NCBI GenBank assembly: GCA_048013815.1
Contig: CM106586.1
Coordinates: forward strand, 10,974,001-11,038,000
DNA from: Setoptus koraiensis
Taxonomy: Eukaryota; Animalia; Arthropoda
Direction of reading: 5' to 3'
DNA length: 64,000 nucleotides
Numbering within the stretch: position 1 is the stretch's first letter; every line of letters starts with the position of its first letter. Both the position numbers and the translations under genes were made by a program. The notes under the pieces are model-generated. The model was not told the origin of the DNA, did no database searches, and saw only the letters and a list, made by a program, of their open reading frames with translations. This document shows, one piece after another, positions 1-64,000 of the stretch.

Positions 1-883
1 CGAGTCGAGCGTCCGAAAGAATCGAGCCAACAGTCCGAGAGAATCGAGTCGAGAGCGCGAAAAAATCGAGCCAACAGCGCCAACGGATCGAGTCGAGCGT
101 CTCAATGAATCTCAGCAGATGAGTGTTGCCATTATAATCTAATGAGAGTGCCAACAACACACAACGCACCGTCCCACTGTAAGGCGCTCACTCGCTGTAT
201 CCGCTGCGATGTAATCAAGCAATCAATCAATCTCGCCAATGTTCATCAGTGGCGGCGGCGGCGCCGATTAATTACTCGCGGGCCGCGAGCAATCGCAGGG
301 CCCGTGTGACCGGTGTAGCATGCGGCCAGCGCTAGTGGCCCGGCAACGGCATCCGGCAACTGCGGCCGGCTAAAAGGAGACCCGGAATTAAATAAACACG
401 GCGCTGCCGGCCGCCAGAATGAAAATGTGGCTCAAAACTTGTTGCTCTGGCAACAACAACAACAACAATCCATCATGAACAATCGGCCCTTGTTGTCCGG
501 CGTCGCTGACCGTACGCGTCACTCGCTGACGGTGCTACACGACCAACAACGACGGCAACAACAACAACAACAGCAACGGCAACAACAACAACGGCAACAG
601 CAACAACACCGACAACCCAAATAGGGCAAACAACTAAATTTGCTGCCACTACCTGGCTGCCAGCGACCGTTGGCTCGCTGGCAAGATCAATGGCAAAAAG
701 ACAATCGACCGTTGGGTGTCTCGCCGGGCTGCGTTGGCCTGCGTCCGCGGCGCGCTGTTGCTAAATGGCAGGTCCAGCGACTGCCGGGCTTGCGAGCCGC
801 GCAACAGCAACAACAACAACAGCGACAGCAACAACAACAACAACAACGATTGTTGCTGGACAACAAGCGCGTCTGACAGCGCG

Positions 884-1010
884 ATATTGCGTAACAGCGA
901 TATTGCGTAACAGCGATATTGCGTAACGGCGATATTGCGTAACGGCGATACTGCGCAACGGCGATACTGCGCAACGGCGATACTGCGCAACAGCAATATT
1001 GCGTAACAGC
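884..1010 (+). repeat. 16-bp minisatellite (~8 copies, CRGCGATAYTGCGYAA)
   Basis: Tandem units agcgatattgcgtaac / ggcgatactgcgcaac are read directly from the sequence. Confidence 0.9.
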
Positions 1011-1706
1011 AAGGTCAACAAACTGCATCAATGTTGCAGTTGTCGTTGTTGTCGGGCCGGCCAGTGCGTATCGCATCGGGCAAGCGATCGGATCGGATTG
1101 GACCGATTTGTTGTCGTTGTCGATGTTTGGTCGGTGTCGTTGTTGTTGCTCGCAGCCGCTCGTTCTGGTGGCCAGTGCCATGTTCAATTGGTTCAAATTG
1201 ATTGGTTATTGTTGTTGTTGCAGTTAGGTTATCTCGATCACGACTTGAGCATTCGACCACTCAACCATTTGACTCTCAAAAGTCAAAAAAATCGAGACGG
1301 CAGCTAACCTACATACACCGACCGACCATCGGATCGGATCGGATCGGAGAGCGTGCTTGTCGATGTTGTTGTTGTTGCTGGCGCTGCTGTTGTTGTCGGC
1401 GTAACGGCAATGGCTGTGAGTGGCAATTCACCTGTCGTTGCCGGCTGCCGATCGCAGTGACTTGTAGTGGTGGCTGTCACTTGAGCTAAGCGACAAATTT
1501 TCAATTGTGTTACCGCTAACGCGCAGCAAGCGTCATCATCATTTCACTTATTACATTATTATTTTGTATTATTATCGGGCCGCTACCATTCACTTGTCGC
1601 TCGCTGCTCTAATCACTGCAAACAGTGTAATGTCAATGTGACTCGTTAAAGTTCACAACACTGACTTTGGCACTGCCGTAAAGCGCCCGTTATACCGACA
1701 CAGTGT

Positions 1707-1822
1707 TTGTCGTTGTTGTCGTTGTTGTCGTTGTTGTCGTTGTTGTCGTTGTTGTCGTTGTTGCCGTTGTTGTCGCTGTTGTCGCTGTTGTCGCTGTTGT
1801 CGCTGCTGTCGCTGCTGTCGCT
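1707..1822 (+). repeat. 9-bp period repeat (TTGTCGTTG / CTGTTGTCG) derived from a TTG microsatellite
   Basis: Direct tandem periodicity. Confidence 0.85.
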
Positions 1823-3762
1823 GTTGGCCGTCGGCTGTTGGTTGTTGTTTCTGGCCGGCCCACTCGATAGCTCGCCGAACGGGCCCAGTAGCTCGCCAGG
1901 TATTTGCCGATAGCCGGCAGCGTTACGTAATGTCTTGTCTGTAGTGTGTGTGTGTGTTGGCCAGCGCGCAAGAGCGCACAGCGTTGGTCGTGAACTTGAT
2001 ACCACCACCGACATGATCTAATCTGAACCGTCGTTGCAAGCCGTGTATCACATCTAATTAGACTGGCTATTACAACGGGCTGTGTGTGTTTAATAGGCTC
2101 GATAATGGTGCACGTCGGACATTGGACAATGTTGTCGGGTAGTGCCTTATCGCATGTTATCGCATGCCGGCGGACAACAGGTGAAACTGGCGCCGGCAGC
2201 CGCTTGCACGCCGGCCAATTAGTCTGTTGGCATTAGATTATTGGTCTTTATCAGCGGCAACTTGTGTCACGATGAGTCACGAGCGACGAGTTGACCGGAA
2301 GCGGCCCGATCAGCGGCCGCCGGTCGCCCGTTCGGATCCGCGCCCGCCGCATGTCGCTGGCGTACGACCGAAGTGGCGAGGTATGTGCCGAAATGGCAAG
2401 GTACATTGCGAAATGCCGGCCCGTTTCGTGGCTGGGCAATCGATATGGCGACAGCCGATTCGTGCGCGCAACAGTCTCTAAATCGCTGCACTTTAGCTCA
2501 CATTACGTAATCATGATCGATTGCGTCGTTCAGCTGTGTGTGTGTCGTGTCCGAAAACGCGTCGCGTTCGCGGCCATGCCGGCCAACGACAATCGCAATT
2601 GCCGGCCAATTGCCGGCCGGCCGGCCGGTCAGCGCATATCCGGCAATTGCCACTCGTTGCTTGCGTCAGCCGTTACTGGCGGACGCTTGCGTCAGCTGAT
2701 GTGGGGGCCGGTCGGGCCGGCCGGGCGCGGGCAGCCGCTGAGAGCCAACGTTGAGCGGCTGGACGGTGGCAACAGAAGCGGCTCCACAAGCGACAGGCGA
2801 GTCCCTAAGCGGCGCATAAAAAATAATTAGATGATCGAAGCGAGCGCTCTTTTTTGCGCCAAATTTGGCAAGCTGCCGGCGCCGCTCGCAAGCCATTTGT
2901 CAGTGCAGCCGTCGTATGTAATTCATCTCATTTGCATGCGATTGGCTGCGCGATGCCAGCACAACAAATCGACTGCTGCAAATTGTTTCCTTCTTGCATC
3001 GTTAGCTGCCTACTCGCCTCCACTCACCTGCACTCACCTGGTGCGATAGGTGGCGCCCGACTGGTGCTGCTGCTTGTGGCGCCGAAAGCGGTGATTATTT
3101 TGCATTTGCAGCTTGCCAGATCGTCGCAAGTGCGATTCTCTCTCTATTGGCCACTTTCGAATTTCGGCTGTCGACTTTCGAATTTCGACTTTTGACTTTC
3201 CACTTTCGACTTTCCACCTTCGACTGGCGACCGGCTTATCGGCGCGCTTATCGGCGCCTGTCAGCGGCGAGACCTTCGCTTGTCTGTAGCAGTTTGCAGC
3301 AGTTTGCCGGCCTTCAGTCTGGCCGGCCAGCCAGCCAGCCAGTCGGCCAGCCAAACTGAAGGCTCGTTCTGACAATTGCGGACGAGCCAAGAAGCCGAGG
3401 AGAAAAAACGCGACAACGCTGCTCTTTTTTGCGCCCGGCGCCACCATTGATTTGGCCGCAGCGCAATCGCGACAACGTCGCTGGCAAGCTCGTCGTCCCA
3501 CTCCGATGTTCGGCTGATACTCGGCTGATGTTCGGCTGATATTTGCGGCCGATACTCGGCCGATATTTGCGGCCGCGGTGCCGTCATGTCGACAGAGTCG
3601 AGCGACTGTCGCGAAGGGCGCTCGTCGAAGCCGCAACCGCAGCCGCCGGGCGAAGCCACGCAGGCTCTCTATTGGCTCTCTATTGAGCCCGAGCTCGGAG
3701 TCGCTTTCGAATGCGTCCCTTCGAATGCGTGGAAGGCGTTCGAACGAAGCGCCGAACGAACG

Positions 3763-3840
3763 AATGCCGACGACGAATCGAGCGCCGACGACGAATCGAG
3801 CGCCGACGATGAATCGAGCGCCGACGATGAATCGAACGCC
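3763..3840 (+). repeat. 18-bp tandem repeat GCCGACGAYGAATCGAGC x4
   Basis: Direct tandem copies. Confidence 0.85.
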
Positions 3841-6800
3841 GAGTTCGTCTTCTCTGGTCGCCAGTGGAACAAAGATTCGGCCCGATTCAGACTGAATTCG
3901 AACCGAATTCAGACCGAATTCAGATTGAATGGGTGAGCGCAATTGACGCAAATGCGCTGACTGGAGCGGGTCGCTCGGCTGATGGCCCGGTCATGAGCCC
4001 GAGTCACGAATGTCGACATGTATTTAAATGATTAGAGATTGGCGACTCTCGCAGCTTGTTATGGGAGGCTTGTTATTGTCGACACACACAAGCGCATAAT
4101 GGGCGCCCATGATACGCAACGCCTTTTAACTTATAAGTTATGCAGTATTATGTAACAATTGGTGGCATGGCAGCAATTGATACAGATAAAAGTTAAAATA
4201 ATAACGATAAAGGATAACAATACCGGCGAGCTAACAAGCCGCAGCCGAACCGTGAGCCGCCGATCTGTTCGGTTATTGGTTGGGCTGTTGGCTCGGTTAT
4301 TCGCCGGTTGGCTGAATGCCATTCGAATGGGCTGAATGGGCGCCGTAAACGATGCGACTCTCAAAACGGTTCGAGACGATCCGCGCCGCCCGAACCGCGC
4401 AGCCGCTCCGCTGCGGAGCCGCTCGAAAGGGCGACCGAGTAACGAGGTTAGTTCGAGTTGCGGCCGCCGCATTGTTATGCAACGCGACGCGACGGCATGC
4501 GATGCGCCGTGTTGTGTTGTGCCGTGGGTGCCGCCGGTTCGGTGACTTACGATCGGTCGGCGTGTCGCTTCGGTCGGCGCGGCCGCTCGTCGCTTCGGTC
4601 GCCGATCGCCAAATTGTGGCGCCGATACGAAGCCGATGCGACGCCGATGCGACGCCGATACGACGCCGATATGACGCCGATATAATGGGGATGAGCTCGC
4701 CGGCCGAGCCATGAATTCGCGGTGCGAGCCATAAGTGAATTAAAGCGAAACAAGTTCTCGGCGCGCCGAGCGAGCGCCGTGAGAGCGAGAATAACGGAGC
4801 TCTGTCTCTGGCCAGAGACTGTCCCTGAGCGACAGCGAGCGAAGGGAGAGAATAATTACCGAATATTATTATTATTCAGTAACAGTTCGGCATTATGCGG
4901 CGCCACAACGGGCGCCGAAACGAGACCGAGCCGCCAGAATGCGAACAGACTCTGTTCGGCAGACTCTGTTCGACAGAGCGCCGATTCGGGCGCAATCCCC
5001 GACTAAATCATTTGGTCTAAATAGATCCCATCCAATCCGAACTGATCCGATCGCCGCTTGACAGCCGGCCAATATATAATGTTATTATTCTATTACACAC
5101 TGGCATGATGCGGCCACTTTCCAATCGATTACGGCGCTGTAATGTGCGCGCTTTCTGTTGCAACCTGTTGCTCTCGAGCATGAGCTGTCGGCCGGCGCAG
5201 ACGAAGCGACGAGACGAAATAATAAAACGGCCGCCGAGCCGCAGAAGCCGAAAAAGGAAAACGAAAACGGATCGGCGCGATGTCGTGTGGCCGCCGACCG
5301 GCGAGCCGACGCAGCCAGAGAAGCCGACGAAGAAGCCGACGAAGAAGCCGACACAGAAGTCAACGAAGGCAGAGAAGCCGACGCAGCCAGACGAAGAAGC
5401 CGACGAGCGGCGCTCGAAAGCCCCAATCAATCAATCATGATGCCGTTATTAGTTATTATTGCGCAATAATAACTGGTTGCCGCCTGTTGTCGTCGGTGTC
5501 GCCGCTCGCCGACCGCGCCGAGCTGCCGTGCGGCCGGCGAGCGATTATGCTTGCATTAGTAATCATCCCCTTGCAAGTTGCAACCCCTTGCAGCCGCTCT
5601 GCCCGACGCCAGAAGCTGGCGCAAGCGTCAGAAGCCGGCCAAACGTCAGAGGCCGGCGAAGCGCCAGAAGCCGGCGAAACGCCAGAGAGCCGCTTCGGCG
5701 CAGCAACTGTCAGCGGTGTGACACTTGACATGGGCGCATAAATTATAGCCGTTGCTCGATCATCATTAACCCATCTCCGCGGTGAACGGTATTCATTGAA
5801 TACCGCATCGATACCGTATACCGTATATGACCGCATAAATGATATGTACGCCACACACATTCGTGTTACGTAATGGTGCAGACGGCACCGCAAAATAGAG
5901 CACAGCGAGTCGCTGTCGACTGTCACCGTCGACTGTGGGCAGTCAACTGTCACTGTTGACTCGATCGCTTCGAGTCAGCTGTTAACTGGTGAGCGAAAAC
6001 ACAGTTTTGACAGTGCCACTGACAGTGCTTTTGACAGCGCACAGTGGCCAGGAAGACGCCGCAAAATTGGCAACAGAGCATCCGTCGCTGTTTATCGCCG
6101 GCCGCCCGGCCGGCCGATGCCATCACATGATAAATGATAATTGCGCCGGTTGCGTCATTCGCCGCCGTTCTACGCAGGCCGTTTTGCCCAGACCGTTTCA
6201 GACGCAGCGATCGCTCGCAATTGTGAGAGTGGCCACACGAAAACCGGCGATCCGCCGAACCGCCGAGCGGCGGCCGGGCGACGTTGCGGGCCTGCGTAGA
6301 GCGGCGGCGGCGCATGACGCAACCGGCGACAGCCGGGACGACCCGCCGTCGCCCGTCGTCCGCCAACAACAGCAATAACAGCAATAACAAGTGGCAAACA
6401 ATATCCGGTGTGCCGATATGCAGCTTGCGTCGAGCGCACAGTCCGGGCCGGTTACGGCCCGGATTAGGAGCGCGCTAACGGGTAATCTGGCGGCTGTTAG
6501 CGCACTGCTGACAAGCACAGACGCGAGCTCGGTCGCGGCAAGCGGCCGCCGACACGACACACGATCCGCTGCAACTTGCGCTATTACGCAACAGCGGCCA
6601 ACAACAGCGCCGGCGCTGTCGTCGAGCCGCGCCGCCTAGGCCGCGGCACAACAGCGCGCACAATAGTCGGACAACAGGTAGCAGTTGGCGGGCGGCCGCG
6701 GGAGCCGAGAGAAGCCGCGATGAGCCGCAGTGAGCCGAGAGAAGCCGCAGTGAGCAGAGAGAAGCCGCAGTGAGCCGATCGGCGCGGCGCGGTCGCGACC

Positions 6801-7474
6801 GCGCCATACTATGGCGGCCATAGCGACCGTGCGCCCGACGGGCTCAGTGTGTTGGACGGGCTCAATTTGCTCAATGGGCTCCATTCGCTCAATGGGCTCA
6901 ATTTGTTCAATATGCAAATGGCAGTGTCAGACGGCGGGTCAACAGCACTTACGCAATTGGGCAACAGCTCAACGAGCTCGCCATAAATTTAATAGACCGA
7001 GCGCTGGTCACTTCAAACAACAAGCCATGGCCATTATTATTTGTTGTTGCGCAATTGCGCGCCGGCCATAAGTCTCGGCGTTGTTCCATTGTGTGAGTGT
7101 GCTCTACTCGAAATAGTTTGCGCCGACCGCTGGCCGGCACGATGACCATTGTGATGCTGCTACCGCTTTTGTTGTTGTCGCCGTTGTTGTCGCTTCGATC
7201 GCCGTTGTTGCCGCTTCGGTCGCTGTTGTTGCGCGCTCGTTGGCGGGTTGTTGGCGCGGTTGTTGCAGTCGCTGCATTCGGCGCGCTTGTTGCGATTGAA
7301 TGGCCGCACTTTGGCCGGCAAGCCGCCGTTATTGTGTGTCCGCTCTTTTGTGCGCCACCGTCTCTCGGCACACCAATCCACTTGCCACACACAAACACAC
7401 AACAAAGTGACTGTAATCCGCTGACTGTTGTTGGCCATCGATTATTGCGTAACTATTACGCCGCCGCCGACGAC

Positions 7475-7508
<34 letters not shown>

Positions 7509-8029
7509 ACAACGACAACAACTACAAATTGGCCCATCTTCCTCTATTTACATAAGCCTGTTACACCGCTGAGCAACCTGTTCAATTACGCATTGCCCTG
7601 CTCGGCTCATCATCGTGTGCGACCGTCGCCGGCTGCGATTGCCCGATGATTGTGCCGAGCTACTGCAATTATGCAAACTTGAGCCGCTTTTCATCGACTC
7701 CGTCGTCGGCCGGCCGGCCATTCGAGCGGCTGGCCGGTCCGCCGCTCGCAAAGCCGCCGGATCAATTTTATCCGCTGTTTTTATGCGTCGCCCGCCGGCT
7801 CACGTCGGCTCGCGTCTGCGCCAGCAGCTTGGCCCTGCTCGACCGTCTGAAATCGCTGTAAATCTCCGGAAATCGCTGCAAATCGCTGCAAATCGTCGGA
7901 AATTGCCGGAGATCGTCGGAGATCGTCGGAGATCGTCGGAAATCGTCGGAAATTGCGCAACGCTGGCGCATTATCCACGCCGGCGGTGCCTTACTCGGCC
8001 CGTGAGTCGCAAGCGCAAGCCGACTGCGC

Positions 8030-8135
8030 AGCAGCAACAACAACAACAGCGAAAACAGCAACAACAGCAACAACAACAACAACAACAACATCATCAACAA
8101 CAACAACAACAACATCATCAACAACAACAACGACG
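8030..8135 (+). repeat. imperfect (CAA)n microsatellite, one of about a dozen CAA/TTG tracts in 1-26 kb
   Basis: Direct observation. Similar tracts lie at about 450-620, 800-850, 7470-7520, 9455-9540, 13820-13945, 17180-17290, 23760-23840, 24250-24350 and 25285-25345. Confidence 0.9.
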
Positions 8136-8834
8136 GCGGCAACGCGACATCGCAATCCCGCACGCCAGGCGACGAGACGAAAGACGCTAATGAGACAGAC
8201 ACACACACATTCAATAATGCGATCGCGCAATCGTGATCCGGAAGCGCGCCTATTGGGCCGCCCATCGCCGACAGCAGCGTGGCGAATTGGCATTGTTGCC
8301 ATCGCAGGCCGCCGATTGGGCCGGCCGGCCCGCGGAAGCGGCCAAGCAGCGGACAGGGCAGACGGGGGGCGCAAGCGGCCTGTTTTCGGGCGCCGGTTGG
8401 ATCGCGCCAAGCGGACGCGATTCCCTTGGCGCGCCCGACCGACAGTGAGATCGGCCCGTGGGGAGAGCGGCTCGCTGGCCGGGCGATTCGGCACGGACGT
8501 ATGCAAATTGAACGGGCGATTGCGATGGGCAATTCAATCAAATTTGGCCAATCGGCCGGCGCCGAGCGGAACGGCATTACGCGATTACGCATGCAAAACG
8601 GCCCATCGACTGGAAAATATTTTCATTATTTTAGCCATTGTGCGATAAAACATGATGTGATCGGACGCTGCGTCCGTGCGAGTGCGGCCGTTTCCGGCCC
8701 GTGAGCGTTTTGGCGGCGCGTCCGCTCAATTGATTACGATTCGCACTTTGGACTTGGTCGCCGAATTGCCCAATTGCAATCGCAGTCGCGCCGACCGGGC
8801 CGCCAATTGCGAATCGGCGCCGCCACTCACGCTG

Positions 8835-8837
<3 letters not shown>

Positions 8838-8928
<91 letters not shown>
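8838..8928 (+). repeat. perfect (GT)~45 microsatellite
   Basis: Uninterrupted GT dinucleotide run. Confidence 0.98.
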
Positions 8929-8929
<1 letters not shown>

Positions 8930-10388
8930 TCCGTTGGCGAGCCGGCGCCGGCAAGACCGATTCTGCGCCCGATCAGCCGGGCAACAACTTTGCCGCTTCT
9001 CAGACACACGCACACAGGAAGCACGACGGCGGCGGCCCGCCGAGGACGCTCCGCGTCTGGCCGGCGTCTGGCGAGCTGCGTCCCGTGAGCCGCGTCCCGT
9101 GAGCCGCGTCCCGTTGGCGTGCGTCCGGGTCTTGCGCTGCGCGTCAACAAGTGGCACCACTGCCGGGCTCATTGTTGCGCACTTGCGCTCAATGCGAGTC
9201 TCGTCTCGCCAGTTCTCGCCAATTGCGACTCGTCTCGTCGGAATTCGACGAGTCGCAATTGGCGGTTCGCGAGACCGCCCGTTCGGCGTGTCGTCCGCAT
9301 TCTCGGCGTTCGGTGCGTTCTCAGCCGAGCTGCGGCCGGTCGCCATTCTTCGCACACTCGCCGGCGAATTGTGCGGCCGGCGCGCTCAATCGGCGGCGCG
9401 CCGATCTCGTTATGGGAAAGCGGCCACTTTCCCTGCAACAACGACATTGGAGGCAACAACAACGACAGCAACAACAACAACAACAACAACAACAACAACG
9501 ACGGCAACAGCGGCAACAGCGGCGACGGCGACGACAGCGAAGGCATGAGAGAGCGCGGCCAGACCGCAGCGGCCCACGACGCCGACGAGGAAACGCCGGC
9601 CGATGCCGCCGTTGTTGTCGCTGTTGCCGCTGTTGCCGCTGTTGCGCAACAGCGTCCAACGCTGTCGCGCCGATGCGGCCGCCGGACACTGGTCACTCGG
9701 TCCGACTGAGTCAGGCGCATGCTGAAACACGGCACAGGTAACACAGGTGAGTGTCGCTAACGAGTGGCCGTACGAACAAGGTAGACGACGGACGACACAG
9801 GCTGCGCGGGTAGCCGCTCGGAACGATGCGAGGAGGGGCGCCCGATAGGGAAACAATTATCGTTGTCGTGGCGGAACAGGACGACCGCAACAAGCGCACA
9901 ATGGTCGCCATGCGAGCGGCCATAGGAACGGAAGAGCCGCTCGGTCGTGATCGCGCTTGCCGTGTCCGTCTGACCGGCGGCCAGACGGTGGCCGCATCAC
10001 CGGCGGCCAGACGGTGGCCGCATCACGCACGCCGCTCGCCGTGGCGACATCTTTTTGTGATAAAAATTTTATCCGTGCCGCTCATGCGCCACTCTCGTTC
10101 GGGCAGCGAATGACAGCCGAACTGGCCAGATGCGACGGATAATCGGGCGAGATGCGACAGATAATCGGGCGAGATGCGACGGGCGAATCGGGCGAGCGAC
10201 CGATGGCGACGACGCCAGATGTCGCGCCCGGTCGCAGGCGGCTCCTCGAGACGGTCGAAAGCGGCTTCTCGCGACAGCCGCAAACAGTTTCGCGAGACAG
10301 TCGCAAACAGTTTCGCCAAACTGTCGACTCGAGCGACGCTCATGTCGCACTGCCAACCGGTCCATCCGCCATCTGCCGTTCGCTCGGC

Positions 10389-10478
10389 CTCACCTGTCGA
10401 AGCGCCGGCTCACCTGTCGAAGCGCCGGCTCACCTGTCGAAGCGCCGGCTCACCTGTCGAAGCGCCCATTCACCTGTT
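10389..10478 (+). repeat. 20-bp tandem repeat CTCACCTGTCGAAGCGCCGG with 5 CACCTGT cores
   Basis: CACCTGT starts at 10391, 10411, 10431, 10451 and 10471. Confidence 0.9.
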
Positions 10479-13400
10479 GCCGGCGCTGCCCAGGGCCATT
10501 GCGAGTGTTGGCTTGCGGAGTGCGCCGCTGCGGGCCGAGCTCGCCAGTCGCAGCATCTCAGAGGCTCTGAGATGCTGCAGCTTTTGCGAGTGTGAGAGCA
10601 ACGATGACATCGTCGGCTGGCCAGATGAAATATCGTCGTCGGCATGCAAACAATCCGCTGGCCGGCCAAGCGAAACCGGCCGCCGAAAGTGGCCGCCGAC
10701 CGACGGGAATGGCCCGCGAGAAACTCTCACCTGTCTGTGACTCTCGCTGTCGCTGGCTCTCACCGGCGCTCACTCTCGCTCGGTTTGTTTGTGTCTGGGC
10801 GCCGCGGCGCGGCGCAAAGCTGCACTGTGCCACAGGTGCGACGGTCGAGACGGGTTAAACGGGCAAGACGGGTTAGACGGGTGAGACGGGTGGCTCGGGC
10901 AATGGACGAGCACGGCGATGCGGCGCGGAGTCGGCCGAGATTGTCGCGAGATTGTCGCGCCGATGGCTGCGGGCAACGATCGGCCAGTGCGCCAGCGACG
11001 GCCGCAAAATGTGCGAAAATCTGAGCCGGTGTCACTTGTTTGCCGGCCCGTTCGCCGGCCCGCTTGCCGGCGACCCGCCGAGACAGAGCGCCCGCCGCTT
11101 GACAGGCGCCGGCCCGGCCACAATTGCGACAGCCCAACAGCGACAAATGGCAAGCGACTCCGGGGCGACCCTTGGCGGCGGGCACGGCCAGAGAGCCAAT
11201 ATACGGCCAACGATTTAAGGCGATATACGGCCAACGATTTGCGGCGATTTCATAACGATTTGAGGCAATATATGGCAAATATCGTCGATCACATCGGCTG
11301 TATTTGTATTTGTATTGGTGCGTCGGCTCGCAACAATACACTGTTGGCTGCTGGCCAGTTGGCACCGATCGTCGGACGGCAACAATTTACGATTTATCAT
11401 AAATTATCCGGCGGCGCCGGTTATTATGTAACAGTGGCCACTATAACTCACAATCTGTATTACAGACTCTGTAAGCGCCGCCGAGTCGCCGGCCGTGTGA
11501 GAGTGCCAAATGTGCCAATGTGCCAAATATGGCGCGCTGTGGGCCCTCGTTGCTCACCTGGCCGCCGTGGGTCGCTGGCGGTGTCACGCCGGCCAGGTGA
11601 GCCGAGTGGCCGGTATGCCTCTCACAGTTGGCTAGTTGTGTGAAGTTATCGCATGAATAGCGGCCAATAGGCCAATAGGCGCCAGCGAGCCAAACATGAT
11701 AAACGTGTGATAAAACAACGGCCGGCAAGGGGATAATTTTGCACTATTATAAATTTATATCTATTTGCAATATGCGTTTGTGTTGCTGCCAGATATTCGC
11801 TTGCGTTGCGTTCGGACGCCGCTGCCACCGCGCCGTATGGCGGCGGTGCGCCCATCCAAGTCGAGACCGTCGAGACCGTCGAGACCATCGGGTCTGTTGA
11901 AACTATTGAAACCGACTATTGAATCGCGACTATCGAGGCTGTTGAAACCATCGCGACTATCGAGGCTGTTGAAACCATCGAGACTGTTGATAGTCTCAAT
12001 TCGAGACTCTCGAGCGGCAAAGTGGCTCTCGAGCCGGCCAACAGGTGAGCGTCGTAATTAGCTGCATAATCACGGCGACTGGAGCGCCGGTGGCCGGCAA
12101 CGCTTGGCGGCCGGCGCTCCGGCGAGTTGCGTCACACAGCGGCCAGCGCACCGTTGGCTTGAATGGTGCCCGGCGCAATCAATGTTGCAATCGGGCGCCA
12201 TTCAAGCCGCCGCCAAAGCACCGGCCCGGTGCAAATGGCGGCAGCTGCCGCCGGCGTGACACTGCCGACGCCAGCCCGGTCTATGGACAATAACATGCCT
12301 ATGGACACCAACATAATGCAGCAACATACACAACACAAATTATGTTACATAATGCTCATAGAGCGGGCTGCAACAGGTTGCCGCCGTCGTTTGCCGGCGC
12401 TCGTTTGTGCAAGATCCGCTGAGCAAACTTATCATTCATTTGCAATTCGTTGCTTTGTCAGCCTGGGAGCTTGTGAGAGTTTGTGAGAGCGCTCGCCCGC
12501 CGCTCGCTTGTCGGCCGCTCGCCTGCCCGCCGCTCGCTCGTCGGCCGCTCGCTTGTCGGCGGGCCGGCCGGCTAGTTGGTCGGCGGGCCGGCCGGTCGGT
12601 CGCGCAGCGGAGAGTCGGAGTGTCGGGCAGTCGGAGAGTCGGGCACGGCGAGCGAGAGCGATAATTAGGAAGAGTCGGCACTAATTGGCAGCCCTTTTGC
12701 TCGCCGTCGTGCCGGCGCCGCCACTCGCCGCTGCAAGTGATACAAGCGGCGCTAGCTCCGAAAACAAGGCGCTCCGTTCCGGCGCCGCCGCTTTGTTTGC
12801 AGTTTGCCGTTAGCGCCAGCGACGCCAAACAACGGCGAAGTGACGCCAAAACAACGGCGAAACAACGCCAAAATGACGCCAAAACAACGGAAAAATAACG
12901 GAAAACAACGGCGAGACAACGGCCAAGTGATCGGCAACAGTTGCGACTCACTCTGTCCCGGCTGTGACCGGCGCAACGCAAATAGCAACAGTTGCGCAAC
13001 ACAAACACACTTATCTATCCAAGATTTATTGCGCAATATTGTGCGATATTGTGCTGCTGCGTTGCGAAATCGAGTCGAGTTTTGTGGCGCAACGCCGCAA
13101 ACATTCTAGCAAGCGAGCCGATGGGCCGACGAGCCGGCCAACAACGACGGCGCACAACTGACGGCGAACGGTCCGGCGCTTTGTCACGCTTTGCGAGCGC
13201 CCGTTTGCCCGCTCTCGGCGGGCCGGCTCTCAATTTGGCCGGTTCTCAAGAGCGCACAAGCAACAGGTTCCCACTGGCTAACTAACTGCAATTGTTTGCG
13301 TTAGGTAATAGCGCCGGCTAATAGCGCCATTGGCCGAGCGGCGTCGCTCGAGCGCCCACTTGATGGCGCCGACGGCCACCGTAGCCAGTCGCCAATCGCC

Positions 13401-14582
13401 AGTTACGTAACCCTGACAGCCTGTCAGTGACAGGTGCAGTGGGCATCGCCAGCGATGTCCGCAAGCAAGCGCGATGATCGCGCACAAACAACCGATGAAC
13501 TTTAGCCTCGCTTGCTCAAATCGGCCAGCTCACCTGAGCTCACCTGAGCTCACCTGAGCTCGCCTGTGCGCGCCTGTAACGGGTTACCTGTCGGCGTAAC
13601 AGTGTCGGCGTAACAGTGTTGGCGTCGCAGTGCTGTCCGGCGTAACAGTGTTACGTGTGCGCCGGTCGCAATGGCCAGTGTGCGGTATGCGATGCGGCCG
13701 GCGTGCGATATGCGGCGCGGCCAGTGGCAGCGACCAGAGCGGGAAATGAATTTTTCATGAGCGCCATTCCCGCACGGCGCAAATGGCCGTGGGGCCCGCT
13801 CGTAATGAGCTAATTGCTCAAGCCGTTGTTGTTGTTGTTTCTGTTGTTGTTTCTGTTGTCCGATGTCTGTTGTCGTTGTTGTTGTTGTTGTTGTTTCTGC
13901 TGTTGTTTCTGTTGCCCGATGTCTGTTGTCGTTGTTGTTGCCGTTGTCTGCGAGCAAGGCATCGATTTAATTTTAATCCCAACAACGGCCAGTGATATTG
14001 ACCGAAAACAAGCGGCCAGACGGCACCGAAATCGTGCCATGGACACTATGAGTTCGCCATTCGCCCTTCTCACGTCGAGAACTGGCTGGCCGGCCGGCCG
14101 GCCAACGAGAAGGGCGATTCACGCAACCTGTTGCCTGTTGCCCAGTCACTTACAACTTGTTAAGTGTAAGTTACAAGTGAGCAACGTGAATGGGCAACTC
14201 GTTTCAGCATCTCGTTTGGCGTCTCGAAAGTCTCGAGACAGGCCGGCAACGACGGGCAACGGTCAGTTAGTTAGTTAGTTGGGCCGCATCATGGTTGCGC
14301 AACCGTCTCATCGCATTTCGCTCATTAATCCCTGGCGAAACATTACAAATCTCGGCAGCGCGCAGCAATATTATATTGAGAAGAATATTAATTGCAACAT
14401 TTAATAATCTTGTCCGTCGCTCGCTCGCTCGCCCTCTTTAGCCGGCTCTTTAGTGAGCTGGCTGCACGGCGCTCACTAATAGGCTAATGGGCCAACAGGC
14501 TAACAGCAAGCTCGCCGGCTAATAGACTAATCGACGACCCATCTCTCTAATTACGATTGCGCGACTCAGCAGCAGCATCACC

Positions 14583-14735
14583 ATCAGCTGCATCATCATC
14601 GGCAGCATCAGCTGTTTTTGGCAGGTCGGCCGCATCAGCTGTTTTTGGCAAGTGGCCGCATCAGCTGTCTTTGGCAGGTCGGCGGCATCAGCTGTTTTTG
14701 GCAAGTGGCCGCATCAACAGCATCAGCTGTTTTGG
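14583..14735 (+). repeat. ~26-bp tandem repeat GCATCAGCTGTTTTTGGCA.. with CAGCTG E-box cores
   Basis: CAGCTG at about 14585, 14609, 14636, 14662, 14689 and 14724. Confidence 0.85.
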
Positions 14736-16049
14736 GCGAGTGGATGGTCGCTGGCACTAGGGCGACGGGCCGATAGAGCGATAGGCCGATAGGCCGATAG
14801 GCCGATAGAAAGTGCCAAACTAAAAGTTGCAACACCAACCAGTCGCCAACTAACTTTCGAGTCAGCTGACCAACTTTTGAGAGCTCGTCGTCGTCGTTGT
14901 GAGCTGCTGAATAGGGCTGCTGATTATATAATGTTGATGGCTCATTATATCTACAATGTTAGTGGTTGCATAATAAACATATATATTACGTAATACATAA
15001 TATATTGCATACTACATAATATATTACATACTACATGATATATTACTGAGTGTTGTTGTTGCTGCTTCAACCAATTTCAGCAGGCAACATTCGAGCCCGA
15101 CGGTGCTGAGTGACGGTGTGCGCTAAATTAGCCCACATCGACAGCTGATTGGTTGACGGGGCGACTCGGCGAGTCGAATAAAGCATTACTTGTGTGTTGT
15201 TATGTAACTGTTTGTTTGCGAGCTTGTTTGTTGGCGCCAGCGCAATTTGTCTGACAGTTGTTACATCGTGACAGTGATACATCGTCTGATATTGCCATAG
15301 ACGGGCCATGATACGGCCGAGCCGTGGCTGTGAATATCACTCGACTGGCTCGCTCAAATGGCCCGATCGAGCCATTTGAGCGCCCCAACGGCCGGCCAAC
15401 AAATACAGGCTCCGTATTACTGACTGTGTATTACAGAGTCTGTATTTCAGAGGAAGCGATAATGTGACTCACATTATGTGAGCGATAAATAAAATAAATT
15501 TGTAAAATTTGAAAAGCTAATGAGCGCGCGCGCGCAATTTACTTTTTGCTTTTCTCTTTTCACTTTTTGCCTTTCTCCTCTACTTTTCACTTTTCTCTTT
15601 TCCCCTTTACTTTTCTCTTTTCTCCTTTACTTTTCACTTTTCTCTCTCGCTTGCCACTTTTCACTTTTCAGTGAAAAGTTTTCACTCTTTACCAAACTTT
15701 TACCTAGTGGCCGCCAAGCGGCTCTGGCGAGCATTTGGCATGTGCAACGGGGCGAGCTGTAACGGTTATCGCGGCTGTAACAAGCGCAATAAGCGCAGAT
15801 AAAGAGCAGTGAGCGGTTGTAATTGTGAGCCCGATTGCGCAACAGCACAGGTGACCTATAGAGGCGACGCAAGGCGACTCGTCACCAGTCAGCTGGCTGG
15901 CAGACGGGCAACAGGTAATTTAAGCCCGTGCCTGGTGTAAATAGATAGCTGACAGTTGGACACTTGGACAGCTGAGCGCTGTCTCGAAAGCGGTCCCAAG
16001 GCATGACAGCCCTCGAGCGTTACATCATCATGCCATGCTTATCCAGTTT

Positions 16050-16050
<1 letters not shown>

Positions 16051-16087
<37 letters not shown>
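16051..16087 (+). repeat. (GT)18 microsatellite
   Basis: Direct observation. Confidence 0.95.
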
Positions 16088-16089
<2 letters not shown>

Positions 16090-16971
16090 CCCGGCCCTGT
16101 GACGGGATATTTATCTGTATATTATGTATATACACACATATAAACAGATATACGGCGGGCGAGCGGGCGAAATATCAACATGAGCATTTATATATATCAA
16201 TTTATATCTGGCCAATGCGAGTTACACAGTTACATAACACAGCCATGAGATATGCCAGCGAATTAAATGATAAATCAAATTATTTCTCCTTGTCTCGGCT
16301 CGAGACTCGACACTCGAGTGTGTGTGTGTGGGTCTGGCTTGGCGAGTCGCAAATTGCCAGGGCCGATCGGTGGCAACTGTTAATCACTGGCCCTAATAAC
16401 GCTAATAGATTGCGTTTAGTGCCAATGGAGCCGTTGGCATTCAACGTCGCTCACAATATCACAAATTGCGAATCACAAATAACTAGATCATCATCATTAG
16501 CCATTTAAGCGCTTGCTATTGCATAACCGTTATTTGTGTCATGTAATATTACGCAATAGTGTGCTGAAGCTGCCAATCACATCGACCTGCCAGGTATTAG
16601 CCAGCTGGACAGACAGACGGACGGACGGACGGACAGACGGACGGACAGACCGAGTTTCAAACAAAAATTCAAACAATGTTTGAACATTGTGCGAGTGTGT
16701 GTGCGTTAAGCATGTTATTATGCCTAGGTGGATCATGTTATTACATAACTCACTCTTGCTATGTCTCAATATGTCTACCTGTTGTTGTTGCGCTTGTTCA
16801 CTCGCTCAGCTAACTTGCAGCTAACTGGCAGCTAACGGAGTCTCGCCGCCAACAGCGACACACGGACACTGTTAACGGCCAACATGTAAAGTTGGCGCGT
16901 CACACAGTGTGTCTCTGTTGAATTCCGAGAGAGGAAACAATTTTCATTTACGACGACGAGCACAGGCGAAT

Positions 16972-17023
16972 GCAACAGGTGAGCACAGCAACAGGTGAAT
17001 GCAACAGGTGAATGCAACAGGTG
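16972..17023 (+). promoter_or_regulatory. cluster of four GCAACAGGTG motifs (Scratch/Snail-family C2H2 consensus)
   Basis: Exact motif at 16972, 16988, 17001 and 17014. Function is inferred from the known SCRT/Snail consensus. Confidence 0.45.
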
Positions 17024-20000
17024 AGCACAGCAACAAGTTAATAAGCGGCTTGCATCATTGTCAGTCAGTCAGTGAGTGTGTGGAGCAAATTTGAAAAATA
17101 ATAATTGATTTTACATTTGATTTGCTCATGCAGTTGCGCAACCCGTTGCAGGCCGGCCAAACAAGCATATCATCATCGTCTCGTCGTCGTCGTTGTTGAT
17201 GTTGTTGTTGCTGTTGTGTTGTTGTTGTGCTGTTGTTGTTGTGTTGTTGTTGTTGTGTTGTTGTGTTGTTGTTGCTGCTGCTGTTGTTGTGCCGCGTTTC
17301 CGTCAGGCTGGATGTGGACGTCACAGCGGCAACGACGGCGACAACCGTTGGCGGTCAAGCGCTCTTGTTTTCTGGCCGCGCGCCGCGGCCGATTTGTAAT
17401 TTGTTGTGACTGTTTGACTGCACTCTCGCTCGGCGACGTTCGCATGCTCGGGCCGCATCCAAGTGCCCGCCGCATCCAAATGCCCAACACAAACAGGGCA
17501 TAAGCAGCCGGATAAACGCGATGCGATCCATTGATCGGGTCGCCATTCATGCGCCGAGCCAGCGCGCTCGCCTAAACGATCTCGCCAAAAGCGCATGACG
17601 CCAGCTTTGCAGCCACTTTTGTCTGGCCACTTTTGCTATGGGCACGCTTTAAATGGCGCGCATTGTTATCAATCATTTGGTCGCGCTTAATTCGCCGACC
17701 CGAGCTTTCCGCCGGACAAAGCGGCTCGGGCCGAGGCGGCCGCAAGCGGCGCAGTTGGCCGGCCGTTGTAAGTGGGCCGCCTCGACACACAAATGCTTTC
17801 AGTTCGAGTGCTCATGCGTTTTGGCCGATTTGTAGTTGTTGTTGGCCAAGACAAATCAGACAGGTAGAGATTTTCAACTATTCAATTGCCAGTTGAAACA
17901 ACACTTTTGTTTGGTCGCCATTCGGGCAACCAGTTGGCCGGTCGCCGTCGGCTCGCCAGCGGCCGGCCGGCCGGCGCTTCCGAGGGCCGCTAGTGGCCGG
18001 CGCGCTCATAAATATTCATCTCAGATGCAACATTGTCAGCACAATTGCGGGTTACCCGACGCCGCTCGGCCGATGTGGCGAGCCGCGATGAATGCGGCTC
18101 GCCCGATCGGGCCAGCGGCGTCGGTTATCGCGGCGCCATCTCCCCGCCAGCCGGCCGAGCCATGAGGGCCGCAATTAAAGATCCGCACTGAAATTAAATT
18201 GGCGCACAATTGCGCCGCCTAATCCGTCCGACGGCGACGACATTCGCTCGGCCGGCTCTCGCCTGGCCGTTATCTCGACTCGCCGGGCGTCGGGCCGGCG
18301 CCGAGGCTCGCGAGCGCTGTCAGGCGGACGCGATATCTTTCATTTGATATCGTACGAGCGGCCGGCGAACGCAATTGCGAGTTTATAAATATCCAAATCT
18401 AAACGATCGGATATATACAAATGTTGCTGCACAGGCCGAGCTGTTATGACATGCGCAGCCACAATATTAATGTGATATTACGTAATAATGAATGAAACGG
18501 GAAATGAACTATCAGCAACAAACGACTGGCTGCAGCGAGCGCAAACAAAGCGCCAGATTAAGCGCAAGTGATTCATTTCGGCTCGCCGGTGCCAGCACGA
18601 ACAGATAATAAATAAATAATAAACGCATAGATTCGGCGGATAAATAAACGGCGGGACAGATGCATCGCGGCGCGCATTATCTCGGATAATTTATCTGGCC
18701 GGCGGCGTCTGCGGGCCCGGCGCACTTGTCGCTGGACCCGCGCTTGCCCGTTGGCTCATTCGTTGGCGAGTCGGCGCGGTTTATGTGTCCATAAAGAGAG
18801 GCTAATTACGCCGCCGCGGAGCGGGCCCGACGTCAGCGGCTCGCTAACGAGCCGGCGAGCGAGCTAATTAATTGTTTGCAGATTATGAGCGAGAGCGGCC
18901 AGGCGTCGATGATTTCGGGCATTACCGGGCATTATCGGGCGGCGCGGCTTTGCCGCGTCCGGCGCGCCGCCGCCCGATCGGGCGGCCATCGGATTAGCGC
19001 TGAACCGGACGAGCGATGACGGGCCATCGACGGGCGCCGTCGCGCCGAGCGAAACCGCCGACCGATTACAATTGGCGAGCTGGCGAGCGGCCTACCGCCG
19101 AACCGCCGAACCGCCGAACCGCGGGAAACGCGATAAACGCTGAACGATAAACGCCGAACGATAAACGGCCAACGATAAATGGCTAAATGATAAATGGCCT
19201 CGGCGTGCGCGGATTAGCGGCCGATCGGATCGCGCCGGAGTGCGGAGTCCGCAATTGGCAGCGGATGAACGCCGCCAATTGCGCACTCTTGCTCGCAAAT
19301 GCGGAGCGAGTCCAATTGAAATAGAATCGAACAGGCTCTAAATAGGCACGCTTAGCCGACTGAGTCATTGGGGTTAATTATGGCGTCGCCCGGCTTGCCC
19401 GTTGCGCCGGCCGGCCGCGATTCGACGGGCCGCCGAATCGGAGCGGATAATGGCAATAATTGAAGAGACGGCCTCGGCGTCGCTCGCCTCGTTGCGCTCG
19501 TCTGCCGGGCCTAATCTGGCCGTGTAATCTGGCGGCTCTGGCCGATGTGGCCGCTCTGGCCGCAAACGTCGATCCGTGATCGCCCTCGAGATCGACGGCG
19601 AGCGCCCCCATCCGCGCCACTCGCGCCGTTTTCGCCACTTGCGCTCGAGAATCGCCAAATAAAGGATTATCGGGTTCACACTCTCGTCTGCGGCGGCGGC
19701 TGTTTGCGTCGGCGGCTGTCGCCGGGTTTAGCGCGCCGCAACAACCCGATGACGGCCAGAGCGGACGCGCGGACAAGCGCGAACAGTCGGCGATAAACAC
19801 ACATGATTAACATGGCGAGCCAATTGCGCGGCTCCGGTGGTCGATTGCGTCACGATCGCCTGTTGTTGGCCGCGTTTGGCGCCAAACAGGGCCAACAGGT
19901 GATGATGACCGATTACGAGTGGCAACGAGTGTCGGTCGCCTCCGCGCCGGCCCGCTCTCGTCGCGTCGGGCCGGCCAACGCGACGAGAGCGGGCCGGCCG

Positions 20001-20654
20001 ACGCGAAGAGCGCGGGCCGGCCGAGCGAATGCCGGCAACATCCGCGCCACAACAACGGCAGCAACAATTATAAACAAACAAAGCACGACGATGATTGCGC
20101 AATCACAACAACACTGACGCCAACTAGACCGGCCACCAGTTGGCCTGTCGGTCGGCGGTTGCTCGGCGGTTGTTGGTTGTTGGCCGGTGGTTGTTGGCCG
20201 GTGGTTGGCCGGTGGTTGTTGGCTGTTGGCTGGCCGTTGCGCGGCGTCACGCTTCGCCGCCAGTGGCCGGCAGCTGTCAGACTGGCTCGGCGGGCCGGCG
20301 CCAAACGTGGGTGGTACGGCTGCTCGTGGGGTTGCGCAAGACGCAAGACGCAAGACAACAGCGAGCTCATATGAGCCGCTGATTGCGTAACCTCACCTGG
20401 TTTTGTTTTGCGTTGTTTGTGTGCGCAAACTGGCTCATTGCTGCCCATTCAATTTTCACTGGCCAGCGATCTATTATTATTGCTCAATATGTGGCTGCCT
20501 CATTAGTTGGCCGCTTCTTTGTTTCAAACATATCATTTAGCCAATATTTGCATAGATAACAATCTGAAAGTGTTGGCCAGATTTGCGCACTGCCACTGCA
20601 GACACAATGTGTTGCGATGCAACAGGTTGCTGGCTCGCCAACAGCGAAAGCACA

Positions 20655-20768
20655 ATAGCAATAATAATAGCGATAATAATAATAATAGTAATAGGAATAG
20701 CGATGGTAATAATAATAGTAATAGGAATAGCGATAGTAATAATAATAATAATAGCGATAGTAGTAGAT
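20655..20768 (+). repeat. AT-rich (AAT/AGT) compound repeat
   Basis: aataatagtaataggaatagcgat units are repeated. Confidence 0.8.
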
Positions 20769-21876
20769 AATGGCAGTTGTGGCAGTGCGGTGATAATGGA
20801 TGGATTCGCGCATTCTTCGCCGTCGTTCGCGTCGCCGGCCAGACTCGTCAGCGACGCCAAGTCAGCCACTAATGATATGTAAATAAATCATTGATCATGA
20901 CTATGACACCGGCAACCTTGAGCCCGCAGAGACGCTCGCTGGCAGCGCAGCGACCCGCCAACGAGCGCCCGCCGTCTGACGACCAGCGGGCCGGACTAAC
21001 GACCGGCGGGCCGGACTAACGACCGGCGGGCCGGACTAACGAGCCGACAAATGAAACAAATCGAGCCGACGCGCTCGTCTACGGCGCCTCCGCCGGCCGT
21101 TTGCATATTCGCCATTCGGCTCATGATTAATATTTTGCATTTAAGGCGTTCGTGTTCGTGAGCGCCGGCGCTCGCTCGTTGTTATTAGCGTTGGTATCAC
21201 TGTTGGCATTATTACTACTTGTATCATGAATATCGTTGTGCCGATATTCATAGTGCCGGGCCGGACCGCACAGCGATAGCCGCGCCAGTGCCGATACCAG
21301 TCGCGGTGCCCAGAGAAACAGCAGCGCCTCTGATGGCGCTTCGGCGACCGGGCCCCGCGACTCGAATTTGCGAGATCGCGACTCGAATTTGCGAAATCGC
21401 TGCTCGGATGTGCGATGCCGCGACTCGAATTCGGGCCGAATTTTGCTGGAAATCGCACATTCGCGACATTCAACTCGAATGATTCAAGAGGGAGGTTCGG
21501 ATCGGAACGGCGAGCCGCGAATCCGAGTCGTGAATCGCGAATTGGAGCCGAAATGACAACAGGAACGAGCGAGAGATCGGGCCTATTAGCGGTGCCATTA
21601 GTTTGGCATTATATCACGTCTATCTATCTTGAGTCTACGAGTGCATGTGTGTGCGGCGAGAAACGAGATAAGATCGCTTTCGGCTCGGATAAATGACGGT
21701 CGCCGCACGGGAAGGCAACATGGCAAGGCAGGGCGAAACGTAGGTGAGCGATGACGACGACAAGTGCAAGTGGCCGGCATCACGGCAAGGATAGCAGCTC
21801 ATTTTTTATGCGCCGCTTGATTTGATCTATTTAAATCAGCGCCAGCGAGACCGGCTGGCAGCCGCCAGCGCGAACG

Positions 21877-21960
21877 GGGATAAATAAAGCGAGCGCGGAT
21901 GAATAAGGCGAGCGCGGATAAATAAAGCGAGCGAGGCATAAATAAAGAGAGCACATAAAT
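21877..21960 (+). repeat. ~20-bp tandem repeat with ATAAATAAAG cores
   Basis: ggataaataaagcgagcgc-like units, 4-5 copies. Confidence 0.75.
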
Positions 21961-24263
21961 TTATCCGCCACCGTGCGAGTAACCGGTTTTGTGAGCCGAC
22001 GCAGCCGCTGGCACGAGCTTATCTGTCTCTTCGAATCACCTCAAGGTCTGCCCACCTGTTAGAGCCGATTCGGCCGCCAGCCGGGCTCGGCCGCGAACCG
22101 GGCCGCGCGCTCACAGTCGGCGAGAGCGACTTCCTTGCGAACGGCGCTCGTTCTTTTCGCGTTCTATTCGCGTTCTTTTCTCGCCCGTCGCCGGCTGGCG
22201 GCCGGCGGCCCGATCGGGCCGCAGATAGGGCCGCGGACGGAGCCGGCGATGGGGGAGATAATAACGAGCGAGCAATCGTTAACTGTCAGGCGAGTCGGCG
22301 GGCATAAATCAACAGCGAGACGGATCAACCGACAGCGATCTGGCCCGGCCCGCACGCGCAATCGCTCTCGCTGCGGCCGGCCCGGCGCGACACTCGCGCA
22401 CACTTACGCACGATTGCGGACGCTGACGGACGCTCGCGTCGGCGGCCCTGGCCGCGGGCCATGTCCGCGCGGGCATCGCCTTGACCGGCGGGCGCGCCCC
22501 GCGGGCCGGCCGCTCGATCGAGCCGATTGGATCGACGGCGATGCACAACTGACAACAATACCCGCGCTGGCTCGAGCCGGGCAGCCTTGTGCGGCCAGAC
22601 TCTCTGGCCGCCAGAGATAATTGCCAGATTGGTCGCGCTCGATCCGGCTGCGCGGACCGGGCGCCAATCGGCGCCACTGGCACACAATGGCCCATTGAAT
22701 CGCGGGCAAGCCCGCTCAGATTCAGCGGCTGAATGGCAGCCAGGAAGTGCGCTCATGAAAGGGATGCGGATCGCTCGGCGCTGACCGCGCGGCCCGGGCT
22801 GCGTGCGGCGATTGGCAGCGGGTCGGAGCGGCCGCGCCGAGCCAAAACAACGCCGGCCGCGCCGATTGGAGGGGCCGATTGGGGGGGGGCAGCACGGCGA
22901 GACGGGTTGTTTGTTTGCTGGCGGCCGGTCGTCAAGGTTGCCCGTCACCTTGACGGGCGGCGATGCGAGTGCAAATTAACGGTATCACAAGACGGCGGCC
23001 AGTGGCGTTAATTGCCGCAAGCGTGATTAATGAGTGCGCGCGTTCCAATCATTTCAGCCGTCTCAATTGATGTGGGCCCAGCGTGTCGGGCCGGTTTCGC
23101 TATTGTTTGTTGTTGCTGCTTGCGATAAGTGATCGCGGCCGTCGAGTGTCGGCCGCGCAGCCACCGGCCATGCAACGGACCGGTTGCCGGCAGCCGGTCA
23201 CTGCAAACCCGTTGCCCGTCGGCCGTCGCCCGCTGCCCGTCGCCTGCTGCCCGTCCCGTTGTCACGGGCCCGGCCAAACGAATGCGCAACCGGAGAGATG
23301 CGGACCTGACAGCACACGCCTGGCAAGCGCTGTTGCCTGTGCGCATTGTCGGGGTTAGCGGCTGTCGGGCGAGCCGCCGGCAGCGGGCCGGCCATCGGGA
23401 CGGTGCGCGTTTCGAGCTAATTAGCAATTAGCCATTCAATCGGTCACACAATTGGTTGAACAATCGATCATACTGTGTCTTTATTTGGCCGCTGATTTGC
23501 GAGTGCGGGTGCGGGCGTCTTGCGGCCGCGCGGTACCCGCAGCCGGCCGTTCGCGGCCTGTTTTGTGTGGCCACGCAAAACGCAACGGGCGCACGATGGG
23601 AGCGCATTCCAGGCCGGCATTTGTCTGATAAAATTCATCATTTTGACCGTCGGCACCAGTGGTCGACATTGGGCTTCGACTCGAAACTCTCGATCGACTC
23701 GAAACTCTCGATCGGCTCGAAACTCTCGAGTCACTCGAATCGAGTGCGACACTTGTTGAATCGGCTGTTGTTGCTGCCGTTGTTGTTGCTGTCGCTGTTG
23801 TTGTCGCCGTCGTTGTTGTTGTCGTTGCCGTTGTCGTTGTTGAATGAGGCTGATTGTTGGATGAGCAAGCGGCACTTGGCAGTCAAATTATCCGCGCGAC
23901 AACCCGGCCCAAGCACGCCCACACGGGCTAGCTCGCCATGGGTCATTGTGTGCATTGTCACTCGAGGCTGTTGTTGTTGTTGTTAACTGGATGTTGTTGT
24001 TGTTAACTGGATGTTGTTGCTGCTAACTGGATGTTGTTGTTGTGCGCTCGACGTTGTTGCGATTCAATTCACAACATCGATTGTGACCGCTCAATTGGCA
24101 ATGTCAGCCGGCAATCAAATCAATTGAATTGGATCGCAAACACAGCGCCGAGAATCAACCAGAGCAATGCGATGATGAGCGACAATGAAAATCGGCTCAC
24201 CTGTGAGCCAATTCGAGCGACAGGGGTGGCCGTGGCTCGGCAAGGCTGGCCGTTGTTGTCGTT

Positions 24264-24295
<32 letters not shown>

Positions 24296-25500
24296 GGTTG
24301 CTGTCGTGGTTGCTGTTGGCCAACAACAGCGACAACAACAGCGCCAACAACAAATCGCCCGACAGTCGCCACTCAGGCTGGCAAGGCGAGCGCGTCTCAT
24401 TGTGTTGCGCAACGCCGGCCACAATCAGGTAGCGCAAATGTAACAATTTGCCAATTGGCATAATTGGCCAACCTTGATTAATTGCCGCCAGGCGGCCAGT
24501 CAATTGGTTGCACATGGCAACTTTGGCAAACAAAATTCGGCGGGTGCCCGATCAATCAACGGGCAGCGGCCCGACGCGCGCAACCCAGTGACTGAGCAGC
24601 TGAGCAAACAGCGGCTTTAATTAGCGGCCATTTAGTCACTGTCAATTCACAATTGTCAGTGTCTTCTGGCAATCGACGGTCGCATGCCCGCCGACTGCAG
24701 ACAATTGACCGATAATCGGGCCGGACCCGCCGACAGACGGTGGCCGAACGGGCCGCTCGAGCCGACAATTCGGCCAGCCCATTCGACTGACTGTTCGACT
24801 GACTGTTCGACTGTTCGGCCTGCAGCGACCGTCGCAATCCGACGCCCGAAACGGCCGAGAATGGGAGCGCGAACTGTCTGGCCCGTCGCCCGCCGCTCGC
24901 TCGACGACTGTCAGTCGGCTGGCGCCCTGTCAGCTGTTGCTGTCGGCCGTAAATAGCCTGTGTGGAGCCTGTCAATAGTGTCAGTGACGTCTGAATTAGC
25001 CGACCAATATCGCGTCTCATTGAATATTCATATATTCAGCGAGACCGCCGGGCCGGCCGACCGGCCCGGCGGCAGCAGCGACGGGCGAGCGGCGGCGCCG
25101 TCTCGGAATCATTGTCAGCGAGTCATAACTTTCGAGGTGGCGCAGGCCGCCGATCGATCGCATAATAATGCAATTTGCGCCCGAGCCCGGCCATTCCGCT
25201 CATATGTTTTCTCGCTCGCCGCCCATGGTTGCCAGCCGCGTCTCGGCGCTGGTGTGATGTTAATCAAATTGTCTGACACAACTCAAAACAACGACAGCAA
25301 CAACGACAGCAACAACAACGGCAACAACAACGGCAACAACAACGGCTCGCGAGCTGATGGACAGCGCCCGCCCGATTCAAGGTTAGCTGACGGCGCCGCG
25401 CTGTGCGCATTGTTGTCGAGTAATTGCCTGTCCGGCCCGATCCACTGTGTCTGTGCGTTCGCCGGGCGCCGTCGGGCGGTCGGCGGGTGAGCCCGGGTGA

Positions 25501-25559
25501 GCACAGGTGAGCCAAAGCTAGCACAGGTGAGCCCAGGCTGGCACAGGTGAGCTCACCTG
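25501..25559 (+). promoter_or_regulatory. three GCACAGGTG motifs at exact 20-bp spacing plus an inverted CACCTG
   Basis: Motif at 25501, 25521 and 25541; CACCTG at 25554. Confidence 0.4.
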
Positions 25560-28133
25560 AGCTGTCTGGGCAACACTCTCCCTCTCTCTGTTGCTGGAGT
25601 GACGGGCGCGTCGAATCATCGCGCCGGCTCAGTGCGCCCGCTAGTTGCCTAAACTCGTTGCGTCACCCGTCCTTGTCGAGCCTTCGGGCGGCCAAAGAGC
25701 GGGCTGGACGGGCGCGAACGAGGCGACGACCGACGCAACAATCGAAATTTGAATATGTAACAGCGATTTGTTATGTAACAGCGCGCTTGCGAATCGCCGC
25801 CACGAAACTCGATATCACGACGCTCGATATGGCAACACACTCGAAGTCGCGTTGCGTCGATGTTGCGTTGCGTCGATGTTGACCTGCGTCGATGTTGCCC
25901 TGCGTCGATGTTGACCTGCGACGGGCCGCACTCCGATTCGGGCGCCCGAGCGACCGGCCCGCCGACACGCAACAAGCGCCAGAGTGGTCGATGTGTCGCC
26001 ACTGGAACTGGTTGCGTCATCAACGGCGCCCGCTCGGATAATCGATTTAATTGTTGCCCATTGACAACAATGAGAGTTTGTGTCTTATATCGTCGCTCCA
26101 TGTTGGCGGCTATAATTAAACTTGCATTTGTTTGTTGGCAGCGCGGCCACAGTGGCGCTGCTGTTGTCTCATTTATTTATTGCCCTCTGATGGGATTATC
26201 GCGTCCGTTTGTCCTTTTGTCCGTCTGCTGACAAGATATTCTCTGTATCTGGCAACAGATCGCGAGAGATCGACGAACGGGCCGGCCGGCCATCGGGCCG
26301 CCATTGCGCGGCCGGCCCGGCGAGCCAGCCGAGCGTGTGGCTAGCGATAGATGGACGCGTTGGCAAGTGGCTCAGGTGAGGCTCGCCGGCGCTGCCAACC
26401 AAACGACTTGTTAATCGCTGCCAACTTTATCGCTTCTAAATCACTGACTGGCCGGCTGACTGGCTACTTTATCATTATTATTGCCACTGCGGCCGCTGCG
26501 GCCACTTGGCCCGGCCGGCCGGCCGGCCGGCTCGCAACTGTTAGTGGCCGTCTAATGAGACGAGCAACATGTATTATCATTATCGGCGCCATCTCGGCCG
26601 GCAACAAGCTGATGAATGTGCATGTCCAATGAATGAGCGCATCGGCTTAATTGAGCGCCAATTTGGGCATCGCTCGGCGCGGCCGCATTTCGGAGCGACC
26701 GTCCGAGCGGCGAGCCTCGGCGTGGCCCGAGCCGGCGCTCCGAGTGGCGACTCGGCCCGGCCGAGAGCGCGCTCGCTTTACTAATTGGACGGCATTAGCG
26801 CATGGGATGAGCGGCCGGCTCGCTCGCTCCGAAGCTCGAACGGCCGAGCTGCGAGTCTCCGAAGCCACGGCGAGTCTCCGAAGCCACGGCGAGTCTTCGA
26901 AGCCACGGCTAGTCGCTTCGGCTTCGAATTCGAACTGGCGACGGCGAGTCGCTCCGAATGCGAACTGGCGACTGTGTTTCGAATGCGAAATGCGAACTGG
27001 CGACCGCGCTCCGAATGCGAAATGCGAAGCCCGAAATTCGCATTCGAACTCGCAGCTCGCTCGCCGAGCTGGATGAGATATGACGCAGCTCCGGGCTGAC
27101 AGCTGAAACAATTAGGCCCACAGGCGAGCCATCGGCTGACCACTCATTTAAGCTTGCGCTGTGACTGGCGACCACTGGCCAGTGGGACTGTTGCCGTGGC
27201 GACGCTCCATGCAACAAGTGTCAACAATTAGCTCTGCACACACAAAGACATGTCATCTGGTTGCGATGTTGCGCAACAGTGCGGCCAGTGGCAATGATAA
27301 TGCATCAATGTCCAGCCGTGTCCAGCCGTGTCCAGCCGTGTCCAGCGCTGAACAGCCAGCCGCTGCGTGTGTGACGCAACTCTCACTGGCCTAAATTTTT
27401 AAATTTACGCTCGCTCATTAGGCGACGTCTATTAAATGCATGCATGTGTGTAATTGTGCCACTGCAGGCTCACCTGGCGAGCGCATCAGCTGATGCGCGA
27501 TGCGATACGATGCGATGCGATGCAGTGTGATGCCAAGTTGTGACGCAATGGGATGCGGCTTGGCTTGGCGTTTTGCAGCGCTTCGCAGCGCTTCGAGAAG
27601 GCCGAGGATTCTGCGGTGCGCAAGGCCGACAATCGGCGTGCATTGTACAGTGTGTGCGAGCATATAAAGAAACTCCAACAAAGCGCATCGACGTGGCGAG
27701 TAGATGAGTGGCAAAGATAAAAGCGGCCCAATCAACAAGTGGCCCAGTGGCCGGCTAACAATTGCGTAATCAAGTTAGCGGGTCGTATCATTATATTATT
27801 ATATTGTCTAATGTTTTGTTGGCCGTTGCCGTAATAGTTGCGCTTGATGCGGCGCTCGATGCGGCGCTTGATGCGGCGCTCGATGCGGCGCTGACCACCT
27901 CGCGAGACACTGTCTGCGAGACACTCTCTGGCCGGCCAATGGGCCAATTGACGCATTCACGACTGACCACTCCGAAGCACAAACAATGCGCGTACTTCAC
28001 AGCGCTCCAAGGCGCAGTCCGGCCCGAGTGGCTCGAGTGGCCGCTCTCGCTCGGCGGCCAACAGAAGCCGAGTTCGAGACCGACACTGAGACTCACTTGT
28101 GAGAGGCATCATTAGCGCGGCTGCTCCCATGCC

Positions 28134-28192
28134 TACGTTACGTAGCCTGCGTTACGTAGCCTGCGTTACGTAGGCTTCGTTACGTAGGCTGC
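28134..28192 (+). repeat. tandem CGTTACGTAG units (bZIP-like site array) near the GC/AT boundary
   Basis: Four copies of cgttacgtag are read directly. Confidence 0.8.
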
Positions 28193-28530
28193 CAGCGGTC
28201 GCTGCGAACGCCGAACGTCCGACGGAACGTTCGCTGGAGCGGCTCGAGCCGCTCGAGTCGAGCCGTGGCCGCAACGCTCGCCTCGCTGCAGCGGCCACTC
28301 GAGTGTTCGCTCGCTGGCGGAGTGGCTCTCTCGAGCCACTCAGGCCAAATTGCGTCTCGGAGCGAGCTGCGACAGGCCTCAAGTGGCCGCTCGGTGTTGA
28401 ATGATACACTCGATTTGCCTCAATGGATTATGGCGATCAACATTGTAGCCATTGAGATGCTTGAGACGCGCTTGACATGTGCTTTAGGAATATCTAGCAA
28501 ATTGATTGCCAGATACCCCAAACTCACAGG

Positions 28531-28568
28531 CATGCAACAATTGCAAGTGTTGACCTACACATACATAG
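28531..28568 (+). pseudogene. MRPL42: 31-bp scrap of the MRPL42 coding sequence (encodes MQQLQVLTYT)
   Basis: 28531-28561 matches the reverse complement of 58261-58291 at 30/31 nt. ACATAG resumes after a 4-nt gap. Confidence 0.8.
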
Positions 28569-29242
28569 CTATGAAATACATTGGAGCTAACGACAGCCCA
28601 TCTTGTTCGAGCGACGATAAGAAACCGTTGGAATATGATTCCATCTATAGTGACCAGCTAACTTCAAAACATTATTCACGCGACAATGGTAAAAAATTTG
28701 AAGACAGCATGATCAGCATGGATAAAATTTCAAACAATCAAGACAGCGCAAAGACACCAAAAAATCCTGTAAATTTACATTGCGACCCATCGAGTTTTGA
28801 CCGAACGCCCCTTAGGGTTTTGAAGAATCATGATGACATGAGGGTTAGCTCCAAGATCTATTACCACCAATAACTATTTTCGTACATTTCTAGGTACATC
28901 GTGGCTAGAAACCATCAAATAATCAAGTCACATTGTATTTGGAACTGAATAAAGAGTTTATGAGGGACCATTGATCGTCTCATAATCAAGTTTGTCACTT
29001 TATCCGTTGTCGGGGGCAACTGTTGTAGAAAGTCTGTATTTCGTGTTTTTATTTGGCGCTGGAGCTCAGCTTAAAGCATGTTGGGTCTGCATTTTCTCGA
29101 CATAAACACGTTGATCGTTTCCAAATGCCGACTTCTTCATTCGACTGACACGTGCAATGAAATAAACTTATCCTTTTCTACCAAATTGTGCAAAAAAATA
29201 TTCAACATTCAGTGAAACCGACAATCTAGATTTACAGTCTCA

Positions 29243-30289
29243 ATGGTTCGAGTAACGATAGACAACAAGATTAGAACATTGACTGAAAATGCTATCAACA
29301 CCGGGCACAGAGGATTGCTTGTGATAGTTGGCGAGAGGTCTCGTGACCAGGTTGTTACATTATATCACATATTAACTAAGTAATGAACGGTTCATTTTGT
29401 CACTCATGGATTGTAAGACTAGTTGTATTATTGACGATAAATTCAACATATTACCAATTTGTTCACACATATTAGATTTGAAACTAGAACCCAAGCAAGA
29501 CTTCTCAGCAACAGAGCCGGAGTTACTGAAATTGCGTGAGTCCATTGCTAATAAACAACCGCTGGAATCTCTAGTTGCTCTGTGTAAGACAGTTGATCAA
29601 GCTAGTGCAGTCATCAAATTCACGGTTACGAGGGAACTGGACGATCTTTGTCTCTCAAACTTTTGAATCAACTTCGCCAAAATACAGCTACCTCCAACAG
29701 TAGTGATCAACTTATGAGTTCTCGCCTCTTGAACGAGCTAGTTCTCGAAGAACCTATCCGTTATCGTGCTAACGATCCGGTCGAAAAGTGGCTCAACAGT
29801 CTCTTATGTTTGGATGCAACAATTTGTGAATTGCCTTGGCATTCTGGTTGTCCCGTTCCAGATGATTGTCAACTGTACTATATTAATAGAGATACCCTCT
29901 TCAGTTATCATAAATCTTCAGAGGAATTTCTGCATCATCTCATGGCACTATACGTGGCATCTCACTATAAGAATACGCCGAATGATCTACAAATGATATT
30001 TGATGCACCAGCGCACCATCTATTTTGCTTGCTTGCGCCCAGCAAAAAAAAGACTCAGTTACCAGAAGTTTTGTGCTTTGTTCAAATTTTCCTCGAAGGT
30101 GAAATATCACGAGAGTCAATAATGAACTCTTTAGTGAGAGGTAAAAGACCTGCTGCTGGAGACCTTATACCTTGGACTATATCTAGACAATTCAATGATG
30201 ACAACTTCGCCTCTCTTTCCGGTGCCAGAGTTGTACGAATTGCAACTGATCCTAATTATCAAAAAATGGGTTACGGTTTGCGAGCCCTG
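29243..30289 (+). pseudogene. NAT10: RNA cytidine acetyltransferase NAT10 remnant with two large internal deletions and 3' truncation
   Basis: MVRVTIDNKIRTL..DQVVTLYHILTK* (29243-29383) is joined out of frame to NERFILSL..KTVDQASAVIKF (29382-29621), which is joined out of frame to GYEGTGRSLSLKL..HYKNTPNDLQM..RVVRIATDPNYQKMGYGLRAL (29624-30289). The helicase Walker A segment and the C-terminal part are absent. Confidence 0.92.
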
Positions 30290-30333
30290 ATACTATGGTA
30301 TAGATATAGTTTCATATTGTGTAAGGAACTCAC

Positions 30334-30468
30334 CTCGAACAGACGGTCCTGGGTGTACCAGACGTCGCCCTCGTCCACTTTGCCGTAGCCGCTGGAATAG
30401 AGGTCTTGGTACTGGTCGGTTTGCTCGTCGCTCACTGTTTGCGACAAAATCTGGCGTCGACTGATCAT
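30334..30468 (-). CDS. exp: first coding exon of an expansion/rebuf-family (Smad-like MH2) gene; downstream exons not found in the window
   Basis: MISRRQILSQ..DEGDVWYTQDRLFE resembles the family N-terminus as I recall it (MVSRRKILSRS..DEEDVWY.K.KL). It ends at a phase-0 donor GAG|GTGAGT (intron starts at 30333). Confidence 0.65.
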
Positions 30469-31307
30469 TGCGATTAATTAATTATTGATTGGTCACAATT
30501 TTTTCACGATTTGATTTTGATTCTGATTCAGTTTTTCTTGCTCACTTGCCGCTGTTTTCACTGGGCGCTGTCTTGGCAGTCTGTTCTTCTTATCGTCGAC
30601 AAGTAGGCAATTGTTTCAGTTCACTCGCTTGCTATTGTTGCTCGTGTTGTAAGTTTGTCGTCGTTTTTGTTGTCGTTGTTGTGGTCGTTTGTTTGTTTGC
30701 TGGTCACTGTATGTTGATGCAATAACACTGTGCACCCTGTTGATTGCACGAACACTTGCACTATTTGCGTCATTTGATCTGATTAAACATTTGTTATTTT
30801 GTTAATGTTGATTGACTATGTTGCTTGTTGTTGATTGTTGTTGATTGTTGTTGACTGTTGTTGACTGTTGTTGACTGTTGTTGACTGTTGTTGCATGGAC
30901 ACGAGAGAAGAGACGCGAAAAGAAACGAAACGAAAATGCCGGCTTGTAACAGGGCATGCAATGATGCGATGTTGACTCGTTGCCGACCAAACTAGTTGTA
31001 ACTCGCACAACTCGCAACACTCGACCAGTCGAATCTCGAAACGAAAGCGAGCTCGCCAACACACACTCACCTGTTCGAACACACACTCACCTTTTCGAAC
31101 ACACACTCACAACCTGTTCTAGCTTTTGCTTTTTTGCTCGATGGTCGATACTTTTACTATCAGCACACGGCTCCACCAACCAACTAGAGCCCTCCCACCA
31201 CCTACGATAGCCGGTCTGCCTGTATTGCCTGCCATCTAGTGCAGAGTTACGTAGAATTGAACGTCTCCGGTTCGACCGATGAAGAGAACAACGAACCCGA
31301 AATAACT

Positions 31308-31495
31308 ATGAGAATTGCCATGTGGGGCCAATGCCACCCAAAAAAATGTACCGGTCGCAAACTCGCCAGACATGGGCTCATCGAATCTCGACAGCGGCCA
31401 ATATGTTTCATGTGATGTGTATCAAATATAAACGACAATATCCATTCCATATTGTTGACACATTTGGAATGGGCCCATCAAATTTTTAACTCATC
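31308..31495 (+). pseudogene. TSR3: 18S rRNA aminocarboxypropyltransferase TSR3 remnant
   Basis: MRIAMW--GQCHPKKCTGRKLARHGLIE versus the family motif LAMWD(L/F)xxCDPKKC(T/S)GRKL: two codons are missing and D has become H. Out-of-frame scraps GQYVS and a degraded F.WG..FL follow. Confidence 0.8.
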
Positions 31496-31611
31496 CCCTG
31501 AGTGTTTATTTCAATTATTGCCCTAGCCTCGATACATCACAATACACATATTACGGCATTTTTAAATTATTCAACTTGTCACTCGTTATCATGGATTCAG
31601 TGAAGGGACGC

Positions 31612-31894
31612 GTTTTGCCACTAGACGCCTGAACAATATCAACACATTCAACATATAGTTCCCTGGAATTATGTCTCTTTTAGAGCTCTGACAAAACTGT
31701 GGCGTTTTATCTACTGGAGCAGTCAATTTTTAACACGGATTATACTGCCACTGATGCAATCATATTCTATGGCCGCCGATTTCACATCTTGGGACAAATT
31801 TAAATCGACGCTCAAGGCGAATCTCATCTATTACTCATCTTACGAAGCCATATTCTTAATATTGCTCGTATACATATATTATGTTGAGATATAG
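31612..31894 (+). pseudogene. LMBRD2: LMBR1-domain protein LMBRD2 fragment
   Basis: VLPLDA*TI (in-frame stop), then a frameshift to PWNYV..LWRFIYWSSQFLTRIILPLMQSY..KFKSTLKANLIYYSSY, matching the recalled LMBRD2 motif [22 protein letters not shown] (W has become R). Most of the protein is missing. Confidence 0.78.
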
Positions 31895-31963
31895 AGACCA
31901 TTACAATTATTACTATCATCACTATTATTTGAAAGAGACTGTTGATATTACAGCAAACTGACC

Positions 31964-34068
31964 ATGGCAAACACAGATGAGGTTAAAGAGTTGACCATCA
32001 ATGCCATACTGATAGATGTATTCAGATTTCTTGTAAGCCAAGAACAAACGACCATCCTATTGGATAAATTGCAATCGGCAAATATCCTTGCAATTTCAAA
32101 CGAATCCACTTCAAAACAACAACAGACCACCAATGATAGCCAAACCACCACCACCAATACCAAGTCTGCGGCTCGTGCCAGAACAAATCTAACAATAAGA
32201 TGTCTAGATTTGAGTAGGATATTTGAAGAGAAGAAGATAGACCTTTACAAAAATGTTACACTCAATAATATGAATCAAGTTTTATTCGACAGAATACTGA
32301 TAGAGGACTATTCATCATGCCAGCAATTAGTTTCATTAAATATTTCGCCCTCGGCTCTCAACACACCAAATCTAGATTCTGAGTCGGTGGCTAACTCGTT
32401 TAATCCGGCCGACAGTCAGATATTGCGCTATTTATATGGCTGCTATTACAGGCTGCAACAAATCAAAAGTCAACAAAAGTTCAGCTCCTTGAAGGACCAA
32501 CTGACCTCAGTTGAAAACCTCATCATTGATCAGGTTCTACTTTATCTGATTCAACCAGATGTTTTTCCCGATAGAGAAAAACGATATAAAAGTGACGAAC
32601 AAGGAGGCTCACCTCCACTATTATTGAATTTGGTTACTCATTATCTGAAAAGTGCAGCCGAGTTGCATTGTGATATTATACAAAGATTTGTTGATACTAT
32701 CGGAGAACGAGGTGGAGCCAACTATGATTCAGATAGTTTATTTACTATTATCAAACCAATTTGCACTAGATTGTCACAATTGTTTGTGAAAATATCAATT
32801 GATGATCCAAAGGTACCGGAGCTAGTACAAATACTGAGAGTATTCGTACAAGAACCCAATATGGCGGTGGCGTTTATACAATTCAATTCACTTAGAATTG
32901 ACAATTCTGTAGCATACCAGAACACTCTGATTGGCTATCTACTCAGCGTGTCTTCACTACCTAGAACTAGCCAATCTAATTGTACATTTTTTCAGAATCC
33001 ATCTAGATTAGCGCAAAGTGAGCACAATTTTACGGAGACTCAAATAGGGCTTAAATTACAAACTATAGGAGCCGAGGCCCACAAACTATTCCATATCTTA
33101 CTTAAGATGCCTCAATCGCGCGGCCTCTTCTTGGAATGGCTCGGCAAGTGTTTGTATACATTTAAGGATAGAAAAAAGTTGTGGAGCAATCAATTACTTA
33201 TGGCCACTAGCACAATATCAGTGAACGACGGGTTTCTCATGAATTTACTTACCGCAATGTTGCATCTATGTGAACCGTTCGTAGGACCGTACAAAAGGAC
33301 GCTGGAAAACGCAGCCAGGTTGGACAGGAAATTGCTCAAGATAGATCCAAGATATTGCAAAATATCTACAGTACCTAAGTCAAATCAAGTCAAAAAACCG
33401 GGTGAATCAGGAGCGGCAGCAATAGAACAGCAGTCAAAATCATCCAACAATACAGCCCACTTTTTAGGTTTATGCGAAGAGACATTCTTTGTTGATGCTT
33501 CAGATGAAATTGCATCTTTCGAGCCTCAAGCGAATTTTATCAGCGAACTCGTCGACCTATGTATCTTGTGCTGAAATACTTGTGGGGAAAGCAACAGCAC
33601 AGGGCCAAGTTGATTGAACTTGCCGACGAAGCGGAACGTAATATTGAATCAGCAAGGCCACTTTTGTTTTTGCGCTTTATAAATCTTTTGATGAATGATG
33701 CCATCTTTTTGTTAGATGAAGCTCTTGGTTATATGAGTACATTAAGAGAGACACAAATCCAAAGAGGAACGGTGGAGTGGACGCAAATGTCAGAGCAACA
33801 GCGCGCTCAAGCTGAGGCTAACGCCAATCATGTTGGTAGACTAGCTAGATTTCATAATGTCCTTGGACTTTCAACAATTAGTACATTGGCATGGTTGACT
33901 ACCGAAGTAAAAACTATTTTTTCACATGCCACCCTCGTGGATAGAGTGGCCAATATGTTGAACTACTTTTTGGTTCATTTAGTTGGGCCTAAAATGAAAA
34001 ATTTCAAGGTCAAAGATCAAAACGAGTACGAGTTTGAACCTAAAGAGCTAGTTGGACTCTCCAACTAG
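31964..34068 (+). pseudogene. UBE4A: ubiquitin conjugation factor E4 A with a frameshifting internal deletion and loss of the U-box
   Basis: ORF 31964-33574 (to ANFISE) is fused at ~33548 out of frame to RRPMYLVLKYLW..FLRFINLLMNDAIFLLDEAL..MLNYFLVHLVGPK..FEPKELV. About 240 aa between NFISE and RRPMY are absent relative to the human protein as recalled, and the C-terminal U-box is missing. Confidence 0.9.
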
Positions 34069-34673
34069 AGCTCGTCTATGTTTGCCGGTTCGCGATTCTG
34101 CTGTGCCATTTGAGCTTCTTCTTGTATACGTGGGTCCATTTTGACAAAGTTGGCATAGTAACTTTTGGTGAAATCGGTCATTATATCCTGAGTGCATTCT
34201 GGCAATTCGCCACTCATCAGGCCTGGCGACCCCGAAAATACTGAGAAGGTGGGTACAATTGTGCCTGGTGCCAATATTGTATTGTCCGCAATCGCGCAAC
34301 AATTTTTCAAAACCGAGTGGCGTCCAATAACGCAATTCTTTCCTATGTGAACATATGAGCCAACTATAGAGGCATTAATTACGCTATTTTCACCAATAAA
34401 TACATGATCGCCTATTTGCATACCGAAGAACGCTACCCCTTTAGCGTATCTCTTGAAAGGCGGCCTGATGATAGCTTTGCTGCTTATTACACAATGGCGT
34501 CCTATTTTGACATTTGCCAGATCTCCTCTTATAATACCGTCTGACTGGATGAGAGTCTTCCCGTTCAACATGATATTCTGACTGCCACACAAAACCGATT
34601 TCCTACATACTTTGTTTCCCGAGGCAGTCTCAATGTAATTGGACGGATTGTAATATACAACTGGTGGTTCCAT
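34065..34673 (-). CDS. DCTN5: dynactin subunit 5 (p25), intronless, 202 aa
   Basis: [62 protein letters not shown], with hexapeptide left-handed beta-helix repeats. Confidence 0.96.
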
Positions 34674-34697
34674 TTTTGGTCTCTTTCGTTTTGGCGA

Positions 34698-34736
34698 TTA
34701 TCGTAGTAGGATGGAGCTTTGAAAATTGTGGCCCAT
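34698..34736 (-). other. TAF3-derived upstream ORF (MGHNFQSSILLR*) in the DCTN5 leader
   Basis: Inverted copy of the TAF3 start codon and first ~9 codons; it stops 24 nt before the DCTN5 ATG. Confidence 0.6.
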
Positions 34737-34859
34737 TTATGTGTGGCAATCAATAAATACAATCAATCTTGAAAGATTGTTGGTAAATATAGCGATAATG
34801 TGTTCCTCCAAATGGAGATTTTCAACAACAACAACAATAAAGCACTGCGGAATACGTAC

Positions 34860-34993
34860 GCTAGCCTCCACAGTTCATTTTTCGTGCAGCTGATTTCGAC
34901 TTTCTGTGCAATTCTCACCGAAGACAACCGAAGATAAGGCGACACAATGTCGGCACAGTGAGCACACGAAAAATACAATGTGGAGGCGCTTAC
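34860..34993 (-). mobile_element. 134-bp MITE/introner-like insertion present in only one palindrome arm
   Basis: Imperfect TIRs GCCTCCACAnnnnATTTTTCGTG at both ends, with a possible TAC target duplication (34857-59 / 34991-93). On the minus strand it begins CAG|GTAAGC and ends ..CTAGC. Confidence 0.55.
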
Positions 34994-35218
34994 CTGAAAT
35001 ACGAAAATTTTTATTCGGAAAATTCATGGCGCATAGTTTGAAATAAGTTTCACTCCTAGTGATGGGAGGCAGCTCCCCGAGCTTCCTCCCTGCCCCCGGG
35101 CGAGACGAGGGAGCAAGTCGGGGAGCAGGATATTTCTTGCTGCCTCCCATCACTAGAAGTGAAACTTATTTCAAACTATGCGCCATAAATTGTTCGAATA
35201 AAAATTTTCGTATTTCAG

Positions 35219-35307
35219 GTACGTATTCCGCAGTGCGTTATTGTTGTTGTTGAAAATCTCCATTTGGAGAAACACATTATCGCTATATTTACCAACAATC
35301 TTCCAAG
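35219..35307 (+). other. putative 5'-UTR intron of TAF3
   Basis: CAG|GTACGT donor at 35219 and CTTCCAAG| acceptor 31 nt upstream of the ATG; inferred from consensus only. Confidence 0.45.
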
Positions 35308-35338
35308 ATTGATTGTATTTATTGATTGCCACACATAA

Positions 35339-37579
35339 ATGGGCCACAATTTTCAAAGCTCCATCCTCAGGGTGGTGGTGGGCCAAGTGTGTGAAGCTGT
35401 CGGATACAATTCGATCACACAACAAAGTCTAGAAATTCTAGTAGATCTCCTCAGAAATAGAATTATACTTTATGGAAGTTTGTCTGCCGAGCTATGCAAC
35501 CTCAACTCGCGTGTGGAGCCGACCATTTACGATGTACTCAGAGCATTCAAACTTTTGCGAGTTTCCATAGATGGCCTACAGGATCATATATCAAACGTGG
35601 AAATACCTCCAATTCCACTCAAGATTCGTCCAAATTATCCGGCCAAACCGGTGAATAGAATACAGCGTCACCTATTGATTGATGACCTTTTGGAGGCAAC
35701 GAAAAACAAAGCTAACGTTTCTGACTCTGCGGCTGTCGATTCCGAAGAGGCCGCTCAACAGAATTCAACTCCTTCTTCGACTCTTATGAAAGACATGTTC
35801 GCCGATGTACTGAACAGTTTCAAAGATGTTGCCCCTGTTTCGGCTGACAAGACAATCAGGCCCCCTAGTCCCAGATCTGTTAGTACAGTTATCAAGATCA
35901 AGAAAACAGCCTCACCTTTACCTGATGAAAACAAGGTTGATCATTTGCTACACCAATCGACAACCTCCAGACCTAAGACTCTAGCCGAAAGAAAAGCTCT
36001 GCCTTTAGATTTAGATACAAAGAGCTTCTTAAAAATATCGAGGCGACAGATAGGTGAGAAAAAACGAGGCAGAAAATCTCTCAAAGAGACCAAGGAAAGA
36101 GAGAAAGAAGATCTTCGGGCCCTAAAGAAGAAGATGGCATCTAAGACCGTGATGAAAGCAGTCAAATTGAGCAAGAAGGAAAAGAGTTCCAAAGATAAAT
36201 CGAAGAAGATCAAAAAATCTTCATTGAATCAATCTCCTGGACATTCCCCTCTGCCCACAGATAATCCCATCAAGATCCCAAAGAAGAGAGGTCGAAAGCC
36301 CAAGAAAGATAAACTACTCGCAGAAGAGTCTGTCACCCCCCAAAAGAAAGTTGGGCGAGTAAAATCCGGTAAAAAACTAAAACTGGATAAGAGGCGCAAG
36401 AAGACGGGAGATAAAATGAAAGTGAAACTCGACAAGGAGAAATCCAAGAGTGAGAATAATGTAAATGATGATGCAGTCATTGATCCTGAGCAAGGTATCC
36501 CGGCAGATGAAATGGTCGACGTTCCTCCCAAAAAGATTGAAAAGAAGAGAGGCAGAAAATCCAAGAAAGAGTTAGAAGCTCTGGCTTTGGCGGAGCAAAA
36601 GGCACTTCTGGCCAAGATTGATTCCGAGGATGATAAACGAAGGGAACTAGAAATGGAGCAAGAAAAAAGATTAGAGAAGGAGAGAGAGGAGATGGAGAGG
36701 ACCAAGAGAGAGGAAGAGAAGGAGCGAGAAAGAGAAGTGGAGAGAGAAAAGGAAAGAGAAAAGGAGAGGGAGAGAGAAAGGGAAAGAGAGAAAAAAATAT
36801 TGGAATGGGAAAGAGAACAGCAAGAGAAGGAAAAAGAAAGGCAAAAAGAAAAAGAGCGAGAAGCAGAAGAAGAGAGGCAAAGAGAGAAAGAAAGAGAAAA
36901 GACCAAGACGAAGGACAGGGTCAAGGAGAAGGTGGACACGGGATTCTCCGGCGAAGTCACGAAGAAAAAGAAGAAAGCCGGAAAAGCTGGTCGCAAGAAA
37001 AAGAACCAATGCATTATTATTACAGAAACTGTCGATACAGAGGATGCTCCGCGAACTGACGAGCAAGAGTGGTTTTGTCCTGCTTGTGGTAAGGCTGATG
37101 ACGGTTCACTCATGTTAGAGTGCGAAACATGTAAGAATTGGTATCATTTCAGCTGCACTGCGTTGACCAAACAGCCAGACGAGGAAGAAGACTGGTTTTG
37201 TGATCTTTGTCTTCAAGCTGCTTTGAAATCGAAGCAATCCAAAGCGAAAGAGGTGAAAGTTTCAAAAGATCGAAGGGATTCTAAAGAGAACAAAGAAAAA
37301 AGCCGCGATCCAAAACCATCTACTTCCAAGGTGCCCACTGAAGTCATTCCTGAGGCCGCTGATTCAGATGATGCCGCTTGTCCTGTGTGTAATAAAACCG
37401 ACGACGGTTCTCTCATGCTTCAATGCGAGGATCCCGACTGTGCAAAGTGGTTTCATGGAAGTTGTGTAAATATTTATGTAACACCAAGTGAAACAGAGCC
37501 ATGGTTTTGTAAGAAATGCGTGGAGAAACAACAATTATACCTTAATACGGCCTATGACAAACGCAAGCGAAGGAAATGA
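35339..37579 (+). CDS. TAF3: TFIID subunit 3 (histone-fold BTP domain, K/E-rich linker, two PHD fingers), intronless, 746 aa
   Basis: N-terminal VVVGQVCEAVGYNSITQQSLEILVDLL..VEPTIYDVLRAF; PHD motifs WFCPACGKADDGSLMLECETCKNWYHFSC and CPVCNKTDDGSLMLQCEDPDCAKWFHGSC. Confidence 0.93.
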   Translation: MGHNFQSSILRVVVGQVCEAVGYNSITQQSLEILVDLLRNRIILYGSLSAELCNLNSRVEPTIYDVLRAFKLLRVSIDGLQDHISNVEIPPIPLKIRPNYPAKPVNRIQRHLLIDDLLEATKNKANVSDSAAVDSEEAAQQNSTPSSTLMKDMFADVLNSFKDVAPVSADKTIRPPSPRSVSTVIKIKKTASPLPDENKVDHLLHQSTTSRPKTLAERKALPLDLDTKSFLKISRRQIGEKKRGRKSLKETKEREKEDLRALKKKMASKTVMKAVKLSKKEKSSKDKSKKIKKSSLNQSPGHSPLPTDNPIKIPKKRGRKPKKDKLLAEESVTPQKKVGRVKSGKKLKLDKRRKKTGDKMKVKLDKEKSKSENNVNDDAVIDPEQGIPADEMVDVPPKKIEKKRGRKSKKELEALALAEQKALLAKIDSEDDKRRELEMEQEKRLEKEREEMERTKREEEKEREREVEREKEREKEREREREREKKILEWEREQQEKEKERQKEKEREAEEERQREKEREKTKTKDRVKEKVDTGFSGEVTKKKKKAGKAGRKKKNQCIIITETVDTEDAPRTDEQEWFCPACGKADDGSLMLECETCKNWYHFSCTALTKQPDEEEDWFCDLCLQAALKSKQSKAKEVKVSKDRRDSKENKEKSRDPKPSTSKVPTEVIPEAADSDDAACPVCNKTDDGSLMLQCEDPDCAKWFHGSCVNIYVTPSETEPWFCKKCVEKQQLYLNTAYDKRKRRK

Positions 37580-37977
37580 CCACAACCATGATTGTTTTAA
37601 CTCATCAAACGAATGAACTTAATTGATCTCTACTTTTTTTTATATATGCCATGTATATAACACTGATAAGAATAAATTATTATCTCTACATTGACTGTAT
37701 ACTAGGAAGTAAAGTGAAGTGGCGAGGTCTTCCGGAGCGGGTGTTCACCATCAACCATAACCTTCCCATCACAAAGGACTCATATTTGTTTGAAAGTTGC
37801 GCTTAGGTGTGCCCCAATGAGTGATGTTGGGAAAGGCTCAGTAGAGGCGCATCGAGCGTCGCTATGAGGCATGTGTTTTGTTTTTTGTTTGGTTAGGGAT
37901 GAATGAATTTTGGTCCGATAAACTATTATTTCTGAAGTATAGATTGGGTTCATTTACATGGGAATATTGACACGGAC

Positions 37978-38382
37978 ATGTCTACACTACTGAGAACCAT
38001 CGGCTGGCCTTTCAAGCCTCTTGTGATGAGAACTGTCACCCAAAGCCAATTCAGGATGTTACATGAGGATGAACATACGGGTATCATATCAGCCCCGAGC
38101 CCATTCGAGAGACCCAAAGCCAAATGCATTTTGTGCGAATATAAAATTGATCTGGACTACAAGAATACAAGATTACTTAGTCAGTTCTTATCTCCATTCA
38201 CGGGAGAGATTTACGATAAACACATAACAGGATTGTGTGAGAAACAACAAACTATTTTGGAGAAAGAGGTAAAAAAATCCAGACAAGCACTTCTCATGCC
38301 TTGGATTTATAAGAAACCCAAATTCAATAAGGACCCACCACTCTTCAATCCTGACAAACCTCGAAGAGCCAATCCATATTGA
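37978..38382 (+). CDS. MRPS18C: mitochondrial ribosomal protein S18C
   Basis: CILCEYKIDLDYKNTRLLSQFLSPFTGEIYDKHITGLCEKQQ bS18 motif preceded by a mitochondrial-targeting-like N-terminus. Confidence 0.92.
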   Translation: MSTLLRTIGWPFKPLVMRTVTQSQFRMLHEDEHTGIISAPSPFERPKAKCILCEYKIDLDYKNTRLLSQFLSPFTGEIYDKHITGLCEKQQTILEKEVKKSRQALLMPWIYKKPKFNKDPPLFNPDKPRRANPY

Positions 38383-38387
38383 ATTTC

Positions 38388-38461
38388 AACACTTTTGAAT
38401 CACTTCGGGTTTATTAATTAGAAAAACACTTTTGAATCACTTCGGGTTTATTAATTAGAAA
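38388..38461. repeat. exact 37-bp tandem duplication filling the MRPS18C/RIOK2 convergent gap
   Basis: aacacttttgaatcacttcgggtttattaattagaaa x2. Confidence 0.95.
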
Positions 38462-38470
38462 TAACATCAA

Positions 38471-39895
38471 TTAAAAACAGTCCCCGTATGAAGCCGCGTC
38501 CTCAGCTGAAATTTGTTGGTTAGTTTTTCGTCTTCTCCTCACTGGATTGGCTTCACCTTTGATGTTCTTAGGCTTAGCGGCCTGTCTTTTCTTCTTATTC
38601 ATCTCCTTTTTTATTAATTCAGCTCTTAGTTTACGTCGAGCTTCGTCACGACTTATAGTAATTGCGGAAAATTGAGACATACAATCGTCGAGATCAGCTG
38701 CTTCATCTGGAATATCTGATTCGGAACATTGCTCATCACTAGAACGATCATGATCTACAATAGCATCCAACTGGGTATCTTGGCTATCTTCATTAATAAC
38801 TTGTAGATTGATAGAGAGCTCAGCATCGTCGACTTTTCCAACTTGAGCTTGAATTTCGTTCAAATTGCTCGCAGACCTTGTATTTTCCTCCGGGTTGTCT
38901 TCAACATCTGCTGATTCTAGGACATCTTTGAGGAACAACTCCATGGCGTCTGGCTCTTCTCTTACCACATCAATGTCGTCCCAAGTAGGTATGTTGTCGG
39001 AGGTATATCTGAATCTTTTTGCGAAAAACTCCACAATACAATTGACGTCTCTTTCGAAGTACTCTGGGGCTAGCTCATGATCTAGTCCCAGCATTTGGGG
39101 TAGATCAATTATTATTGGTACCAACTCTTCACAGGTGCCCGATTTCTCATTTTTTATTATGATGTTGAACTCGTTAAAATCTCCGTGAATCACTCTTGTT
39201 TCATTAGCGAATCGGAGGATCAACTCCATCAGTTTGTCGTACAAGTTGGCGATAATTTTATCTCTATTTGTTTCTTCGAAAGAATCCATAGTGAAATGAT
39301 TGAGTAAATGGCCATCGATCAATTCCATAACTACCACATGCCGATTATGATCTATTGGCTTTGGTACGGGTAGCTTTTTACAATGCATGTATCTCATAAA
39401 CTCGTATTCTCGTTGAGCCGCCTTTCTACTGAGATAGATCCAACTTGTTTTATTTTTACTCTTGGTATAAAAATCTCGTTTCTCCGACACCTTCCTGAAG
39501 CAGGTTCGTCCAAGACGATGAAACTTGATTGCATAATTGGTTGTTTGATCGGGAGACTGACAAATAAAGACATCACTCTCTTTGCCTACGCCAATTTGAT
39601 TGCCCACACCACCCAACACTTCTCTATGAGTAAGTGCATTCAAGGCGAGAAAATCGTAGCCATGATAAGTGAGACGGTAACCGTCATATCTCTTGCCTCT
39701 TTCGTAGGCTAATAATTTGTGCTTCGTGAGGTCCACCAATATTTTTCCACTGCCACCATACCTCAGTGTGGCTATTGAATTTATGAGTGGTCCAGGTACA
39801 AGTTCATGGTTTTTCATTCCCATTTCTACCGAGGTCAATATCTTGAAATCTTCGGCAGAAAGATAGCGTAATAAAGTTACATCCAATTTCACCAT
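38471..39895 (-). CDS. RIOK2: serine/threonine kinase RIO2, intronless, 474 aa
   Basis: VEMGMKNHELVP, GYRLTYHGYDFLAL, IGVGKESDV, AIKFHRLGRTCFR, IHGDFNEFN, IIDLPQM. Confidence 0.97.
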   Translation of the reverse strand: MVKLDVTLLRYLSAEDFKILTSVEMGMKNHELVPGPLINSIATLRYGGSGKILVDLTKHKLLAYERGKRYDGYRLTYHGYDFLALNALTHREVLGGVGNQIGVGKESDVFICQSPDQTTNYAIKFHRLGRTCFRKVSEKRDFYTKSKNKTSWIYLSRKAAQREYEFMRYMHCKKLPVPKPIDHNRHVVVMELIDGHLLNHFTMDSFEETNRDKIIANLYDKLMELILRFANETRVIHGDFNEFNIIIKNEKSGTCEELVPIIIDLPQMLGLDHELAPEYFERDVNCIVEFFAKRFRYTSDNIPTWDDIDVVREEPDAMELFLKDVLESADVEDNPEENTRSASNLNEIQAQVGKVDDAELSINLQVINEDSQDTQLDAIVDHDRSSDEQCSESDIPDEAADLDDCMSQFSAITISRDEARRKLRAELIKKEMNKKKRQAAKPKNIKGEANPVRRRRKTNQQISAEDAASYGDCF

Positions 39896-39980
39896 GACTA
39901 TCTCCTTGATTGCCGCTTGATATCCAAATTAAATTAAATCAAATGGAAAAACGTTTGTAAAGGGTACAGATGTAAAAATA

Positions 39981-40322
39981 ATGTACATTTACGTTTCCAA
40001 TATATCAATGAATAACATAAACCCTGCCATCGGTTTTTGCATCTTTGTAAGCACGTGGTACGCAGTCTCTTTTCAAAAGCAGTTCTTGAGATTGCCGGAA
40101 GGGGCGCTCCCGACTCGCAAAAACCTCCACAGTAATGCGTATTGCTGTAACTATGCAATGGTAAACAAACAATTTTGTCGGATGTACAATTGTCAGATGG
40201 GATCATCATTATCCTTATATTTTTTTTATGCAAATTTACCATATATATATCAGTATTATATATTCTCACTAGTTTTAGAAACTCTTTTAGCATTGAAGGC
40301 AAACGGGCATAATCTAGTGTAA
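39981..40322 (+). pseudogene. possible eroded METTL23-like methyltransferase remnant
   Basis: Frame-switching scraps RSLFSKAVLEIAG / ALP resemble the recalled METTL23 motif RSLPGKAILEIGAGVSLPG, and YQ..SLVLETLL resembles its C-terminal part. No intact ORF is present. Confidence 0.3.
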
Positions 40323-40426
40323 TCAAGCTCAATACACCATATCCAGCCAAAAGCAATTAAACAGATTGATTCTATAGTAATAATAATAGTAATAGTAGTA
40401 AGAGATAATAATAGAAACTTGCAATA

Positions 40427-40915
40427 ATGACTTGTCATAATACTTTAGCAGCCACAAAAGTAGCAGATCAGCTTATATCTAGGCTGTTCAATCATAAGCA
40501 ATTTACATCTGGCGAAATCAGATATTTAATCGAAGAATTTGAAGAACAATGCTCGTTAGATGGAACATTGGACAGGGCATTGAAGCAACAAGAAGATGTG
40601 AGAATTATCTCAGATTTAACTGAGAACAATCTATGCAAATTAGATGACAAGCAAGCTAATGATCTGAATGAACACATATCAGATTTGTTAGAATCAGGTG
40701 ATAGCCTTTTAAAACTGGAAACCAATGAGGAACAGAAAAGAAATAAATTACTGGAAGCATCTAGACTGGAGAGAAATACTGTTATGGAATCCAGTGCAAC
40801 TACAACACTGAATAAAAACAATCTAGTTGACGAAGCGTTCTTGAAGAAAGAACAAGAATTGGAGCAAAGATATTTGAAATTCGAGGAAAAAATCAACGAC
40901 ACTACTCAATTATAG
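40427..40915 (+). CDS. BLOC1S5: BLOC-1 subunit 5 (Muted)
   Basis: SRLFNHKQFTSGEIRYLIEEFE resembles the Muted motif SRLLDHRPVIQGETRYFVKEFE; 162-aa coiled coil. Confidence 0.8.
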   Translation: MTCHNTLAATKVADQLISRLFNHKQFTSGEIRYLIEEFEEQCSLDGTLDRALKQQEDVRIISDLTENNLCKLDDKQANDLNEHISDLLESGDSLLKLETNEEQKRNKLLEASRLERNTVMESSATTTLNKNNLVDEAFLKKEQELEQRYLKFEEKINDTTQL

Positions 40916-41170
40916 TATTAATACTAAAAATAATAATTAAGACAACTACGCACATTATGTAACAAACCAAATAAGCGATGAACTATAGCAAATTAAACTG
41001 GGACGATTCTACATTGTTCTCTTCCTTGTTTTCGCTCACTCTTCCTCATCAGGTGGGCGATATGCTTTCATGTGAGTTTGTATTGTTAAATCGAATGTTA
41101 AATTCAGTAAGATTTCAATAAAGAATACATCAAAATGCAAAGATGGCCAAGATCATTCTAATGACATTTT

Positions 41171-42202
41171 CTATTTGAGATTAAGACTGAGAAGAGGATG
41201 CAAAGGATTGATATATCCTATGAGTATCTTGTGGGCTCTGACAGTGGCCTCCTTCATGGCCATGATATCGTTTTTTCCCATACCCCAAGAGGTGACAACC
41301 GGGTATCTGTCCTCGTCCATCAGATGCAATAGACAATGATTATCGGATACAAATTCAAACTCGAACGATCCTGCCCAATCGTCTTGGATCCAAACATCGT
41401 GTATTAATTGATAAAATAGGTCGTCGTTTACATCATCGGTTTCGATGAGACAGATGTTATTAGCTAGCTCCTCAGTGGAATTGCCCAGAACCTTTTTAAC
41501 CACATCAGCTCTGTAGCGATTCCTTACAAATATGGAGTTATCTTCATGATCTATGTGTATTGCGCAAGCTATCGGATTGGCGGCACTTGGCTCGGCGTGT
41601 CTATCGTATACGTTGATACTTTCTAGTTTGGCCAACATCAGTTCGGCAGCTTGACGTTTGGCCAACTTTTTTGATCTACCTTCGCCTATTGTCATCTGAT
41701 TTAATCTATTGATCTTGCACGATATGCGGAATATTCGTTCATGAGCCAAGCCCTCCTCTTGATATGTATCATAATCGGGCGGATTAACTCTCAACTTCAT
41801 GCAAATCTCTTGAAGTTTACCAACTGGATTTGGCTCGCTAGTAGAATTTAACGATGCACTTGGTGGCGGACTTAGACTAGACAATGTGTCAAAATTGATA
41901 CCATCTATGCTGAGATCAGAGCGCATTCTGAGTTTATTGATTGCCTCTTTGGCTGCCGCGTGTCTTGCTTTCTTCTTGCTTTGTCCAGCAGCAGTTACAG
42001 TTATATTGTCAACAGTAACTGCCATCTTGAAGGTAGGTTCATGTACGCTACCTTCAGTGGATAGCAATTGATATTCGGCTGTCAAACCATTCCTAGAGCA
42101 TATCTCTTGTAATAATGTGATAGGTGGCGATTGTTTGCTAATAGAAATTTCCATTGGTATTGCGTTAGTTTCCGCGACAATCTTATCACAGCACTGCTGC
42201 AT
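41171..42202 (-). CDS. loqs: Loquacious/TRBP/PACT-like dsRNA-binding protein (2 canonical dsRBDs plus a degenerate third), 343 aa
   Basis: PITLLQEIC..EGSVHEPTFKM..GQSKKKARHAAA; NPVGKLQEIC..EGLAHERIF..GRSKKLAKRQAA; C-terminal type-B-like CLLHL..VVTSWGMG..EATVRA. Exact orthology (loqs vs r2d2/PACT) is uncertain. Confidence 0.82.
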   Translation of the reverse strand: MQQCCDKIVAETNAIPMEISISKQSPPITLLQEICSRNGLTAEYQLLSTEGSVHEPTFKMAVTVDNITVTAAGQSKKKARHAAAKEAINKLRMRSDLSIDGINFDTLSSLSPPPSASLNSTSEPNPVGKLQEICMKLRVNPPDYDTYQEEGLAHERIFRISCKINRLNQMTIGEGRSKKLAKRQAAELMLAKLESINVYDRHAEPSAANPIACAIHIDHEDNSIFVRNRYRADVVKKVLGNSTEELANNICLIETDDVNDDLFYQLIHDVWIQDDWAGSFEFEFVSDNHCLLHLMDEDRYPVVTSWGMGKNDIMAMKEATVRAHKILIGYINPLHPLLSLNLK

Positions 42203-42838
42203 GGCTGCAGACGATAATCCGCTTGCTGGTGGACAATGATAGGTGAGATTAATAATAACAATGTTATATTATGTACAAAATAGGTACAAAATACAGAAGA
42301 TTCAGCCACACGCGAAAAATGATCACGTTATTCACCGTTTTTTATTTGTCCAGCGGCAGAATTCAAAATCCCGATGGGGCACGGCCGTCAGCGGCACTGT
42401 TCGACTGAATGAGAGGATACCTAAAGCGGTTGGTGAGAGTAACAAGAAATCCTTTGGTTTAGGATCGCTACATCAATTTTAAAGATGGATATTTTTGAGG
42501 GCCGATGCTTATGATAAAGTGGAAAATAATCTCACTGAAAAAAATACATTTATCATGTTGTCAGTCTTCGAACCGACGTACCCTTCTTCATTCATAGCAC
42601 TCGATCTAGCGTGGGCGGGGCGGGGTATTTATGGATATCACGCTAGTTTTTAGAAGCATAAGGTGTCAACTTTATTTTATTATTATTTTTATTCCTCATC
42701 ATCACTATTATAATTATCATTATGCCATCGTTACTGCAATTACTATCATTATATAACTACTCCACTGTTGACTATTCATATTACGAGATAGCATCGTGAT
42801 TTTTATTATTATTGATTATTTGTGAAACCTACTATACC

Positions 42839-44302
42839 ATGTCTTGTGAAAGGACTGTCGCGGAAACTGTCGAAACATTATCGGAGAGGCTGCAAACCTC
42901 AACCCTCCTAGAGGATAGGAGAGATGCCTGTCGAGGATTGCGTTCATTGTCGAAAGATTTCCGGGTTGAGGTGTGCGCCCAAGCAATGGAACCACTAGTC
43001 CAGGCATTAAAATACGATCGCCAGGATTCAGAGATCGTCAACTACTGTTTGGAATCACTGAATTACATTATATCTGGCGCAAATGCCGAACTGTCAGCGG
43101 CTGTGGCCTCGGAACACACCCTCAACAGCAAGACCACCGATCCCGGGCTTGAGTTAGCTGAGATATTTTTGAAGAAGCAAGAGAATATTTCCATTATTTT
43201 GGAGATGCTAGAGGAGACAGAATACAAAGTCAGAAGGACAGCACTGAGGCTAATATGTGGTCTTGTGAGGCATAAATTATCCGCTGTTCAAGAGTCAATC
43301 CTCGCTTTCCCTGTAGGCGTTGCCACATTAGTGGAACTGCTAGCAGAAAATTTAGAACCAATAAGAACTGATGCAATTACTTTGTTTGTCAATATCACCA
43401 GAGACAGTCCAGCCATACAGAAATTAGTTGTATTCCAAAATGCGTTCGACAAACTACTAGCCATCATAACAGCAGAAAAATTCCTAGAGGGAGGCATAGT
43501 GGTCGAGGATTGTCTCATAATATTCTCGAATCTATTGCATTCGAATGAATCTAACAAATTAACATTTAGAGAAAACAATTACATTCAAAAATTCATGCCC
43601 TTCTTCAATGGATTACAGGACATAGAATGGGATCAGCAAAAAATAGCCAATATGATAATGGTGTTACGAATATTGGATTCATTGTTAATGGTTAACTGTT
43701 CACAAAATTTTGTTCAGTCGTGTCAAATTATCATGCAAAAATGCGGACTTCTGGAAAAATTATGCCATTTACTAGGGGCCAATTCAATACCGATAAACGC
43801 GCTGGGAGTCCTATCGGAGGCCATGAATTTGGCATCGGACATTGTTCGTGGTCAATTAGGTAACAATCAATTCCATTCAGATGTGACAATGCCTTCTATG
43901 GCTATGACCCCCGTTCTTTTGCTGTCCATGATGAAAGAATTAAGCCAAGATCAAGAGAGAAGAATAAATGAACTGTGTAATTATGTTCATAGTTTGCATA
44001 GTTTTGTTTCCGCAAATTACTCTACAAATCAACAAAGTCAGCCGCCACAAAATCATCAACAAATCCAATCTACAAATATTTGTTCATCAGACCAAACTGA
44101 TACAAACGGTAGACAATCATACAATGAATATACCTCAACACATAAAGTACAAAACGCTGGTACTAGTTCTGTAGACCCTTCTTTGTCATCATCTCACAAC
44201 ATGCCTCAAAGTCTTCCTACAACCCATCAGCACACTACTGCTACTAGCAACTATCGACCATTGTTAGACGAACTTGACTATTCTGATCCAAACATCATAT
44301 AA
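42839..44302 (+). CDS. USO1: general vesicular transport factor p115 N-terminal half fused in frame to a short tail (internally deleted), 487 aa
   Basis: ETVETLSERLQTSTLLEDRRDACRGL, IQKLVVFQNAFDKL, GGIVVEDCL. Homology to the armadillo head stops at ..LLLSMMKE (~43938), and most of the head C-half and the coiled coil are absent. Confidence 0.85.
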   Translation: MSCERTVAETVETLSERLQTSTLLEDRRDACRGLRSLSKDFRVEVCAQAMEPLVQALKYDRQDSEIVNYCLESLNYIISGANAELSAAVASEHTLNSKTTDPGLELAEIFLKKQENISIILEMLEETEYKVRRTALRLICGLVRHKLSAVQESILAFPVGVATLVELLAENLEPIRTDAITLFVNITRDSPAIQKLVVFQNAFDKLLAIITAEKFLEGGIVVEDCLIIFSNLLHSNESNKLTFRENNYIQKFMPFFNGLQDIEWDQQKIANMIMVLRILDSLLMVNCSQNFVQSCQIIMQKCGLLEKLCHLLGANSIPINALGVLSEAMNLASDIVRGQLGNNQFHSDVTMPSMAMTPVLLLSMMKELSQDQERRINELCNYVHSLHSFVSANYSTNQQSQPPQNHQQIQSTNICSSDQTDTNGRQSYNEYTSTHKVQNAGTSSVDPSLSSSHNMPQSLPTTHQHTTATSNYRPLLDELDYSDPNII

Positions 44303-44498
44303 ACAGCTCGATCGTGGTGTGAAGAACTACCACGATCTGAATGCCCACGGTGTTCTCGTTCTAAATAAAGAACAACGACGATCATATGACCTCATTTATC
44401 TCATGGTTTGGTTTATCTTCTTGTTGTTTTTAATCTATTTTCGTCATGCACTGAACCAGAGATCCTCGCATATTGCTCTTTTCGTATCAAACGAATAA
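44274..44498 (+). pseudogene. possible J-domain (DNAJC4-like) remnant
   Basis: SYKQL..KNYH-DLN (HPD with the P missing), AHGVL..NKEQRRSYDL, then a hydrophobic segment. Far too short for a J-domain. Confidence 0.3.
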
Positions 44499-44634
44499 AA
44501 TGAACGTTTAAGATAGAGTAGAGTATCCCCGAGTAGTAGTGACTCACCAATCTACTGATTGTATGATATTTGTCTCAAAATCTGAACTTTACCAAGAATA
44601 GGCATCTAAAGCGATCCATAGAAAGCACTGAACA

Positions 44635-45799
44635 ATGTCTTTGATGCAATACATAATTAGCTCGCTGCTAGTAGCCAGCTTGTTTTCTGATCTAGTTTTA
44701 ACTGGTCCAGTTGATCAAGGAGTTTATCCAGATGGTGAGTAGTCCTTATTTTGATGTATCTTGTCGCTTTGAATCGAATTTTGTGTTGCTTGCTCTGATT
44801 TGAATAACAACTATATTTTCCAAACAAAAAACCGAAAAAAAAACTCTATGCTGATCAGATTATACCATTGATGAGGGCCTGGATATACCTGGCGAAACAA
44901 CGAGTCAATCAGCAAAGACTACTTTAATAGCTGGCGCAATAGCTGGCGCTGTAAACTTTCTAGAGAGTGAAAAGAAGTTTGGTGACTTTGAAAGAATACT
45001 CAAGGGCAGAAAACAAGATGAAAACGTTAAAGATATGGGCCTTGAAGACCCAGCGTCGTTTGAGACCAAGTCATTGGTGACAAGTTTGATTATGGTTCGC
45101 AATCAAGTAGCTTTGTTCGCTGGCAAAAAGGGACATGAGGCTCTAGAGGCGAAAATTCGCGGTATAGCAGCCGATTTATATCTTCACTTGGTGCAGGCAA
45201 TTAATCCAACTGAACTCAACAAGAAACGAAATTTCTTATTCAACATTTTGTTCGAGAACGCGGCCCACTTGTTGCACTGGTCGGAACAAACAATACACCT
45301 GGAGTTGCCAAATAACAAGGATGTGGCGCAAACATTGAATGAAGCCAACAATATAGTCAGATCTCTGAGTGGGAAAATGATGCAAGGCGAACAATTGGAC
45401 GATGCCGCTAGAGAGGCTCTCAGCAATGCCCTGACCAAAATACAGCATATAGAGAAAGAATTGAGCAAACCGGCGGTGGTTAAATTGGACGAATTGGTCC
45501 TCACAGTCATGTCTAAAATATCCGAATTATTGAGAGGTATAATAAAAGAGACCGAAGAAGAACCAGTCGACGCCATCACAAAACATGTGAACATTCTCGG
45601 AGATATGCTCACTATAACTTGGGACAAGGATAGCACAATGAAGCGCATACTGAAGGCCATGCTGTTGGGCTTAGTGAGAACTCAGATACCTAAAATGAAA
45701 AAATTTGCCGCTTGGGTGGACAAAATAGCCAGAGAGGCCCACGAGAGATTGTATGCCGGCAACGATTTCCCCGAGCACATGCTCTACATATTAGATTAG
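44635..45799 (+). CDS. secreted, Cys-free, predicted helical orphan protein, 346 aa; join(44635..44734,44859..45799)
   Basis: Signal-peptide-like exon MSLMQYIISSLLVASLFSDLVLTG.., donor G|GTGAGT at 44735 and acceptor CAG|AT at 44858. The phase-1 junction restores the long ORF. Confidence 0.8.
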
Positions 45800-46157
45800 A
45801 GGTCCACTACATGTCGAAGATGGGGTTGAGGCATAACGGAGGCGAGCGAGGTTTCCACGTTCGGGGTGGCCGCCTAGATAAATCTGCCCCTGTATATTGT
45901 CGATGAACAATCTTCAAGTCTGGTGAAAGATACTAGAATGGAGTGCCATGTGAGAAAATTTATATCGCTCGTCCATTGGGCCAATCCATTCACGAAATTG
46001 TTTAATTGTTAAAAAAAAGAAAACTTTTGTTAACTGGCCTGACTCTTTTGTGAACTTTAAAAAGGTGTTGACTCTAAAAATTTTACTCATTGACAAGAGA
46101 GGGAGAAATTTAAACACTATACAGGCAGACAGAGCGTAGTTAAATGTTTTATGAAAG

Positions 46158-47623
46158 TTATAAATTAACATGAATGGCGCCCTCCTCAAGTCCGCACAAA
46201 TTGTCGCTGGTCCTCTTGATGAGAATCTGGCCAGATTGGCCCCATTGTTGTCCAAAGCTGTTCTGTAATATCCATGCTTGTCGTTTGGCGTCGTAGCCTA
46301 TCAACAGCGCATGATGATTGTACTGTTGCTTGGAACAATCCTTGTCATCATAGACACCCTCGGAATAGAAATGAAACGTTCTCAGGCTGGCGTTCAACAT
46401 AACAGGCAACGGGCCAATGTTTTGTAGGGCCTCGTTTATGTCGTTTGGATGTACCATATTATAGGTTTGCAATTTGACTATACTGTCGGCGACATTTTTG
46501 TCCGTAATCTTGTCCAATTTACATTGGCCATCGTCCGGTAGGCTGGGATAATCGCCATTCATGTGGATGCCTTTCAGTTGCAAATAGGACAGTATATCCA
46601 CCATTGGTAGATCTGCCTCGCAAACGGACTTCTTCGGATCCTTCGTGTCCTTATTTGTCAAACAGTCCAGCACTTCCTGGATGCTGAATCGCATAGGCTG
46701 ACCCCTAATCTTGTAGATGCTGTCCATGTGTGCCACCTTTGACATTCAGAGAATTACGGGATGATTTCATGAATAAATTAACAATTGAAGCATGATAACT
46801 CGGCGCTCGCAATGAGGAAGTCATAAGGTGTTGCACTTACTATTGCGTGAATTTGTCCACTATGACACTTGCCCTGATTTTGGGCCGGATAAACAACGCC
46901 CTTTTTGGACCAATCAATGCTGTCCTCGTCTGGCGAGTTGCCACCTAAATTGATGCCTGCCATCTTGTTGACGGGCGGCGGTGACCTATGCTGATTGCCA
47001 AATATCTGTTGTTTGTCCAAAATATTGCCAATGTATTGAGCATTGATTTCTTCTGTATTGAGATCGCCAAAGTGATTCAATTTCAATTTGAACGAAATTG
47101 ACTTTTGTTTGTTAAATGCCATTATATAATTTCTATTTTTTAAGAATATCTCTTTGCGTTTCTCCAATTCCAAGCGATCGCTCTCTTGCTGTTTGGCAGC
47201 ATCTTCGCCATATTTGTAATACTGGGGCTTATACCTGTCCAACCATCTGGTCCAGGCTAGATCATCGGGTACGCTGACGTCGTTGAAATCATCGTTTTGA
47301 TTTGCATTTTCTATTTGTCTACTCTTGTCGTCATTAAGGTTTTGGAATTGGGTGGTCGAGGATAAATTTAATAGTCGCATTGGCAGCAACACCGAGGATT
47401 GCTTCTTGTTGGCGTTGGTAAGCTTGTCCGATGGCGCATTTTTGTCGTCTTGGACTGATTCTAGAGTTTGTGGTTGTCCATTGTTGTGGTTCGCGTCGGA
47501 ATCGGTGGTCGGCGTGTCCGACGAAGGAAATGTTACGAAATCTCCAGACTGGTATATCACTATGATTGTGGCAACAATTATTATGGCCAATATCGCCAAA
47601 ATTATCTTAATGTTAGATGACAT
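46158..47623 (-). CDS. cathepsin L-like (papain C1A, I29 prodomain) homologue lacking the catalytic Cys, 453 aa; join(47623..46841,46736..46158)
   Basis: N-terminal hydrophobic anchor, prodomain FKLKLNHFGDLNTEE, mature SIDWSKKGVVYPAQNQGKCHSGQ, FSIQEVLDC, YSEGVYDDKDC, NHHALLIGY, WILQNSFGQQWG. The GTAAGT..AAAG intron 46737-46840 joins the two parts in frame. Confidence 0.88.
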
Positions 47624-50430
47624 TTTTCCGAATGTGTAAGAATAAAATAATACAAGCGTATGAATGAATTGGAGTTCACGAATTTTTCTATGAATCAATC
47701 AAATAGCGTTGGAGTTTCTTTCTCGGGCAAAATTTGTGGGTCTGCTTGTGTTTGTGACAACAGGTGCCCCTCGGCAAATTGTGTGGCTCGGTTGGTGATT
47801 TATTGTTGCTACTGCATTGTCACTGCAGACAGCAAGGTTCCGATTGATAATGCAAGGATCATCATCTCGTGCAATTGAATTGTTGGTCGCATTAGACTGA
47901 CAATATTTTTCTGGCTTGAATTTCAACGAAAAACAAATTGACTATATTAACAAACGCACAATTCTCTGGCACAATTATGCGGCTTGCTTTGTTTTGTTTT
48001 GTTTTTCAGGCGGAACAGATAAAAATATGATTACTTTGAAACTGAATAACACTGCACTTGTTTGCTGCTTTCATTAGTTACATAGTACATTAATTAATGT
48101 TTTTTTGAATATCCAAGCAAGCCAGCAACAGCCTAATAAAGTGTTAATTGTTGTTATTTGATTACTGTCGCTCTGTTGTTGCTGTTAGTCACCACGAAAC
48201 TACTACCAATTGCCACCATGAATGGTTCATTTGATATTACAGATTAGTTTAGTTAGCATCATCGCCAATAAGAATAACAAGCTGCAAAGTTTTGTCTGGG
48301 CGGTTGATAGTTGTCGAGGAAGTAGACGGATGGACGTGTCAATGATATCAGTTGCTTTAATCAGCGCCAACAAGTGCCAAATGATAGATTGACAGTCGAT
48401 TATAGTTATTAGTCATGATGATTATTATATTCTCCAACTAAAATTGTCGAGCAGCGTACATCATCTCGGTATCGATTTATAATGTAATAGTGTAAGAAAT
48501 GCAATGATGAAAATAGTTAATTACTCAGTGGTATCTACTTTGCTATTTAGATGTTTTGCAATCGCGTTGTACGTATCGCCAATTAACTTGCAAAACAGCA
48601 CCAACAATTATCGGCAACCACCAGCAATCACGGGCTATCATCGACAACCATCAACAACCAAGTTAATTGTTTGAGCATCTATGGCAACAGTTGGATTGAT
48701 TTTGATCGTGCCAGCAGCATCTTATCTCGCTACATCTAGATTAATAGTGTATTGCTAATGATGGAAATATACACACGTTTATTGACATTATGTGATTGTT
48801 CACTTGTTGATCACGAATCTTCATGCTCACATAGATAACAAACAAGCACCTATATTATAGTGTTTGTGTCTAGCCAAGCTAATGCTCACAGTCAGTCGGG
48901 CCAATAGCAATCGGATAGCAATTGTGATAGATAGAGAAAGAGAGAGAAGCAGGGATAATGAAAAAGCGAGCGTCTTACAAGTTGTTGGATGCCCGGTGCA
49001 GTTTTGTGCAATAATGTGACGATGGCAATTATCACTCTTGATTGGTATTTATTATGATCTGATCGCATTTATCATATTTATATTTCCCAACTAGTTATCG
49101 ACTGACAAATGATCTTGCTAAAACTTGATCAGCTGTGGCCAATGTCAAACCCACGGCTCTTCATTGCCATGGAACCGTTGTCTTAAAAGTTTTCGGCTGC
49201 TTTTGCACAAATTCCGATATCACTATGACATTTGTAGGACTCAATGAGATTCATTTATGACTCAACGCTCACGTCTTCAGTCAACTGACCCATCTAGAGT
49301 ATAGAGACGTCACGTCTGATAATTTTCATTGACAGATATCATTGGCGAACCGCCAATTACTGCGAATAACAACGATCTGGGCAGATAAAGCGAGATTGTA
49401 ATTTAAAGGTTGTTGTTGTTGTTTATATCTTGTGGTAGCTCGACAACAATCCCGTCGTCAGTCGAGATAATCGGCTACTGTTGATGCGATCGACTGTCCA
49501 TTGTTCGTTGATTGGCAACTTGTGTATTTGAATGGCCTCAAGAAGGCTGGCGGCGGCGAATGTCAAAAAGAGAGCAACAATATCGATCGAGAATCAGCGA
49601 GCAAGCAAGCATCATCCCAAGGATCAACACCATTTGAATGGTGCCAATAATTAGCTACTTTGGCTAATTAGCTCCAGCAAATAAGCAGTGTTGTGCCATT
49701 CTACAGATAGTAGACTATCAGGCAGCGGATGCTGTGTTGACTTGGTGTCATTATGTAATGAGCCAGGCCAAATTGAGTTGAGAGTAATGCGCTGTCGCTC
49801 AATAAACATGCAATCTTGTGATCGTTTCAGAACAATCACAACAGATTATCACAAATGCAAAAACACAAATTGCATACGATAGCTAACAAGTGCTAATATC
49901 AGCTTGCACAAAATAAACAATCAGTCATCAAGATATAACAATTTGCTATCGTCGTGCGGTGGCAAAATGCAAACAGTGGCTGATTTTAGAGCAGTGCAAA
50001 TATGAATAAACACGAAACATGAATACCGTTGCCGTTCAATTATTGGTGCTCGAATCAGATTTTTGGGAGTTCTCGCCAGCGAAACGTGGTTACGTATTGT
50101 TCCGCTAATTGAGCAAACTGGCCCCATCCGGACATACGTCGGCACACTCCCGAGATGGAGAAAGTCAGAGAAAGAGTTCAGTTCGGGAGATGGCAAAAAC
50201 ACTGTGTTGGGGTTTGGCGATCATCATGTGTGATCAGATTGTTTATTGTCGATTTGTGTTGGTTACAATTTCGTCATTTTGTCGTCTGTAATGTCGTTCA
50301 CAAGGCGACCATTGAGCTTGCCAACAACGAACAATGCTGATCATGATGCTTCCCGCGACAAATCCCGGGCCGAATGATGTTGGCGATGACGGGAAATCAT
50401 TTGAGGAATCAAATTATTGCTAGATGTCGC

Positions 50431-50821
50431 TTATTTCTTCAAGATGTAAGCTGCTGATGGGTAGGCTGCGTATCCGTATGACGCAACTGGAGCGGCAGCC
50501 ACTGCTGGTGCGGCCACGGTGGCCGCGGGCCAGCCGGCGTATCCGTAAGCTCCGTAGGCAGCTGGGTAGGCTCCGCCGTAGTAAACTTGGGCTGAGGCGA
50601 CAGCGACGAAAGCGGCAACGATGGCGAGAATGATCTGTGATGATGACAACAACACATTATGACAAAGCAATAAAAACAAATATACAATTTGGCGATTAGT
50701 TAGTGATAAATGGTAATTGTTTTAGCTCAGGTGGACAGGTGAGACAGAGATTTGATCTCAGATGGATTGCAATGGCGGGCATTGTTTGGTGGAAAAGTGT
50801 ACTTACGATTGCTTTAGACAT
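50431..50821 (-). CDS. small Ala/Tyr/Pro-rich secreted cuticle-type protein, 72 aa; join(50821..50807,50634..50431)
   Basis: Exon 1 MSKAI|gtaagt, acceptor cacag|ATC, signal peptide IILAIVAAFVAVASA, AAPA/V and YGY motifs typical of low-complexity cuticular proteins. Confidence 0.8.
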
Positions 50822-50914
50822 TGTGATTTGGTTTTGTGTGGTTGGTGTTGGTTTGTTGTTGATGGAGAAGTTAATTGTTAACTTGGGATTGATTTAGTAG
50901 TTTGGAGAGCGTGT

Positions 50915-50952
50915 GAATGATGCCAATTGACAAGCAACCGCCGCTTTTTATA
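50915..50952 (-). promoter_or_regulatory. TATA box plus arthropod initiator of the cuticle-type gene
   Basis: TATAAAAA at 50952-50945 and TCATTC Inr at 50920-50915 on the minus strand, with canonical ~30-nt spacing. Confidence 0.65.
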
Positions 50953-52423
50953 TCAAATTGTTGGCCACCAAAAGAGCGTTTTGGTTAGCCAAAGCGGCTA
51001 GAAGGGCGCAAAAGGTAAGTTAGTAAATGAGACTTTCGCAACACTATCCAACGTAGCCACGAACTGAAAACGGGAGTGTCTTGCCAACGAATTCGCATAT
51101 TTATCACGGTGTAACCGCCAGCAGCGTCTTGCACGTGCTCAATATTGTTAGCGCTTGAGCGTGTGAGCTTACAGGTGAAGCTAGTACAGGTGAAGCTAGC
51201 ACAGGTGAGCACAATAGATGCAGATCTTGTATGCAGAAGGAGCCACTGCAAGGGTAACTGTGGACCGCACTCTGGCAAACACTGCTAACGGTATCGCCAC
51301 GGAAACCTGTTCCAGCTTGCCCAAATTTACTGCTGATATTCAGCACTAGTATTATTGTATGGATATAATAATAATATTGAGGGTCGTCGAATTGTGTATT
51401 TGATAATTGCAATCATCAGCCATAGTGAGAACCAACTGATAAATATATAATATAACGACGGATATTACCTGGCAAGAGAGACAAATAACGACTTTAGTTG
51501 GTGAACCGACAACAAGATGCTGGCATGTTAGCACATCTTAAGTGCAGTGACGCGCCAACTACGTCACCGGCCTCCGACACGAAGCTTGGCTGGCACGAGT
51601 AACGCCGATTGAGAAGCGTTACTCGTGCACGCTCGTCGACAACCGATTTTAATCAGCAACAATAACGCTTAGATGTTGATGGTAGACAACGATGATTCTT
51701 TTATTAATTGTATTGCAACAATTTGGCGAGCTCATTACTATACTCACACAGGTAGTGAGAGTGCGAGAATAACGGGTTAGTCTACCCTGTTCTGTTAACC
51801 ATTGCGAGAGCGACAGCGAGTTCAGTTATTTAACTTTGGATAGACAGCGACGTTTGACTATTATCGCCGAGCGTAAATATCGTATTAACAACTCCGACAG
51901 CCCAAGCTCAACCTGTTCGTTGCTCAACTACTGGCAGTGACGTTATCAGGTTGCCACAAGCGTAGCCAGTGTGTAATCTAACTCTACCATCGAAGGCTTG
52001 CATCATTTATTAGCATTTCTTCTTTGCGCCAATAACTAATAATATGATTCTGTCGCAGCGCAAATAATAAATTATAATCACCAACAACAGATCGTCGCGA
52101 CGGCATCGTCATCAGCGGGGCCTCTCTCGCGCTCACTCTAATGTGTAATCATGCTTTGTTTGTAACAATCGAATCAGCAACCAAAACGATAATGATCCAA
52201 GTCACTAATGATGTTATTGCCGTCGAAATTGATTATCATTGAGCGAACCAACCATTATCCAGTTAAACAGACAGTAAAAAAGACATCAGAGCGCGCTAAA
52301 ACAATTGCAGCCCTTACAGCTAGTAATATATTGTCTATTTAGACACTTTTTATTTTCATCATTCATTGTTGAGCTCGTCATTTATTAGCAATGCGAATTG
52401 CAAAGTTAAAAAAGGCATAATCT

Positions 52424-53129
52424 CTATAATTTATTTTGAGCTTCCGAATTATCTCGCTTGCCATAGATGAGAATCAATGGTATGTCGCCTATGTTGGGAA
52501 GTCTTGCAATCACAGGATTTCGCTCGGGATCTAGCATCTCCTTAAAAGGATTCGATATGGCAGGATCTACGAACGTCCCCAAGCCCATTTGCTGGATCAC
52601 CGTTTGTATGGGGCCGCTGTATGATGATGTCTGGGCAGAGGCCTGCTGCTGAAATTGTGTCCAACCGGGCACTTTAGTGATCATGTTAAGTCCGGGCCAA
52701 TTTGTCCAAAGCCAGAAAATATCATCGTTGTTACTCTTGTATGGCACAACCGATGATTCCTCTTGCTTTACACCACCCAATTGACCTAAATGCTCTTGGT
52801 CCGAAACAAACTGTTCTGAAGGTGTCTTTCCTGGAAAACCGAGAGTGTTGTCGCCGTCGCTTTTGCCGAGCTTGGTCTCAAAGAGTGGCGATTCAATGGG
52901 AGTTGCTGAGAATGCAGTCAGTATTAGTTGGTTGATCAGTGAGAAATCATTGGAACTTGCTATCACGGCAACAGCCTCAGTCTGACTGAGCCAATTGCCA
53001 AGTTACTTCGATTTGGAAATATTTACCTTCGTCAGAAACCTCAGGCAATGGTTTCGCCTCACTAGAGGCGAACACGATCACCATTAAACACATTCCAATC
53101 ACTGCATTCGACATTATATTTGTCTTCAT
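52424..53129 (-). CDS. secreted orphan protein, 194 aa, with C-terminal GKR motif; join(53129..53027,52905..52424)
   Basis: Signal peptide MKTNIMSNAVIGMCLMVIVFASSEA, donor G|GTAAAT and acceptor CTCAG|CA. The phase-1 junction is in frame with the long ORF. Confidence 0.78.
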
Positions 53130-54631
53130 TTTGATTAACTACGGATCAGTTGATTCTATCTTAACTGTATGAGTACTGCAATTGTTTCCAAGTTGGACCC
53201 CTTTATTTATAGCCGAGACTCGATAGCATTTCGTCCAATTCCCCATCCATATATCACATTAAATAAATAGTGATGCAGCATCAGCGATCCGATTTGCCCT
53301 AATTATGTTAAACACATGTCATTATTTGTTACACATAATTAGTGAACAATCATTAATAGATAATCGTACGTAAATCACGTACAAGACCAATAACAAATAT
53401 CTCTAACAGTTATTGTAGCTAACGCTACATTGGGATAATTGATGCTTGTTTGTTTGTACCATAAGCTATCTGATCTATTGGTAAACATGAGCATCAACAA
53501 CCTGTCAACATTATGTGTGATATAACATGAGATTAGTGTGATAGTTAGATGTTTACTGTTTGTCAGACAACGGAATTAACACATAGCTTGAATGTATCCA
53601 GTTGCACTGACGCATCACAGATTATTGTCGACGCAAAAAAAAACGATCGCTGTTTGCTGGGTCAGTCAACGGAGCGCTTAGCTCGAGCTTATCGAGCTAA
53701 TTAAGTCATAATTAATTACATTATCAAAACACTATAACGGACAAACTGGGATGGGGCGTCAATCACTCGAGAGTCCAAACATCGAAGAATCCATTAACAA
53801 TGTGCAATGAACAAAAAAAGTTTGAAAAGTTTCTAGATTCGACAGGTACTCCAGATAATCTAATAGTTGACTTTTATGACGAATAATCTGATTCAATACG
53901 TTTAATTTTAGAAGCCCCTAAAATATACAAGTGAGGCTTTGTCGCAACCACTTCCTGTATTCGCTTCTTCACTTGTGTGGAATATTTCCAAACAAGGCCG
54001 GAGGTTGAGCCCCTCTGAGCCCCTATGTTTCCGATCATAAAATGAACATCCATTAACCCAAATAGACCTCAAATACAGTAATTCAGATCTTAAATCGGGT
54101 TGTTTTCTATTCGGTGTCAGCAGAATCTTCACTTGTCTGCTTTGTTAAATAGAACAACGACACCTAGAGGTCATGTAGAAAAGTAGATCTGATCAGTTTA
54201 AAGCGATTCTCAAATTGGTAATAGAGAAGACCCCAAAGCTACACTCTATCTTTCTATGGGTGTTTTCGTATTGGAAACCTTTGGCCGGCTTGTCGGATAA
54301 ATAGAAGAGAAGATTTTAATGAGTTGTAGAGAAAAGAGGGAACGTCGATTTGCGAAGAAACAACATCAAAACACTGGGGTAATCTTTTCGATGAAGTGAA
54401 TGATTCGGTGTGGCGACATAAAGTGCGAACTGCACGCGTTTCGGAAAAGCACGCTAATAACAAATCATCTGTTGCTCTTGTTTGTATCCGAAATAAATGG
54501 TTCGTTTCTTTGCTTCGTGACACTAAACCATCTCTCATCACTAGTACATTCTAATGCAAAAATTATCTCCCTCTAATGTATTCTGATTTGTTCGCCGCCA
54601 TTTGTGCCAAGAACAACAATATTCAAGTAGA

Positions 54632-57600
54632 ATGTCAAAAACAGAGATCAATAAATATCTCAGAGAACTGAGTAAAGCCGAAAGGGACCCGAACAAACTG
54701 AAAGAATGCGCCGAATTGTGTAACTACATCGGAGATTTACATAGCGAAAGCAGGAACTATGATGAGGCCATTGAGTATCACGCTAAAGCATTAGAGTACA
54801 GCGAAAAGGATGGCGATAAAATGGCCATGGCTCTAGCCAACAGGTGCTTGGGTGAGTGTTATTCTGCCATTTCGGAATTTAAAACTGCCGAAAAACACGT
54901 CAAGCAATATAATAAGATTGTACAGAATCTGGGAAAGAAACCTGAGCATTTCATTGAGATGCAAAGAGCCAGGACCACGTTGGCTAGACTTTATTTGACT
55001 CAGGCTCAAGATTTGATGGAAAATGATTTCCAAGAAACTGACGAATTTAAGAGGGCCCTGGATCTTGCTGAGCAAAGTTTCACTAAGGCAAATGAGATGG
55101 CCAATTTTCTCTGGAAAAATTTTCAAAAGCATCTACCAGAAAAAGAATATCCCGAAATGAAAGCTAGACTCTTGCTCAATATAGCTCTGGTGAAAGATAT
55201 GAAAGGAAACTTTGAGGAGGCCACACAAAACTTGAAGAGGTCGATAGAAATATGTGAGGAACATAAACTGAAAGAAGATCTCTATCTGAGCCAATTCAAT
55301 TTGGCAAGCATTTATCGACAGCATGGTCACAAAGATTGCATGAATATTCTCGAGGCTGCCATTGCCACAGCCAAACATTTAAGGACCACTAAAAGTAAGC
55401 TCTATATTTGTGATGCCTATATTCAGAAAGGTCTAGTTTTGCTGGAGAAAAAAAACTTCCAGAAAGATGCTGCCATGAAATGTTTTTATTTGGCCTACGA
55501 GGAACAACCTAAAGATGGAACTCGCTGTGATGAAGACCTCCAAAGATCTATCAAACTTTTGAAGTTATCCTACATGATTTACATCAACTTTAACAAACTT
55601 CAAACTTCCTCAACTAGTTTTGATAAGATGGGGATCTACGAAAAGCTAGGTGATTGTTTTACGGAGCTAAAAATGTTCGGAATGGCCATCACTTATTATG
55701 AACATGCATTAGAGAGGGCAAGATCCTGCAATCGACCTTCAACGGAAATAGCTGCTATATGCACTTCCTTGGCAGAATCTTACGCGGATAATGGACAGTA
55801 CGAAAAGGCCATCGAGTATTATGAGAGGGAACTCAATTGTTGGAAAGGAAATAAAGCTGAACAATCTACAACTTTAGTTAAAATAGCTCAGATGAAGGAG
55901 TATATGAAGGCGCCCAGCAACTCAGTTATTGATGCTTATGAAAATGCTTACAACGTTGCTCGAGATAATGTAGCATCAGAGCACCATGTTCTCAAGTTTT
56001 TTGTGCCATATTTATCAATCAATGATTCAGGTGGTTCATTACATCGTAAGTATGAAGAAATTCTGCGAAATTGTTGCCCCATGTTAGAGGAGAATGCCGA
56101 TAAAGAGGATCCATCGGTTGCAGATGATGTAGATTTGGATGTCGTCTTAAATCTCTTTCAGGACGATTACTATGATGAAGAAGGATTCCAATTTACAAAG
56201 ACACACGGTAGAGCTAAGGGTTCAAAGAAGTTCAAAGTTAATGATTATGGCGAAACGCCATTACATCGAGCCTGCATAGAAGGAGACAAGAAGGCCGTAG
56301 AGCGGTTGCTTGATAACAACCATCCAATCAATCCAAAGGAATATTCTGAGTGGAGGCCAATCCATGAAGCTGCTAACAATGGACGAGCCGAAATTGTAGA
56401 TATACTTATACAAAGAGGTGCAGACATTAACTCTCGTGGTTACAAAGGTATAACTCCAATAATGGATGCTGCAAGCAATGGCTATTTCACTATCGTTGAA
56501 CTATTTCTCAAAAACCAAGCCAATTGCATTATGCTCGATGATGATGGTAATACAGCATTAGATCACTTGATGAATTTTTATAGGGATAATAGAAATAAAA
56601 TGACTAACGACGAGTTGGCGGATTGGAAACAAACAAAGCAGAACCTTGAACATGCCATGGATCAGGCTGGTTTTGATTTCAAAAATCATAGAGTGAGAAC
56701 AGAAATGATTGGATCTTCAACTAGAAAAAGACAACGCATTGAAAATAGCAACTCCACTACTATCAACAGGCATAGGGACCTCGCTGATGACCCTCAACCT
56801 AATCCACTCAAAACAGTAATTGATGATCTGCGAAGAACTACCACTACGAAAAAACAGACAGTTCCTGATAAGCCCAGTAATGCGGGCACATCGCATGGCG
56901 CTTTCACTCTTAAAGCTGATATTAAAGATTGGCTGATTGACGATGTTTCTGTCAATAAACGCAAAAAATATTGTCGTAGTGGCTTAGATGATGACGATTC
57001 GGAGGAAGATGAAGAACTGGAGCGTGATGTTGATATGGACGTAGTTGAACTGCTCGATGATAATATTAATCATAATCAAAGAGAAGTCACTCTTTCAGAT
57101 GAAGAAGATTTCAATGTTATCAAGGAGCAGCGTAACCAATCTAAAAGGAGGCGTCTTAATTCGCCAGCCTTCTCCGACGATGATGCAGATCTCGGTCTAT
57201 CTGCACGATCGGGCGGAATAGCCGATAGGAACTCTAGAAGTTCCAGAGACCCAATTTCAAACTATATTGTGACTAGAGATGATGCAAGTAGTGTTATTAG
57301 TAATAGTAATAGTACTATCACGTCTGCATCCTCAAGTGGTAAGAGACCCATCAAGATCGAGATTGAGTCAAGCACGATGCCTTTACAGGTTGATCCCAGT
57401 GTAAAAGTTCAGTGGCTTATAGATCAAGTGACCGAAAGGTATATGAGCTTCTTAAAATTGACAGTTAAGCCAACGATAGAACTCTACGCAGAAAACGCGG
57501 AGGACTTCCCACTCTATGGCAAGGATATTGTCCAAGATGTTGTTCACGGTAAATTGAAGGCCAAAATCAAATCTTGGAATCTGTTGCCTCTAGTCGATCG

Positions 57601-58120
57601 ATATACAAAAGCTTGTAAGGAAGACGGTGTTAAGCCAATGCAAGCCCCTAGCCAGTTGTACACCGAATTAGAGAAAGCTCAAAAAAGTAAAAGAATTGAT
57701 CTGTCGTATTGTAGAATTCCAAGAGCACAAGTTTTACCATTAATTAGATCGTGGAAAAGAGATGAATTTTACGAGATGAATATATCTGCATCAAATATTT
57801 GTATAGATGACGAGCGCGGAGTTTTATTTTCTGATGTTTTATCTACACTATATAACCTGACTAAATTATCGTTGAGCTGTTGTGGCCTCGACAACAAAGC
57901 GTTCGCAGTGTTGAGCAAATCAAAACTATCCAAGGTCACCGATATTAACATCTCCTACAACGATATTTCCTGTCAAACAGATGATTTTATGCAGAGCTTG
58001 GATGAGCTGTCGAAGAACGCGTCTAACATTCGCACCTTAGATGTCAGATGGAACAACTATGATTTTGACGGATTGAATCATCGTTACGATTTTAAAATCT
58101 TGTTTGATGACCAATTGTGA
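54632..58120 (+). CDS. TONSL: Tonsoku-like protein (TPR, ankyrin, UBL-like, LRR), intronless, 1162 aa
   Basis: N-terminal TPRs, ankyrin NDYGETPLHRACIEG..WRPIHEAANNG..GITPIMDAASNG, and C-terminal LRRs. Confidence 0.93.
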   Translation: MSKTEINKYLRELSKAERDPNKLKECAELCNYIGDLHSESRNYDEAIEYHAKALEYSEKDGDKMAMALANRCLGECYSAISEFKTAEKHVKQYNKIVQNLGKKPEHFIEMQRARTTLARLYLTQAQDLMENDFQETDEFKRALDLAEQSFTKANEMANFLWKNFQKHLPEKEYPEMKARLLLNIALVKDMKGNFEEATQNLKRSIEICEEHKLKEDLYLSQFNLASIYRQHGHKDCMNILEAAIATAKHLRTTKSKLYICDAYIQKGLVLLEKKNFQKDAAMKCFYLAYEEQPKDGTRCDEDLQRSIKLLKLSYMIYINFNKLQTSSTSFDKMGIYEKLGDCFTELKMFGMAITYYEHALERARSCNRPSTEIAAICTSLAESYADNGQYEKAIEYYERELNCWKGNKAEQSTTLVKIAQMKEYMKAPSNSVIDAYENAYNVARDNVASEHHVLKFFVPYLSINDSGGSLHRKYEEILRNCCPMLEENADKEDPSVADDVDLDVVLNLFQDDYYDEEGFQFTKTHGRAKGSKKFKVNDYGETPLHRACIEGDKKAVERLLDNNHPINPKEYSEWRPIHEAANNGRAEIVDILIQRGADINSRGYKGITPIMDAASNGYFTIVELFLKNQANCIMLDDDGNTALDHLMNFYRDNRNKMTNDELADWKQTKQNLEHAMDQAGFDFKNHRVRTEMIGSSTRKRQRIENSNSTTINRHRDLADDPQPNPLKTVIDDLRRTTTTKKQTVPDKPSNAGTSHGAFTLKADIKDWLIDDVSVNKRKKYCRSGLDDDDSEEDEELERDVDMDVVELLDDNINHNQREVTLSDEEDFNVIKEQRNQSKRRRLNSPAFSDDDADLGLSARSGGIADRNSRSSRDPISNYIVTRDDASSVISNSNSTITSASSSGKRPIKIEIESSTMPLQVDPSVKVQWLIDQVTERYMSFLKLTVKPTIELYAENAEDFPLYGKDIVQDVVHGKLKAKIKSWNLLPLVDRYTKACKEDGVKPMQAPSQLYTELEKAQKSKRIDLSYCRIPRAQVLPLIRSWKRDEFYEMNISASNICIDDERGVLFSDVLSTLYNLTKLSLSCCGLDNKAFAVLSKSKLSKVTDINISYNDISCQTDDFMQSLDELSKNASNIRTLDVRWNNYDFDGLNHRYDFKILFDDQL

Positions 58121-58167
58121 TACGTAGATATAATTTTGAAATAAATAACATGTGTTGTATTATCGCC

Positions 58168-58614
58168 TTACAGGCCCGGTCTATCTATAGTATCGTTTTC
58201 CATGTCTCTGAATTTCTTTCGCAAGTCCCTGCCCCTGTTTTGGTACCATCTATGTCTGGGTGTGTAGGTCAACACTTGCAATTGTTCCATGTTGGGCGCC
58301 TCAGTAACCATGTTGTAAGACCTATTAATAACCTCGGACTTGAGCAATGAGTCGTCACTCGCAACTGGACTAGGGAAAGGCAATGTGTTTTCATATGGAT
58401 GGTTCATCATATTGTCGGGATGATGGGCAATGAAGTAGGATTCATCCTGGCTGAGCCTGATGTGACGCTCCTTTCGGGCACTGATATCACCGGGGGCCAA
58501 GTGTCCATTATTACTGCTGCCGTAAACCCTGACCGAGTCGCTCTTGAATCGAACTGCAAATGTTGCTCTGAGATTTCTCCTTAATAAATTATATAGAATT
58601 TTGGCTGGCACCAT
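58168..58614 (-). CDS. MRPL42: mitochondrial ribosomal protein L42
   Basis: YFIAHHP..HPYENTLPFP..PNMEQLQVLTYTPRHRWY resembles the MRPL42 motif VCYHPSVDIPYEHTKP..PMIEQLSKMFFTTKHRWY. Confidence 0.88.
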   Translation of the reverse strand: MVPAKILYNLLRRNLRATFAVRFKSDSVRVYGSSNNGHLAPGDISARKERHIRLSQDESYFIAHHPDNMMNHPYENTLPFPSPVASDDSLLKSEVINRSYNMVTEAPNMEQLQVLTYTPRHRWYQNRGRDLRKKFRDMENDTIDRPGL

Positions 58615-58899
58615 GCTGGCTTCAAAGAAGAATCAATGATTGGAGATGAAAGTGATGAAGAATTAAGTGAGATATTCGCACGGGCGACAAATTTGTTTGA
58701 GAATCCGATCTCTTTAGACTCATATACTGTGTGCGTTTTTTCCAATGGCTTTTCTCTCATTTTCTTTTTTTCTCCGCCAGAGGTGCAGCGGGCGCTCAGG
58801 AGAGCACAGCCGAGGGTAAAGTGTATCGATAAATGTTTCAACTGGTTGACGTTACTCAGCAGATAGCTAGCAAACAACTAGAGGCGCTGCGATCTCTGC

Positions 58900-61800
58900 A
58901 CTCACTACTCTGACGGCAGTTCATTAGTGTGCGGGCAGTAAGGGCAATAGCGGCAATAAGGGCAATAGTAGTGGCAATAGTGGCAGTGAGGGAGTGAACG
59001 GGAGGACATGGGAGATAATGGGAGACAATGGGAGCGGTGTTCCGGCAGCCTGTCCCGCGGCCCCTGTCCCCACCATTCTGTCGCACCATACTAGAGTGTG
59101 GCTAGCGAGAAATACCAGAGAAAGGGCCTGTTTTAAAATGAAACGCCTTCCGGAAACGGGTGCTCTGGTTGTCAACAAAACTACGCTGATGCAACACTGA
59201 TGCATTCGGGCGGGCGGGCGGCGTATGGGCCCGTTATTGGGCGCCGTTGTTGTGCCTTTGTTTCGTTGCATCATTTTGTGGGGCGAAAATCAAATAACGG
59301 CCATTACTGGTATTGGTGAGCAGCATCAACTGAGAGAGCGCTCAATGGAAACAGAGACAACGACAAAGAGGAACAGGAAGCAGAGACATTGTTGCACCTA
59401 TTGCACACGCCGATGATGAGGAAGCATCCTCCTCCCCCGCAATTGGACCGGCTACCCGGCTGCCGTGGCTGTCCCATTGGCGGCCCATTGATGGTGGCCG
59501 GCACACCAACGGGTAGCGCCAATCATTGCTAATCCATCATGCTGGCAACTGAGTTTTTATTTTCATTTTTCAGCTTCAAAAAACTCTCCGTCCGTGCAAC
59601 ATAATCGATTTTACGATGATCCACACATCGCATATCGCACATCCACTGGCGCAATAGTCGGTAACACTGATGATGCCTCCATTTGAAGCGCGCGTGTGTC
59701 GTCGTCGATTGGATGATGGTCGATAGTGGCCAGCGCCGGACAATTGTCATCGCCATATCAAGTTGTCAAAGTCGCGCTGCCGGTGCCATCATCATCACGA
59801 ACCGGGCAGCAGACGTCACGACGACGACTGTGAGCTTCTGTGCCTTTCGGCCAATATCACCAAGTGGTCAGTTGGATGCAGTGCAATCAGTGCTGGTCAG
59901 CGGCGCAAGACATTGAGCGACATTGGGCGCCATTGAGCAACATTGGGCGGCATCGAGAGACATAGAGCGACATTGAGAGACATTGAGAGCAAGAGAAAAA
60001 GTAAACAACAACAACAGGAACCAATCAAGTCGAACATGGTCATTTCCTGTGGCCATTATTCGCGTGTGCGCGTGTGTGTGTGTGCATATTATATCATCAT
60101 AAGTCGTTGTTATGGCAAAACCGTTATTGGCTGCATCTGCTTATTGCAGCCACTTACTTGGCTCCTCTTCTTCTTATTATTTCGCTCGCTCTCAATACTT
60201 GTTCGCGAATCGCGACACAAACGGTGCCCATATGTGTGTCGCTGTGGTGCCAGTGGTACTCGGCAATGCCACTGCAATAGTGCAATGTTGCAGAAATTCA
60301 ATTCCAATAAATTTCCTCTAGCCAGAGGTGCTTATTGGCCGACAATGGGCACGGGATTTAATCACGAGAGCGCACCATTCATTCATTATGTGGCCCCTTA
60401 TCATTTTTTCTCCTCTCGCTGTCTCACTGCGCGCCGCTTTTTTGCTGGCCAACTTTTGCTCGGTCCTGTCCGCTGACCACTCGCACTCTGTCCTGTCCGC
60501 TGTCCACTGTCCGTTTGAGCTACCCGAGCAACGCGCCTCAGCTCTCTAACCTACACACTCGGTCGCAGAGCAGAGCCCAAAAGCGAGTTGCAGAGCAGAA
60601 ATGGCTCCGAAATGGCACTGCGTGGGTGTGGGACCGACCACTCGTTAGTTATAAGTTAGTGCCACCGTACACTGGCTGGCTGACCTGATTTATATGTTGG
60701 CCATAATTCATTTGCATATAGATGATAATAATTGGAGCCACACACACACACACAAACACACTGCACACGGCAAAACTGTTTCGAGTGGCGTTGCTTTAAA
60801 TAGCTCTGGCTGTGTTTATGTTTCTCATGACTTCATAAAAGCCGCTGCCCAGTTCAATAAAACTATAACAACCACCTCACCAATAAACAAGACGACTATT
60901 AAATTTAATGCCGCTTCGACAATACTGATAACCATATAAATCATCGCCACAGTGCACAGTGTGCTGCGTTTGATTAATCTCGGCCATTAACCAAATCGAT
61001 TGATTGTTTTTGTACACAACGATATTGACGTGCATGATTGGCGTCGGCATGTCCATCTCGCTATAACTTGGTCGCTACTCGGTAATTACATTGAAACCGC
61101 ACCGACGATTACATGATTACAAACTAAACTAACGCTGTGTGTGTGTGTGTGTGTGTGTGTCGAAGACACAAAAAAGGCACATTGTGCTGCTGGCCAGTTG
61201 ATTTCGGTTATCAGTTCAGTGTTATGTCACTGCTGTATCAGTTTTGGCGCCGCTGCCAGTGCCAGTGCCATGTATATATATATATATTTATATATGATAT
61301 ATATTTGTGATATATAGAGTAAACTTATGCAAATAAATGAATATTCTGTCTGGAAATAAAACAAGCACAAGCCGCTGCTTCTTGTATGTGTCGCCGTCGG
61401 GCCCCATTCGGTCGGTGGCGCGCACTGAGCTGCGTTGTCACTGACACGAGGCGTGTGGTCAGCACGCGCAAAATACTCAGTGGCTCGTGCCACTGTAAAA
61501 CACTAGTGCTAACAGAGGCTACAACATACACAGGCCGTGTGTGTAAAAAAGACCAATAGTCGCCTGAGCGATTATCATCATTATATCTGATCATCGTGCA
61601 CCACTGCTGTGTGTGTGTGTACGTACGCCAACGCTCACCACTGGCCACCAATGAAAATCATTCATTAAATGATGACCGGAAGTCGAAGCAAGCACATCAA
61701 ACGGGGCTGGCAGGGGTAGAGTTTGTGTTTGCTTGCCACAATTGCCACTATCACTATCCAATGGTCATTGGCTACCTATTCTATGGTAGTGGCGCCGTTT

Positions 61801-64000
61801 GGTGACATGCATGCGACCATGTTGTTGTTGTTGTTGTCCACTGACTGCATCATGGGACGCGCTCATCATCTCTGGCACAACCATATACCGTTATATCAAT
61901 TCAACTGACGTTGCAACTGTCCAATGACAACAATATATGCACAACAGCTGGCCAGCAACAACAACCACAGTTGGCGGAGTCAAGGCTTGTGTGTTTGTGC
62001 ATAATCTGGACAATCGCACGACCACAAATAATGGTAAATTGTTGCGAATCGATTGCTAACCACCACTATCACCATCACATATACCGTTATATATATATGT
62101 TATATGCGCTCAATAACGAGTATAATAGATTTATAATAAATGAATCAACTTGCATCAGCAGCTGATTTTGCAGCTGATTCTAGTTGTGTCGTTGGCACCA
62201 GCACCACTAATGACCAGTGCATGACCACAACCGCAATCATTTTTTTAGCTCACTGCATTTGTGTGTATATGTGCATATCCGACTGTGTCCGATACACGCA
62301 ACGATGATGTGATTGGGCTATCGGGGGTAAAAATGGCCGCTAAAAATACGACCTATAATGAGCATGTGAATAATGGTAATTGATTGAACGCGCGCAAACG
62401 TGTTGTCTCTAGGATAAGCCATCGATTGATTGATTCTTTGAAACGCCTATAAGCAATGCTGATGAGCGGCGCTGACTAGCCAAGCAGTGGTCAATGTGAA
62501 GCTTATTATAGGTTGAAAAATACATAACTAGTGTGGTTGCGTAACAAACTTGTTGCTTGAGCAAATACTATCGCGCTGCCACTGCTTGTTTGCGCCCTCT
62601 TACTTAGGTATGAGCCCGCAAACATCCAGCTGCCGGATAATAAAAACTGTTCACTTGGTCGTGGTTTTAATTTAATTAACTGAAGTAGCAATAATCGTTT
62701 ATAATTTCAATCATTAATGATTATTAATTTTGTGTGCATGTGTGGATGCAAATATTCTCTCACTCGCTCAGTGTGAGAGAACATTTGCAGAGAGAATCCC
62801 CCGTCTCATAACAAGTTTAATTTAATGCTTTCTATCAAGTCAATTTGAATATGCCCAGGCAACAACTTGATTTATGGTGAGATAGGCCAAAATCGAGTGT
62901 GTGAGTTGTGAGCCTCGGCAACAACTCATTCTCAGCCTGACCATTTTGACAAATCTCTCTTCACGCTTGCTCTATAGACATTGCTGACCAGCTACAAAGA
63001 TTAGATCATTGCGATTGGCCTAATCATCATAATGAATTGCCACTAAACAAATGAAGCAAGTTAACATTCTCACACTCAACTCAATTCTAGCACACAACAA
63101 CGGTGCGCTGTTTAACAACGGCAACAATTCAACTGGCTTCAATCGGTCGAAGCTGGCAAAAGAAACGATTCTTTGATTAATTTAATCAATAGAATAAGAA
63201 AAGATATTTAACTTATGAAACTGCAACCTGCGAATTTGCACACTTGCCACATCGGGTCTAAATATCAGCTAATAACAACAACAACAACAACAAATCAGCT
63301 CTAAATGCAACAAGCCAGCCGGCCCTAGAGATATCTCAATTATACAAAAAATGACCTTTTTTCACCTGTGCCAGTTTCTTGTTTATTTCATTATGACGCA
63401 ATCAATGAAAATTGTTGATTAAACTGGCGGTAGTTTAATGATGAAGCCGTTCCAATGATGAATGGTCTTTCGCTTCTCCTCTTTTGCTCCCTTTTGGCTT
63501 CTCCGAAACAGAAGAACAAATTAGACAGATTCCCTCTTTATATATCTTCGGCAATATCTATCATATCCTCTCAGTTTAGATACCCACGTTATCACACCTG
63601 TATGCTTGTGTGAATGAGTGTACTGCAAGGCGGCAATTCTCACACAATCGAGCAGCAGCAGTAGTGATTCATTGTCGGCAGAAATGTTGATCAATGCGCT
63701 CAGTTGCTTTTCACAGATTGCGTGAATACAATTCAATTGTTGCAGCAGAACAAGTGGTCATCACGATTATCCATTATGAATGTTTTGTGATATGAATATC
63801 TCCACATAGTAGGCAGTTGGAATTGCTTAATTAACTTTAGCGCATTATTACGACGGTTACGACTAACATTATGATATCATACTGATGGCGTTTCATCTTT
63901 TGACGCTTGATAGCCAAACCACGATCATTGCCCGTCATGTTGGTAGATCTGGAAGATAAAAGGAAACGGCTTCATTTGTGAGTGTGTGCGTTTGTATACT
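58900..64000. other. non-coding region with microsatellites, including (GT)12 at 61136-61160
   Basis: No ORF with a recognisable domain; frequent CAA, GT and AT repeats. Confidence 0.65.

Follow-up and report, generated by a model that had tools for sequence, protein, structure and literature searches.

Remnants of housekeeping genes at a gene-island edge

The window analyzed here is a 64,000-nucleotide stretch of the Setoptus koraiensis assembly (GCA_048013815.1, CM106586.1:10974001-11038000), whose source organism is an early-branching eriophyoid-type mite. Between positions 28400 and 34068 it holds a 5.7-kb belt with shortened copies of six or more ordinary housekeeping genes, located at the edge of a gene island beside GC-rich repeat DNA. 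The left edge of the belt is a compositional boundary at about 28400, where GC content drops from 68% to 42% inside 200 bp (28200-28599). The 28 kb to the left of it have a GC content of 53-63% and many short tandem arrays, and the 10 longest open reading frames found there gave no Pfam match at or above the gathering cut-off. At the right edge (34054-34068), the UBE4A remnant abuts the 3′ end of DCTN5 (34065-34673, minus strand), the first undamaged gene on that side, which carries a full-length PF21711 domain and shares 76-81% identity with mite orthologues. The stop codons of the UBE4A remnant and DCTN5 overlap in the sequence ctag (34065-34068), and TAF3, RIOK2, and more intact genes lie to the right of DCTN5. 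Rfam and tRNA scans of the whole window were empty.

A preliminary description had recognized four genes with lost blocks, i.e., NAT10, TSR3, LMBRD2, and UBE4A, and this is confirmed by partial Pfam profiles and by maps on intact mite orthologues. The gene names also hold, UBE4A by the database name of its relative in Aceria tosichella and NAT10 by PDB and Pfam; for TSR3 and LMBRD2, we presume the names from Pfam plus known motifs. Overlooked at that stage were the lost SNAPC1, the tail of a small gene, a minus-strand exon at 30328-30468, and the link between a short patch in the belt and MRPL42.

This patch comprises 31 bp of MRPL42 coding sequence (28531-28561, plus strand) and is the reverse complement of 58261-58291, with 30 of 31 positions identical. 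Its flanks are unrelated to MRPL42, and the source gene, which is intact and encodes an MRP-S32 domain (58168-58614, minus strand), lies 30 kb away. When the belt was compared with the rest of the 64-kb window at both the DNA and protein levels, the patch was the only match, and no second copy of a belt gene was detected. Further into the belt, tblastn to related sequences (L007, L008, and L011) identified what is left of a small conserved gene, its C-terminal part with the stop codon (28745-28873, plus strand); this gene is 83 aa long in relatives and has no Pfam match. The layout in those relatives is GPCR > small gene > SNAPC1 < NAT10, with about 1370-1450 bp at the matching spacer, which holds SNAPC1 on the minus strand. 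Judged by this layout, SNAPC1 is gone from the 370-bp spacer of the belt (28874-29242), which is about 1 kb too short, and a tblastn search of the window with SNAPC1 returned nothing.

NAT10 follows as three plus-strand fragments that, when mapped on the intact intronless orthologues of related mites, retain aa 1-46, 183-265, and 412/414-641 of 979. Fragment a (29243-29380, frame 2; 78-83% identity to L007 and L008) begins at the start codon and covers aa 1-46; codon 46 is followed at once by a TAA stop, at the junction. Fragment b (29382 to ~29623/29630, frame 3) encodes aa 183-265 and is one base off the frame of fragments a and c. Fragment c (29618/29624-30307, frame 2; 81% identity to L008) encodes aa 412/414-641, corresponding to the end of the helicase domain and the first half of the GNAT domain, and matches residues 423-651 of human NAT10 in the PDB. 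The missing blocks amount to 136 codons at junction 29381, 146 codons at junction 29618-29624, and the last 338 codons. Pfam coverage was limited to positions 2-42 of 178 for TmcA_N, 133-176 of 176 for the helicase, and 2-128 of 229 for GNAT_acetyltr_2; tRNA_bind_2 and helicase profile positions 1-132 of 176 were absent from the Pfam results for the remnant.

On the opposite strand, exon 1 and an intron stub of an unnamed gene, referred to here as gene X, occupy 30296-30468. The exon runs from 30468 to 30328 and encodes 45 aa. Behind it come a GTGAGT donor and an intron stub of about 10-30 nt, which borders directly on antisense NAT10; the remainder of the gene is absent. All 45 aa are identical in Logan contig L019 from a close relative, with 16 synonymous differences, and L019 has an ordinary intron at this site, without NAT10 sequence. 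Gene X has no Pfam match. It is separated from TSR3 by a spacer and promoter region (30469-31307) with 10-bp and 20-bp tandem arrays, and the region upstream of gene X in L019 shares with this spacer a conserved patch of 44 bp (30970-31012). TSR3 is reduced to the start codon and about 31 codons (31308-31400, plus strand), which encode the Fer4-like N-terminal motif only (PF04068, Fer4_RLI, positions 1-27 of 35). The catalytic domain was absent by Pfam, the other frames gave no further TSR3 signal, and the piece had no match in the PDB. The TSR3 break also has a 15-nt near-repeat (31393-31407 and 33945-33959), estimated to be at chance level. Next comes an LMBRD2-type fragment of 82 codons (31646-31891, plus strand), which matches positions 70-149 of 510 in the LMBR1 profile (E = 1.2e-21); the rest of this gene is absent.

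A gap of only 70 bp separates the LMBRD2 fragment from the first part of UBE4A. This fragment N (31964-33547, plus strand) has its native start codon and extends from aa 1 to about aa 487, with aa 51-487 placed on protein P0001 and residue 1 aligned with P0160. Fragment C (33550-34053, plus strand) spans aa about 736/739 to 903/904 of 1072 and is out of frame with fragment N. About 251 codons are missing at junction 33548-33549, as are the last 168, including the U-box; Pfam recovered Ufd2P_core at positions 2-165 and 410-567 of 628 and no U-box.

Damage pattern and age of the remnants

We identified at least eight junctions in the belt, each removing 0.4 to more than 1.6 kb, at 28874-29242, 29381, 29618-29624, 30296-30316, about 31400, 31892-31963, 33548, and 34054-34068. 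The reading frame is disrupted at three of them, those reported earlier as out of frame at about 29381, 29622, and 33548; these earlier positions were accurate to a few bases. As far as the relatives permit a judgment, the junctions are blunt or share 1-2 nt, with microhomology known only to within a few bases because the junctions were placed by orthologues of 45-80% identity. Within each gene the fragments are collinear, and local gene order, spacers, start codons, and the splice donor are kept.

Small lesions were not found in the retained sequence: the few point stops noted earlier proved to be zero in 1205 retained codons, which also contain zero small frameshifts, and there is no small indel in 3.6 kb. 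For 1205 codons, about 1.8 stops are expected per 1% neutral divergence; the absence of stops thus limits neutral divergence to at most about 1.6% (95% level). Between NAT10 or UBE4A and their orthologues, synonymous sites are saturated at 45-80% protein identity.

The retained parts are conserved like working orthologues. In UBE4A, 1 of 62 pan-animal invariant columns is violated, compared to 0-6 in working orthologues, and 10 of 141 eriophyoid-invariant columns are violated, compared to 33-46 in outgroups. The UBE4A branch is not lengthened either, its root-to-tip length being 2.88 versus 3.16-3.36 for the three other eriophyoid tips listed. For block c of NAT10, 4 of 80 invariant columns are violated. 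The invariant-column counts and the branch length led us to reject long-term pseudogene drift. Since the four NAT10 changes lie at otherwise invariant sites, relaxation of NAT10 may partly predate the stop-codon bound. Together, these results support dead gene copies whose inactivation is very recent and whose damage is dominated by large deletions, in line with the earlier view of a dying copy caught mid-erosion. The accompanying claim that deletion appears to outpace substitution is not secure as a statement of rate, since one complex event would leave the same pattern, as would gene conversion by intact copies.

As in unprocessed pseudogenes, the remnants show homology to functional families, carry disabling lesions (frameshifts and absent essential domains), and keep their context (the small gene before NAT10, the gene X donor, and the promoter patch shared with L019), with no poly(A). 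The argument already made against mis-spliced retrocopies is borne out by the retained promoters and ordered neighbor gene and by junctions that are not splice-like. Processed pseudogenes in general were rejected, as several adjacent genes are present together with spacers, start regions, and a splice donor, and their 3′ ends are missing rather than polyadenylated. Scrambled or germline-type pieces, trans-splicing, and RNA repair were likewise rejected, given that whole catalytic domains are missing, that collinearity is plain, and that a TAA follows NAT10 codon 46.

Origin of the belt

On balance, we lean slightly toward the belt being a very young, redundant, unprocessed genomic copy that is under removal by serial large deletions. 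It would derive from no fewer than two or three gene blocks, namely small gene-SNAPC1-NAT10, gene X-TSR3-LMBRD2, and UBE4A, while intact copies elsewhere would carry the function. End joining after breaks may have produced the deletions, to judge from junctions that seem blunt or have 1-2 nt in common and from the 31-bp templated MRPL42 patch in one junction zone. In such a compact genome, useless DNA would disappear chiefly as large pieces, at a faster pace than point mutations build up. A point against this model is that independent, successive events would be odd in giving at least eight large deletions and neither a small indel nor a stop.

None of the eukaryotes studied can do without NAT10 and SNAPC1, which makes an intact duplicate elsewhere plausible and counts against a loss in place, i.e., the disappearance of the sole copies of NAT10, SNAPC1, TSR3, LMBRD2, and UBE4A by genome streamlining. 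We consider such a loss very improbable, as NAT10 and UBE4A are intact in all sampled relatives and the simultaneous, very recent loss of six neighboring genes with no replacement is implausible. It would nevertheless fit the order of the small gene and NAT10, which is that of the ancestral locus, and the loss of many conserved genes from eriophyoid genomes (PMC7738191, PMC11879100). An intact duplicate is also plausible because the UBE4A fragment is without the NAP-Torsin-XKR neighbors that are conserved in three relatives, and because another eriophyoid genome is reported to have genuine duplications of conserved single-copy genes (PMC11879100). Whole-genome duplication, which had been suggested as one source of the copy, is unsupported, with nothing in the window speaking for it.

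In the sampled relatives, TSR3, LMBRD2, and UBE4A were not found within 10 kb of NAT10, which raises the possibility that several loci were joined to form the belt. This unlinked state of the NAT10, TSR3/LMBRD2, and UBE4A blocks, now abutted, would also suit a one-step mosaic, in which one error-prone act of repair or replication, with copy-and-switch synthesis of the MMBIR/FoSTeS type, made forward skips and locus hops and the "deletions" were never separate events. All fragments being equally fresh agrees with such an event, and the 31-bp patch from 30 kb away, whose flanks are unrelated, is a classic templated insertion, like those known from MMBIR/FoSTeS and from end joining. However, all switches in NAT10 and UBE4A would have to be forward and on the same strand, whereas random switching should add inversions and back-jumps. 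Unlike MMBIR/FoSTeS products, the belt fragments are strictly collinear within each gene, and the kept native start codons, spacers, ordered neighbor gene, and promoter patch point to a once-contiguous copy minus pieces. One inverted 31-bp templated patch stands among pieces that are otherwise collinear and on the same strand. A one-step origin is the main rival to serial deletion, and we regard it as rather unlikely.

The S. koraiensis assembly goes back to more than 100,000 pooled wild mites, whose noisy CLR reads were assembled and then purged of haplotigs (PMC11920263). A source of this kind, together with the fact that essential genes are affected, would be compatible with an assembly or sampling artefact, either a contig that is collapsed or chimeric, or a rare haplotype with deletions that entered the long-read assembly from the pooled population. 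Yet, the sequences are unique and non-repeat, the flanking genes are perfect, and eight base-clean internal deletions with preserved collinearity are not an assembler product, which leaves an artefact quite improbable. Least probable of all is the capture of gene fragments by a transposon (Helitron, Pack-MULE, or hAT-type cargo). In its favor, the belt has several gene fragments and nearly all of them point the same way, but native spacers and gene order are retained and there is no transposase. Capture was rejected when a search around the belt and its blocks for element termini (TIRs, target-site duplications, and flanking inverted or direct repeats above chance) found none.

The proposed deletion process compared to known systems

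Returning to a redundant copy under serial deletion, the fractionation of duplicated segments by deletion is described for maize homeologs after tetraploidy. As in maize and in unprocessed pseudogenes, where one copy per pair is eliminated, redundant copies in the belt would keep their context and lose pieces by deletion. In contrast to maize, consecutive genes in the belt carry numerous deletions, sized 0.4 to more than 1.6 kb, yet are almost free of point decay, the junctions seem blunt and have no short flanking direct repeats, and there is no evidence of a genome-wide duplication. A deletion bias is also familiar from dead-on-arrival elements in Drosophila and from the pseudogenes of Rickettsia and Mycobacterium leprae. 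As the belt would do under this model, these systems show a mutational bias toward deletions that strips neutral DNA from a compact genome, but small deletions (1 to tens of bp) dominate there, alongside substitutions, whereas in the belt only large deletions are seen.

The smallest arthropod genomes are those of eriophyoid mites. A deletion spectrum can be gauged neutrally only on dead copies that are still young, and these are rare in compact genomes; with at least eight datable junctions in 5.7 kb, the belt offers a rare snapshot of a compact genome discarding spare DNA. The setting resembles that of streamlined eriophyoids with intronless genes, tiny spacers, and two chromosomes, as reported for Aculops lycopersici (PMC7738191), a T2T mite genome (PMC11879100), and Floracarus perrepae (preprint 10.64898/2026.08.24.746826). 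Neither a pseudogene-based deletion spectrum nor shredded housekeeping copies were found by term searches of PMC7738191 and PMC11879100. Whether genomic deletion or reverse-transcriptase-mediated processes cause eriophyoid shrinkage and intron loss is left open in the discussion of PMC7738191.

A bolder and, in our opinion, doubtful proposal is that an eriophyoid-type repair or mutation regime removes non-functional DNA almost only as large pieces with blunt ends, hundreds to thousands of bp in size. The belt would then be a direct record of the process that miniaturizes the smallest arthropod genomes and that may have excised introns too, at a pace per substitution that would, by a rough comparison, be more than 10 times faster than in Drosophila. 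If there are no parents, the belt would simply be a pseudogene cluster; if intact parents exist in the assembly, the loss of DNA per substitution could be read from it directly, as could the junction chemistry.

Gene remnants in the belt

Within the belt, the strip of cut-down housekeeping gene copies at 28400-34068, a Pfam search detected partial profiles for every gene family. Together with ortholog mapping, it confirmed the proposal of the preliminary description that adjacent copies of NAT10, TSR3, LMBRD2, and UBE4A lack blocks of sequence, and the pattern proved sharper than first described. Taking intact NAT10 from two mite relatives as references (L007, 997 aa; L008, 979 aa), we mapped NAT10 to three collinear pieces in frames 2, 3, and 2, i.e., 29243-29380 (aa 1-46, with a TAA stop immediately after codon 46), 29382-29630 (aa 183-265), and 29618-30307 (aa 412-641). 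Over the third piece, identity to L008 is 81%, and the human NAT10 segment aligned to it spans residues 423-651. Relative to 1072-aa orthologues, UBE4A retains aa 1-487 and 739-904, joined at 33548-33549, and its U-box end is absent; this join is also out of frame, so the frame-breaking junctions described earlier hold for both genes. The TSR3 remnant comprises the start codon and ~31 codons, while the LMBRD2-type remnant is 82 codons long and covers LMBR1 profile positions 70-149 of 510. The pseudogene reading of the belt is sound.

The UBE4A remnant ends where the intact DCTN5 ends, with the stops of the former (plus strand) and the latter (minus strand) overlapping in the palindrome ctag (34065-34068). 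Therefore, any DCTN5 3' UTR and poly(A) signal must lie inside antisense UBE4A debris. The belt also holds exon 1 of gene X, an unnamed minus-strand gene (30468-30328), whose 45 residues match positions 929-1063 of L019, a Logan contig from a close relative (run SRR33593474), with 45/45 amino acids identical and 16 synonymous differences. In L019, a GTAAGT donor and a normal intron come after the exon. The window has a GTGAGT donor and ~10-30 nt of intron that run directly into antisense NAT10; a single deletion therefore removed both the 3' third of NAT10 and the body of gene X. At 14 of the 16 synonymous differences, the window has G or C and L019 has A or T; third-position GC is locally raised in this exon, which adjoins the GC-rich block.

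Age and junctions of the damage

As the preliminary description had noted, point stops are scarce: neither a stop codon nor a small frameshift was present across 1205 retained codons. Since ~5.1% of single-base changes in these codons would make a stop, neutral divergence since inactivation is estimated at no more than ~1.6% (95% level, equal-rates model). The UBE4A pieces break 1 of 62 columns invariant over mites, ticks, insects, and molluscs (0-6 in working orthologues) and 10 of 141 eriophyoid-invariant columns (33-46 in outgroups). At 2.88, their root-to-tip distance is shorter than for the other three eriophyoid tips shown (3.16-3.36). In block c of NAT10, 4 of 80 invariant columns are broken, slightly more than in its nearest relatives. 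Together, the stop, invariant-column, and branch-length results indicate that, up to a very recent date, the copies were normally constrained or had been copied from constrained genes; the UBE4A invariant-column and root-to-tip results led us to reject long-term pseudogene drift. Gene conversion from intact copies could likewise keep the retained blocks young-looking.

By our own tally, there are at least eight junctions, with ~6 kb or more lost. The NAT10 junction at 29381 reads ACTAAG|T|AATGAACGG, that at 29618-29624 shows a KFT/GYEG overlap, and the UBE4A junction at 33548 reads GAA|CT|CGT. None of these three resembles a splice site, in line with the earlier view of the NAT10 and UBE4A joins. 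To the extent that orthologues, used in place of the true parent sequences, permit, we infer that the belt joins are blunt or have 1-2 nt in common. Retrocopy origin, transposon capture of the fragments, and RNA-level repair of the belt genes were each tested or weighed, and rejected.

Host affinity and gene order

The window falls into two compartments. Bases 1-28400 (53-63% GC) form a 28-kb noncoding block dense in short tandem arrays (>60), and none of its ten longest ORFs had a convincing Pfam match (at or above the gathering cut-off); from 28400 onward, long intronless ORFs of animal genes lie in sequence of ~40% GC. The step at 28400 is abrupt, from 68% to 42% inside 200 bp, and the GC-rich block looks like a repeat-rich "backbone" separating AT-rich gene islands. 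A homology search with the UBE4A fragment returned a tight cluster of ~30 full-length proteins, one named Aceria tosichella UBE4A, with ticks and insects as the next-nearest named taxa. The genes of this cluster are single intronless ORFs on very compact contigs, some adjoined by a cuticle-protein gene. The host is therefore an eriophyoid-type mite, and in our tree the window UBE4A is sister to all sampled eriophyoids.

Gene order was compared with contigs of eriophyoid relatives from plant metagenomes and Logan assemblies (L001, L002-L006, L007, L008, and L011), among which two microsynteny blocks are conserved, UBE4A-NAP-Torsin-XK-related and GPCR-small gene-SNAPC1-NAT10-Rab. Three relatives have NAP, Torsin, and the XK-related gene after UBE4A; we found no trace of any of them in the window. 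In L007, L008, and L011, an 83-aa small gene and SNAPC1 lie directly upstream of NAT10. The window keeps a small-gene tail matching all three (28745-28873), 370 bp from the NAT10 start compared with ~1400 bp in the relatives; SNAPC1 was searched for in the window and not found. The small gene-NAT10 order is ancestral. The genes after DCTN5 in the relatives are CKS or cyclin genes rather than UBE4A, and the relatives have no TSR3 or LMBRD2 within 10 kb of either NAT10 or UBE4A. This leaves two readings of the belt, a redundant copy with lineage-specific gene order or several copied blocks side by side. Both microsynteny blocks are useful anchors for tracing putative intact copies in this genome.

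Origin of the belt

A putative origin as a duplicated segment is plausible, and the whole-genome duplication also suggested earlier is unsupported. A once-contiguous copy that would then have lost pieces is favored by the collinear, single-strand arrangement and by the retention of native start codons and spacers. The main rival is a single copy-and-switch event, which is kept in contention by uniformly fresh fragments, by the absence of small indels, and by a 31-bp patch (28531-28561) in which 30/31 bases match, inverted, MRPL42 coding sequence 30 kb away (58261-58291). The flanks of this patch show no relation to MRPL42; the patch itself resembles a templated insertion made at a junction during repair.

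Decay of young unprocessed pseudogenes by deletion is a known phenomenon, of which the belt is a fresh example. Eriophyoid genome papers report streamlining and intron loss (PMC7738191, PMC11879100, PMC11920263, and the Floracarus perrepae preprint), and one T2T genome contains unexpectedly many genuine duplicates of conserved single-copy genes (PMC11879100). We found no analysis of pseudogene deletion spectra in the passages that term searches brought up from PMC7738191 and PMC11879100, the methods of PMC11920263, or the abstract and outline of the F. perrepae preprint. The belt may add a gauge of how the smallest arthropod genomes lose DNA.

To the right of the belt, the DCTN5-TAF3 divergent spacer holds nested inverted repeats, the outer at 34708-34837/35238-35367 (130 nt, 98%) and the inner at 34991-35073/35139-35221 (83 nt, 95%). 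A 37-bp unit is perfectly duplicated in tandem between a 134-aa ORF and the RIOK2 3' end (38388-38461).

Follow-up and report, generated by a model that had tools for sequence, protein, structure and literature searches.

Several known systems resemble parts of the locus analyzed here. Ordinary bidirectional promoters serve two divergent housekeeping genes that are <1 kb apart and have all of their regulatory DNA in the gap. Head-to-head genes separated by 665 bp commonly share regulatory DNA. Inverted duplication of a target can also give rise to hpRNA and miRNA genes, in which an inverted duplicate of part of a gene is able to fold as long dsRNA; hpRNA loci are known in Drosophila (PMC10317233). 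New inverted repeats are produced by SD-MMEJ (synthesis-dependent microhomology-mediated end joining), a Pol theta-type repair, when a short inverted repeat near a break primes snap-back synthesis on its own strand and the unwound product is joined to the other end, leaving longer inverted repeats (PMC5728401, PMC2943611). One side of the product carries a small-looped inverted repeat, and the other a new junction, usually with a deletion. Replication template switching at short inverted repeats (ODIRA and fold-back inversions) generates, in a single step, inverted copies that meet at a short interrupted palindrome (PMC10766183). No paper was found in the literature on promoter capture by inverted duplication between head-to-head neighbors.

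Almost the whole region between DCTN5 and TAF3 in the gall mite Setoptus koraiensis is a 660-base palindrome. It seems reasonably likely that this palindrome is a real, lineage-specific fold-back duplication of the 5' end of TAF3, and that DCTN5 is transcribed from the mirror copy of the promoter. The features are listed below by position in the window, which is the whole 64-kb stretch of DNA that was analyzed.

34065–34673, minus strand: DCTN5 (dynactin p25) CDS, 202 aa plus stop, single exon, Pfam PF21711
34674–34707, minus strand: DCTN5's own upstream sequence, 34 nt from the ATG to the outer end of the left arm
34698–34736, minus strand: uORF, the mirror of the TAF3 start (ATG and codons 2–10, then L, R and stop)
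34708–34859: left arm, outer block, repeating the proximal upstream region of TAF3 and its codons 1–10 in inverted orientation, with the CAA indel at 34823–34825
34857–34990: 134-nt insertion in the left arm only, an internal piece (positions 44–177) of a TA-flanked hairpin MITE of ~226 nt
34991–35091: left arm, inner block and innermost stem, from the alignment
34991–35071 with 35141–35221, and 35072–35091 with 35108–35126: stem pairing within the inner block, from the alignment
35092–35107: central loop, 16 nt, GC-rich, CCCGGG at 35095–35100, from the gapped alignment and MFE structures
35108–35367: right arm, the source, with the upstream region, leader, ATG and codons 1–10 of TAF3, contiguous with the TAF3 ORF
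35127–35140: 14-nt stretch of the right arm with no left-arm partner in the alignment
35339–37579, plus strand: TAF3 CDS, 746 aa, with an N-terminal Bromo_TP histone fold and two PHD fingers

DCTN5 and TAF3 are essential housekeeping genes. Both are intact and single-copy, each having one match in the whole genome. DCTN5 matches PF21711 with 294.7 bits, residues 5–178 aligning with positions 5–178 of the 182 in the model, and TAF3 matches PF07524 at residues 5–73 and PF00628 in two stretches. The genes are head-to-head, with DCTN5 on the minus strand and TAF3 on the plus strand, and their start codons (34673 and 35339) have 665 bp between them, within the 1-kb limit of a bidirectional promoter. 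In length, the palindrome takes up 660 of these 665 bases.

The inverted repeat that had been predicted at 34708–35367 is present at exactly those coordinates. A gapped alignment gives 249 paired columns with eight substitutions (96.8% identity) and a 16-nt loop. The region and its own reverse complement have 287 12-mers in common, whereas 200 shuffles gave 2.3 on average and 15 at most, which places the palindrome far beyond chance. The fold z-score is -40 as DNA and -58 as RNA, with an RNA fold of -466 kcal/mol, and the palindrome is the sole long inverted repeat in the whole window that is not of low complexity. Positions 34708–34859 pair with 35219–35367 with three substitutions and the CAA indel, and positions 34991–35073 pair with 35139–35221 with four substitutions. 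These two block pairs agree with the original prediction of about 230 bp, seven substitutions and one CAA indel; the gapped alignment carries the pairing inward to the center. A nested GC-rich hairpin had been proposed at 35072–35126, but this segment is not a feature of its own; it forms the inner end of the palindrome and is out of register by the 14-nt insertion found only on the right (35127–35140). Overall, the arms differ by eight substitutions and four indels, one of which is the 134-nt insertion. A search of Rfam revealed no known RNA gene in the palindrome at E <= 1, and no tRNAs are present. One DRE-like TTATCG core is present per arm and another in the DCTN5 leader, in a window that has a mild excess of this motif (54 compared to 37 expected).

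The 134 nt at 34857–34990 of the left arm, which have no partner in the right arm, were missing from the original prediction. This piece is 100% identical over its full length to a sequence 0.9 Mb away (G000:C2:11915987-11916120) and belongs to a multi-copy family with at least 15 matches in the genome at 80–100% identity. The boundaries, terminal inverted repeats and TA flanks of the parent MITE were defined from five full-length copies of ~226 nt. The piece lacks both terminal inverted repeats and the TA duplication of this Stowaway-like family, and is flanked by TAC or by nothing. The TAC at the junction is ambiguous, being consistent with an insertion of 131 nt with a 3-nt duplication or with blunt capture of 134 nt. 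An introner-like element was considered and ruled out, because the family terminal repeats and TA duplication are absent and because GTAAG arises at the junction rather than being brought by the element.

The genome carries hairpin MITEs, and the palindrome is itself a near-complete hairpin of MITE-like size, as expected if a transposon of the foldback type, or a MITE, had landed in the gap and formed the entire structure. Such an origin is scarcely credible. In the 48.76-Mb genome searched, the arms have no match outside this locus, whereas a transposon would have dispersed copies. A target-site duplication is absent: the sequence at 34707 differs from that at 35368, and what borders the palindrome on the right is coding sequence of TAF3. 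Moreover, the arm ends are coding sequence of a conserved domain of TAF3.

The differences between the arms also bear on whether the palindrome exists in the animal. An assembly of S. koraiensis, probably the one analyzed here, comprises two chromosomes with an N50 of 24.53 Mb, and was produced from unamplified DNA of >100,000 mites with 496x PacBio CLR coverage and PCR-free Illumina polishing (PMC11920263). A fold-back or haplotype chimera could arise during library preparation, from a missed SMRTbell adapter, or in the Flye assembly of a pooled wild sample, and the 1.13% heterozygosity of the pooled sample and the noise of CLR reads give this explanation some weight. In addition, independent sequence of the locus was not found in exact-protein look-ups with DCTN5 and TAF3 or in two metagenome scans with the left junction and the DCTN5 start, a negative result of little weight. 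However, if the assembly is the one described, the library had no amplification step, and reads with a missed adapter are perfect palindromes at the read level and a minority at 496x coverage. A chimera, which typically follows amplification, would have identical arms and a single chimeric junction; the arms here differ by 3.2% and four indels, including the 134-nt insertion, and an artifact would have to create two new junctions, flanked by intact genes and inside a contig of chromosome scale. The window shows no general tendency to palindromes, and an artifact cannot yield the older, more diverged palindromes (81–92% identity) at other loci described below. An artifact is therefore very unlikely. 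The earlier argument that arm divergence speaks against an amplification chimera stands, and it gains force in that the assembly was probably made from DNA that had not been amplified.

As had been suggested, the DCTN5 upstream region was compared in relatives, represented by five DCTN5-bearing Logan contigs with 76–84% amino acid identity in DCTN5. None of the five has an upstream inverted repeat and none has an adjoining TAF3, indicating that the palindrome is a derived state. DCTN5 adjoins a CKS and/or cyclin gene in four of the five relatives, and CKS is 385 kb from DCTN5 in S. koraiensis. The five relatives share no non-coding similarity with the locus and are too distant for the ancestral intergenic sequence to be rebuilt. 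A word search for relatives of TAF3 with residues 1–130 gave no match at E <= 1e-5.

The sequence supports the left arm as the copy and the TAF3 side as the source. Since the Bromo_TP fold begins at residue 5, codons 1–10 are ancestral to TAF3, and they are contiguous with the right arm. The right arm ends at 35367, the second base of codon 10, which mirrors to 34708; as originally described, the left arm ends in TAF3 codon 10 and is followed by the DCTN5 leader, with the new junction at 34707/34708. The copied reading frame breaks off there, enters the DCTN5 leader and reaches a stop after 12 codons. The locus has the form of a fold-back duplication, with inverted arms of high identity, a short spacer, one arm continuous with the source gene, and the other ending at a new junction. 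DCTN5, although intact, retains no more than 34 nt of native upstream sequence, and so TAF3-derived DNA must hold its proximal promoter. The proposal that inverted duplication gave DCTN5 a new promoter and UTR is upheld with respect to the direction of copying, and use of the promoter is strongly suggested. Thus, DCTN5 probably now runs on a copy of the TAF3 promoter.

In the arm alignment, a position p of the outer block mirrors to 70075 minus p, and the TAF3 ATG at 35339 thus mirrors to 34736, the start of the uORF. Its 12 codons are translated as MGHNFQSSILLR before the stop, which is 24 nt ahead of the DCTN5 ATG, and the ATG context has A at -3 and G at +4, as at the real TAF3 start. If the promoter was captured, the DCTN5 mRNA would have a TAF3-like leader with the uORF as a fossil TAF3 start. 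A uORF in strong context 24 nt before the ATG is expected to lower translation of DCTN5, which argues for a transcription start site downstream of the uORF, or for a cost. The candidate 5'-UTR intron of the original prediction, with a supposed donor at 35219 and at its mirror, is unsupported, consisting of GT/AG-compatible motifs only.

Alternatively, a real palindrome may have only lengthened a bidirectional promoter region, with the left-arm copy having no promoter role. DCTN5 would then be driven by elements that it already shared with TAF3, in the center or right arm, or by a chance core promoter at the arm end and 34-nt leader. The 665-bp head-to-head spacing fits shared regulatory DNA, and inclusion of the uORF in the mRNA would be harmful. 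The arms are also young (96.8% identity), so the conservation of the copy is uninformative on function. However, although the copy increased the distance of DCTN5 from any central element by ~400 bp, the gene is intact and has a single copy. The core promoter and start site of TAF3, whatever they are, lie within the copied segment and now face DCTN5, and the same architecture elsewhere in the genome uses the ATG of the neighbor itself, as in the DAD1 ORF, which starts in the copy. A copy that is a passenger is a possibility to be kept in mind, but an unlikely one, and transcription of DCTN5 from the copied promoter remains the preferred explanation.

The DCTN5-TAF3 palindrome had been treated as a one-off, but the same layout is found at the DAD1 and eIF3g loci, indicating a recurrent class in this genome. 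Like DCTN5-TAF3, both have head-to-head genes, a palindromic gap, and outer arms that extend into the first codons of the source gene. At the DAD1 locus (L021), which was checked in full, the ATG at 1827 on the minus strand mirrors the ATG of the neighbor at 2553 on the plus strand; the outer arms are 122 nt with 92% identity, nested blocks reach the center, and the DAD1 ORF begins inside the copy of the neighbor's start. DAD1 has lost its own start and uses the copied ATG, resulting in a chimeric N-terminus, whereas the DCTN5 CDS is untouched and the copied ATG is a uORF. At the eIF3g/PNPT1 locus (L022), checked for repeat layout only, nested inverted repeats span 868–1449 and extend into the start of the eIF3g ORF. 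The DCTN5-TAF3 arms are the least diverged, with 96.8% identity compared to 81–92% at the other loci. At each of the three loci the outer blocks have the higher arm-to-arm identity, with too few differences for significance. Two further candidates, L016 (AP-4/E2F) and L018, have no nucleotide inverted repeat of at least 40 nt at the coordinates derived.

The original prediction also linked the palindrome to dsRNA. In an hpRNA-like locus, a transcript crossing the center would form ~250 bp of dsRNA and yield endo-siRNAs against the leader shared by TAF3 and DCTN5. The arms are long inverted repeats derived from the 5' end of a gene, the RNA fold is extreme, and a gene for a dsRBD protein is within the window. 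This gene is real (41174–42202), but it is on the far side of RIOK2, at a distance of 6 kb in a gene-dense genome, and no evidence ties it to the palindrome. Transcripts that start in each arm hold one arm only, and their leaders are near-identical in sense rather than complementary; hence, dsRNA would need a transcript across the center. Silencing of two essential housekeeping genes would also be costly. Together these points make an hpRNA-like role highly improbable, and the proposed link to long dsRNA and Dicer is unsupported. Cruciform extrusion at the palindrome is a thermodynamic possibility only.

The most likely origin of the palindrome, as inferred from its structure, is long snap-back (fold-back) break repair. 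The process would start with a break between DCTN5 and TAF3, followed by resection. The 3' tail on the TAF3 side would fold onto itself at a short inverted microhomology close to what is now the CCCGGG center, prime ~250 nt of synthesis along its own strand, unwind, and join the trimmed DCTN5 end. In this way ~260 bp of the TAF3 5' end, including the proximal upstream region, leader, ATG and first 9.7 codons, would have been duplicated as a mirror image and attached on the DCTN5 side, 34 nt before the DCTN5 start codon. The arms would later have diverged by eight substitutions and small indels, and the left arm would have gained the 134-nt internal MITE fragment lacking terminal inverted repeats. 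Replication template switching would yield the same product, and gene conversion between the arms could make the event look younger than its true age.

Promoter capture predicts that DCTN5 and TAF3 are co-expressed, that their unrelated mRNAs have near-identical leaders, and that their transcription start sites are mirror images of each other. Survival of promoter loss by an old essential gene is rarely visible, and here it would be readable base by base, from the source, copy and loop to the outer junction, which is 34 nt from the start of DCTN5, and the fossil start codon of TAF3. As a lone locus, DCTN5-TAF3 would be a clean example and not a new principle; together with the other loci of the same design, it raises the possibility that a repair signature, long fold-back synthesis between head-to-head genes, shapes gene regulation in very compact genomes. 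A more far-reaching view, quite doubtful as a whole, is that DCTN5-TAF3 is the youngest readable product of systematic, unusually long snap-back repair of breaks between head-to-head genes in a streamlined genome, by which the promoter and leader of one gene are repeatedly replaced by a mirror copy of those of its neighbor, that DCTN5, a dynactin subunit, shares transcriptional and translational (leader and uORF) control with TAF3, a TFIID subunit, and that occasional transcripts across the center feed a ~250-bp hairpin to RNAi.

Finally, the locus shares features with each of the known systems and differs from each. Like SD-MMEJ products, it has a small-loop inverted repeat on one side and a new junction on the other, as would result from priming on its own strand; however, documented SD-MMEJ tracts are a few to tens of nucleotides compared to ~250 nt here, where the enzyme and the break are inferred. 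As in ODIRA and fold-back inversions, inverted copies meet at a short interrupted palindrome with a putative single-step origin, but ODIRA gives large inverted triplications or extrachromosomal amplicons around an origin (PMC10766183), rather than one small in-place copy. The palindrome resembles hpRNA and miRNA genes that arise from inverted target duplication in being an inverted part-gene duplicate able to fold as long dsRNA. It differs in that the copy sits where a promoter must be, and a transcript of both arms and small RNAs are conjectural. As with ordinary bidirectional promoters, the divergent housekeeping genes are less than 1 kb apart with all regulatory DNA between them. Ordinary bidirectional promoters are not mirror duplicates, whereas at this locus a single promoter exists in two copies, one facing each gene, and one of the copies retains the start codon of the other gene.

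The palindrome at 34708-35367, between the head-to-head genes DCTN5 and TAF3, is real: a fold-back duplication that is young and specific to this lineage. The gap between the two ATGs is 665 bp and the palindrome takes up 660. The features of the locus are as follows.

34673-34068, minus strand: DCTN5 (dynactin subunit 5) ORF; PF21711, 294.7 bits, residues 5-178 on model positions 5-178
35339-37579, plus strand: TAF3 ORF; Bromo_TP histone fold at residues 5-73 and two PHD fingers
34708-34859 paired with 35219-35367, inverted: outer block of the palindrome (sequence of 34400-35700 and repeat finder)
34991-35073 paired with 35139-35221, inverted: inner block (same sources)
35092-35107: loop of 16 nt with CCCGGG inside (gapped alignment)
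34823-34825: CAA indel, left arm only
34857-34990: 134-nt indel, left arm only
35081: 1-nt indel, left arm only
35127-35140: 14-nt indel, right arm only

When the left half was aligned, with gaps, to the reverse-complemented right half, pairing was seen to reach the centre, with 249 paired columns, eight substitutions (96.8% identity) and four asymmetric indels between the arms. The original prediction counted about 230 bp, seven substitutions and one CAA indel, which is correct for the two main blocks; its "nested GC-rich hairpin" at 35072-35126 is not a separate feature, but the innermost segment of the palindrome itself, shifted by the 14-nt indel. The palindrome signal is far above chance: 287 12-mers are common to the palindrome and its own reverse complement (shuffle mean 2.3), and the fold z-scores are -40 for DNA and -58 for RNA. 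Besides (CAA)n/(GTT)n low complexity, it is the sole long inverted repeat in the 64-kb window. Coding-type low-complexity tracts of (CAA/CAG)n and (GTT/GCT)n that face each other, at 544-1814, 9496-9645 and 23764-25346, accounted for many weak inverted-repeat calls; as palindromes these were rejected as composition effects.

It is very improbable that the palindrome is an artefact of assembly. The Setoptus koraiensis assembly was made from unamplified DNA of >100,000 pooled wild mites and comprises two chromosomes, assembled with Flye from 496x PacBio CLR and polished with PCR-free Illumina reads (PMC11920263). If the assembly used here is that one, amplification fold-backs are excluded. CLR reads with a missed adapter would each form a perfect palindrome, and at 496x coverage the other reads would outvote them. 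An artefact would also require a pair of novel junctions, both placed between two intact genes. The divergence of the arms (3.2% and four indels) is greater than the heterozygosity of the sampled population, 1.13% (PMC11920263), and the earlier argument that this divergence speaks against an amplification chimera holds.

TAF3 residues 5-10 lie within the conserved domain and the right arm runs into the ORF, indicating that the left arm was copied from the right. As originally predicted, the left arm ends in TAF3 codon 10, at the mirror of its second base, and is followed by the DCTN5 leader, with an unrelated 34 nt (34674-34707) before the DCTN5 ATG. Translation of the copy in the DCTN5 direction gives a uORF, MGHNFQSSILLR-stop (34736-34698), whose start context, A(-3)/G(+4), is that of the genuine TAF3 start; its end is 24 nt ahead of the DCTN5 ATG. 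The TAF3 PHD fingers are at residues ~580-624 and ~680-716, and the protein has a long Lys/Glu/Arg-rich low-complexity middle; because of this stretch, a spurious ORF of 294 aa appears on the antisense strand at 36229-37113. To the left of DCTN5, a UBE4/Ufd2-type gene (31964-34068) is broken into two overlapping ORFs covering Ufd2P_core positions 2-165 and 410-567, with the middle of the core missing and the frame shifted. The second ORF and DCTN5 lie tail to tail, and their stops share 4 nt.

DCTN5 and TAF3 each match the 48.76-Mb genome at a single place. In a whole-genome search with the 660-nt query, the arms match only themselves, and the palindrome as a whole is not a transposon. Query positions 150-283 (window 34857-34990) matched at least 15 other places, and this 134-nt piece of the left arm is 100% identical to C2:11915987-11916120, 0.9 Mb away on the same contig. 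Comparison of copies with their flanks identified the source as a hairpin-forming family of ~226 nt, the whole length of which folds as one hairpin (-119 kcal/mol). With its terminal inverted repeats and TA flanks, the family is Stowaway-like.

G000:C2:11915944-11916172 (L004:1458-1686): copy of the ~226-nt MITE; further copies in genomic loci L005, L007, L008 and L009

The copies in L004 and L005 are within a 606-bp segmental duplication (97% identical, 15 kb apart). The window piece comprises element positions 44-177 only; transposition was rejected as its source, since both terminal repeats and the TA duplication are absent. Compared as filled and empty site, the arms differ either by a blunt 134-nt insertion or by 131 nt accompanied by a duplicated TAC. 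We take the piece to be a fragment that was acquired at a break, by capture or by copying, which speaks against viewing it as an introner-like TIR element. It matches a distant copy perfectly, yet the arms differ by 3.2%, so the capture is younger than the palindrome.

The nearest DCTN5 proteins found share 76-84% identity with this one, and five DCTN5-bearing Logan contigs among these were compared. Examination of the DCTN5 upstream region in relatives, a check proposed with the original prediction, found the palindrome absent from all five: in none is TAF3 beside DCTN5 or an inverted repeat upstream of it. Nucleotide similarity to the window ends at the DCTN5 start. In four of the five (L011, L012, L024 and L026) DCTN5 adjoins a CKS and/or cyclin gene, whereas here CKS is at C2:10623332-10623532, on the same chromosome but 385 kb from DCTN5, indicating that the surroundings of DCTN5 were rearranged in this lineage. 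This suggests that the DCTN5-TAF3 adjacency and the palindrome are a derived state, the five relatives being too distant to represent the immediate "before" state.

Only 34 nt upstream of DCTN5 are native, and past the palindrome there is only TAF3 coding DNA; the DCTN5 promoter must therefore lie within TAF3-derived sequence. Most simply, this promoter would be the mirrored TAF3 proximal promoter, and the fold-back duplication very probably re-promotered DCTN5. Of the proposal that an inverted TAF3 front end was captured as the DCTN5 promoter, the observation is confirmed by alignment and the interpretation is supported in part. If both genes start in their own arms, the leaders would be near-identical in sense rather than complementary, so that dsRNA would need a centre-crossing transcript. 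A putative 5'-UTR intron is supposed from GT/AG-compatible motifs: a donor-like CAG|GTACGT at 35216-35224 and, at its mirror, a GTAAGC created by the captured fragment. Downstream of TAF3, 41174-42202 (minus) encodes a 343-aa protein with two dsrm domains (Loquacious/TRBP/R2D2-like), and the RIOK2 kinase gene (38474-39895, minus) is between it and the palindrome. No connection of either gene with the palindrome was found.

The DCTN5-TAF3 palindrome is a member of a recurrent class in this genome. At DAD1 (L021), the PF02109 match begins only at residue 12, and the ATG (1827, minus) mirrors that of the neighbour (2553, plus) exactly. Both ATGs are inside a 122-nt inverted repeat (92% identical), with nested blocks of 87% and 81% on to the centre. 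At eIF3g (L022), nested inverted repeats over 868-1449 reach into the ORF. Inverted repeats were also found at URM1 (L017), L019, L020 and RpS11/EF-hand light-chain (L023); L016 and L018 had none at the threshold used (at least 40 nt). The L019 repeat (G000:C2:24195953-24197473; arms 553-918 and 1708-2073) is 366 nt and 96% identical with a 789-nt spacer, and its arms have no obvious coincidence with starts of large ORFs. Compared with DAD1 and eIF3g, the other two loci measured, the DCTN5-TAF3 palindrome has diverged least and is the one whose recipient kept an intact coding sequence.

Finally, the results show a source arm, a loop, a mirror copy that breaks off inside the source gene, and next to it a novel junction beside a gene whose own upstream DNA is lost. 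They also show that the arms and both genes are single-copy, which way the copying went, and that the arms were modified later. A break between DCTN5 and TAF3 was probably repaired via snap-back priming by the TAF3-side 3' tail; the tail would then have been extended by about 250 nt, unwound and joined onto a trimmed DCTN5 end. Replication template switching would yield the same product (PMC10766183). The locus is a clean example of a process recurring in this genome, and the kind of rearrangement is already known. Snap-back SD-MMEJ is a described repair geometry (PMC5728401); the geometry of the palindrome is alike, but the tract here is much longer.
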